From Phoronis australis (Eukaryota; Animalia; Phoronida), in assembly GCA_002633005.1 (NCBI GenBank), contig NMRA01000435.1, positions 1 to 64,000 on the forward strand: DNA of 64,000 nt. Reading direction: 5' to 3'. A program made the translations under genes and the position numbers. This document shows, piece after piece, positions 1 through 64,000 of the stretch. The notes under the pieces were generated by a model. That model was not told the origin of the DNA. It worked only from the letters and a program-made list of their open reading frames with translations, and did not search any database. Every line of letters starts with the position of its first letter. Within the stretch, counting starts at the first letter, position 1.

Positions 1-1415
1 GATTATGCAGTTTCAGTCTTGCTTCACGCAAGGCAAAGGTTTTGCCCAGCGATGAACTGGCCAGCTGCTTGGCATCGTCATTAACACATGTCTCCGAGAA
101 AGGACTGGACCCGAATGAGTAAGGCAAGTTTCGCGAATCAGACTTATGACGCAGACTGCGGCATTTGTCTGGGATTGGCGTAGCACCATTGTCACTGTCG
201 ACGCTGAAATTCAATAAGACATAAATTTTAAGTTTATCACACTCTCCTTATGAGAGCCCAAAGCTTGCTATCTTGGATTTATTCCCTTTTCTCCGACCTT
301 TTACGGGGCAGGTACTGGTAAGTTACTTATGCAGCAACCTAAAGGACTCTCGACATTTGACTCGTGTAAGATTCCAGGTCACAATCATGAATCTGTGTTT
401 ATTATTAAGCAAACACAAATAACTCGGAACCTACTGTTTGCTTTCAGAACTGTCTCAATACATGCAGGGCTCTCGTTTAGTTTAGCAATGGGCCCAAACA
501 TGAGGCCTGAACATGTCTGATGCACCACAATAAAAGACATCTGACCATCTGCAATTTTTTTTACCTTTTCCAAAAGTCATCAATCAGTTTGCCTGGCTCT
601 CCATTCTGTGTTTCACCTTTCCTGAAATGAAGAACACAGGTTTAAATGTAATGTGACCCTTGATACATCGTGAAACTTTGTCAGTTGAACTAGTAACAAC
701 ATGGACCAGTCTGATTCCATAGACAGACATCTTTCTCAACAATTCTAAACAGTGTGATGAGTATGTCATTAATTATAGAAAAAATTAAGAAGCTTGAGAT
801 TTGGTCTGTGATGATTTTTGCCCAATGTTTAGAATTCTAATCCTTATGAGAACCGGCCATTGCAAGACAGCTTTGAACAGAAGTATTACAGTAAACATTC
901 TTCAATTTTGGAAAATCATCTGCTAAAATTGACACTTTGCTATTTTTCAAAAGCTCTATTTTTAGCAAAATGTTGTTCGGAACCAATGTGCCAGTAATTG
1001 CGTCACATAACTATGTCATTTTAATAAAATTTAAACAGAAAGACAGTTTCACTTACAGCAAAATAACAATACCAATAGCTTGACCAAATTTCGCTTGATA
1101 TAAATGTTTAAAATGAAATCTCAATAACACTTGGCAACTAACCGTTTAAGCCTGTACAAACGTTCAACTTGGCCCTTCGTTATGCTTCAACAAGCGATAA
1201 AAATAAAAAAACGAGCATCCGAGTTTTAATACTTTCCCACCCCGTAAGTTGACTGTTACCATGACATCCATGACATTAACAGGAATCAGAGAAAACACGC
1301 ACCTGGGACTGCGGGTAACTTACCACACTTGGTCAACCTTTAACTTCTTGAAGACGCTACTGAGAACAACATGTTCCTCATCAGTGTCGTACCGATCAGG
1401 CTCGTTACTGGCCAT
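1..1415 (-). CDS. OSER1: Oxidative stress-responsive serine-rich protein 1 (OSER1)-like, 5' part; continues past the left edge
   Basis: Coding exon 1415-1324 reads MASNEPDRYDTDEEHVVLSSVFKKLKVDQV and ends at a GTAAGT donor. It splices in phase to exon 203-1 (ttgaatttcag acceptor; CVDSDNGATPIPDKCRSLRHKSDSRNLPYSFGSSPF..., open to the edge). EEHVVLSSVFKKLKVD resembles the OSER1 N-terminal motif EEESLQTAFKKLRVD, recalled from memory. The diagnostic C-terminus lies outside the window. Confidence 0.65.
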
Positions 1416-2863
1416 ATTCTGTGTCACAGTCACTGACTAATCACCTGAGGAGACACCGTAACAACGTTCAAAGCACATCCGCGAACAACATAGAGTCGTT
1501 GTTTACACAAAAAAGTAAGAAACAATAGCGAGTCGTCACTTCTCAAGTTTTATTATGAATATTTCAAGCTCAAATGCTTATCATACATTTTGAAACTGTG
1601 AAATATTATCCATTTTGTTGTATTCTAATTAAAAAATTACACCATCAGCTGTCATAGTCAGTCCTCAGCTCAAATAGAACTAAAAGGCCATCCAAAAATT
1701 TTTGAATAATTTGTAAAATGGACAAAATCAGAAAAATAGGGGAACAATTTTTGTTGATTGAGCTAGCCCAAATCAAATCAAATTTCCTTAGAGTATTTAG
1801 GGAACCATAAACAGTTTTACCCGGTTATTTTTTGCCTCTTTCTACCTTTCTCTAATAACCACGAATCAAATCACTTGCCATCTTGTACTCTCAAATTTTG
1901 ACGTAATGACCTCTTATTCTAACAATTAGTAGTAACCCAAATGCCAGCCAATGAGCCAAGTGAATGCTCTATTTCGTGCTTTGACAAAAATGGAAATGAC
2001 AATAGAATAGTAAAACGTTCAATCTTCAAGTGAATAAGTTACTTTGAAGGACTTGATTTCTGTGTAGTTATTTTTGCCAAATTATTTTTAGCAGATAAAT
2101 GTGTTCAAGTGATTTTTATTTCACCTTGTGCAGGTTAGTATTTGATGAGTAATTTGAGTGTGACATGTATGACAGTTGACACTAAATTTTACATTTTCGA
2201 CCTTCCAATCCTGTTTATAGTATACTGGGGAGCCCAATGTTCGTCCGCCTAAGCATAAAACCGACTTGCTGTTGTACTCACCGAATTATTCCACTTCAAA
2301 GTTATGATCTGAATAGGATTCGATTTAACTCTCACAGATATACCGCATTCATCGATTCGGAAGTTTTCTTTAATTTCTGCCGAGTTATTTCAAATGTGCA
2401 CTGCCTTCGGCAGCCATTTTATTCTGAAACCTAAGTTCGTCATATGCTGCCCCCTTTTGTAAAAACTGAGAAACATGCAGAAAAAGGCCAACGAAGTAAT
2501 GAAAATTGCAACAGCCTGTTTTTATTGACATAAACTCGATTTGAAGCTTTGATGTTGAGCTCTGCACTGTGGTTTCCAATAAAAGCCAATTGGACATTTC
2601 AATGCAGTTTAATGGTGAACGTGAGGCAAAAATGTTAAGAACCCAGAGTATCGCATTTGTCTGCGGATTTTTCCTTTGGCCTTCTAGATCCTACTAGTGC
2701 CTGGGAAAAACAGATACATTGCATAAACAAACCCTGGATCATGTTTTGTGTCCCGTCGGAAGAAAATTTAAATTCGAAAACATCTTCTGAAAACGCACAA
2801 AAAAGTGTATTAGTAAAATCTACTGATTTTTAAGTGGTTTTAAAAAACAATCGGTAAACTCAC

Positions 2864-3016
2864 CGATTTTTGTCTCATTACTTTGATACGTGTCTCTTCC
2901 GATAAGTTAGTACCTAACGTGCAGACGAGAACTCCAAATTGGAACGCTAAGTCCCGCGTGGTTGCGCTGCACGCGAAACAAGATGGCGGGCGAACTTTGG
3001 AGCCTGACGAAAATAG
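2864..3016. promoter_or_regulatory. Putative bidirectional promoter and non-coding first exons for OSER1-like (-) and MTDH-like (+)
   Basis: CpG-rich patch. A minus-strand donor (G|GTGAGT) at 2863 would pair with a ctcag acceptor near 1445. A plus-strand donor (AG|GTAACC) at 3016/3017 would pair with the ttcttacag acceptor at 3816. YY1-type AAGATGGCGG at 2980-2989. Confidence 0.55.
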
Positions 3017-3350
3017 GTAACCGGACGATACTAGTGGGTTGGTTTAATGACTACAGCTATCACACTTACAACAAGGCTACGCTGTAAAAACCCTAACGAT
3101 GCTGGTTGATGAATGCAATGCAGTAAAACGCAACTTTATGAAGTTTATTTCGGCGATTCATTTTGAAACACTGGCATTGGCAAAGATCCAAGAGAAAGGG
3201 TGACTCACTAAAATATCTAACATCAGATTAGAAGAGATCGAATGAAAAGTCCGCCAGCACTGGTCGGACCGATTTGAGAAGCAGTTTCATCTACTAAATA
3301 ACTGGCCCGTTTTTTAGTGACTGCCTGGATCGCTAAATCCGACCAGACTG

Positions 3351-3368
3351 GACCAGCAGAGGGCAGTG
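3351..3368 (+). promoter_or_regulatory. CTCF-like motif
   Basis: gaCCAGCAGAGGGCAGtg matches the CTCF core consensus CCASYAGRKGGCRS. Confidence 0.5.
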
Positions 3369-3959
3369 TCAAGTCCGCCTTCGTTCCATGACTTGTCATT
3401 TATCGTATGAACTCTACCTAGAGTCTCAGCTCTTAGGACTGAGAAAAGAACTTAGGTTGAACATACACAACAAACTTTTAATAATTTTTACACTCTAATA
3501 CTCAAATACATCAATAAATGTTACTTACATTACATTGTTTACAAATAAACAAGTAAAAATGCCACTGCCAACGCCATCAGATGCTTTTTGTGCTAACGTC
3601 ATCGATCTTTGTTTATGTGTAGAAGTGAACAAGTATGTATTTTCGGCTCAATTAAATTTTGTATTGAAATCAAACACCGAAACCAAATCTTGAATAAAAG
3701 TCTTTAAATTAATGAAATTTTAATTTAAAAAAAAGTAATTCTTTAAATAAATGAGTTATAAATCATTTTGTTAGTAAAATGTTATTTCAATGAAATTTGC
3801 ATTTTTATTCTTACAGTCTTATTTCTGTACACGAAGATTAGTGACGTCACATTGTTGACGTAGCAGACAGGATCTTCATGCAGAGTGTCTTATGTCTCCA
3901 TATTTTTTGATATATCTTAGCGAATCTTTGTCTTTTGTGAAGTAATTTTGTTCTCCGAA

Positions 3960-6900
3960 ATGGAGTTAAACGAAGTGATGACAGCATTGAATCCTCAGTT
4001 AGCGCTACCTGTCGTCGGAGTGGTACTATTTGTATTTCTTGTCTTTGCCTTTGGAGTCCGATCATCTGTGCAGCCCCCAAGTTTCGACTTCTTTGACGAA
4101 AGTGACAGACGAAGCAAAAAGTCGAAAAAGACAAAGGTAGGGGCGTGTTCAGTTTACATAAGCTGTACGATTTACAAGGAGTGGTTATTCTATGCTTTTA
4201 CTTATTTTGGTCCAAAATGTGTTTTTAGCTGCATTTTGCCTATTATTGAGTACAGTCAAGTGACCTAATTATCGGACGTTTTGGCACATTTTGCGTTATA
4301 TTTAATTGAAAATATTACGGATTGTCGAAAATTCTTTGCTGAAATAAAGATTTACCTTCACGGAATTGTTCTGTTACTATATCTTGTCACTGAAAGCCAC
4401 ATTTATGTTCCGACTGATCTTCAAAAAACACAACAACCAAACCTTCGGAGAACCTAAATATCGGACACCATGTTTCTCCATACGCCACACCGCGGAAAAC
4501 TGTCTAACCACGTAATGGCCGCGGGCACCTTGTCGCCAAATTTCAGCTCGAGTGTTTTGACATATATGCTGCTAGAACCCAGGTCCTTTCGCAACAAAAT
4601 TATCCATGAAATGAAATCTGATGACGGCGCCAAGTCGTTTCGATGAATTAGTGCAGACGACTAAAGCACGTGCAAACTCACTGCAGTTTTTAGTATCACT
4701 TAGGCTTCTTGATATGACACCCGCACGTGCGCGGTCGGGGTTTGACTTGAGTTTAAAAACAAACCAAAACAATGGAACAGTGACATATTGTCAGTTCAAT
4801 GAGATGGTTTCATTGTGGAAAAAGATTTTATTTTCATCTTTTATAACCGATTTATGCGATCGTCCATTTTAGGCCGACTTGGGGGTCTAAATTGCACCCT
4901 CTCTCGGTGAAATCAAAACGAGGCAACGCTGTAAAAAAACGAGACGGTGCCGGACATTGAATGCATTACAACGGAACAAAAATTGGTGTCATTTAATTCT
5001 CAGATTATGCTTCAAGTAAGATTCTATGAAATGTCCGATATTTAGGTTCCGTCCGATAATTAGGTACACTATGTGTATAGTATTAGTAGTCAAGTAGGCA
5101 AATTATAATGTAGACAGTGACCTCCTTTTCCGCTTAGAGGTACACCTTAGGAGCCTGTTGATGTATTTGATTCCTTCCAAGCTCCAACTCAAACAAACAC
5201 TCCCGTCATCAAACTTTTTCTTCGAGAAGTCCCTCGTTCAGTTCCGAAAATTGGTAACTCATCATTTTAACACTGCGCGCCAGGGGATATGACGTCATAC
5301 CACCTGGCGCGCACAGTGTTGAAAATGGTGAGTTACCGACTTTGGGTACTGAACAAGGGACTGCTCGAAGAAAAAGTTTGGTATCGGGAGTATTTGTTCG
5401 AGTTGGAAGGAATTTAAGACATTAACGGCCTCGTAAGGTGCATCATCTATGCTCAACAGGTACGTTTAACAATTTGACTTTGATTTTTTAAGCAGTGTGG
5501 GGCATACTTCACCGAAAATCTTCTGGCGTATGAAGTGCCTACAGGAGTTTCTCCATTGGTAGTTCAACTAGAGACGATGGCCACCCAGGCTTTTATCCAG
5601 GATTTCAAAAATAGGGTGTCCAAAATGGGGGTCCCAATATTCCAGGGCGTCCATGATTCCGACGCGTAAACCCCCACCCCTAGCAATCCCCCCAAACACA
5701 CAGATTTTTTTACAAAAAATGCATAGACCAAGGTTTTTACATCTAAGTTTACAAAACAGACTTCTGTAGTGAGCATTTTTATTAAAAAAAATTGGAGACC
5801 AAGACTTTTACCATGCTATCAACCAAGTGTGAGCATAGCAACATTGTATATACTTTGTATATTTCTTCCTGCTTTGAGAAAAGAGCCATCACTGTGAGTC
5901 TTCATAGGCTTCCTAGTGATCATTACAATGTGTGTATCCAAACTTGAAAGGTTCCTATTGATAGTGGACACCCAAATGATACATTGGGGTCCTTTCTAGG
6001 GCGTCCACATTAGTGCTAGGGCATCCAAATGGACGTAGGCTTTATAAAGGCCTGTGGCCACTGTCTAAAGGTCTTAGATACTTATGTCATGCAGGGAACT
6101 CAAGTTCGAGTCTGGCCATCGGTAGATTTTTCTACACTGGCACCCATGTTGGATGCCAATGCTGTAAACGATGCTTGAGTACTAGCTATTGCGTATTGCC
6201 TACCTCTCTAAGTGCTGCTCTACTACAGAGAAATGAGACTGTGACTGGTTAAACTGCAAGTGATGGACTTTTCGTCACTGACAATGGAGCGATCACATTT
6301 GCAGTCTTACCTCTCGCACAGTTCCTAGCAGATTACACTACTCGTGGTTTCTAGTATCACGTGACCGTCAGTAACATTATTCATGGATAATTGAAACCAC
6401 CAAAACCAGGCAGTGCATTCCCGTTTTAACACGACAATTCCTAGTAGTATTTGGACTTAAGTCTTCATACAGCTAACTGGCTAGCTACTGTCTGCCAGCC
6501 ACGCTGAGAGGAAGCAGCACAGACCTGTCTTCGTTACTCTCTGTTAAGTGATAAGCTGGCAACAGTATGAAAATCAACGTACCTCTTTTACTCTCATCTG
6601 TCTCATTCGGCTGCAATTCAAGATTGAATAAGTGTTATGTTTTAAGTGCACTCATACTGGTTTAATTTTTACTTCATCTGGAATCTGCTTGATAGAAGCG
6701 CACAATATCTGAAAAATTTATAGTTACTTAAACTGTTAAATGGGCTTGTTTTTCAGATTTTAATTCACAGTTTCCAGTTTCATGATATGGGGCAATCTTA
6801 TTTTCTGAACTTCTTTTCCGACGTGGCTATTCATATTGCACTTTAGCGCAAGAATCTACTGGAAGGGGAATCGACCACGACCACCAGGCATCTTTGGAAC

Positions 6901-9900
6901 GATGATTTTTATGACACCCAAAAAGTCATATACAAGCCGGAGGGCAATTTGTTTGGACAGCGATTCCACATTAAAAATCCATGCTAGTTTATCATGAAAG
7001 TCATGCTATGCCGAACAGGGCTCGACGCTAATAAAATCGCCAGGTCGCATTTTGCGACCTAGCCAAAATCCCAGGTCGCATTTTCAAAATCCAGCTCGCA
7101 TTCGTAAATGCCAGGTCGCAAAATTTTCCCGCCATTTTTACGCGCCAAAACAGATTTTTTAGATCATCGGGAAAATGTTTAGATTATGCTCTTACCTGCA
7201 GCGTTAAATACTCACAAATTTCGGATTTCAAAATTGACTTCATTCATGCAGGTACGGCCTTACTGTTCTTCACGACCGCCATTGAAAGTCTCTAGAGCGC
7301 AAGGCAAGTTGCCGACGTGAAAGTTGAATCAGTGCTCTCTAACTGACTCGTGCATTCGAGTANNNNNNNNNNNNNNNNNNNNNNNNNNNNNNNNNNNNNN
7401 NNNNNNNNNNNNNNNNNNNNNNNNNNNNNNNNNNNNNNNNNNNNNNNNNNNNNNNNNNNNNNNNNNNNNNNNNNNNNNNNNNNNNNNNNNNNNNNNNNNN
7501 NNNNNNNNNNNNNNNNNNNNNNNNNNNNNNNNNNNNNNNNNNNNNNNNNNNNNNNNNNNNNNNNNNNNNNNNNNNNNNNNNNNNNNNNNNNNNNNNNNNN
7601 NNNNNNNNNNNNNNNNNNNNNNNNNNNNNNNNNNNNNNNNNNNNNNNNNNNNNNNNNNNNNNNNNNNNNNNNNNNNNNNNNNNNNNNNNNNNNNNNNNNN
7701 NNNNNNNNNNNNNNNNNNNNNNNNNNNNNNNNNNNNNNNNNNNNNNNNNNNNNNNNNNNNNNNNNNNNNNNNNNNNNNNNNNNNNNNNNNNNNNNNNNNN
7801 NNNNNNNNNNNNNNNNNNNNNNNNNNNNNNNNNNNNNNNNNNNNNNNNNNNNNNNNNNNNNNNNNNNNNNNNNNNNNNNNNNNNNNNNNNNNNNNNNNNN
7901 NNNNNNNNNNNNNNNNNNNNNNNNNNNNNNNNNNNNNNNNNNNNNNNNNNNNNNNNNNNNNNNNNNNNNNNNNNNNNNNNNNNNNNNNNNNNNNNNNNNN
8001 NNNNNNNNNNNNNNNNNNNNNNNNNNNNNNNNNNNNNNNNNNTTATCACGTGTAAGCAGTGGCCCGAAACTTTCTTCGGCGAATCCGGGAATTTACAAAA
8101 GTGGCCGAAAGTGTTAGCCAATGAAACGCGTCAAAGATCGATTCTGCATATCCCATGTTCACGCGACTTGCTTACAAGTCATCGGGAGGCCTGTTCTCGG
8201 TTAGTGTTCTTTTGAACTTGTATTTGGCAACAACCAAATAACGGTCGGATTAACAAGAGCTGCTTTGTATTTGCCAGGTATCTGTTGAGAAGTGTAAAAA
8301 CTCAGCTCGCATTCGTTGGAAATTCCAGGTCGCATTTTGCGACTTTATACGAGCTGACAAAAATCTCAGCTCGCATTTCCAAATTTCAGGTCGCAAATGC
8401 GACCTGCAGCTCGTTATGTCGAGCCCTGCCGAAGAAGTTAGCCAAGTCAAAATCTGTCAATCAGAATTGTCATAAATGTGCAAGTTTGCTGAAGTATGGG
8501 CGTTAGAGTATCTTGTAGGATGGTCGCTTTCAAAGGGTTCAAAAACCTGAACATGCTTCTCAGTGGTCCTCATAGAAATCTGGAAATGTGGAAACAACAA
8601 AATAGTCATGGAAATTTGGGAAAATCCATTAGACTCTGACAGGAAACTATTCTTGAAGAACAAGCCTCATTGTATGAGTCTTTGTTGTGTGTTCATTTTG
8701 TGGTAAGCGTTGTCCAAAATTTGGGACACTGCGAAACTTTAATTGTCTTGATTCTGAACACTGGCATAGGCAATTTTGGTATAAAGAGTGTCTGAAAATA
8801 GATTTGGCAGTTCATATGATCACCAAAAGTAGCCACTGACGCTGTGTTTTCACATGTCCGCATATTGCGTGTAACATCGAGGTGAATAATATTTTGATGA
8901 TCACAGTTCTTGAATTTGGGATGACCACTATGGCCCGTTTTTAAAATTTGGTACAAGCTGTATTAATTTTTCACTGTTACCAATTATGGAATTTTCACTC
9001 CAGTAACCCATGGATGTGTTTGATAATAATCATTGGTGATGGTATATAGTGGCTGTTTCAGAAGCAGTTTTCTGTTGTAGAAAATTGGTTCTCAAAATGT
9101 GGGTCCATTATATTTTGCCAGTTCCTAATTACAAAATGGCAATAGTTAATGTGCCTTGTTTGAAAACCAGTTACTTTCATTGAATAACAGATGTTATACC
9201 ACAATATCAGCCTCAAATGGCTAATTCAACCGTGTAATAACTCATATAGTTATTAAACAGCGTTAGATAACATTTTGGCGGGAAACCGAATCCGGTTTTG
9301 AGTTCACTTCGCAAGAGTTTCGAGTCGTCGACTTTACTACTGCACCATGCAGCAGATGATGTCATCGAATGTTAAAATAGAATACTTAGTTGAGCACGCG
9401 CAACAATTGCATGTTCAACAAACGGCATGGTACCGAAATTTATCCTTATGAAAAATAAGACACACAATTTGAATAAACGACATCTTTAATTCAGTAAAAT
9501 TTATCTGTCATTTTCTCTCACTTGCAAATCATCGATGTCCAATTTGAGTGCGAGTAATTTGTCGTCGGGATCCTTAGAATTGGATATTAAATTCTGTAGC
9601 TATTGGTAGCCTACTTTTGCAGACGATATTTTCTCGGTGGAAGCTTAGCATGAAAAGCTGGGAAGTAGGCTAGACTAGTTCCTTAAAATTATTTTAAAGA
9701 TTCACTTTATTTCTATTTTGTTTCAATTTTTATTTCATTTTAAGTAGAAACATCATTTTAACAAGAAAAACTCAGTGTTTCTTAAAAGGTCCCAACCTCC
9801 GACCCCAGGCCTCTGACATAGAAAGTAGTTACAAAAGCCGAGGCGAGTCGAGAAAGGTAGATTGATTCATTGCAATGTTCGCCATTCAGTGTGTGGTATA

Positions 9901-12900
9901 ACCCCCTCGAGCAATAATTGTCCAAAATCCACTCAGGCTCTAGATTACGGGGGGATAACGACTTCGCCATGTAAGATATTTATCATTTTAAATAACTTGT
10001 TCTTATCAGACCAAAAGTTCAGGTCTGTACCCCGACTTGCTTTGAGACCTGCACTCAGTGACTAAAAAGACGAAAGACGCCCTCGTCAATTTCAGCCAAG
10101 GTCTGGTGTCTGGCAAGGCTAAGCAAAGTACAAAACACCATGATTTACCATGCGTTGAGTAAAAGAAAAAAACAAATGCCACATAAGTTTTGCTCGTCTC
10201 AGGTGGACCTTTTTTGAAACGGTGAGCAACTAAAAGAGTACCGTACTACCAACTTGATTTTCAAAAAAGAAAACAGATCAGACCCAACTGTAACCTCTTT
10301 TGCCTCAACACCCCAAATTATGGGTAATTTCATCCAACAATTACCACACTTATTTTCATTATGTTTGTCCCCTTTTTTGTGGGAAGTGGAGCTTGCAGAA
10401 TTGAAAACACAATACGAGTGGGATTAGGAATCATCCCATGCCTCTGAAAACGACTGAACATTCGAACCTTTTTGTGTATTGTGAATCTGAGGATTGTCTA
10501 ATGTCTCCGTTTTCTTCACTTACATTTGTATCTCAATCACTCGTGATGGCATTATTGAATTTTCTGAGGTTTATGTTTTGGTCATGAATTGTGACCCTAA
10601 ATCTGATGTCGGCTAATGGGTTTGCCATGTTGAAAGACTGTTCAAATAAAGGATGATCAAAAACAGTTTGGTTTTGTTTTGGCTATATCCCCAAAGACAA
10701 ATGCCAAAATTTTGTGCAAAACAAGACTCAAGTATGAAATGATATGGCTCCTCAGTTAGTTTGATGATAAGCATAGTTGGTTCTCACTTACCTGAGGGGA
10801 AGGTGCCTGTGTTTTCTGAGCAGGGAATTTTTGGTCGAGTGGAAAATTCACCCCCTGCCCCTTTCACCAACCCCCCTCCATCACCACCCCCTCACTGATG
10901 AAGCCAAAACTAACGTTTTGCAGAAGTGATTCTGATCTTCAGAGGAATTTTTTAATCATTGGAGGGCAATTTTGTGTGATGTTTAAATATAATCCTAGGG
11001 GNTCGAGACTCCTGGTTGTGGCTTGTACTTCTACTTATTTTGAAACTTGCATTCACTGTCTTAAAAAATAAACATAGCCAAGGTCTGGTTTTTTCAAAGG
11101 CATGTAATCACCGGTATTAGAAAAGATTGACATGCTATAATTTGCCATGCCATGAGAAAAATACAAATTTGCCACGCCATGAGAAAAATACAATCCCACA
11201 TCGTTGTTGCTTGTTGGATTTTATTTTTTGAAAAGTGAACTACTAAAAAGCAAACCGCACCACTCTTGATTTCAAAAAACAAACCAGTCTATTTTCATAC
11301 TCTGTTGATACAAATTATTCTATATTTGAAAAATGTCCCAAGGTCCCAATCTTCATAATCAAGAAAATTCAATTTCGGCTTGAAAGTCAAGTGTCTGAAA
11401 TTTTAGAGGCTTTCTCTGACTGCATAATTTTTACCTGGGGCAAGATGGCCAGCCTTTCAAAGACATAAAATGATACACTGGATTTGCATGAAAAATAACC
11501 AGACAATTACTGAACTGCAATTAAACTCACGTTGACCTAAGTTCCAAGAACTGTCATTTTTATTTAAGATGACATTTAATATTTACAACTGAAATTTCTA
11601 TCTGGATAATCTGAATAACATTTCCCTAGTGAATGTAACTGACCCTCACGATTGTTATCAGTTTGCTTAAACTGCTAAATGTGTAACCTCCAATACAATT
11701 TCTTTCATGGTCATCCAATTCTACCCCCAACCCTGTGCGTTTTTTAGCCATTCAAATCCTTGGTTGTAGGAATCTGTCACAATGCAAGGTTCTAAATGTC
11801 AGAATAAGCAGGTGTGGAACATAAACTGAAGGAAATAAAACACCCTAACTGTAACAAACAAAATTGCAGCTGTGAGACCACCTCAGTACAAGTGGTGACA
11901 GCCTATAGTTGTATGTTGTAAGATAATAGTTTAACTGCTATTCATGTGGTAGGTCTAATAAGCAAATTTACAATCTGTTTTCTTGACTGAAGATCACCAG
12001 CAGGGGTGCTCATGATATAAAACATTAAATTACTACTGACTGTTGGTTCATTACCGCCACCTGGTGGATTTTGAGTTAATTTAAAGGCACACGAACCAGA
12101 GACTGTGAAAAATTTTGTTCCTAATTTAAGCATTCACTGTCCAATGACTATCCCTCGAAAGTCTGCTGCTTCATGACTTTCCTAGCTTGGATGTCGTGCA
12201 CTCTACTGCCACTTTATGAACCATGTATCTGTGCAGTTTCACGTGAAACATCTAGTTTTTTGGATCATTTTTGACTCGCGACAATTGTCACTGGTTTACT
12301 GGGCAGCATTACATAGACCACATTTCAGACGGTTATGCGAGAATAATGAGATACGCAAGACGGCGCAAAATTAGGTGAGGCAAATGTGAAGGTTTCGCGA
12401 GTATGCTCGACGAAAACTTGGGAGCATTAGCTAGCAAAATGGCCGACACTGAACTAAGTGATCAGCGAGGTGGGAAAGTTGAATTATGATATAGAATTCA
12501 CAGTTTCCGTTCCATCAGCGAAAATTTTTTACTGCATGTGCAAGTGTATGTCGAGAGTCTTTGGTATCCGGAGCGCTGGCCTGGGTCTGGGCTCTAATCT
12601 TTTTACTCAAAATCGAACTCAAAATTATTTTTGAAATTTTCTGTTCTATTTTTGTGCGAACTCTAGATAAGTGACTATCTTTCTATGCTCGAGTACATTG
12701 TGGCTTACATGAAAAATTTTCTAATCTTAGTTTGCACTTGATGACATCAGCATTATAACAAGTCTATTTGAAATTTTGAGTTTTTACTCGAATTCTAGAG
12801 TTTTTACTTGAGTTTCTGGCACAAGTATAGGAGTCATCATGTGGAAGATTGGACTAAAAACTCATATGCATGAACCGTACCGTCACTTATCATGAGTTCG

Positions 12901-15900
12901 CTCAAAAGTAGAACCTTGACCCCAAATGTCTGACATGTGGAAAGTTTTTTAGTTAGAAAGTTTTTCGATTTGAGTTCTTCGTTAATCGGTGGGTTAAAAG
13001 TTAGAAAACTGTTTATTGTAGTTTTAATTTGGCGTAGATGTGAACCAATGTCCTCATGAGGTGGTTTTGATAACAAGTAAAGATCGATAAAACTAAGTTT
13101 CAGTTTTGCAACCCCCTAAATAAATGTAAACGCTTAGTATAATCATTCTTCCTTAAAATTTATTTTCTTTCACCTGTTAAGAACACATAAATAATGCTAT
13201 CAATCTAGAGATATCGGTAAAATATGAACATTGAGTCCTGTGTGCATTTGCCCCTTATTGGAAATTCATAAAAAGTTGGGTTTTGTGCTATTCAGTTGTG
13301 GCAGCCATTTTGTGGGTGCACCACCAGAAATTCATAATTATTTTGTAAATTCCACAATTGATTTTGATTGTTTTAAAAACATTTGCTTACTTGTAGAAAG
13401 AGCTTCATTTAGGAATGAATTTAACTAGATTGACTTGCGAAAAGAGTATCTTGAAGTCGCAATAAAATTGTCTCTGTGGGACTCGTTTTCTGTAGACTTG
13501 CAGAAGCTGTTGCTGGTATTGATTCCTTTTGCACCGACACTAAGCCACTTAGAAGAATAATAATCGTGTTTTGCACAGTTGGCCGTGGGAAAGTAAAAGA
13601 AAATGCTTACTTTATACAGTAGCAAGAACCTGATTGGCTTACTTCCTGAAAACTGGTGTGCATCCTCGTACTTAATTTCCTAGTTCTTTATATTGACATC
13701 TGACACAGGACCTTGGAACCATCAGCAAGGACATAGTTGGTTATTGGTTTGGACTGTGATCTCTTGTTGGATCTGCGTTATGGTAAAAGCCCAAGGTAAT
13801 CCAGTTTAGACAGTCTCTGAAATGTGGGACACCGAAATTCAAACTTATATTGAATTTTTTTTATTCTGAAGATTGGGACGTGTGTGATTTGTGACGTTCT
13901 TTGTATTTCTCAAGTGTGAGACATTGTTTTGTATCAACAGGGTCTGAATATGAACTTGGCGGCTCAAAATCATCAAAAGTAGTTGTTGACACATTTCCAT
14001 ACGTCTCCGCTTTGTGTAACATGGAGGTGAATTGTCGTTGGTTGAACCTAATGTGTGAATTTGAAATGGCCCGTACTGCCCATTTCTGAAGTCTAGGACA
14101 AGCTACGACCTTGAAAAAAGTAAAACTTTTCACCGTCTCAAACTGGAGAATAAAACCACGGGTAGACTTACTGTGGGTTGTACTGTTTCTTGCCTCCCTG
14201 CTCCCAATGGGGTGAATGCAGGTCGTCATCAAACATTCGTACGTATAAGCGCTGAGGTGTAATCTATATACGCAAGACACGAATAAAACTAATGTGATTA
14301 CACTTTGCTTTGCTTATAATGCCATGATGATATCTCATGAGGACTTGAGTAATCTCGATTTTCTCGTAAAAATTGGTCCTGGACAAAGCTGCCTTCATAG
14401 CATTTGTTCCACAATGACAAAGTTGCTTGTAATACCTGGGATAAGTAATTGGTGAGGACATATCCTGCGTAGTGACATTGAAGGGGTCTCATTTGTGAAT
14501 ATTTTCATTCCGTGTTCGACAGCAAATAACTTTGCTCCGCTTCTTTTTTGTTGCCATTTAAGTGCTACCTCTTCAGGTTCATTTTGTTGGCTTCTGGGTA
14601 ATAGTCGTATAAGGTGCCTGTATTTTTAGAACCAGTTTTCTCCAATGAATAACAGGCATCAAACTGGTTCTCAAAATACGGGCACATTATATAAGGCTCT
14701 TGCCAACTATCGTGTCTCTGAAGAAAATGGCTAGAATTGGTTGGGGTAGCAATAGCTTAAGCTATGTATTATATGTAACTCTGTCATGGTCTTGTCCGTT
14801 TCCATGGCAACATTACCTAGTCGAGCAGGTGCAATTTCACCTGTATTTTCTTTTTAAGTTGCCATTCTCATTAATGAATGTTATTGGGTATACATTTTAT
14901 ATGTCGCTGTCTGAAATGAACAGATGAGGATAGAATAAATAAAGGTCTGTTTGACTATGGAAGGCAATTTATCAAAGGATCCCACGTGCCAATCTGAGTG
15001 TTTGCATTTATATAGGAAGAACAGTTGTCTCGGTAGCGATTTTCAGTGAATTTCAAGTTGCCCATTATCCAAGGGCCAGGTTGGAAGGTACATAAGAGAC
15101 GAACCTACTGTACAAGACAAAAATAATCATCAGACAAAACATGGTTTTCCGTGATGACGGCCAGTTCTATTTCCAGCACAAATTACTGGCAATGGCTAGT
15201 AGGATGGCAAAATTCTAATTACGGAATGACTTGGCCACCATTCTAACTCTCGTGTTTGTTTCTCTTCATTCTCAGTCATTAGGAAGACTTACTCTGACTG
15301 TGAATTAGATTTTCGCCCAGTCTTGCGAATAGTTAGACTGTCTGATGGTGGCTATGGTGCAGAATCTGAAACTGGTATATTAAAAGTATACGGTTAAGAA
15401 AGAGTGAGGAAATCTCAAAATATCATTGTCCGCCATATTGTGCTAGATAGTCCTAGTGTTTATTCTCCCTGGTGATGACTAATACAGTTGGGGCAAGTTG
15501 CACAGTGTTACAAAACAGCTTGATGTATCACGTAGCTGGAAGTTGTACTACAGTCTCCACTGACATGGGCCCACACATCGAATCTCGTGACTGATCATTG
15601 TGCTTAAATGCTTCACACCTTCCTGTGTGCTCAACAGTGGAAACCTGGAGGAGGACATGTATTGATTATTTCTCTCCCATTAAGGAGACATTGGAAAGTG
15701 TCTGAGTTTTTAAAGCCTGTATTGATGGCAGTTTTGTGGTCACTTGAAGTAATTTAGTCAATTCTCTTTACTAGCTGTTGTTTCTCATTTAGATTATGCG
15801 TTGATTTATAACTCCAATGACTTAGAAGTTGAAATGTTTCATTCCTAGCATAATTTCAGTAGCGTAGCATAACACCAGAATTTTCATACTTTAGTTGTTC

Positions 15901-18900
15901 TTATTTCAGGTAAGAGCATTATTTATTCAGGTTATGTTGGACCCTAGAAAAATGTCGAATTTTGGCTAACTTCGGAAGTCGGAACTTCGTGGTATATCTC
16001 ACAAAACTACTGATCGGATTCTTATAAAACTTTCAGGTGCCATGCTTTATACGCTGTTTAGAATTGTTTTTGAATTGATCCACTTTTGAAGTGAGGGCCT
16101 CTCAAAAATGGTACTGATCAGATATGGTTTTTATGAAAATATTTAAAGTTCATAAATCAAAAATGGAATGTTAACTTAGGAAACCATGACGTCGTTTTTT
16201 GAGATTTCATTTTAGAACATTTATGTCAAACAAATTTTAGTTAATGGTACAGTTGTTTTGCTAAATTTTACTAAAAACTCATGGTCACATAACCCAATCA
16301 AAGATAGATTGGTATGATGTCAAAAATGAAATTCTACAGGATTTCTACTTTCAGAAAATTTATACTTTAGCTGAATTCTGTAGTTTTGTACCCATTTGGC
16401 TAAAGGCATGAACTTGTTGATAGGGTCTTACATAACCTAAATGTTATGGCCCCATCGCACTTTGGCAAACTAACTGACAGTAAATAACTCCGTGAATAGT
16501 AGAGTCATGAATGAGCAATTTTAATACATTACCAAATAACTTCTTTTAGATATTAGTTTTTTCACTTCCTCATTACTTATGCTTAACATAAAATCAAGAA
16601 ATATGTTAATGAGGCCTGCTAGACAGACATACCAGCATCAGATTAATCAGACAGTTTGAGATAACCACTGAATGAAATGAAGCAGTAAAACTTTGGCCCA
16701 CATTGCTGGCCAGCTCTATGATTTTCTGAAGCATTTTTGACGTTTCAAGTAACATTTCAACCATTTTGGAAAAAAGCTGTCGAAATTTGCCTTTTTCATT
16801 GAATTAAAGTCTTCCATTTTCGTTGCGTAATTGCCCTCAGCTGTGTTACAGGACCTGCATGGCCAAGCATTATGTTGGTACTATGTATCTTTTATTATAG
16901 AATGTCTACCTTACTCTGTCCTAAATTGATGAGATTTTTGTCTTGGACTAAGTAATCAGGATATGATTCTCAGTAACAGAAATATTTTCATTACGTCAGG
17001 TTTTATTGGTTTTTGTCTAGATTTGCTTTTTTTCACACAACTTAACATAATTCTCTGCATAAATTATTATGACTGTGTTGTTATAAATCACCATGTTGAC
17101 ATAGTATAACTTTAAGTCCCCTGATGTAGCCAACATATGGCTCATAAGAAAACTAATATGCTGTAGTTTTCATCATTGTCCTCACTTCCACATCACTGCT
17201 GCTAAATTCACCTACTTTCTGCATGGTTTTGATGCAATTTAAACTTTGATGCAAGAGGGAGTTTAACATTTCCCACATTCCAATGCTTTCCCAGACCTCC
17301 AGATCAGCATCAATGTCAGTGTTTAGTGGAAAGGGACACTTGTTGTTTTGAAGGGCTGAGCACATGTTGGTTTAATTGCTAACAGGTGTCTGTCCTGTTG
17401 TGTCAGCTTCAACAGGTTAACCTTGGTTATTTTATGTCCAGGTTAACCTTGGTTATTTTATGTCCAACAATATCTGGTGTGTGCTACTGAGACCTGGGTT
17501 CTTTACTGTGAACTAGTCTGGTATTGAGGTGTACACAAGGATGTATTGTGAGCTCAAGTGAAGGCAATAGTCACTTATAGGGGCCCCAACATTTTGAGAA
17601 CCAGTTTGACGCCTGTTATTCAGAGGAGAAAACTGGTTCTCAAAATGCACGAGGCCTACCCTTGACCATTACGCAAGGAGACTTAATTCATAAACACCAC
17701 CTGGTGAATATAAAGTCTCCCAAGGTGTTGCACAGCAGCCTAGAATGTGGGGATATTACATTCTTAGTAAATTTGTTTTCACCAATAGTTTTAAAATGAA
17801 CTTTGTCCTCATAAAATATTGTTTGTCAATTAAATAATCAAAAAGTGCAAAAATGTTTGCTTGATATGTCGCAGGTGTTACTAACTTCCATTTTCTTTTA
17901 CAGAAACCGGCTACAAATGGACATATTCACGTGGTGTCGTCTAGTTCGGAGAAGTCGGAAGATGAGCTAGATAGAAAACCATCACCGTCAGGCGGTAAAA
18001 CTAGTCAGAAGTCACCCAAAGCAGATGAGACAGTCCCAGCCAAGAAGGTTAGTTTGCAATGCCTGAAGTCAAAGTAAATGTTGTGTACCTGTTATTAAAG
18101 CTGAGGATATGGTGGCTGAGTGAAATTTTTGTTTTCAAATCTCTCGAGAAAATAGAGTTGTAGTGAAGAAAATTTTTAGTCTATTCTTAGCTAATTTGCG
18201 GCGATCAGTTAAAATGCAGTTTCCAGTCATGATGACTAATTGTGTAACGAGCTATTAGGGCGACAAAATTCTAATTACAGAATGACTCAGCCATCTTGCT
18301 AACTTTCTTGTTAATTCTCCTTTATTCTCTGTCATCAGGGGAGACTATTCTCTGTCATCAGGGGAGACAACCTGGCCGTTGTTACGGGGATTTTCAGGTC
18401 ATTTTGTCTGAATGTTTTGGCTATAATTTTGTTCATAACTGACAAAAAAATTATTGTGCTGGAAAACTGGAAATGCCTTTAAGAGATTTTATCGGCTTTA
18501 CAGCCCAAAAACGCATTTTTGGGATTATCGTTGGATGGGTTATACTTCTTGAATTTTTTAAAATATATAGACGCTGTGGTTGGCCAGTAGTGAAATATAT
18601 CAAATAAACACAGAAAAATCAGGAACCCCAACTGCGAATCGAACCATGGGTCTCTAGATTGCCGTAATTGCACAGATATCGGGTCCTCAGTAGCTCAGTG
18701 GTGAGAGCACTAGACCGGCAAACTAGAGACCTGTGGTTCGATTCCCAGTTGGGGTTTCTGAATTTTTTTAGGTTCACCAGACTTATTAAACAACAAAATC
18801 TTTTTTGTGTTATTTTATTACAAGTCATCGAATTCTTGCCATTATCTGCCAGACATTCACTGGAATCGAAGAGGGTGAATTCATCAGGTCAATACGCTTA

Positions 18901-21900
18901 TTCTCTGATTGAGTAAGGTTTAGCTCTCCAGCAGTGTGTTAGACTGTGACCGTGGTGGTTAGAGGTTTTGGTTCCTTGCTGAAGCTGATCTTAGAAAGTC
19001 ACTTTCTCGCAGACAATGTCTTTTAAACGTTGCGGTTGTATCAATGATGTTGAAACAATTATGAAAACAATTTATCAACGTATCAAGACTGTTTTATACA
19101 ACTGGTCACTGGACTCCAACATCCAGCAGTGTGATCTTGTAGAGATAAGTCAGTGGTCATTGAGTTGGCCTTTGTGTTGTTTCCAGTTGAAGAAAGCTGT
19201 GGCGAAGCCTGAAACTCCCAAAGAAGAGCAGGCAACAGGTGCCGCCACTGAAGCAGAAGGTTGGTGACTGTTCTTTTGTTTTTAGGTAGACATTTTGCCT
19301 CTTTACCATTCTACAACACAATGTATTTCTCAAAGTAAATAGGTACATTACGGTAAAGTCTCACCAATTTAGGCATAGGTTCATAAAGATATGTGGCATC
19401 AAATTAATGCTTTACCCAAAGTTCTGTACCATAGCTACCATTGAGATAATGTGTTGAAAAATTGTTGGCATTCACAGCAATGTTAAAAGACCTTGAAGAA
19501 CGGAAAAAGGTAATTTTGGCAATTATTTTTGTCCGAAATTGTTGAGATTTTACGGTAAGAAAAGAACACGAGTGTAGTCAATATTCTTGACTCAAATTTA
19601 CTCATCAGTGTTTCTGTCAGAAAAAGAATGAGGTCAATATTGAAATATTAAAAATGTGTAGTCATCTGTGATGATAGATTGAACAAGGAGATAGTGTAGT
19701 CTCTATACTCCTGAACTGCTCTGTTCCAGATGGTGAGTGGACCACTCAACGGTCGCGCAAAGGCAAAAAGTTGCAAAAAACCAAGAAAGAGGATGCTGAG
19801 CCTTCTAGCGAGAAGAAGTCTGAGTCGCCAAAGCAGGAACCTAGGGCCTCCCCTGGTAACGTATTTGTTTTTTAATGTTGTACTAGACCCTAGGGCCCAA
19901 GATTTATTTTTTTGAAATCGTCTTATAATTGGAGTTTTGTTTTGGTTCATATTTGATACAGACAAATGAGCATCTTATATGTGCCCAGATGGCGCTTGAT
20001 GAATCTTTCTGAAATATAGCATATGTGTAAGACGTAATATTGTACTCGGTAATTTCCGAACTTATCCATCTAGTGCTGTGGCGCTTCGACCTTACATACA
20101 ACCTTTGATAGAGCGAGCCCTGTGTGTGTGTGTAGGTGTGTGTTAGCTGATACCCAATGGTCTAATTACAGGCTATATAAGTGTAATTGCTGCTTGAACA
20201 TGTGTTCATTTGTGACTAAGTACATTGTGTGAGACGCGACATTGTTTTCTGACTGTCTTGCCATGCATTTTCATTCTCTTGATTTGTCAAATACGGGACT
20301 CCAATCCTTTTCAGACACCAAGCAGTCACCCAAGGAGAAACGAAGCAAGAAAAAGAAGGCAGAGAGCCCAGCTGTAGAAGAACCAGTGACATCACCAGAG
20401 GTTGCTCCCAGCAGTGACTCTCAGGTCATTGAGAAGGTGGACGTGGCAGAGAGTGCACCAGTGTCAGCAGAGCCCCCTCTTGGAGAGGAAGTTCATGAGG
20501 TTGGAATGTAGATTGTAAATCAATTCCATTCAACACAACCACTTTCACAGTAGCTTCATTCAGAGTTAATAATGATTCAAATTCAGCCTGTTGCATACTT
20601 GGTACACCTAGTTTTTGAACATGGCTGCTGTGAGGAGGACCGAAACTGGTGAAGTTATATTGAACACTTGTATGGTAATATGGCTATTACATCGGGACAT
20701 CCTGTTTCACGCATTGGTTAATGTCGATTGTTTTGATTTGGTTTTGATGCAGCATTGTCATTCTGTGGTCAGATTGGATATCATAGGTGTTGTTTTTGGT
20801 TGAATAAATCTTCATTGATATTTCATTTTACTTTGAACTTGTTTGTTAGCGCTCAATATAGCATTATGATAAGAATTGAATGGGTTTTCCAAAATTTAAT
20901 AAAAACGACGACGAATTTAAACCGGCTTGACGTGTTTAAAGGTGGTCTCTGTCTTTTTCTTTTGAGGATGGTGTTTTAATAAACAGTGAAACATGTCAAG
21001 CCAGTTTAAATACGTCGTTGTTTTCATCAACATACGCTGCTACTTGCTATCATGGATATCTTTTCCAAAATTATTTTATTATCATTTTTTGGTGTTGAAA
21101 TCATCGTCTCTGAATCACTTTTCTCAGGTGGAGTCCAGTCAGGCGCAAGTTGTCACTGTTGACCAAACCACTGATCAGGCCGAGATCACGGGTCAGCCAG
21201 TGGCTAGCGCTGATCCATCAAGTGCTAGTAACAGTCCGACGGGTGCCACGGAGGACCAGCTGCCTCAGCCAGTTCCCAAGAAGAGTCCTAAGAAAAAGAA
21301 AGGCCGGCCCGCTCCGGCCACACCTAGTATAGCCAATCAGGAGCAAAGTAGACAAGTGAGTCGAAGTTGGCATCGCTGAGAGAACTTCTTCTTTTGTTGT
21401 CTTTTGATTTTTTTTTTAATTGCAGGCGGTCTGATACACGTTGTACCAGACGTGCGCAGGCCTCGCATGTGGGCCCATTGCACTGATCATCTGGAAATAT
21501 TTTTATGCTTTATTGATATATGGTTAAAATTGAGCTGAGGAGCTAGAAACCTGGCTCAAGGGTTTAGCAGTGTGAACTGGTGGGACTCGAACCCACAACC
21601 TCGAGTAAAGAAAGCGGGCACTTATCAACCAGGCCACACTGCCTCCTCTGTCTTTTGATTGCTTAATGTGCTTAATTTTCATTGGCCACAAAATTAATAT
21701 GATATAACAATGCACAAAAACTGATGAAGACCAATAAGTGTAGAAACTACAATGAGGATGACAAATAAGGTACAAGTAAAAAATAAGAGTTGAAAAAGTG
21801 CAGTCAATGTAGGGGTGATTAAAAAATGTGGTTACTTATTTCCATCCTGTGTAATAAGTTTTATTCCTGAATATGTAGTTGAGTAATAGATTCATAAATA

Positions 21901-24296
21901 AATACATACAAGAAAATAATTAATAATAAAAAGTAACTTGAGGACATTTGCAGGATCTAATGACGATAAGTCGTCCTTTTTAAAATTTGTTTGTTGCATA
22001 ATGGATAAGATATGCATTTCAAACCCTGTCTAAAAACTGTGATGAACCATATACCGCACAGTGTGTGTGTGTGTGTGTGTATACAGTGTGTTATAAACTA
22101 CTGACCAGAGTGTCTATATACAGTGTGTTATAAACTACTGACCAGAGCCTATATAGAGTGTGTTATAAACTACTGACCAGAGCCTATATATGGTGTGTTA
22201 TAAACTACTGACCAGAGCGTATATACAGTGTGTTATAAACTACTGACCAGAGTGTCTATATACAGTGTGTTATAAACTACTGACCAGAGTGCACACAAGT
22301 GTTTGAACACCATTTCTTTACCTAGTTCCCAATGTTGTGAAGGGTGTAGACTGTGGCTCACCACCATGTATGAATACAAAAATATAGATGGCTTTTAAGG
22401 ATCAGTACATTAGTCATGTTTTGTGTCTGAATCAAGCATGAAAAATAAACACAATTTATTTTTGATAAAGTGTACACAGCAAAATAAGTTGTTTACATTT
22501 TGTGAATGTAAAAATAAGTTGTTTACGTTTTTGTAAATGTATTTCTGATGCTTTGTTTCTAGGATAGTAATCAGTTGCCTTCCAAAAATGCCATAGAGGT
22601 CGCTAGTGAGGCGTCGTCCAACACTGACAGTGGTGCTAAAGAAGAGAAGACAGATTCAGGTGTTGGTGAAGAAACGTCCAAAAAAGAAGTTTTTAATGAG
22701 ATGGGCGATGGTAAGCATCTTATTCATGATTCAGACTGTGGTAAAAGACAAATAAGTATGTCGAATCAGACTGAGAAATTGATGAGTGAGATGAAATCCA
22801 ACTTGTCTTAATGGCCCAGCACTTGAACTGGACCAATCGTACTGTGGAAATTTGTGAAGTCAAGTTTCAGGTTTTGTGCATCTGACTGAACTGAGTTTCA
22901 CTGTATGTACAGTAGTTTTCAAAAATATGTTGATGAAATTTTATTCGCATTGAACATCAGCGAATTTTAAAAGGAAATCTTTCCGTCTAATTTCAAATGG
23001 TTTGTGGTATTTCTTCACCTGTTTAACATACAACATGGCGGGTAAGTGAAATTTCTTGTCACATTTCTCAGCAAAAGAATAGGTTAAGAATATTTTACAG
23101 TCCATTGTGAGCGTCGTTTGTACTATGAAGATGTCATAAATCAACATCTGGTTAAGGATATAACAAACCTTATTCACAAAAATTGGCCGTTTTTACAAAA
23201 ATATTTCATATACGTCGAGCAAAATATCTTATCTTTACTCTCGGGGACCTTCAAGTGTGTAGTGAGAAAAAAGATTTAGCAGAGCCACGTGGAATTTTGT
23301 TTACTACTTATCTGAGGTCAAAGGTTACAGGGCTTTCACTCAAATCGAATCTCCCGCCAGGCATAGAGCAGCTAGAAACATGTCAAGTCCATTTAAACCG
23401 TGGTTGTTTTTTATTAATACAAACTAAAAGACTAATTGGAAATTCCCAACAGCATTTTTTGAGGTAAATGGTGGAAGTTTTAATTTAGAAAAAGTTTCAT
23501 TTAAATCGACCGAGGGTCATTTTGGTATATACGGTATGTACCTTTCTTAAAAGTGAAATTTTGACTTTAAATGCAATAATGATAATCACTCAGAGGTGTT
23601 TTTATAATCCTTGATCTTTCGAAAAGTATATACTTTTACTAGCTGACAAAGCATTTTTTTACATTCGAGTTAGATTTGAGGCCACTAAATAAGGTTTGAG
23701 ATAACCTTTAGCCCATCGTATATGTGGGCGCCCCCCTATGGCTATTTTACGTTCATTAAGAAAACCTTATGTTTCCATTATTTACAGCAAGTACTCAACT
23801 TTTGAAATTTAGAAAAAAATTTTGGCAGTTATTTGTTGTGAAATAAGTTAAGAATTATAATGTTAGTAGGCATTTAAGTTGTGGTGGAAATAATTAGACT
23901 GACACTGATGTGTTATGTAAGCTATTTCTCACTGATGTGTTATGTAAGCTGTTTCTCACTGATGTGTTATGTAAGCTATTTCTCACTGATGTGTTATGTA
24001 AGCTATTTCTCACTGATGTGTTATGTAAGCTATTTCTCACTGATGTGTTATGTAAGCTGTTTCTCACTGATGTGTTATGTAAGCTATTTCTCACTGATGT
24101 GTTATGTAAGCTATTTCTCACTGATGTTATGTAAGCTATTTCTCACTGATGTGTTATGTAAGCTATTTCTCACTGATGTGTTATGTAAGCTATTTCTCAC
24201 TGATGTGTTATGTAAGCTATTTCTCAATCTATTTTAGATAACTGGACTGAGGCTAAGCCACAGAGAAAAAAGAAGAAAGTGAGAAGAGACAACTAA
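3960..24296 (+). CDS. MTDH: Metadherin/LYRIC/AEG-1-like single-pass membrane protein, 379 aa, 8 coding exons
   Basis: Exons 3960-4136, 17904-18047, 19187-19259, 19730-19855, 20315-20499, 21128-21355, 22563-22710, 24238-24296. All are GT-AG and phase-compatible (1140 nt). An N-terminal TM segment (LALPVVGVVLFVFLVFAFG) is followed by a basic patch. Motifs KPATNGH, DGEWTTQRSRKGKK and C-terminal DNWTEAKPQRKKKKVRRDN* parallel MTDH KPKPNGR, DEGAWETKISHREKR and SWESPKQIKKKKKARRET. The gene structure is more certain than the name. Confidence 0.75.
4253..5076. mobile_element. Non-autonomous DNA transposon (MITE), Tc1/mariner-like
   Basis: Inverted ends agtgacctaattatcggacg (~4259-4278) and cgtccgataattaggtacact (~5050-5070). 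Subterminal repeat gaacctaaatatcggac at ~4450 with its complement at ~5034. TA near both ends. Confidence 0.6.
5136..5449. repeat. ~310-bp imperfect palindrome (fold-back/MITE-like)
   Basis: Arms pair throughout, e.g. caaactttttcttcgag/ctcgaagaaaaagtttg and aacactgcgcgccagg/cctggcgcgcacagtgtt. The centre is tatgacgtcata at 5288-5299. Confidence 0.85.
5586..6054 (+). mobile_element. hAT-type MITE (family A, copy 1)
   Basis: TIRs caggcttttat/ataaaggcctg. 8-bp TSD tggccacc/tggccact (one mismatch). The interior is homologous to 44079-44548. Confidence 0.85.
7016..8428 (+). mobile_element. Non-autonomous hAT-like element with 5-bp TSD (family B, copy 1); internal assembly gap
   Basis: 11-bp TIR cagggctcgac/gtcgagccctg. 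TSD ccgaa at 7011-7015 and 8429-8433. Subterminal ggtcgca/tgcgacc repeats. Near-identical inverted copy at 60790-61968. Confidence 0.9.
9193..9902. mobile_element. Probable degenerate DNA-transposon remnant with inverted ends
   Basis: gttataccaca at 9193 and tgtggtataac at ~9892-9902, with internal short palindromes. Boundaries are uncertain. Confidence 0.35.
12310..12600 (+). repeat. Dispersed repeat family C (other copies at ~32790-33040 and ~53565-53880)
   Basis: All three loci share the core aaaatgg...ctgaa...gaggt(g/t)ggaa(a/t)gttgaattatg..atagaattca. Confidence 0.7.
14605..14693. mobile_element. ~90-110-bp palindromic mini-MITE family D (copies at ~9050-9110, 17570-17650, 37200-37300, 45205-45312, 46250-46350)
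   Basis: Arms tttt(g)agaaccagtt...aactggttctcaaaat around a ctgaataacaggc-like core, repeated at several loci. Confidence 0.75.
15927..16441. mobile_element. MITE with ~20-bp TIRs (possibly Kolobok-like)
   Basis: ttcaggttatgttggacccta ... tagggtcttacataacctaaa. Confidence 0.65.
18684..18755 (+). pseudogene. tRNA-like sequence (SINE head or tRNA pseudogene) with an upstream inverted partial copy at 18613-18664
   Basis: A box tagctcagtggt, B box ggttcgattcc, cloverleaf-like spacing, T7 run at 18763-18769. Acceptor and anticodon stems are imperfect. Confidence 0.65.
19351..19555. mobile_element. TA-flanked Tc1/mariner-type MITE
   Basis: ta|cggtaaagtctcaccaatt ... aattgttgagattttacgg|ta. Confidence 0.7.
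21525..21648 (-). mobile_element. tRNA-derived SINE fragment
   Basis: Minus strand reads ggaggcagtgtggcctggttgataag (A box) ... ggttcgagtccc (B box), then a CORE-like cccttgagccagg. Confidence 0.65.
22062..22290. repeat. (TG)n followed by a ~35-37-bp minisatellite, ~6 copies
   Basis: Unit tatatacagtgtgttataaactactgaccagag(tgt)c. Confidence 0.95.
23903..24226. repeat. 27-bp minisatellite, ~12 copies
   Basis: Unit cactgatgtgttatgtaagctatttct. It accounts for the periodic ORFs at 23881-24237. Confidence 0.97.
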
Positions 24297-27200
24297 AAGA
24301 ACAATTTGAAGAGTAGCACCATTCTTGTTATTGTCATATGAAAGTGGACAGTGGCTACCACTGACAGAGTGGTCGTTGAAAATCTATATTTTATAAATAT
24401 TTAACTTTTGTTGAGAAATATTGCTGTATCATGTATCAGAACTCATTTAGGAGTTGATTTATGGACGCTTGTCCGAGACAGGCCAGATTATGTTTAGCTC
24501 AAGACAGTTCCAGGAGTGGTCACATGATAGCCATGTGAGTAGTCATGTGATGCCTGGTTGGCATGCGCTGGGAATTGGGCAATGCGAACGTGAAGACCTC
24601 CAGATGATAGTCATTTTGTTTGCATCACATTTTATAAAAAATTACACCGAAGTTTTGGTGAAAGATGATGACCGGACAATGATGCAGAAATTGGTCACTT
24701 GCTTTGTTAAAGCCCCATGCTCTGTGGAAATTATTGCTTTGGTTAGTGTTCAGAGGTGAAACCCTTCACTTTAATTTGGTGAGCTCGTATTTCTAATTAT
24801 ACATGATAACACCATGAACCGAAGGGAGATCATTGATAGCTTCAAGTGAAAGATTCACCGCTGCTAGCTTCATTTATTCGTATTTGAACTTGGCGACTTT
24901 AGTTTGATCTAATTGGAACTGCATGGTACTTAAACATCTGGTTAATCTGTGCCCGGTGTGAATCGATCATATTTAAAAATTGCTCAAAGAATTCTACGCA
25001 GCACATATTTGGTTTAGTGTGCTGTACCACATGTTGTTGGGTACAATTTGTTTTAGTTCATTGCACGTTGTAAAGTGCCTGTTTCTGTCGCGTGCACAGT
25101 TATTTAGAAACCAGGCATTGGAGAGGACAATGCAATTGGCTCTCATAGATACAGCTTTAACCAATGGTATGGCTAGCTCAGTTTCTCAGCAGTTTGTACT
25201 GCATTGAGAGCTGGCTTGTCAAACGCGTTGGCCAATAGTTATAGTTTGATGAGGTTGTGGATGGATTTTGCCTTTTTCTTTGAAGCAGTGTGTGTGCGAG
25301 AGTTGCAGGATCATTTATTAATGTAGAAGATTTTTGTGTCGTTGAATTTAATGAATAATTCCAGTTTTGTATAGGGGCCAACAATTTATTTGATTGATGC
25401 TTGTCACAGTGAAAAAAATTAAACTTATATGGTGGTGCTAGAAAAACAGTGTGCCTGCGTATATCCAGGCATCAAGATAGTCATGCAGGTCAGTTGTGTT
25501 CTGTTTTCGTCTCTCTTCAGTTTGAGGCTACATTAAATCCATGCTTTCTGTCAAAAACTAACCTTTGATTTAGGCTAGTTACCATTATAACATTGGTGTT
25601 ATCGTGTCCCTTCTGCAGTTTGAAATTGATGTTTGGGCTCAGAACCTACTGACAGTTCGCTAGTTCATTAGAGTTCATGATGTGACCTGAAATTTTATGA
25701 GCTTGTCTCGAGTAATGAAATTGCGGTTCTTTCCAAGCTCCAAAATCACACCTATTTTGATTAAAGTACAATTTGAGACAAATTTCAAAATTGTAAGCGG
25801 TGTGAGTTAAACCTTGAGTTTGACAGAAAGCTTGGGTTTAATGCCACTGTAATTAAGAAGGCACTGTTTTCTTTAGCGCCACCTAGTGATTTTCTAGTTT
25901 CCAATTTTATGACTGGTGTTGTACATTGATTATACGTCACTCTATTGTATTAGCCTCATTGCGACATTTTAGTTGTCAGTCTCCACAGAATACCTGACTG
26001 TGATGATTAATTAATTCTTCCGAGGACTTTCGTTGCCATTATAAAGAAGTGAAAAGCATGTGGAACAAAAATTTTGTCAGTCTTTGATTGTAAGTGAACG
26101 TTCAAGTATTGTATTGTTTTGTGAGAACTGGAGGGGTGCGATCAAAATGGGTTTTTAAGGGTATTGGTGATTGGTGGAGATTATGGGTTGGTGTGTTATT
26201 TAGGGTTTTGGTGCAGTTGTGGTGTCGAGATGTGTATTTTGATTGTCAAGATGTATTTTGGAGTTTTTCAAAGCAGGTTACTGAACATGCATCAAATTGG
26301 CAACTTGGTGATTGTACAAATTTTACTCATTGTTCTCGGAGCCGTGGTAAAAACAGCGACTTATCCTCTATATAAGCCGTCGTTTTGACAATTTCATGTT
26401 ATTGGAACTGAAGAGAAGGCGAACACTTAGGCAGGCTATCGACTTACACAAACTGACAAGTTTAACATAACAATCTTAAGCAGGGTAACTTGTGTTAGCT
26501 CATTGGATGTTATTCATTACTGTGAAGATGCATTATTTGTAATTTGAGGTTTATGACATGTGATGATAACTTCTTATTTCTAAGCTTTGCTATTTAGTGT
26601 TGCAGGAAACACTCCATCAGTTCATTTATTTACTAGAACTTTCTTTGCCTTTGAACAAACATTTCGATGAATTGTCTTGATGTGAAAAGTTATTTTTGTA
26701 TTTGTCAAAATAATCAAATGTGAACAGTTTTTAGTGTGAACACACCATTCCATTAACGAGTCCTTTTCGGTGTTCCATTAAAACTGAGGAGTAGGCTAGT
26801 ATGTATGTAATAGGTTGTGAACTCTGAGAAATTGCAAAGTCCGGTTTCAGCACGGGGTGCCACTTTCTACATAAGAAAGCGTTCGCAAGTGAATTTTCAT
26901 TTGATGCAGAGAGCATTCACATGGGTGTTCAATCAGCCATCTCTGGTGATTTAAGCATTTTACATATCTTTGCACAACCACAATACCGTCAGTAATAACC
27001 TGGCCAATCATGTGCGATTGCCATGCACAAACAGTGCCTAACCACAACTTCAGTCTTTTTTGTTATATTAAGAAGCCTGTAGGCCCTGCCTGTGGATTTT
27101 GAGGCAGGTCGTTAACTAGCTAGACGCCCTACAAACATTCGTATGTAAATTTGTTTTCAGACAATTATCTGTCTTTTGATCAGACAGCATGGGAACGCTG

Positions 27201-28127
27201 TGATTAGTCTTTGGGTGTATTCAGCAATGTTGGTAAATGGGTCGAGAGGGTGGGTTGCCACAATCTGCATGTTCTCAGCTGGCCTGTGCTGAATTAACAA
27301 TGTCAACAGTCTGTGTTCTGTAGTGTCCTTGTATTGGTATGTTTTTGTCATTGTAAATGATCACTGAATATTAATTAGCCACGCAATGTAGTTTGTTGGT
27401 ATTTGTGGATAACGCGTTCTTGCAGCGTACACGATTTGAAGAGAAGGAATTTTGTGAATGTAATTTGTAATCTATCTGCCTACAATATTTTTATGTGTTG
27501 ATCAAAAGTGAATCGTCTTTGTGCTTAAGTAAACTACTACAGGGAAATGAATTGAAAGCTTCACAGCAACTGTAACGAATTAGAAATAGTGTCATTGGTA
27601 TACATGACTTATCACGACCTGTTCCTACACTTAGAAAGTCTTTCAAACTTCTGAAAATGACATTAATGACATTTTCAGGTTATGTTGCAACTGATCAAAA
27701 ACTTACTCAAACTCACAGTTGTCATTCATGGTTGGTAAACACCTATGCAATAAATTGCCGATGTTGCAAGGACGGTAACAATAGTTTGAACGTCTTTAAT
27801 TTAGCAAGGTTACAGATTAGTTATTTTTGATGATTTTGCTTACAGGAGAAACTGATACACTGAAGTTTAATCAGAGATGATTTCCATACCTTCTCAATTC
27901 AAAACTAGTGCTTTTGGAAATTACGAAAGAAGTGTTTTAGATCTGACGAGAGCATCGTTGGTGGTAGTGAATATGGCAAAATTACTGCCATTCTATTATA
28001 TACAGGGTTGTGGTGAGGCCAGCGATTTATGCGAATTAGCTTGTGCAATATGCAAATGTAGGAACGTCGCAGGTAAACGCTTCGGTTATTCATTGCTCCA
28101 TGTCTCCGATGTCTAATTTGATTTCAA

Positions 28128-28133
28128 AATAAA
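28128..28133 (+). terminator. Candidate polyadenylation signal of the MTDH-like gene (implies a ~3.8-kb 3' UTR)
   Basis: AATAAA followed by a GT/T-rich downstream element (atttgtatttgtttatt). An alternative AATAAA lies at ~27749. Confidence 0.45.
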
Positions 28134-29178
28134 ATTTTATGGAATCCTTAATATTTGTATTTGTTTATTCTCTTTCAGAACCACCTGCTGATGCACAAAC
28201 TCCAATACATGGATTTTTTCTTTTGTAAAAGTTGCTGAAATCAAAACTCACAGACCTCACGGGGTGTAAACAGTCTAAAATTTTGGTGTGTCCTAGGAAA
28301 CCTTGGACATTTTTAGGCTAAATTTGTAGGGAATTTGTTAAAATGTGAAACCCAAAAAAATCTGGCAATAGATGGCACTAAGGGCGTACCTCGTGAGAAC
28401 ACATCTCACACGATGGTGTCGTTTACCAGTACCATGTCGCGGTACTTGCGGCGGATTATTTTCACCACAAAACTCATTCTCAAAAACATTTATTAACTTA
28501 CAGACCACTTAATAACTATATTGTCAGAGTATGTTGTATTTCCTACTCGTTTGGTCAAACAGAAAAGGAAAAGTACGCAAACCAGACTTTAAATTCCATG
28601 GACATAATTGTTTAACTATACAAAATGGTGTTTTACTTTATAATGATAAAGTAATCTGAGTAGGAAAATCAAGAACAAGCAGAATTCATATTTTATTGCA
28701 ATATCTAAAATACACATTGCAACTTATAGTATTCTCAAAGTCAACCACCCATCATACGAACCTGGACTTGCAATCAAACTTTGACAACAGACCTCACATA
28801 AATAACTTAGTTGCATAGTTAAAATGAGTTCAAAGGTCACAAGCCTCATTCTGACTAAATTCCACATCATACTGTGATTTTTACCCTTCTTCTCCAACTG
28901 AGGACAACGGTCATCTTCACACACTTGATGGCACTACATCTGCGCCCGATTGCATGAAATGGTCCTCATAGGCACTCTACTATATTCCCTAAATTTTCAG
29001 CGCATTTGTGGAATTCGTTCAAATACCGATGTACNTTGAAGTACGACCACCAGCCATTTTGAATTTAAATCAAACGCAACCACCCATAAATTTTTATTTC
29101 AGTTGCCTTCCCCCCCTCCCACACAGATTTTGCTGGAACAGCCCTGAGTAGGAAAATCGAGAACAAGCAGAATTCATA

Positions 29179-29185
29179 TTTTATT
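29179..29185 (-). terminator. Candidate polyadenylation signal of HBS1L (duplicated at ~28691)
   Basis: Plus-strand ttttatt is AATAAA on the minus strand, ~1.3 kb past the HBS1L stop. Confidence 0.4.
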
Positions 29186-30497
29186 GCAATATCTAAAATA
29201 AACATTGCAACTTATAGTATTCTCAAAGTCAACCACCCATCATACGAACCTGGACTTGCAATCAAACTTTGACAACAGACCTCACATAAATAACTTAGTT
29301 GCATAGTTAAAATGAGTTCAAAGGTCACAAGCCTCATTCTGACTAAATTCCACATCATACTGTGATTTTTACCCTTCTTCTCCAACTGAAACGAAGGACA
29401 ACGGTCTTCTCCACACTTGATGGCACTACATCTGCGCCCGATTGCATGAAATGGTCCTCATAGGCACTCTACTATGTTCCCTAAATTTTCAGCGCATTTG
29501 TGGAATTCGTTCAAATACCGATGTACTTATGTCACATATTCACTACTACATCACGTAGCTTTGACATACCGAGAGAAAACATTACGTTGAATTATGAATA
29601 TTACTGGAAAATAACTAGGGACCTTTTCATGCAACATCTCTAACTTAAGCACACTTTCCACTTAATTTTAGTTTAGAACTTCAAAAAACGGATTTTAACG
29701 CAGGATAGTTCAGTCAAAATTTGAGCACAAATAATGCTCATTCACCACAACCGCCGTAGCGAGTGACAGCTGATTCGTGCATTATGTAATAGAGGTTTCT
29801 GCGTAAACCCTGCTCACTTTTTAAAATACTCTTAAAAATAAAAGTAAAATAAGACAAATACATACAGAACTGAAAGTTAAGAAATGTTTATGTTTTAGTG
29901 TAGATGTCTTTGTATTGATGAAACTCAAGCTGTGTCTGTCCTACATTGACGTATGTAAAGGAACGCGTGTCTTTAATACAAAACGTCATTAGAAAAAGAG
30001 GACTCCGGATCAGGATAAAGTGATGGAAAATATCACATTTGTCAGTAAAAAGCCTACAGATGCACTGCAAGCATAGTTAAGTCCCTATTATCAAGACTGT
30101 TTCATGCAACCAGTCACTGGGACCTTTTCCATAAAACATGCCTCTTGACATTATCAGTGATTTCCAACCGGTGTAACGTGACATGTCATTGGTGAGTTAA
30201 GTTTAATGAAATGGGTCCAGATCGACAGTCAAGATTTAATTACCATGTAAGTAAAACATACTTTGTGAATCCATTTCAATAATTTCCACAGGAGACGCCA
30301 CTTTGAAGAAAGCAAAGTATCCAACATAATACTGTCCAGTTAGCATTATTTTTAGAGGTGTCCTGGTTCAATTTTGTTTGAACCCACCAAGTGCACGTTT
30401 TCCTCTTCGACTGCTTTTTGTATGTGTCAACTCTGCAAGTCTGTCTGTTTTTCGGTCAGTTTGCCTGTCTGTTTGTCTGCCCCCAAGAAGCGCTCTC

Positions 30498-32155
30498 TCA
30501 TGATTCAGTTTTTGAAACTTTGCTCTCTAGTATCTGAAACCAAAAAACATTCGCAACAAATAACAACAATGGAATCATAAAACTGAACACAAAACAGCAC
30601 ATCTTGCAAAAGTAAACACTAACAATGAGAAAATGTAACAGTTGGATCCATGTAACTCAATATCTTTCCCAATCAGAAAAACATTGCGAGGTATGGTAGC
30701 TCTATTTAGTGCTCTCTGCTCTTCAGATAAGTCCTCGCTCCAACTGGATCCATAACATGCCATGTTTACCACAGGAATGCTCTTACCTGAGGTCGCGTTT
30801 TTGCAAATTTTCCTTCATACATTGAGATTCACTTGAAGCATGACGAATACAAAACCCTGTTACCTCAGTGACAAGACCAGCTGCGATAGTGACACCTGAT
30901 GAGCGCAGCATGAACCTTCCCAGGTCTTTATAGTCCTTGTACAGCTCAATACATATTGACCGGCCGACCTCCAGCTCAATGACAGCGTTACTATTCTTAG
31001 GAAGACACCTGGCAAAAGAACAAGGTTGACAGGCTGTAAAAAGGGTATCTGCATTTATTTGTATACTCACATGTTTAACATGTCAGAGAATCGATTCATA
31101 TTTAATGGCAAGTCACAATTTGTCACATCTCAAATTTTTAAAAAATGCCACAGGCAAAGTCTCAATTGTCATAGCTTTTTGTTGCATTTTGCCTTTGTCA
31201 TATGTGAGGCACAATACTTGTCACTGGTAATGATGAATTCCACATTTTATAATTTGTGAAAAAGGAGACACTACTTTTCATAAAACAAACCGCACTACCA
31301 GTCAATCTAAGCCAGTCTCCTACATGTTACTGAGGGGACGGGTTGCTCACCTTGGTTTGTTTCGGACAACTTCGCCTGAACTCTTGTTCAACTGACTGAT
31401 CAACCTCTTGATGTATGCAGGCTCATTCAGCGACTGATAGTGAAAGACCACCTAAAAGATACGAATTACGTTAGCATAGTAGAGGGCTTGCACACCGATG
31501 GCAGGAAACACTGCAGAGAGGATGATCAAAGTGGCAATGCGCACAGTTTACGCAGCGTGTCAGTGAAGAGCGTGACAATCAAAAGGTGGCACTAGCAATT
31601 CAACAGTCCTCTCCGATGAAAGAGGATAATGGGAGACTTTCACATATCAATTGATCACATGGGATAACAGTGACCTCTAGAGGACCACATGGCAGTTTCA
31701 CTTTTGTTCAAAACGCTTCACCTCCAATCAAATACATCATCATCACTCCACGGGTCTTTTCACGAAGACAAACAAGTTCCCCAGTCACCCGCTGCAAAGA
31801 AGTACCTCCCTTAACAGCTAGGTGGTGAAACGTCACCAGTCCTGCCTGATCGGCTTCCAATGCTTTCTGAAAGTCTCCCAAAGCAATTGGTTGATATCGT
31901 CAACGTACTGTGCACTATAGCCGCAAATTCTACTTACAGGAAAACCTTTCGTGATTGGCACTTCGACGTTGAAGAGGACTACACGTGCTCGGAATCTGTT
32001 TGTGCACTTAATTGGTGACGCTGGGTCGCATACAATGCTGCCTGTGAATGTTAACAACATGGGGACTTTAATATGTGCGTGAAATCATCACTTCAGGTAC
32101 AGCAGCATCAGCATCAGCATCATCATCAACAGCAGCTACAGCAACAGCAGCAGCT

Positions 32156-32211
<56 letters not shown>

Positions 32212-35200
32212 TTGACCAGTCAAGAATATAAACAAGAAACTATCATAATTATGGGGCGGTGTCATATTGGCATTCCCAAAACACTGAGCAGTTGTATTCT
32301 TACAAAAATAACAGAACCTACCCAACCTATGAGTCCAATTAAATGATAGTACACCAAAGAAAACGAGCAGATTTAACTCGTCTTATTTCACGATATAATT
32401 TTTAGTGACCACAAAATTAAATAAAAAAAATTAACGCTCACCCCTGTGTGAAACGGGGCGTCCCAATGCAGTGGTCATATTACCTAAACAGTGTTCAATA
32501 TTTCTTTAACCATTACAACAAAGAGTGAATGCAAACAACTGACAAGTAGGAATGACACAAGCCATGCCACAATTCTGCCATGAAACGCACCCATGTTAAC
32601 TTTGCTGACGTCAATATTGGTCATCGTCATGACAACCTGGTCACCAGCGAAGGCACACTGCACCATCTCCTCCTCAATCAGTAAATCTGGAAACAGTAAC
32701 ATTCCAAAATGCATCCATTTAGTGATAGTGACCCTTGACCCCTGAATACAGTTGAACCAGGAAGCATTCCACTTACCCATGAATCTCACCAAAAAGTGAG
32801 ATCACGCCAGGTCAAACAAAATCACCATCGAGTGGAAGGCGAGTGTTTTGCGAGACTTTACGAGCATTCTCGAGCAAAATGACAGTCACTGAAGTGATTG
32901 GTCAGTGAGGTTGGAATGTTGAATTATGGGATAGAATTCATGAATTATGGAATTCACCGTTTTGCTTCCATACGCGAAGATTTCCCGGCACAAGTGCATG
33001 GCTGTCTTAGGTCTGCGGAGCGCAGCCAAGCTTTCAGTTCTCAATCTCTTCAGATTATGAAAAGACAGTTCTTTCTTCACTGCACTAAATGATGAGAAGT
33101 CACCACTGACTCCCAACAACCAACATTAGGAGATGAAGCAATGAAACGAATCATATCTGATTATGACTCAAATTGCTTTTTGATGGCAGCAAATTTACTT
33201 TCGTGCAAAATACGCCCCGATATACCACTAGCGATTCTTTTCGTCAAGTCAAATGTTACCACCCATGGCATAGTGGCTCCTTTGGAAGCCAGGTGCGACT
33301 AATAACCCAAGTTGCATCAAAAATCTGCCGTTCTACAAAGCTTCAGAAATAAACTGCTTGTAGGCCTAATCAAGAGGGAAATTTTGAACTTGGTAATTAA
33401 ACAGAAGTATTCTAAGGCTACATTTCTTGCTAAAATAGTTTCAAATCCAAATTTCCTATTCTTCTCCCACACACCAACCATAACCACATCATCACAAAAA
33501 TTGATTTAAGCCTTTTGCCTCAACTTACTTTTTACTGTAGCCTGTTCACCAGAGGGCATGACAATCACCTTATCCCCCTGTTGGACACTACCAGCCTCGA
33601 TCCGGCCCGACACAGAGAAGCCCGTACCCATTCCTTTGAACACGTCTTGGACAACCATTCGCAGTGGCTTGTCTATAGAACGCTCGGGAGCCTTGAACTT
33701 GTCTGACAAAATATAGCCACAAGTTAGAATAAGCACTGAAGAGCTGCTATACAATTTATTTTTGCAAAACCGTAGAATACAAAGTAATTAACGACTAAAA
33801 TTCTTCTTTCAAACACCAATCCATTAATTCTGCGTCGCTTGTATTTTAAGTCTCAGAAAGTTTAGACAGGTTCTCTAGATCAGCAACAACTGATTTACAG
33901 TTACTGTGTACAACTTATTTCACTAAGCAATCGTCCAAAATTATGAATGTATTCAAGGTTGCACCAAACATTCGCTGAAGGAAAGGATTGGTTAAATGTT
34001 GTCATACGCTTTAACGTTTTCCAAAAACGTGGGTGGAAATCATCTACAGTTAGCAGAAAATTTAACATTTTGTAACCGCTTTTATGAAAGATTCTCGCAA
34101 AAATAGTACATTTCCACACCACTAAAAATATTGAAATAGACATTGTTGACAATCTGTACAGCAAACTCCTATCCCTGAAGAGGCCACCCTCATTTTAAAT
34201 ATCCCAATAAAAAAATGTAATCGTCAGATGAAACCATACCAATACAGCTGAGTAGTGTGAGTCCTGAATACCAGGAAGCCAGTTGAGGTAGAGTTGAGGG
34301 TTTAGTCAGGTTCTCTCCACTCAGTCCTGAACAGGGCACGTAGTCGACGTCTGTGTCCTTAAAGCCAGCTTGCTTCAGAAACTGACCCAGCTTCTTGACC
34401 ACATCCTTGAACCGCTCCTCTGACCACTCCACAGTGTCCATCTTGTTAATGGCCACAGCTAGCTGTGAGACACCTGTACAGGAGAAACAGCCAATGGGAA
34501 CTTGTCGAGACGAGAAGTTTCGAAAAATCGTTACTTATTTAGCACACAATATGGCCGACAAGTGAGATTCTATTTTGTGAATTTTTTCTGCAAAAATAGA
34601 GATTACGGAAACTTTAGCCTATTAATAGTATGGTTTGGAGTGTGTAGATGTCACAAAAACAATAAAAATTTCATTGCTGGCAGTAAGGTGACCAGCCTCT
34701 GAAAAACGGAAAAATGACAATTTTGACAATCATTTTTGTGCTAAATAACTTAAGAATATTGCAGATTAGTCAAGAAGTAAGCAAAAACAATTGAGCATTT
34801 TCAATATATGTAGCAAGTGACGATGGACAGATTTGGAGTCAGTTCCAGATGACTTAGCTGTTTTCTGGTTCATATTTGCTTCTTGAATCATATTGCATCC
34901 ATATATCATGTAGATATGGAACGTATTTGCTTTGAAATAAAAAATACAGAAATATGGTACATTTTCATCTTTATCCGATACCCAAGGACATGAAAAGTAC
35001 TATTAAGTCACTGAATACGTTTTCCACAAGCACTTCTGAAATAAGCGTTAAATGCTTAAGTCACAATTCTTTTGATTCTAAAAAAAACTTTCAAATGACC
35101 TCTTATTGTAACAAATTTGGTCTCAATTGTGTCTCAATCAGATTTGACGTGTTTTCTGAGCTGTGGAAGAACTAAACATCACACTACTGAAGACTCAACA

Positions 35201-38200
35201 CACAAGACTTCATAGGCTGTCACTTTATGCACCCACAGTAGTATGGCCATCAGCCAACTGGGAACAGACACTACATGGAGTCACTAGTTGATGCAGAGTG
35301 GCTTTAAGTAAGACAAACCAACATCAGTCACAATTTAATGAGCGGAGTGAACACTGACCTAGTGACCTAATTAAAAGGGCGTGTTCACGAGTCTGTCCGC
35401 CAGCATCAAATCCTGTTTCAAACTCTCCGCGCGTGGCGTTCACAACCAAGATGGCTACATCAGCCTCAGCAGCACCTAGTGGATGAGCAACATTTAATAA
35501 CATACAACCGAAACATTTAAATTTTTGAGTAAATGTCTGTCAACATTCATACCTGCACTAAGTAGTCCTACACCAATGTTTAAAATGTGACAACAGCATT
35601 TCAACACGAGACGTTTTTCAAACATAAAATAGATTTCTCAAACCGCAATTCAGCATTTGTCCAGGACTTAGAAATATAAACTCCTGAATGCATAGCCTTG
35701 CCCTAAACTTAGAAGCTGTTATATGCAAGTTCCTGTATGCTAGTTTATGTCTACTCCAACAGGTGTCAGTAGCGCCATCCTAGGCTGATCTCACTTTTGC
35801 ATAGGTAGAAAAGTGCATTGAATGATTGACCTAGTTTTCGAAGTGACAAACCTCTGGGATGATACAGAAAAGTGAAGAATGATAAATTGTGCATCCACGA
35901 ACATCATATTATATCTGCCCAATGTGCCAATTTCCTGGTGTCAACATTGCAAATCACAACAAAAGAACGTTGTTAGCAAAAGAATAGCCACTGACAATAC
36001 AATAATTTTGACATAAAATAACAATCACCGCAGCACCTTTGAATTTGCAGCATGATAAATGTCTGGCATTGTGGGTAAATGTGGCACTGTGGGTAAATAT
36101 GGCACTGTGGGTAAATATGGCATTGTAGGTAAATATGGCATTGTGGGTAAATATGGTATTGTGGGTAAATATGGCATTGTGGGTAAATATGGTATTGTGG
36201 GTAAATATCAATGAATATAGCGTGGTGGTATAGTAAGCCAGGACGGTCCTGTTACAATAAACAGAAACCAGAGTCTCAGGTCAGTTCACTCACCAGTTAT
36301 CATGTTAGGGATGAAGTCCTTGTGCCCAGGTGCGTCCAACAGATTGACCACCCTGTGTTCAGTTTCAAACCGAGTCTGGGCAACGTCCATGGTTACACCT
36401 CGGGCCCTGCGAAAGAAAAAAATAAAGTGATCTCAAGAGACCTGCTTAAGTAAGTGAACTGCACCTATTTGACATTTTCAGATTTACTTCGGTAAACAAG
36501 TTTTTGCAGGTTCTAACATACACATCTTCACAACCGACATTTCTAGTCCAGGGGGATTGCAGAAAATTTTCCTCAAACGGGAATTCCGAATAATCTATAA
36601 AAGCAAAAAAATGAGAAGTATGACGAGGATTACCCTTGGGGCAGTCATTATCCATGGATACTTCTACGAAGAAATTTTGTGAATTCATAATTATACCATT
36701 AACTCTCAGAATTCAACATTCCGAGTAGTCGGACAACCACATACGCAACCTTTCTCACATAACCCTAGGAATTCTTACATTGCACTACCATAAGCCTGAG
36801 TAATCCCCCTAAACTTTCCATGGCGTTATAGGACACACTCCTGACGTGTTTACGTCTCACCTCTCCTCCTCTGTTTCATCAAGTACCCATGCATAGGCAA
36901 AGGAGGCCTTGCCTAGCTTCTTGGACTCCTGTTCATATTTATGCATGGTTCGCTTGTTGACGCAGCCAATCTGGTAGAGCACGTGGCCCATCAGTGTGCT
37001 CTTGCCAGCGTCTACATGACCTGCAGGAAGCATACACACAGGTGATTATCAATAACTAGTGAACCTGCAGGTTAACACAGGTTAAAACACCACCCTAAAT
37101 GTTACACATCACTGGATACTGAATAAGCTCGCATTCAACACATTTGTAGTGCAGAAAACGACTACTTTGTGATAAACTGACTACTGTGATCGTGGCAATG
37201 GTCACTTTCAAGAGTCCAGGATTTTGAGAACCAGTTTGATGCCTGCTATTCAGTGGAAAAAAATGGTTCTCAAAACGTGATCCCTGTAAGTGACTGTTAC
37301 AGTGGTCAGTACAAAGTCACTTTGTTACAATAATTTATAGGTCATTTAATTTGAAAATTTGCTTTGTAATACAACTCCATATTTTTAATAAGTTTGAAGT
37401 CAAACTCCAACCTCTGAACAATCCGTTGTCATCCAGATACAAGAGATGTATCCCACAATAGATTTAAACATAACACAACCTCATAAATTCATACCTACCT
37501 ATTATAACTAAATTAATTAGCTCCTTCCCCTTTTCTTCCTTCCGTTTTTCATAAACATGTTGCACATTGAACTTTTCTCGTTTCCTGAAAGAGAAAGTAA
37601 CAACTCCATGAACGTGGGAGTTAAAAGTACTCACCAGAGTCTACTAGTCAATAATAACACACAATGTACCACACTAATAAATACAATTCGTCAAGCAATA
37701 CAGGCCAAGTGCTACCTTAGAGATATTTAAAGACAAAAAATATATTGCAGTTGAAAGAGGCTGTAATAAATGTGTTATTCGGATGCACAGCTGTTGACCA
37801 GAAAATTAGTCGCAAAATGTTCTTTGTTTTGTCAACTTTTCATAAACACATTGAAATATGAAGTACGTAGATGAATGCAACTTTTTGCTTTAAGTTTGTT
37901 TTAAACACGTAAAAAGCTTTTAACATTTTGGTTACAAAAGTTGGCAGCAGTAGTATACCATGAGATTGAAATTTAGCTTCTAACTTAATTTAGTTAAGAA
38001 ATAGTATGCATTACACTATCAACACCTACTTTGCACTTCTGTTGACGACACCGCTGTCCTCTCCCCCACTCTGAGGTGTGGAAGGTCGACTCTGCGGGGT
38101 TGACGGCCTACTCCCCGACCCTTCAGAGGGCCACAGGTTTCTTTTGTAATCCCTCTTAGGGGTGCTTGGTCGACTGTCATCGCTTGACTCCGCCTCATCT

Positions 38201-41200
38201 TGACCACTAGGTGGAGCAAGCTGCTGGGTACCATCCTGGGATGATGTTTTAAAGCCACACACCTTATTTTCGTCATTCACAAAAGTTTTTTGTGGCGTTG
38301 GTGGCTGTACGGTTGTGATGACAGGCGCTAACACCGTTTTGGCCGGGGGTGTCTTAAATTGGTGGTGTTGGGGTGGGTCTCCTAAAACGATCTTAGCCTC
38401 TACAGGCTTAGTCGCACTATCTCCTGGAAAGTACACTTGTTTGTAAAGCAAATTCAAACAGTTTCTAACACTCCCCTATTAAATCCTGAGTACAGATTAT
38501 CGTTCATATTAACTGCAAAAATTTTCATTTACAATGTACAATATCATGAAAAATATCCACTTAGAGATTAACCGGATTATCTATGAAAATAATAGGTATC
38601 TCTATTGAAAACACACAGTGGAAAATAACTCCAATTTCTTGCATGGTTGGACAGACAGACAGACGGACACTGACAGACAGACAAACAGACAGACAGATGG
38701 AATGAAGGTCACTGAGTAAAGGAGTGACTAACACATGGTGAAGTAGATTCTTCATAGTCTCCTGAAGTCATGTGTCCCATTGTACGCGAGCTTGCGAATA
38801 TTTTTAACAGACACACATAGTTTGTGACACAGCAGTATTCTCATTATTGACAGTGACATCCGCTCAATACAACGCTATATCACAGGATTAGGCCAAAGAA
38901 AACAGCAAAATTGTTTCTGGTCTGTGCAATACTCATTTTGAAACCTGTGCCTCGGTGCTTAAGGAAAGAAAAACGACTGCACATTACTTCAATATCATAC
39001 TTTCAGTAAGTATCATACAGTCATAGAGATAACAGACACTAAAATACGGAGGTAACCCACGAATAGTTCTCATAATTGGTGTGAGTGATGTCCAAATCTT
39101 CCATTCCAGAGGTTCGAGTTGAAACCAGAATCTTACAAGAAAGCAGTCAGTAGAACACTTCACTCCTCGCAAAACTTTCCCTAACTTCAATTCGAAACAG
39201 TAGTTTTTGCAAATTACACTCAACAATCCTCAGTACGTCATTATCGCTAAGCAAAACACCGGACTACTATGTCTTCACAGCACTCTGTTGCGGATTTAAC
39301 TTACTATTTCCATCTCTAGTGAAGGCAGCTTTTTGCCTTTCTCTATTAACATCATCTGGCGATGGTGTCGTAAAGTCAAACGGCACAACTGCCTGATATA
39401 CAGAGTCTAGACCAACATCACGAACCGACTGACAAGCGAAGGAAAACCTCTTGTATCTCACTTTACGATTCTTAGATTCACGTCTGCTCCACTGATTACA
39501 CACGAGTACGTCTGCTAGAGTACTAGGTTGACCGGCAAACCTTTCCACAGAAATGGAATTAACGGCAAGATCAAACAGATGAGTTTGTTGCTTCTCATTG
39601 TTTACCGAGACCAATGACTCATTGTCGACATCATGTGGTAACACGGTAACGCACAGGCCGGTTTTGAGAGTAGTTTTGGGTTTTGTTTCCAACTGACCAC
39701 CAGGAGACATTGACAGGGCTTTGAGTTTTGTCAGATCGATTAGCGTCTTGGTGCTATCTTCCTTGTTTCTCAGTCGAGAATTATTTGTAATGGGAAACTG
39801 GCAAGTCACTTCGGCGAGACTTTCTCGGGGTATTCGCGGTGGGTTTGATATTTTACTTTCTCCAAGTTGTTTATTGAGATCTGCCAGGGCAGACCGTTGC
39901 TCAACTGGTACATTAGTGTTTGACAGTCTATCGCTCGAGCTGTCCGTCTGCTTTTGCACAGACGATAAGCCAACATGCTTTTCCATGTGTCCTTTTGCCA
40001 ATGACACCAGCGATGGTGATCCACTTCCCATCGAAGATGGCTTTTGTGTCTTTGAATGAAGCTGGGCAAGAGAAGTTAGAGAGGTACTAAAGGTGCTTCG
40101 TGCAGTCGGTGAACTGAGCAAATTTGGCGGATTATGTCCTGAGGTTTGGAGCCCACAAACATTACCACTTTTGGTTGTCTGTTGGTGGCACTGGGCCAGT
40201 GCAGTCAGACTCGAGGTGGTTTTCTTCCCTGTCTGACTAATGGTAGAATGATGGATGCTACCCATACGAGCAGGCGGGCCAACTGAATTTGGTGAATTTT
40301 GCGGCGAGTCACTGGAATTCTGAAGTCCTAATAAACTTCTGCCCCCAACTGCCCGTTGATGAGACTGCGCCAAAGCGGACAGACTCGAAGCTGCTTTCTT
40401 TGTGGGGAGACTGCCTACCGTTCTCAAAGGGCTCTCAAATTTAAAAGACAGAGAAACGTTTGGTACATGAGAGGCTGCCCTTTTATCATGAAGTGTTGTC
40501 ACAGAAACATTTATATCCTTTGAGTTTAAATTGTGAGTGGATTCTAGCGTATTAAAACTGTTCTGTTTATTAAGACCGAAATCAAACTGAAATTTGCATT
40601 CATCTTCTTACCTTACCGATGCCAAAGAAATGATGCAGAGCAAGTCGAGGTAATCACATGATGGAGGTGGGAGTCGATGTGACGGAACAGCCAATCCAAC
40701 AGAAGCAGCCACCACCAACATCCACAGGGGACACAATCACCAAGCAAAGAGGAAAGAGATATTGAAAGGCAACATATTAGAATGCTTTGAAATTATTAAA
40801 CCATGTAATCAGTATGGTGATTATGCTGATAGAAACTCATCACAAAAGGGAAGAAGAGACAAAATGTTTGGTTTTGATCATAGTTGCTTAAATACTTTAC
40901 AACTTGGGTTGTATTGTAACTTACGACAAACACAGCAAAGAAATGTCGTAACTAAAAGAAATGTTCATGGTGAGTTCGACTTACAATCATTTTCAGCACT
41001 TTACGTGTAAAAAAACCGGTGGCAAAAATTTTTAATATGGCAATTAACAATGCCACACACTAAAATATAGCTGAAATGTGACTAACTTCAGCAAAACTTG
41101 AATATTTGAGATGTACCCCCACAACTGAATCTAATCAACTGCACACTCAATATGACAGAGAAAAACCTGCATTTCACCCTGTTTAGCTGGCTAAAAAACG

Positions 41201-44200
41201 AAAAATCGAATTCCGCCTTCTATTCTCATCAAATCAGAGTCATAATATTTCTCGCTGTGATTTGATTTCCGTTACCAAAAAAAACATCGAAACCATCAGC
41301 AATTCAAGAACACGTTTCAGTTTATTAGGGATGACCCCACCTTCAAATTACTCATTCAAAAATGGTGCAACTCAGTTGGCACGCTCATTTGACAGAAATT
41401 CAAGGTTGGAAGTGCATGGTAATATTCTAAATCCCAAAGTTGTGGTTAAGTTTTCAACATTGACAGCTAAACAGCAGTGAGGAGCCCCTTTAACATGACA
41501 TAAAAACATCAGACTACGCCTACCTTTCATTCTCCTTCTGTTCCTAGGTTCTCGCTGTGGCTTTGGAGCATCTGAAACCATGATTTCTGGTGTATAGAAA
41601 ATTTCAGTTAGGAAGCACAAGGACAGGTATCACAATTTACCCATGATGCATCTTCATCTACAAAGCTAACCGCAGTACTTGACCCAATTTAATGGCGTGT
41701 TTATTATAGATTTTGAATATATCCATAAACTCGCAGATAATACTTCAAAAAATCATCAAACAAATGCTCAAAATCTGTAACATTTAAAAGCCCATATGTA
41801 ATGATTTTTATGCCCTAAAAACATGTAGAATATGTAAACCCACAATAGATGTCAGTTCTGTCTTTCAACTTCTAGTCAAGGCAACACAGTGCCATCTTCC
41901 ACACTCACCCTGCAGTCTTAGAATACAGTCTAGTGACCTTTCTAAGTCAAAATCGTTATGTATAATTGTGTCGATAAGCACGTGGTCAGGTGTGGTGTCG
42001 CCGGTGATGTTGCGAATCCCTTCAAGGCAAGAGTTGAGCCGAGCTGATGTGGAAAAATGGATATGAAATCATCATCAGTCAATATCAAAAGGCTGTGAAT
42101 AATGGAAGTTTATCTGATCTCTTTTATGATATCTACAAACTGCAAACCATGCTTGAAATAGACTAAACTGTTCTTAATATTTATCTTTGTGTAAACATTT
42201 ACCAAAATGTCACTTGTTACCCACATTGTGTTCTAAATAAGTGAAGAATTACTGTATTTATGTCTTGTACTGTACAAGTCCTTACAAACCCGTCAATCAC
42301 CAGACATATACAATCAATTAAAGATACATAATTTTCATATCCCCACCTAGTTACTGCCACTGTTCACCACTATTCAACAGTGCAATAAGCACATAAGTAG
42401 TCTCAGCTTTGTCTGTCAGAGCATTCTGGAAGAGGCAGTTCCAAATGCCACAATTTGACCTCAACTCTCCGTTTTTATCTTGCACCGCAGTGCACTTATT
42501 TGACAATAACAGCACTTTTAATTTTTTGACTCTTTTTAAGTCAGAATGTTCAACAAGTTAAAGACCATGCTCTGCGCATAAACTGATCTACCACGATAAG
42601 ACAACCTATCAAGCCTGAAGCAATAATGTAATTTTTTTCCAAACCCTGCAGAAATGACCAATAAACTAAGTAAGGAACTGGACAAGATTGGCTTTATAAT
42701 GGCAAGTAGTCCAAATCAAAGCTTAATTGTCGTAAAGCAAGCTGAGTTTATAGCAGTTTTAACACACATCTCTGTACAATGCAACTAACCTTCATCGATG
42801 TCAGACAGCTGTGGTCGTTTGTAATTTGTAGAGTCACACAAAGGATCGTTGCTGGCCTCGTCGTCACTATCGTTAGGTTCCGCCTCCTCGGGGATGTCTT
42901 CCTCTGTGATGTACGTGGCCAAAGACGGTTGACTGTCTCTGTTGAACGTGAACTGTGCAGCTAGAACGAGTGCTCATTGAATGAATATCTTGATTTCACG
43001 ATGGTAAAATCTCACATATTTCCGACACAAATAATTCATCTTTTTGTAGGCTTATAACATTGTTGTATTTATTACTATTTATTTATTAATGTAATATTTA
43101 CATTGAGGATAGCCCCATCAGTTCACACTGCTTTCCATGGGAGCCCTCAGTAAAAACATACAGACAGCAAGACAAACAGACAGAATTACAAAATGAAAGA
43201 CAATATCTAAATAATCAATAAAGAATAAGAAATTAACATGAAAACGATGAAATAAAATAAAAAATAAATTATGATAAATAGAAGATAAAGAAAGTAAGAC
43301 AAAAGATGATTAATTAAAATATAAATATAAATAATTAAAAACAGACAATAAATAATCAATAAAAGTAAGACATAACATGCATATATTGTGAAAGCCACAA
43401 TGTTTCAAAACATAGTACGGAGGTAGTAATGGTACAGAACTTGATAACGATATTAAACTATTTGATGCTGCTTCACATGTACCAAAAAAGAACAGATAAG
43501 TTTCATTTGTCTACTATAGAGTCCTTAGATTCCACTGTATGAAGGCTACTGGAAGACACACACACACACGTGTATGTATACCTGCTAAAATTGACTTGAG
43601 AAGCAAGAAATGAATCTGAAGGATCTGGCAGCAGGCCTTTATCCAGGATTTCGAAAATAGGGTGTACAAAATGGAGTTCCAATACTCCAGGGCGTCCATG
43701 ATTCAGACGCGTAACCCCCCACCCCCGCAATCCCCTCAAACACACAGATTTTTTTACAAAAAATGCACAGACCAAAGTTTTTACATCTAAGTTTACAAAA
43801 CATCCTTCTGTAGTGAGCANATAACATGCATATATTGTGAAAGCCACAATGTTTCAAAACATAGTACGGAGGTAGTAATGGTACAGAACTTGATAACGAT
43901 ATTAAACTATTTGATGCTGCTTCACATGTACCAAAAAAGAACAGATAAGTTTCATTTGTCTACTATAAAGTCCTTAGATTCCACTGTATGAAGGCTACTG
44001 GAAGACACACACACACGTGTATGTATACCTGCTAAAATTGACTTGAGAAGCAAGAAATGAATCTGAAGGATCTGGCAGCAGGCCTTTATCCAGGATTTCG
44101 AAAATAGGGTGTCCAAAATGGGGTTCCAATACTCCAGGACGTCCATGATTCAGACGCGTAACCCCCCACCCCCGCAATCCCCTCAAACACACAGATTTTT

Positions 44201-45669
44201 TTACAAAAAATGCACAGACCAAAGTTTTTACATCTAAGTTTACAAAACATCCTTCTGTAGTGAGCATTTTTCTAAAAAAAAACTGTAGACCAAGACTTTT
44301 ACAATGCTATCAACCAAGTGTGAGCATAGCAACATAGTATGTACTCTGTATATACAATGTATATTTCTTCCTGCTTTGAAAAAAGAGCCACCACTGTGAG
44401 TCTTCATAGGCTTCCTAGTAATCATTACAATGTGTGTGTCCAAACTTGAAAGGTTCATATTGATAGTGGGCGTCCATATGATACATTGTCCATATTAGTG
44501 CTAGGGCGTCCATTTGGATGCCCAGGACATACGCTGCATAAAGGCCTGTCTGGCAGTATGGTCAAGTGGGATTCAGAAAGCAACCCGCAATCTTTGAACT
44601 GGGATACACAGACTCAAACACCACTCTGGTGATATTAGACAAACTAATTGGCATTGAAAATCTCTACTGCAGAGTTGTCCTCTTAACTTTCCTATCAATA
44701 ACAGGGATTTAGAAATACAGAAACAATTTAAAAGTGATGAACATCATTTGAAAAATTACTATGCAGTCCTCATCGAATGACAATCCATAACACAATACAT
44801 TGTTTTTTTTATGACAAAATGGACCAGAAAGCATTCCTCAATATTCAATTTCGTCTTAAGCTAACATTGGCAATAATTGAACTGTTGCTCGAGGTTTAAA
44901 TTGTTTTTTCCTTACTTTACCAACAAAGAGAGAGAATACACAAACCAGTGCCAGGCGATACACAGTAATCGTCCTCCACAGAGTGACCATATGAGAAGTC
45001 ATCGTAACCATCATACTCTGAAATGGAAAAGACATCTTTTGAATTCAACGCAAACTGTACAACAACATTTTAATGTATTTACTATAACATTACGAACAGC
45101 TAGGACAAAGTTCAATGTGATATTATTCTTACTGTTGATAATTCTGGTTCTAGGCATAAGTAATGTACAAAACTGGATAATTAAAAGATTAGATAACAGT
45201 CGGATAGATGGGTCCCTGATTTAAAAGTGATTTTAGAACCAGTTACTGCCACTGAATAATGTCAGTTAATCAGCAGTAGTAACTGGTTCTCAAATCAGAG
45301 AGCCATCTATTGGACAAGCAACATCATGGATACCATCAAACATCATGTCAACCTGGTGCCGTCTGGAAAGAATGCAAAATATTCTGTGACTTTGGTAGTG
45401 AAACTGGTGAAAACAGTAGTCTGACTGTCAAATTGGCTTTCAGGTAACTGGCTTGAGTAGTTTTGATACCAGCGTCCGATAAGGGACTGATGACGTGACG
45501 TCTGATCTCGAATTACCTGTCTTGATTATATAGAGAATGATCTGTTGAACAGATGAAGAACGAATTTATGTTGTTTTCGGATTCGTAATTTCAAGTTGTA
45601 TTCATGAACTCTATTGGAGAACCTACCGTCTTCATAATTCATCCCACGAACGTTTCTGTGCCTAGACAT
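30498..45669 (-). CDS. HBS1L: HBS1-like translational GTPase (partner of Pelota/Dom34), 742 aa, 17 coding exons
   Basis: Exons 45669-45627, 45017-44946, 42960-42790, 42043-41909, 41571-41524, 38423-38030, 37584-37499, 37020-36861, 36406-36294, 35475-35359, 34473-34240, 33702-33529, 32686-32591, 32041-31938, 31451-31351, 31008-30864, 30533-30498. All are phase-compatible (2229 nt). HBS1 N-terminus [12 protein letters not shown]...[20 protein letters not shown] motifs [27 protein letters not shown]-terminal LGRFMLR...TIAAGLVTE. The last exon ([11 protein letters not shown]) is the least certain. Confidence 0.96.
32100..32210. repeat. (CAG)n microsatellite in an HBS1L intron
   Basis: Run of agc triplets with cat/tac interruptions. 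Confidence 0.95.
34520..34760. repeat. Dispersed DNA-transposon-like repeat (inverted relative at ~47700-48050)
   Basis: atatggccgacaagtgagatt (~34550) matches the reverse complement of aatttctcttgtccgccatat (~47933). Inverted pair ttatttagcaca/tgtgctaaataa. Confidence 0.45.
36064..36208. repeat. 18-bp minisatellite, ~8 copies
   Basis: Unit tggcattgtgggtaaata. Confidence 0.95.
39267..40606 (-). CDS. HBS1L: Alternative terminal exon of HBS1L encoding a SKI7-like/HBS1LV3 isoform (exosome-SKI complex adaptor); ~602 aa with exons 1-5
   Basis: Stop-free frame 40606-39267 within intron 5, in phase with exon 5 if the AG at 40608-07 or 40605-04 is used. It ends [26 protein letters not shown], matching the recalled HBS1LV3/SKI7 motif PFDFxxxSPDDIV...[20 protein letters not shown] resembles the upstream AxPSxFA motif. 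The exact acceptor is uncertain. Confidence 0.88.
44079..44548 (+). mobile_element. hAT-type MITE (family A, copy 2)
   Basis: TIRs caggcctttat/ataaaggcctg. Perfect 8-bp TSD tctggcag at 44071-44078 and 44549-44556. A partial duplicate at ~43631-43819 is probably an assembly overlap. Confidence 0.92.
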
Positions 45670-46016
45670 TCTTTCGGTTTCTAGCAGCACCTTATTTGAA
45701 GAAATAACACTGAGTTTACAGCACTTTCTTTCTCACAAAGGTGAACTTCGGCAACTTGACCGCCATAATGATGACAGAAAAGAAAGCCAGCTGTGCTTCA
45801 AATGCTTTCACTTCGTAAAAATCCAATTTTTCCCCATCCCACAAGTTCGGAGTCTAAAATCGTTATATCGGAATTAAATTTAATATCATAGAATATAAAT
45901 GGCTGTAAATGAAAGTTGTATGCTAGATATTTGTCAATTGCAACCCTACTGGTATACGAACATAAAAAGTCGCATTAAAGCTGAACTGATGAAAGCGACC
46001 TCTACAACTTGCAACG
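45670..46016. promoter_or_regulatory. Bidirectional promoter shared by HBS1L and PREB
   Basis: The two divergent ATGs are separated by only 347 bp. Confidence 0.75.
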
Positions 46017-49000
46017 ATGGCACCCAAAAATGGGATAACGCTAGCAGAAGTCAATACACCCCTTTATGCCATACGTATGCTTGGCGACCGCCATGTACTT
46101 GTTGCTGGTGGTGGTGGCCAGGCGAAAACGGGTGTTCAGAATCTTGTGGTAAGACNCCGGACAAAATGTTGGGCCCCCCCCTAGTGATATCCTAGATCCG
46201 CCACTGTGAATAACGATGCAGTGTAACAAATGCTACCGAACTGGTTGAATATAGTGGTCCCTGATTTAGAGAACCAGATTCTTCCACTGAATAACAAGCC
46301 TATTGTTCAGTGATTGCCCAGGAGTACTAGGTGATTACCTGGTTATGAGCCGAGGCAAATCAGAGACCACCTTTTCCGACCAGTACCCATGCTGCATTAT
46401 TAAACAGTCAACCTTCTCAATTGGCATGAAAACTCTGCCTTGAGTCATTCATCTACTTAATGTACTCCAATCTGCTATACCCAAATCGAGAGCAGAGTAG
46501 TTTTGACCTTCAATGCTGAAAACAAGCTCAGCTGTTTTGTATTGTGAATATGAAACTGTCTGAAGTTTTATTGGCTTCTTTACTCGAATATGGCAACTCA
46601 AAATTTACAAAGAATTAAAAAAACACTTATTTTTTATTTTTGTTTACAGTAAATACATCATTCTTCTTCAGGGCCAAGTGGAAACAATACAGTCTAAGGA
46701 AAAATATGATAATCAATAATATAATAATTTAGGGTTATGAAATTTCCTTTAAAAATTGAAAGTCTGGCAAATTGTCACTTGAAAATTAAACAAAACATAA
46801 CTGGACTTTATTTCTATTAATAAAGTAGCCATCACAAGAAATACTGTTTTATTCAAGCGATCTGTTTCTGTTTCAGGAAGTTTTTGAGCTGAAGAAGACA
46901 GATGAAGGCTGTGTTTCCAACAGTGTGTGTAGACATGACACGGGTTCTATGGCCATAATGAATCTGTCCGTAATGACAGAAGGTCAGAGTAAATACGTCA
47001 TAGCTGCGGGAATGGACGAAAAGTGTCAGTTATACATGATGAGGCAAAGAGTGGTTGACCCATCACCAGGTAGTTAGTTCTCAATGCTGCTCAAAGCATT
47101 ATTTCTTATGTAGCTGCTGCTAAAATACAAAATAAAAGAAGATAATATATATGTAAATGTTGAACTGGCATGGAAATGTAGATGACAAACAATTTTAAGT
47201 CTGGTCTGCACGCCACCTAGTGAGGATAAGTCTGAAAAGATTTCCCGGTCGGGGTGCAGAAATCTTTTCAGACTGATAGTATTTAGGTTGTTTGATGTGA
47301 CCAACAGGTGGCATGCAGAGCAGACTTAATGTTAAAAGAATTCCAAACCCAGTTTCGCCTGTTAACAGTTATTAATCAACTTTCCATTCAGCTCTAAAAC
47401 AAAATAATGCTCAGTAAGCCTCGTCTGCTATATTCTGTATTTTAATTTGCAGAATCAGAAACAAAAGTGCGTCGAAGGAAGGGTCACCTGACGGATGCCC
47501 GTGACAACCAAAGTGCTCAGCAGATGTCGACAACTTTTTCACTGGACTCTATCGGCGATACTCAGACAGACTTTCACGAAGACGGTGGATTCCAAAAAAA
47601 TGTTGTATTCAGTCCTTCCAAAGAGTTCTTGCTAACTGGTGGCGCTGACGGCTTCATTAGGGCATGGAAGGTCTGTACATTAGATATCATGCATGAATAT
47701 GACTAGGTAGAATCAAAATCGTCAAGTTCAAACTAGAATACTGTAATATTTCACCAATTTCTGATAAAAATAATTGACAAAATTACATTTTTTCATTTTT
47801 CAAGGTCTTCCAACATTATGAATGCTCACATTTTTGTCGAAATATTTTCTGTTGGTAGCTATGGTACATATCTTGAACACTGTAATGCATTGATTTGATG
47901 CTGCGTATCTTTATGAAAAAAATGATTAAATAAATTTCTCTTGTCCGCCATATCGGTTTTTGAATTAGTAAAACTTTATTGTAAGTCAAATTTATTGTAG
48001 GGAAGCTAGGCATGAAACCAATCTACAAACTACACAGTAATTTTGTGAGTAACAACTGGCAATGAATTGTTATGAGAAGACCTTTTACTTGTATTTTAGA
48101 TAAAATAAATCAGTCACCCACAGTCACAGTCTATCGTTCATTAACTAAAAATTCTCATCTCATTTGGTAAATTTTATGATAACTAATATAAAATTAATCA
48201 GCATTATTGTTTATTTATTATCAAAGCTATTAGGGTAGAGATTTTCATTTTCAAAAATAAAAATCCATTTTAGCAGGCTGAAAATTCTGTTTTTTTCTGT
48301 TTTGTGAACTGGCAAATTCCGTTTTACTATCTCAAAATGCCAGTTAGCAGAAGAATGGCTTGGGATTTCTCCTTTTTTGTAGTTGAAAAACTAGAAATAT
48401 TATGCGCTATGGTACCTTCTACTGAAATATGTAAATTTTGTTCGAATGCTCTAATTCCTGAAAGAAGTCCTTTGTTGCGGAAATTGGGGATCTCTATTTG
48501 AGACGGCATCCTAACTTTTTAACAGACATTGCCTTCTCTTACAGTTTCCTAGTTTAGAAATGATGTATGAAGTTGAAGCTCACTCAAATGAAATTGACGA
48601 CATGGATATTTCTCCCAGTGGGTCTAAAGTAAGTAACCCAGTTGTTGAACCACTCTGGAAGTACGTTTTTCTCTTTGCTATTCATTTAAGCATGATTTTT
48701 GTTTGTTAACTTTCCTGTCTTTATTTGTTCAATATTTTTTCATCTCTTCATATATATTTTTCCTCTTTTAATAGGATTTCCTCTTTTTTGGTTTCTATTT
48801 CCCCCGTATTTGATTTCCAGTTTCTTCTTTTTCATTCCTTTGTTGTTATTGTTTTGACTTAATTCACACAAAAAAAACAATTCTTGCAGTTAATTTTTAC
48901 AATAACACAAAAATTATTTCTATCATGTCAACCTTTTCATTTGTAGAGCGATATGTCAGCTTGAAAATTTTCCTCTTTTTGTCATTGGTCATCACAAGCC

Positions 49001-52000
49001 TTGATTTATGTTCATGATAAAATAAATTTATCCAATTAACCAATTCTGTGGCTTCTCATTTACGTTTTTATGCCATGTTAGTAATCAGACATTTATCAGT
49101 TTACCTGCGGGACAAAGTGTAAAAGCACGTACTCTCTCTGTGTTCAGTGTAACACTTAAAAATTCAAAACAAATATTTTACGTTAAAGTCATCTCGTTTA
49201 AGTACTTAGGCTTAAGATGTGTAATTAGGGTTTGAACATTTAACATGATTGGACGTACGAATCGTACAATAAACAAAGTGTACTTGGACACAATTATTTG
49301 AAAAAAAATTATGTTGTGAAAAATTATTTTAAATCTTACTTTCTGTTTTGTATTTTGACAGTCAATTTATGAATACTTTAATTTCTAATTCTCAGTATGT
49401 GTGCTATGCTATATGCTAAGTTGACAATGCTGGTTTTAGGGTAAGGAACGGGAAATAGATGACAAGAATTTTTAAAGTGTTTTGAATTAAAANACAAGGC
49501 TAAGATTTATTGCTTCAAGAACTTATGTAATATTAACCAGCATAACTGTTTATGTATTATCAAAGCTATTAGGGTAGAGACCCTGATTTTCATTTTCAAA
49601 AATAAAAATCCATTTCAGCAAGCTGAAAATTCTGGGTTTTTTTTCTGTTTTGTGAACTGGCAAATTCCGTTTTACTATCTCAAAATGCCAGTTAGCAGAA
49701 GAATGGCTTGGGAATTCTCCTTTTTTGTAGTTAAAAAACAAGAAATATTAGAGTTCTGCGCTATGGTACCTTCTACTGAAATATGTAAATTTCGTTTGAA
49801 TCCTCTAATTCCTGAAAGAAGTCCTTTGTTGCGGAAATTGGGGATCTCTATTTGAGACGGCATCCTAACTTTTTAACAGACATTGCCTTCTCTTTCAGTT
49901 TCCTAGTTTAGAAATGATGTATGAAATTGAAGCTCACTCAAATGAAATTGACGACATGGATATTTCTCCCAGTGGGTCTAAAGTAAGTAACCTAGTTGTT
50001 GAACCCCTCTGGAAGTACATTTTTCTCTTTGCTATTCATTTAAGCATGATTTTTGTTTGTTAACTTTCCTGTCTTTATTTGTTCAATATTCTTTCATTGC
50101 TTCACATATATTTTTTCAGTGTCTATTTCCCTCTTTTAATAGGATTTCCTCTTTTTTGGTTTCTATTTCCCCCATATTTGATTTGCAGTTTCTTCTTTTT
50201 TCATTCCTTTTTTGTTATTGTTTTGACTTAATTCACACAAAAAAAAACAATTCTTGCAGTTAAATTTTACAATAACACAAAAATTATTTCTATCATATCA
50301 GCCTGTTCATTTGTAGAGCAATATGTCAACTTGAAAATTTTCCTCTTTTTGTCATTCGTCTTCACAATCTTTGATTTATGTTTATGATAAAATAAATTTA
50401 TCCAATTAACCAATTCTGTGGCTTCTCATTTACGTTTTTATGCCATGTTATTAATCAGACATTTATCAGTTTACCTGCGGGGCAAAGTGTAAAAGCATGT
50501 ACTCTCTCAGTGTTCAGTGTAACACTTAGAAATTCAAAACAAATATTTTACGTTAAAGTCATCTGGTTTAAGTACTTAGGTTTAAGATGTGTAATTAGGG
50601 TTTGAACATTTTATAATGATTGGACATACGAATCGTACAATAAACAAAGTGTATTTGGACACAATTATTTGAAAAAAAATTATATTGTGAAAAATAATTT
50701 TAAATCTTACTTTCTGTTTTGTATTTTGACAGTCAATTTATGAATACTTTAATTTCTAATTCTCAGTATGTGTGCTATGCTATATGCTAAGTTGACAATG
50801 CTGGTTTTAGGGTAAGGAACGGGAAATAGATGACAAGAATTTTTAAAGTGTTTTGAATTAAAATAAAACCTTTGGACGTGTTTATATTTTGCCAAATCGC
50901 TTGAATTTTCTCTACTTTCTGTTTTGTGCAAAACTGTTATTTAGTACAAAATTTTGACTAGAATATTTCTTGTTTTTTCTAATAACCTATATTTTTATTC
51001 TTCAATTTCAGGTAGTAAGTGTTGGCAAAGATGGGTGTGCCTACTTATGGAACACAAAAGATGGTTCAAAGCACCTAAAACTCGAGTGGACCCAGAAAAC
51101 CAATATTAAATATAGATATAGGGCATGCAGGTGAGACGACAGGTCTTGGAGTCTTGTTTGAGCTGGCATTTGTATGTTACAGTTATCTTGGACCTTATCA
51201 ACACATTTGTATAATTTTATCTCGAAAGAGTTTTACATTTTCCGAAAATAGAAAGCTTGTAGAATGGTGTTATTGGCTTTATGTTTTATTTCTTTTCCAT
51301 ATTTCAGCTTGTCTTTGTCGTGGTCTTCACTCCCTAGTAACAATTTTGATATTTTGGTATCTCTCGCTATATCAGCCAAACTATTTGAAGTCGTTACAAA
51401 ATTGAACAAATGTGTTTCTTTTGACGAAAACCTGGCCAATGTTGTTACACAAGTTTGACTACTGCTATGCCCCCTTGTGTCAGTTTTAGTGTTTTGTGTT
51501 AGCCTCGATATCTATTGAGTTTGATGAAACATCTTTGTGATATTTGATTTGTAAAATTTGACCAGGAGAGAACAGCTTTTCCCCAATGTTTTTACAGGTA
51601 TTCTTCCTGCTAGTGGCGATTTTATTCATTTAATTAATATTCAGTTTTGCTACCTTAGTTAAGAGCAATATGATGTCATCAGAACGTGATATTGAAATAA
51701 TACTTAAATGGGTAACGATTGATTTTGGACTTGTATTTCCTAAGAAACCCTGTTAAAAATGACCGTGGTTTATTTTTTCAGATTTGGTTTAGTCGAAGGC
51801 CAAAAGGATAAGTGGGATTTATATACAGTGAACATTCCCGTTACGCGAGGTCGAACCGGTTGTCCGTGTTATCTAACGAGGTGGGACTGTAGCACATACA
51901 CACCCAAGTCTATACAGAGTACGGGAGAAGACGTGATATCAGCATTCACAGTTAGGTGAGATGTGCTTAAGTTTTCAGAATGCTGCTGGGCTTTTTTATT

Positions 52001-54531
52001 TTAAGTTGCTCCTGTGTGCCTAAAGATCGGTTTACACACAATCGAAGTGTGTAGACTGTGGTCCAAATTGGTTTGGGACTTCTTCGGAGTCGTTGAAAAA
52101 TCGGAACCAAATCTGTAATTGTTTCCTGTCTCACGATGCAGGATACATGGCATCCATTACCATCACACAATGTTGTTGGAAGTCAATGATATTTGAAGAG
52201 GAAAGCTTTGCATTTTGTTCATATATATTGTGAAGTGTAGTTTGGACACCTCCAGGTGCCAGTCAAATTTGGCGACCTTGACCTGGTCTTCAAGGTCATC
52301 ACAAAAGACGTTGAGCCTGTGTTGTATCATACACTATACAAAGTTTGTTTTTGAAATGTTTTTTTAAAGATTTGCATTTGAAAATTTTGGCGATTTTTAT
52401 TGGAAGTTGAGTGTTGCAAAGGTATTTATTGTGCTTACCTTTACACATTTACACATTAAAAAAAATTTGTTTCCACATTAATTTTACAGCCTCAAAAATT
52501 TCATTTCCCAAGGCGGAGATGGACGGTGTGATTACCATGTGACAATTGGTTGTTTGTTGCATTCAGAACTTGAGATGGATAAATCATCCGTTGCTGCTAT
52601 TTTTCAGCGATAATGGGATTTATCTTGGAACTGGAACTCTAACCGGTGATGTCTCCATTTACATCTCTTTTAGTTTACAAGTAAGTCTTTCGTTTACATT
52701 GGATTTCTGAATGCAAAACTGTTGGCTTTTGAACTTGATTAAAACAGAAATGTTTACAAAGTGCACAACATATTTCACTGTATGATTTTAGAAACGTTTA
52801 TCATGCTATAGACAGCTTATAGGTATGTCATCGCTACTGGGAATTGAATTTTAGAGGCCAAACAGATTGAAAAGTCACCGGTTTACAAAATATTAGCCAG
52901 TGTTTTATTGAAGTCATTGCTAAAAGGGTAATTGCTCTGCTCGACACAAAATTACCTTAGATTAGTGTTAGGGATAATAAGTCTTCTTCACAACAGCGGG
53001 ACTTGTGCAATTCTTCTGATAAAGTATGAAGTGCCATAAAACAGACTGAGTTTCTTGTGTGTTGATACGGTCGCCTTCATTCAACAGTTGATCACACAGG
53101 CAATGTCTGACATCATAACTGACATTCATGACCTCATGCTGTTTGCTTCTAGTTAGTTGTCTGGGAATTATGTCACAGAGCAAAACATGGTTTGCTATTT
53201 GTAGAATTTGTTGCCAGCAAGTTGTCGTTTTGGCCTAAAATGGTTTCACTTTTCATGTGTTTTCTTAACTAAACTTTTTGAGTATTTAATCATGTGAGTA
53301 CCATATATCGTTAATAGTAAATTTCAAGCCGTTATTTTAACCCTGTTATTATTTAAACATCTTACTTTAACAGAAACTCCATCATGTGAAGGGGGCTCAC
53401 AGTTATTTCATATCTGGCCTACAGTTCACGCCGTCAACAAATTCATCAAAGGTTGTGACAGGAGCAGACAAGGAGTTTACACTGCTCAGCATCTCAGTGG
53501 ATAACAAAGTAAAGATGCACCAGCTAAGGAAACGAGGTCAGTATAGCAAGGTCACGACCTCGGGTGCATTCCATAGACCAAGTTTCTTGCAAGAAAAGCG
53601 AGATCATGCAAAATCACGCGAGTGAAAGACGAATACTATGTTTTTTGCTGGGTTCCATTTAAATTATATAAATGTTGAGCAAACATCCTTTTGGAACCAT
53701 ACCTTGAGTAGAACGTGTGCAGCCATTTCGTCCCTATCTCACAGACTTTATTCACCACCGGGTGAAAGACGAATGTTTCGCAACTGTACAAGAGACCTTA
53801 GTAAAATGGCGGAAACTGAAGTGTATGGTTGTTGAGGTTGGAATGTTGAATTATGGGATGGAATTTATGAATTGTGGTGTGCAGGGTAGAAGACTTGAGG
53901 TTTTGCGACAAGATGTCAATTTTTTCCTACTTCCCCTTCTCAGTTGGTGGTCTATTAAAATGCTGGTTTAGCACTTAATCGTTCTATGTTGTGACAAAGT
54001 TACTGACGTTCAAGCCATGCTAAGCACACCTTTGGAGTACATAGCTTCAAATTAAGATTAAAATAGATTTACAAAAACGCCAGCTACGATATTCACTCTG
54101 TCCTGAATGCACTGAGAGAATTACATGCCAAGCATACTTCCTTTACACAGATCACTGCTATCATTTAACCGTGCCTCCAGACAGTTCATTACTACATGGT
54201 TTATGATCCCTAACACTTGCTCGTAAGTGAAAATGATTCCATGTGAACTATGCGAAGGTAAAGGCACATTACAACAGAGTTACTACTATGTCTTTTAGTT
54301 TCGTCTTTTTCCCAAAGTGATTTGCTTTGTTCTAAATAGAGTTCACCGTCTAATTCTTTTGTTTGTAAAATTTTGTAAGTTTTGTAACATCCGTTGTCTA
54401 ATTTATACACCACTGATTTTAATTTCTCTTTCTTTCCAGGTGAAATTAGCGTACTGTGGGTGATCCTCGCTGCAGTTGCACTCATTTACGTAATTATCTC
54501 GTGTCTGGCGTACTATGGCTTCGAAATTTAA
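46017..54531 (+). CDS. PREB: Prolactin regulatory element-binding protein / SEC12 (Sar1 GEF; WD40 propeller plus C-terminal TM), 415 aa, 9 coding exons
   Basis: Exons 46017-46148, 46877-47069, 47453-47670, 48545-48628 (duplicate at 49899-49982), 51012-51130, 51782-51955, 52608-52680, 53374-53536, 54440-54531 (1248 nt). K-loop PLYAI...AGGGGQAKTGVQN. WD repeats LLTGGADGFIRAW and AHSNEIDDMDISPSG. YRYRACRFG. TM segment VLWVILAAVALIYVIISCLAYYG. Confidence 0.95.
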
Positions 54532-54920
54532 ATTAGACGATTATTTTACCAATATCTCTGTCTGGTGATAGATATACAAACGCTACACGTACTGTGTATT
54601 TTGTGCTTGAAAGAAGGGTTGCAGGTTTGGATTTGTGGAAGGAATGTCGTGAGTGACGTAGAGACCCTGCTGCAATGGGTATTTCTCAGTATCATCCCAA
54701 AAATCGAATGACACAATCTGACTATGAACCGTGTGTTTGGTGTCACTGTCTTTGACCAAAGTTGCTCATTTCCTTTAGTCCTTGGACTGTTTCATTGGGA
54801 TGTTCAGACGGACACTGACGTTCTGAGAACTATTTTGGTGCGAGAGCACCTTAACTGAATTCGAAACTATGGTGTGTTGTTTTCAGTGAAGCGTTTCAGT
54901 CTTACTCAAAATGCTGTTTC

Positions 54921-54921
54921 A

Positions 54922-54952
<31 letters not shown>
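54921..54952. repeat. (ATT)n microsatellite in the PREB 3' UTR
   Basis: About ten att repeats. Confidence 0.9.
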
Positions 54953-56212
54953 TTAAGTGACCATTCACAATTATTGTCATTTTCACAATCGTACAAAGTG
55001 TGGGCTTTAGGGAGGGAGAGATCAAGGTTAGCTGCTAGACAACGCTTTAGATATCTTAAGAATGGTGATGTAAATAGACAAAAAATGCTTTATTTTTTCA
55101 CAATGTTAAAGATATGATGAATAAGGTGACATTATAAGAACTTCTAGTCACTTTCGGAATGCTTGACATATACGTAAAGTTGAGATAAATATCTGGATCT
55201 ATAAAAATGTCAACATTGTTCACTTTCTGGAGGAGGGGGAAAAGTGTATAGTATGTTTTGTTTCCTTGTGAAAATGACGCCATTGTGAACTGTTCCTATT
55301 ATTGTTTGATGTTGTTTTATTATGGTATATTTAGAAAGGAGACTTGGGGTAAATGAATACATAGCCCAGTGTTCGCTCTAACGTTCTAAACACTTGAGGT
55401 CAAGTTGACCCAGCTTCCAAGAATTTTGGGGTTCATTTCAAGTTCTTGGAGTTTATGAAAACAAGTCTGAAAATTGTTATTGTAACACAGACTAGCCCAC
55501 AAAACATATTTTTGGAAAAATGAAGCAAATCTGGGGGTAATGTTGAGCCCTGTCCACACAATCCGATTAGTTGTATGTCATAATGTATTTGAATGTCATA
55601 TACAACTAATTGGAGTGTTTGTATTCAAAAAATGGAGACTTCGTCGCTCTAAAATGTGGGAAGATAACTAAGAAATAGTGAAAACGGATGGTTTTCATAT
55701 CTTTAGATCTATATCGTGCAACTTATGAAAATTGTATCCAAGGTGGGTAACAATAAACTCAACGTCTTCACTGGTACAAAAACGCAGCTTCGGGTGAAGA
55801 CTTATAGCTGTGGATAAAGCTTCCTTTTTGTCACACATTTTTTGTTGAAATTGTCTGCTATATGGAATCAATTGAAGAATGTGACCCTGAACTTTGTCAG
55901 AAAGTCACAGATGCTTCTGTGTGACGCTACAAAACAAAAATGTGGGAAGGTCACAGATGCTTCTGTGTGACGCTACAAAACAAAAATTGTTTGTACTCTT
56001 CGTTGGGGTGAAAGATGGGAATGCATTCCTCTCAATTGTTCATTCTGTAAAGTTCCTTAAGAATGGAACAAAAATGTTTGTTAAACTGTCATTTTTTGAA
56101 GGCTCATAGCAGTGAAATTAATGCTAAGAACATCAGCTGACATCTGTACAATATGAGGTGCTAATAAGCTAGTCTATTTTCTGTTGGTTATTTCTGCTTG
56201 GAAATTGGACAA

Positions 56213-56218
56213 AATAAA
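56213..56218 (+). terminator. Candidate PREB polyadenylation signal
   Basis: AATAAA followed by T/GT-rich sequence. An alternative AATAAA lies at ~55752. Confidence 0.4.
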
Positions 56219-57419
56219 ATTTCACTGTTGGCCATATTGTATTCTCTATCGCACTGGAACCTTAATCCGGTAATTTATCTTGGTCTTTTAAAACATATCC
56301 CTCATAAATTTGTTTCCAATATAGTGTATGAGAGGTTTGTTGTTAAGTAAGTAATTTTTATGATGTGACATGTGTTCAATGGATTTAAACCATAAATACG
56401 CAACAAAACAGGACCACCCAGCCCTCCACGGAGCTTATAAGTCACTTAAGATACATGAAATTAAAAACAAAAAAGAAAAAAACAAGTGTACACGTATTGC
56501 AAGAGGACGAAAAAGACAACACAGTGATATGAAAGTGATCATAAAAAAATTTTTTTTTCATTCAAAAGTATTTTTGATGAAAACTGAAGTATTTCTGATA
56601 TCTTTTTGCACGAAATCGTGGATATTTAATCTCAACTTGAGAGTGAAAGGTGTTTCTGGCATCTAAGAAAACCAGACACTCAAACATAAAATGTACTTCA
56701 GTTTCGACCTAACTAGTATGGCAAAATTCTGTCATCAAATTCCAGAGAACAAAAACGTCTAACCTCAACCAATAGCTGCAAGGTTCCGGTTCTAATTTGA
56801 GCAAGAATTGATCTACAAGGTCGAGTTAAGTCTAACTGCACATAAGGTTCAACTTCAGTCAAATACATTCTTCATCAAAACATAGATTCTTAACTTTGGT
56901 TTCGAACGGCATTCAAAACAACCACCTATTACCGAAGCCAAATCATGCAACATATTTTTACAGTGAGAGAGATTAACTGAATTTCGGACAGTCATGAGCG
57001 CAAACGTTTGGCGAAGTCAAAGTAGTACGTACCTTTCCTAGGGGCCTGATAGTTAAAATAAGGCGGGAATTTTAGCCACACCCTTAGATGATCTACAATG
57101 ATGGAAGTACCAGTGATTGGTGAATTCATTGTCATTAGAGCTCCGGTACGACATCGACCCCTGACTGTGGCAGTGCGACAAAGTGAAAAAAAAGCGATTA
57201 AACTGGAAAGTCAAGCTATGTCTTCAATGAGACTTGTTTGCCGGGAAGAAGGATTCTATCAACATATCAATGAGTAAAAATAAAAATTTCTTGTTTTAAT
57301 TATATCAAGAATGTTACTGTGAGTCATTTTGCGCAAATTTAAGTTTTGCAGATTTTGCCGCTCTGTATAGTTAACAAAATTCAAACTGTAAATTAAAGAT
57401 GGGTAGAAAAATCGGTGAA

Positions 57420-58410
57420 TGTCTTTTTAGCGGCCCGCGGATTTTTGTTCGCTTTGAGCAACACCGAAGACACCTATGATTCTTTCGGCCGGGGACCGAC
57501 GTCGCTTATTTTTTGACTCTGGCCCACACTCACTAGCTGTACGAGTCGATGTTTCAGCCGGGATAACTCACTCGCCGCTAATAAGGGGCCTCGCACTTGT
57601 TTAAGTTTGGTGATATGAAGAATGCTACCTTTGTCAATATATATAATCATTTTGCGCAAATAAGTTTTGCAGATTTTGCCGGCTCTGTACTGAATCTTTG
57701 CCCTCAGCGGCCGCGCGGACTTTTGTTCGCTTTGCTGAGCAGCACTAAGGCACGTATGATTCCTTGGACATCGCTTCACTCTGGGCCCCCGGTCGCTGCT
57801 CAGTGGATGGCGGAGCCCCACCGCTAAACACGAACTTTCCAGCAACTTTAAAGGCGGCGGGTTCGCGTCACCCCGGCATCTCAATGCCCTTCCCGATCAC
57901 TAGTGAGGTGCAAAACTGACATCAATGCATGCGTTTGGTATTGGTGCCTCTAAACTGTTGTGAGCGCAGGGCCCCAAAAAGCGCGGAACCTGCAGCATAC
58001 TTCTGCTACGTACTAAGTTTAATCAGGCACCGGCCGGTGAGCGGTCGAAAACTGGGACCCCGGAGAGGCGGCGGGGCGCGCGGCGGTCCCGGCCCCCGGA
58101 GGCCGGGCGGGGTCACTTGCCGCCAAAGTATAAGAAATCGTCACGTTTTATGTGATTGAACTAGATATTGTATAGATATATACGTAACTATTAATCTTCT
58201 CCCCAGATGAAGGGAAGATTGAACTGTCATGCCGCAATCGCGCCCGGCTCACTGGCGGAGTCTTGAAAGCGCGGTCTCCACTGAAAGGCCACATTGTGGT
58301 AGATTTTGGTGGGCTGCCACCAGATGTCACTGACCACTGGGTCCCACAGAGGGCGGAAAAGCAGCGTTTCCTTTGTCATCCTTCGAGTGCTACTGCGAGT
58401 AACGACGATA
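57420..58410. promoter_or_regulatory. GC/CpG-rich island upstream of FKBP1A
   Basis: Dense CpG, GC box gggcgggg near 58105, and a CTCF-like ccaccagatgtcac near 58317, in an otherwise AT-rich window. Confidence 0.5.
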
Positions 58411-58413
58411 AAA

Positions 58414-61400
58414 ATGGGCGTTGATGCTGAAACTCTTGCACCAGGGGATGGCGGTAAGTCATTTTAAAGATTCTGTGTGCATCAGAGGATCATATTTACT
58501 TGTGCACATTTGTTGTTGTTGAGGATTTTGACTGGTTTCCAGACGCCGGCGTCGAGCGACCCCGCGTTAGTCATCCATTACAATAGTCAATATTGCAACG
58601 CTCAACAGACAGCACACCAACGAGAGTCATGTCCTCTTCGGCCTCCTTGTCATTGGGGCCGGGACAGGGGAGCTTTCAAATTCATGAATTGTCGTTAATT
58701 TGAATTGCAGAACTGTAACATTAGAACTGAGAATTTTTCACTGCATCAAAAAACGATGATGACAGTTATTAATTAGATCACGCCAATACTTTAGTAGCTG
58801 TGTTCTAATTGGTCCAACCCTGTCCTGGGACAAGGATGGACCTCATGCGTAACTTTTCAACCGATAATTATTGCCGGGAGCTGGCAGTAACTCCTGAATG
58901 AAAAGATACTGAATACCTGACGAAGCCTAACAGGTTGAGGTTAAGCTGTCAGTGATCTAATTGGTGCTCCTTGCATGTTCAATCTTTTTTCCTTGGCCAA
59001 AAAAATCGTTCGTTGACAACCATGTTTTCTCATGGCCTAGGTCACAGCTTTTTCTGGTAGTGGGTTTTTACCTATCCTGTCAGCCTCAGTGTACCCACGT
59101 TCGACAATGTACCCACAATTGATAGTGTACCCACAATCGACAGTGTACCCACAATCAACAGTTTACCCACGATCGACACCCTTACGATTTTCATTGAATA
59201 AACAGGTATATAACGGTCCTACCTGTTACAGTGAACTCTGTTCAAGTCTTAGCCGCAAACAGCTTGCACTGTTTGTGTGCTATCTTGTTGAATTGCACGT
59301 GTGCCAAATGTTGCTTTTTTTGAATGCGGGTAATAAGTTGAAGTAGCAGAGGAAGTATCGTCTGCGATTTTTCTGCTTTTGAAGAAGTTGTAAATTTGAG
59401 GCAAAAATGTACATTACATAGTGTTGAAAATTAGTCATTTAATTAAATTACTGTTTGTCACTTCAAGTCGGGAAATCATGACTCTTGGAGACACTCTTTG
59501 AGAAATTTTGAATTGAGGGAGTCGATGTTAGGCAATGTAAAGTTTCCTCGAAGTTGTACAAAAATGACTGCCAAAATTATCATTTTCTGTTTTCCAAAAC
59601 CTCGCTACAAGTTTTAAATTGTCAAAAATTCATCACATGTTTGTTGATGAGTCCTGTACAATGTAAAATCCCCAAATAATGAAGTAAACTTTTCTTCTTG
59701 AGTGTTCACTTTTATTGAAAACTTTCATAAACGAAAATTTCACTGATTGCACAATATTGTGCTCTAACCAAAAATTGCTAGAAGGTTTTCAACAAATTAT
59801 GCTTTGCTCTGGCAAGCCATCAGTGATGTTGGTATAAATAATTTTCAAGTAAAAAACATCTTTGCAGGCCGCCCCTGTCGTTCTGAGCAGTGCAAAAGGT
59901 AGTATTTTAGCGTTTAATCTACTGCCAACGGTGACAAATGCACGACTTGAAATATTCCATGTTACTACCTAATCACTTATCAAATGCTGACTGAATCTCA
60001 TATGCAAAGGACTATTTAGATGTGCAAAGTAATAAAAAAATAAAAATCAGATAATGCTTGAGAAAGTTATGCATTTTTGTCTCTGAATTTTATGATTTTT
60101 TCTGGTACGGGTGGGCATTTTAAAATAGTCAGTTTTACAAACAATGGCAGTAGAGAAAATTATTTTGTTAAGTAAGCAGTTGCTTTTATGCGACTCAGGA
60201 TAACCCAGGATAACTCAGGTCACTTTCAGAATCACTTATAAAATATGAAGTTGTACTTGTTCATTGAGAAACGGTAAGGTTCATACTAAAACAGAAACTC
60301 GTTACGAAATTTGAAATTTCTGTTTCTGTGCAGACATGGGTGTGCAATTTACCATGTCTGCAATTTAGTTTATCGTATCCTGCATCGTAACTGAACTAAG
60401 GTTTCATTCTGAACATGTCAATGAGCTCCAAGAGTGGGCAAAAATCCACCGTGCTTCTTATCTCACAAAAGGTCTGTTCCCAAGCCTGGAGTGCAATCTG
60501 AACCAGACAAGTACCTGCATAAAGCGAGTCGTTATAATCAGCAACAATTGGCACCTATCTAAATCTTGCAGTTGAGCCATGTACGTAATTTAGTGCTCAG
60601 TTGTTTACGAATGGCGTATCATTGGGTACTTTAGAATTAGACTAATATTTCGGATATCGTAAGTTCCTTTCCCAATTTTGACAATTTGCTTCACAAAGTG
60701 GACGCTAAGAGAAGCAGCACGCGTGGGACTAAATTCATTTTTGCGTTGGCTGTGATTTCTTTGGTTAATGTTTTTCTCCTATTGAAAGGCAGGGCTCGAC
60801 ATAACGAGCTGCAGGTCGCATTTGCGACCTGAAATTTGGAAATGCGAGCTGAGATTTTTGTCAGCTCGTATAAAGTCGCAAAATGCGACCTGGAATTTCC
60901 AACGAATGCGAGCTGAGTTTTTACACTTCTCAACAGATACCTGGCAAATACAAAGCAGCTCTTGTTAATCCGACCGTTATTTGGTTGTTGCCAAATACAA
61001 GTTCAAAAGAACACTAACCGAGAACAGGCCTCCCGATGACTTGTAAGCAAGTCGCGTGAACATGGGATATGAAGAATCGATCTTTGACGCGTTTCATTGG
61101 CTAACACTTTCGGCCACTTTTGTAAATTCCCGGATTCGCCGAAGAAAGTTTCGGGCCANNNNNNNNNNNNNNNNNNNNNNNNNNNNNNNNNNNNNNNNNN
61201 NNNNNNNNNNNNNNNNNNNNNNNNNNNNNNNNNNNNNNNNNNNNNNNNNNNNNNNNNNNNNNNNNNNNNNNNNNNNNNNNNNNNNNNNNNNNNNNNNNNN
61301 NNNNNNNNNNNNNNNNNNNNNNNNNNNNNNNNNNNNNNNNNNNNNNNNNNNNNNNNNNNNNNNNNNNNNNNNNNNNNNNNNNNNNNNNNNNNNNNNNNNN

Positions 61401-62112
61401 NNNNNNNNNNNNNNNNNNNNNNNNNNNNNNNNNNNNNNNNNNNNNNNNNNNNNNNNNNNNNNNNNNNNNNNNNNNNNNNNNNNNNNNNNNNNNNNNNNNN
61501 NNNNNNNNNNNNNNNNNNNNNNNNNNNNNNNNNNNNNNNNNNNNNNNNNNNNNNNNNTCTAACAAAATCCCGGATACTTTTTCAACGGGCATTTTCTCCC
61601 TTTTCACATCGCAAATTTAGCTACTCGAATGCACGAGTCAGTTAGAGAGCACTGATTCAACTTTCACGCCGGCAACTTGCCTTGCGCTCTAGAGACTTTC
61701 AATGGCGGTCGTGAAGAACAGTAAGGCCGTACCTGCATGAATGAAGTCAATTTTGAAATCCGAAATTTGTGAGTATTTAACGCTGCAGGTAAGAGCATAA
61801 TCTAAACATTTTCCCGATGATCTAAAAAATCTGTTTTGGCGCGTAAAAATGGCGGGAAAATTTTGCGACCTGGCATTTACGAATGCGAGCTGGATTTTGA
61901 AAATGCGACCTGGGATTTTGGCTAGGTCGCAAAATGCGACCTGGCGATTTTATTAGCGTCGAGCCCTGAAAGGTCTGTTGCATATTCTCGTTTTGTAGTT
62001 TTTTCTTGTTGAGTGTCTATGTGAGTTTGATGTGTCCTGTCCTATAAGTTTATGTTGTCATTTTCAGCTACATTCCCAAAGGCTGGACAAGCAGTAACAG
62101 TGCATTACACAG
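58414..62112 (+). CDS. FKBP1A: FK506-binding protein FKBP12 (peptidyl-prolyl isomerase), first two exons; gene continues past the window
   Basis: Exon 58414-58453 (MGVDAETLAPGDG, GTAAGT donor) plus exon 62068-62112 (ATFPKAGQAVTVHYTG, GTAAGC donor) match the FKBP12 N-terminus [29 protein letters not shown]. Confidence 0.92.
59087..59178. repeat. 18-bp tandem repeat, ~5 copies
   Basis: Unit cagtgtacccacaatcga. Confidence 0.85.
60790..61968 (-). mobile_element. Non-autonomous hAT-like element with 5-bp TSD (family B, copy 2, inverted); internal gap
   Basis: TIR cagggctcgac/gtcgagccctg. TSD aaagg at 60785-60789 and 61969-61973. Nearly identical to 7016-8428. Confidence 0.9.
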
Positions 62113-64000
62113 GTAAGCAATGTGTTCTGTAATTTGTTGCTAGGCAACAGAGAATTGAAAATTTCTGAGTCCAAATTTTGTCAGTGTTTTAACAGTGCAG
62201 TCTTGCTGCGTTGGCAGGCTTGGGATTGATATTCTATATTTCACGTGTCAACTTCACATTTGGTTACGTGAAATCTCAAAATATCACAAACATCTCGATC
62301 AGGTGTGGATTTTAAACTTCACATCTGGTTGAGATGTTCTTGGCATCAAGGTCACTACAGGACTGGAGAACGTGTGCTCTTCAAGTAAAATACGTGACCT
62401 TCAAGTAAAGTGATGGAAGTGTTTTCAGTTGCATTTGCTAAAGTGCATCGGGAAGACCTAACTATTTTGTGTGCCAGATATGCTTATCGTCAAGTTTGCG
62501 CTCGACACAATAAAATAGGACCACTGTTGCACAAACATGTCCACAAGCTAGCTCTGCTTGTAAAGTGTTCAGACAAAACATGAACGACCGTATCTACTGG
62601 GTTGGTTGTCATCTGACTTAGTGTGCACTAGTTCGCCCCTAATATCTGTTTTTTCAGTTATTATAGATCTGACAATGCAGTGTTATTGGAAAACAAAGTT
62701 TTAATGCAACCCAACATACGATTCTCTCTAGCCTTAAACATTTCTTTCAAAAGGTCTGCTTGCCCTTGACTTACTGGTCCAAAAAATTACAGTCAGTACT
62801 TATATGATGTATAGGACAGAAAGGACAAACAAATCACGCTTTCGGAACGTGACAGATATTGAAATCTGTTTCAGAGTCTTGTTTTAGGGCCGGTACTAAC
62901 TGCGTTCAGATTAATAATATTGCAAACCTATGCAGCCTCAGAGTGTGAATTATTTTGTCGTGGAAAGTAAGGATAGATGACAGAAAAGTGAAAACGTAAA
63001 AATGAAGCGAATATTTATGGGTACGTGGCAAAACAGAAAACTGGTCATATCAATCAGTGCCCAGAGCATGAGGAAGATTGAGGGCTGAGTGTTGACCAGC
63101 AAAGTAAGACCAGGTTTAAGGTTGTGTAGAACCATGTAAAAATATCCAACTTTGGCTGACTTCGGGATATCATATCTCAGTAAGGGCTGATCGGATTCAC
63201 AGGAAACTTTCAGACACCGTACTTTAGGCACTGGTCTCCAAAAAGCTGTTTGGAGATGTTTTTAAAGTGTTCCACTTTGGTATAAGGGGCTATCAAAGAA
63301 TAGGACGTTTATGATTTCCATCAAAAATGTTGCATGAAATGATATTTAATGAAACTGACAGCATCTTTGATATCTCACATTGAACATTTATATCAAATAA
63401 AATTCGATTATGTTACTGAAACCGTTGTCTTGCTGTCCATGTAGTTTCCTCTTTTGCTAAATCAAATTCTGCAGGCTTTCTTCTTTCAGAAAATATGTGC
63501 CCTTACTAGTTAACACGTATTTTAATTTTCTCGATATTTTGCTAAATGCTCTGACATGTCGATAAGGCCTTCATGACCTTAATTTTCTCCGGACCGACCG
63601 CGTAACATTTTGATCACTGCATGCAGACCAACATGATAATTATGTTTCAAAACAAGCAAAGTGAATAGACAGCCTGTTGGTTTTCAACTTTAACTTTTTG
63701 CGTGTCTGTATTTGTCAGAAAAAGGTTTAGTTTTCACCTTGTCAAAAATTGAAAATTTTGTGTTAGTGTTTGTGTTTGTGTTTGTGTGGAGATGTCAGGA
63801 TAATTGTGGGAGAGTCCTCAGTAGCAGATGTTGACTGGCCAGGCACTCACACGACTGCCCCAGGACCCGGTCAGCTTCCATTATAGTTTCTGAAAAGCTG
63901 AGAACGCATTATAAGATTTTCATGGGTTTTAATGCCCGGTTGCATGACACAGCTCAATGAGCCGATTGTCCGTATTTGTTCTATTTTAGTCTCATTACTT

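Follow-up and report, generated by a model that had tools for sequence, protein, structure and literature searches.

In many eukaryotes, a single gene gives rise both to HBS1, a ribosome rescue factor, and to SKI7, the bridge between the exosome and SKI, and the ratio between the two is developmentally controlled; in zebrafish eggs, for instance, ski7 stands more than 10-fold above hbs1l (PMC7924785, available text). That both proteins arise by alternative splicing is already known from the accessible parts of PMC5389692, PMC7924785, PMC8075583, PMC6143672 and PMC3597508. The HBS1L locus considered here, contained in a window of 64,000 nucleotides (the whole stretch of DNA that was analysed), raises the question of which element in the pre-mRNA sets the choice. 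A possible answer comes from an eight-letter overlap, AAGGTAAG, at the 5' edge of the SKI7-specific exon, a motif that is real, conserved and partly supported by RNA. The reading favoured here, to which we assign a probability of about one half, is that this overlap is a recursive splice switch, in which the second AG (AG2) leads to SKI7, and the first AG (AG1) together with the donor leads to HBS1 in two steps. Such a switch would likely set the amounts of two quality-control proteins, and the question is directly testable: besides a conserved element of 8 nt, the locus offers an upstream block and precise predictions for junctions and lariats.

Among the titles and abstract openings searched, a scope outside which most subscription papers lie, so that a prior description is possible, no account of a cis-control of the HBS1/SKI7 choice was found, nor any paper joining Ski7, Hbs1 and recursive splicing. 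This agrees with a reading made from the sequence alone, to which no description of the mechanism for these two proteins was known. The supplements of PMC10156609, PMC6224609 and PMC1431707, files that may be partial or use identifiers without gene names, contain 0 occurrences of HBS1L.

The HBS1L gene and its isoforms

The gene lies on the minus strand. A domain search placed HBS1_N in exon 4 and GTP_EFTU further downstream, with E 3.7e-06 (PF08938) for the upstream HBS1_N exons and 1.6e-08 and 1.5e-07 (PF00009) for the downstream GTPase exons. The parts that matter for the choice are these:

41524..41571, minus strand: exon 5, 48 nt, ending in GAAAG (ATGAAAG), phase 1; from read joints 41571/41909 and 41523/38422 and from translation
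40612..41523, minus strand: upstream part of intron 5, 912 nt of a whole intron of 3.1 kb; contains unspliced sense reads
39267..40606, minus strand: coding part of the SKI7-specific exon, with SKI7-like and Patch-4-like motifs; from read depth and protein match
39299..39304, minus strand: internal donor GTAAGT in the SKI7 exon; 2, 5 and 0 reads join 39305 to exon 6
38030..38423, minus strand: exon 6, the common acceptor for three donors (41523, 40611 and 39304); from read joints

Exon 5 is common to all isoforms, and the SKI7 exon that follows is both skipped (33 reads) and entered (5-7 reads). Between the 446-codon ORF (40607-39267) and human HBS1L isoform 2 (SKI7; PDB 9g8m_E) there is a match with E 2.8e-08, over a stretch that spans the SKI7-like and Patch-4-like motifs. 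The arrangement is that of human HBS1LV3, zebrafish ski7 and Arabidopsis At5g10630, namely one gene with shared HBS1_N exons and a SKI7-specific exon, carrying the same two motifs, placed before the GTPase exons. The available text of the corresponding reports (PMC5389692, PMC7924785, PMC6143672) describes isoforms and no cis-element setting the choice, whereas the SKI7 acceptor of the present gene lies within a conserved donor.

Two further features of the gene may be recorded. Intron 2 contains, at about 43400-44300, a tandem-repeat block of several hundred bases that includes an N and may be an assembly duplication. The start of HBS1L stands head-to-head with a plus-strand gene beginning MAPKNG, whose first exon is about 300 nt away (45668-46200); this neighbour looks like SEC12/PREB and may be that gene.

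The SKI7 acceptor sits inside a donor

From 40620 to 40601 the minus strand reads ATCGGT AAG GTAAG AAG ATG, preceded by ggc, with the motif AAG-GTAAG-AAG at 40614-40604; AG1 occupies 40613-12, the GT 40611-10, AG2 40608-07 and the third AG (AG3) 40605-04. The motif and the zone before it comprise the following elements:

40614..40784, minus strand: AG-free zone, 171 nt; from a count of AG-to-AG gaps
40776..40780, minus strand: CTAAT, predicted to be a distant branch point (A at 40777) and lying 170 nt before AG2; from sequence match and conservation
40742..40771, minus strand: conserved TGCC block, then polypyrimidine tract; from cross-lineage alignment
40612..40614, minus strand: AAG containing AG1; these letters form the exon side of the donor and a candidate zero-length-exon acceptor; AAG in 7/7 motif lineages, acceptor use in 0/7 reads
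40607..40611, minus strand: GTAAG, a 5' splice site that ends in AG2, the SKI7 acceptor; donor use from an X1 contig, acceptor use from 7/7 reads
40604..40605, minus strand: AG3, in frame, unused in reads and not conserved in the cross-lineage alignment

Joining exon 5 to AG1 leads to a stop after 22 further codons, and AG2, AG3 and a TAG at 40545-44 are all in frame with the 446-codon ORF. In its letters, in the positions of the three AGs and in these frames, the sequence-only reading described the motif correctly. It had also held that the joining of exon 5 recreates a strong donor; the donor is indeed strong, fitting the consensus at 7/9 positions versus 6/9 for the donor of exon 5 itself, but nothing is recreated, for AAG/GTAAGA is already present in the pre-mRNA before any splicing. 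Taken by itself, AGGTAAG is no rarity: the window has 9 copies, against about 6 expected. AG1 is an AAG, as against CAG or TAG in five other HBS1L acceptors scored, and the 171-nt zone ranks second in length among all 7147 AG-to-AG gaps counted over the two strands of the window; when the bases of the zone were shuffled 20000 times, 62 of the shuffles were devoid of AG, and the gaps at six other HBS1L acceptors scored measure 10-47 nt. A stable RNA fold over 40590-40790 gave no signal (z 0.41). A coding micro-exon or an alternative N-terminus in the spacer was considered and ruled out, the lineages sharing neither frame nor start codon. Two further GTAAGT donor-like hexamers stand at 40984 and 40924 (minus strand) in the upstream part of intron 5, with no read joint listed for them.

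The RNA data consisted of three raw-read runs with the same species label (X2-X4, 18-19% of each run), of low depth and unspecified library selection, and one contig set (X1). The direct junction of exon 5 to exon 6, corresponding to HBS1, was found in 12, 12 and 9 reads of the three runs and in an X1 contig. In the junction count, exon 5 was joined to 40606, that is, at AG2, by 4, 1 and 0 reads, and partly fitting reads numbered 6 in X2, all ending at 40609 with exon 5 sequence, and 1 in X3. Entry into the SKI7 exon took place at AG2 in 7/7 junction reads, and at AG1, AG3 or 40545 in 0/7, in what is a small sample from low-depth libraries. The earlier suggestion that both AG2 and AG3 commit the RNA to SKI7 thus stands for AG2, no part being shown for AG3, and the TAG near 40545, put forward as another conceivable acceptor, is not the one used.

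Use of the donor was observed in X1, where a 128-nt contig joins 40712-40612 to exon 6, the GT at 40611 serving as donor and the upstream intron being unspliced. The SKI7 acceptor is thereby shown to sit inside a donor used in one contig, 5 nt from its cut, and since they are only 5 nt apart, use of the donor and use of AG2 exclude each other. The depth of this contig is 26.8, versus 53.3 for the X1 contig with the direct exon 5-exon 6 junction. Its exon 6 side measures 26 letters, below the 31-letter bridging rule, and the direct X1 junction has the same 26-letter side, as would be expected where two paths ending in AAG converge. The 40612-to-exon 6 junction had 0 raw reads in X2-X4, versus 33 for the direct junction, and a 5' end of the donor-using RNA was looked for in these data and not found.

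The upstream part of intron 5 contains scattered unspliced sense reads (about 40890-41120 in X2 and about 40600-40726 in X3) and a second X1 contig, at 40817-40972, of depth 13.2; bins wholly within neighbouring introns have a depth of 0. Short dispersed repeats at 41163-41300, 41451, 42221-42254 and 38925-38944 draw reads from elsewhere on both strands, and the intronic depth in those bins is therefore inflated.

Conservation in other animals

An alignment of 20 SKI7 C-termini (that of the window and 19 of 45 proteins) was used as query and returned 29 loci from metagenome contigs. In 8 of the 29 (L001, L002, L011, L012, L013, L021, L026 and L027), AAGGTAAG marks the 5' border of the SKI7 ORF to the letter, in the same register, and in each of these it is the single copy on that strand. 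Since L011/L012 (99%) and L013/L021 (91%) are close pairs, the eight loci represent six further lineages, so that the conservation in relatives on which the sequence-only reading had partly staked its proposal is found, at a motif site kept in 7 lineages including the window. The SKI7 exons of these lineages, that of the window among them, align at about 25-32% identity where long alignments exist. A stop in the motif context occurs in 12/17742 cases including 9 positives, and at 3 of about 17,700 stop triplets without them; chance is ruled out because the motif is kept in register in other animals.

The conserved arrangement extends beyond the eight letters. In 5/5 readable lineages, YTNAY just before TGCC, then a pyrimidine tract, opens an AG-free spacer of 65-171 nt (171 in the window, 103 in L002, 114 in L011/12, 65 in L001 and 73 in L026), and the letter at position -3 is A in 7/7 lineages. 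In L001, L002 and L012, which are all 3 loci with exon 5 traced, entry at AG2 keeps the frame and entry at AG1 does not, and a spliced Ruditapes protein reads RSQ-ELDDE, which matches the AG2 entry of L011/L012. Upstream HBS1 exons were found in L001, L002, L011 and L012, the other four positive loci holding at most 442 nt upstream, and the upstream part of the intron measures 159 nt in L001 versus 912 nt in the window. As read from these alignments, the overlap arrangement is shown to have been under long selection. A tandem GTAAG GTAAG at 40616-40607 (minus strand) was also noticed, which places a second donor-like site 5 nt upstream; the tandem recurs in L001, L002 and L013/L021, making 4/7 lineages, and use of the second site was not seen.

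One group of 17 loci (L004-L006, L008-L010, L014-L018, L020, L022-L025 and L028) lacks the motif; these loci have a short SKI7 ORF starting MIKSTFS and ordinary predicted acceptors (15 CAG, 2 TAG) in varying frame to the ATG. No HBS1 N-terminal exon was found within up to 3.4 kb upstream of these loci, and the group may possibly be a separately started, stand-alone SKI7. Nor was the motif found at the ORF edge of L003 and L019; L007 is truncated on the 5' side, and L029 seems spurious. In a tree built from 101 columns, most of which stayed without resolution, six sampled MIKSTFS loci formed one clade (97/94), and L002 and L011 fell weakly with Ruditapes (88/86); by this weak support and their named neighbours, L002 and L011 look bivalve-like. 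Identities from the spliced query of the tree analysis are valid for exons 3-5 only, its first 22 residues being out of frame.

The SKI7 exon also has an exit of its own. The donor at 39304 turns it into a 1302-nt cassette with the frame kept, which yields a third isoform carrying the SKI7 motifs together with the GTPase (7 reads). The accessible part of PMC6143672 describes such a fusion for plants and fungi and not for human SKI7, and leaves open when metazoan SKI7 lost its GTPase, a question on which the fused isoform made here bears. The donor is in phase 1 and follows the beginning of the Patch-4 motif by 70-76 nt. Donor-like phase-1 sites were noted at the same place in L001 (about 4257) and L013/L021 (about 1761-1766), and in L001 the predicted exon 6 acceptor lies only about 55 nt beyond the SKI7 stop; no such site follows Patch 4 in L002, L011/12, L026 or L027. 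Weak database searches, covering 11 long candidates, 44 representatives (2 spurious) and 7 matches near P0004, returned no fused SKI7-GTPase protein. In the protein tails, a Gly present in 32/43 proteins, and followed by E/K/R/N in 22, might have signalled a conserved donor downstream of Patch 4; it was dropped as evidence, because the Gly codon is GGA in L002 and L011.

Modes of action and known systems

In the recursive reading, the distant branch point, 65-170 nt upstream, would commit the RNA to step 1 without an AG, and the spliceosome would then scan to two equal AAGs, 5 nt apart, which might suit a balanced step-2 choice. Entry at AG2 would give SKI7, and splicing from the donor would take the SKI7 exon out, in either of two orders. 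In the 5'-first order, joining at AG1 would create a zero-length exon, and the resulting exon 5/GTAAG would be re-spliced to exon 6; in the 3'-first order, the donor would be spliced first, giving spacer-AAG/exon 6, and the same branch point would then join exon 5 to AG1. The X1 contig fits the 3'-first order, the downstream intron being out first. Mature mRNA cannot reveal recursion, because the product of both orders is identical to that of direct exon 5-exon 6 splicing. The exon 5-to-AG1 (41524/40611) intermediate was met in 0/7 entry reads from these low-depth libraries of unspecified selection, a count that does not refute AG1 use, since an AG1 product left without re-splicing runs into an early stop and might then be degraded. 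The two-step switch is unproven, as neither this intermediate nor a lariat was seen. The ratchet at AG1 proposed from the sequence is therefore borne out in one half, the joining of the 40611 donor to exon 6 in one contig, and that contig shows the opposite order; the switch is partly supported, its 5'-first step being neither shown nor excluded.

A separate argument concerns the letter at -3. Acceptors decrease in strength from CAG and TAG through AAG to GAG, and U1 pairs with C at -3. A C would thus give better U1 pairing and a G the best silencing of AG1, so that the fixed A suggests a tuned acceptor; a pure donor would be expected to drift to C or G, and AG1 may on this ground be an acceptor as well. 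Several points speak against recursion, besides the 0/7 count and the single contig with its short exon 6 side: donor use reaches about half the depth of the mature junction, which is much for an intermediate that should be short-lived and would suit a stable non-productive isoform equally well; AG1 is an AAG, unlike the five other acceptors scored; once the donor had been spliced first, a TAG 7 nt inside exon 6 might win over AG1; the intron is short, its upstream part measuring 159-912 nt; and the motif is missing in the MIKSTFS group and was not found in L003 and L019.

Three other explanations were considered, the first two of which can coexist with recursion. The donor may serve to make a non-productive isoform, in which the spacer is either the end of a retained intron or a poison exon that cannot be combined with the SKI7 exon, AG1 never acting as an acceptor; nuclear retention or nonsense-mediated decay would then lower both proteins. 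Donor use was seen only in the form of the spacer-exon 6 RNA, the abundance of this RNA in X1 and its absence from X2-X4 resemble those of a regulated isoform, every frame of the spacer plus exon 6 hits a premature stop, and the second X1 contig and the intronic sense reads fit retention. However, neither an upstream acceptor nor a frame is conserved, no exon 5-to-spacer joint is listed, the 159 nt of the whole upstream intron in L001 leave little space for a cassette, and the invariant A at -3 is left unexplained; we regard this explanation as unlikely.

It is likewise unlikely that GTAAG is mainly a binding element for U1 snRNP, with splicing there a leak, since X1 shows catalytic use at high relative depth and a pure U1 site need not retain the preceding AAG. 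Bound U1 would assist recognition of the distant branch point over a pseudo-exon of 65-170 nt that has no AG, block AG2, or suppress SKI7 polyadenylation. Consistent with this, the tract-to-donor spacing is exon-sized in all readable lineages, the three raw-read runs show no donor use, the second donor-like GTAAG 5 nt upstream is present in the 4/7 lineages named above, and AGGT sites can enhance a partner site (PMC10809524, available text). An incidental motif, AGGTAAG not being rare, or a spacer acting as alternative first exon, given that the ends of the X1 contig (40712) and the X3 unspliced reads (about 40726) lie close together and 40750-40799 is uncovered in every run, is hardly credible in view of in-register conservation in 7 lineages, which already refutes chance, and of a spacer without conserved in-frame ATG followed by exons 6-7 without Met before the GTPase G1 motif.

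Extended to its history, the recursive switch would be an ancient invertebrate device: a short intron would be spliced recursively at a zero-length exon, and this would be the regulated route that decides HBS1 versus SKI7, by means of a distant branch point and a pair of AAGs separated by 5 nt, of which the first is erased by re-splicing and the second starts the SKI7 exon; we advance this wider proposal tentatively. With recursive sites (Drosophila Ubx, Bx and kuz, and vertebrate RS-exons; PMC8605326, in its available part), the element shares the juxtaposed AG/GT and the competing downstream donor, and EPB41L5, where a recursive site skips an alternative terminal exon by re-splicing (10.1101/159350, accessible text), is a precedent. 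Among the marks of such sites, juxtaposed AG/GT with a strong donor, joining of that donor to the downstream exon (one X1 contig) and conservation (7 lineages) are found here; the typical context, a long intron and a pyrimidine-AG with an adjacent tract, is not. Unlike the classic ratchet points of that same part of PMC8605326, the site lies in a short 3.1-kb intron, has AAG instead of pyrimidine-AG, a tract 65-170 nt away and a distant branch point, and the expressed exon uses the second AG, inside the donor, not the ratchet AG. If recursive, it would be a case of deeply conserved regulatory recursive splicing in a short intron, where the necessity of the process is debated (10.1101/159350, accessible text).

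As in dual-specificity and distal exonic recursive sites (PMC10809524 and PMC10156609, as far as their text is available), one short sequence is both a 5' site for the upstream RNA and a 3' site for the downstream exon, the two uses being mutually exclusive; in contrast to the one shared AG/GT cut of dual-specificity sites, the used donor and the used acceptor are offset by 5 nt, and in contrast to both classes, the site is kept across deeply diverged animals. The element works like recursive, dual-specificity and distal exonic sites, as a candidate and not an established member of these classes.

The remaining resemblance is to exons with distant branch points, such as PTB exon 11 and GABBR1 exon 23 (PMC1431707, available portion), which likewise are alternative exons with a long AG-free zone that opens with the branch point and the tract. 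In that class, the first AG is sought by scanning in step 2, and there is competition between AGs less than 12 nt apart (same portion of PMC1431707). Unlike those exons, the first AG here is out of frame and is followed by a donor, and mature RNA shows the second AG only. An AG-free zone of at least 100 nt with predicted branch point and tract is present in the window, L002 and L011/12, and is shorter in L001 and L026.
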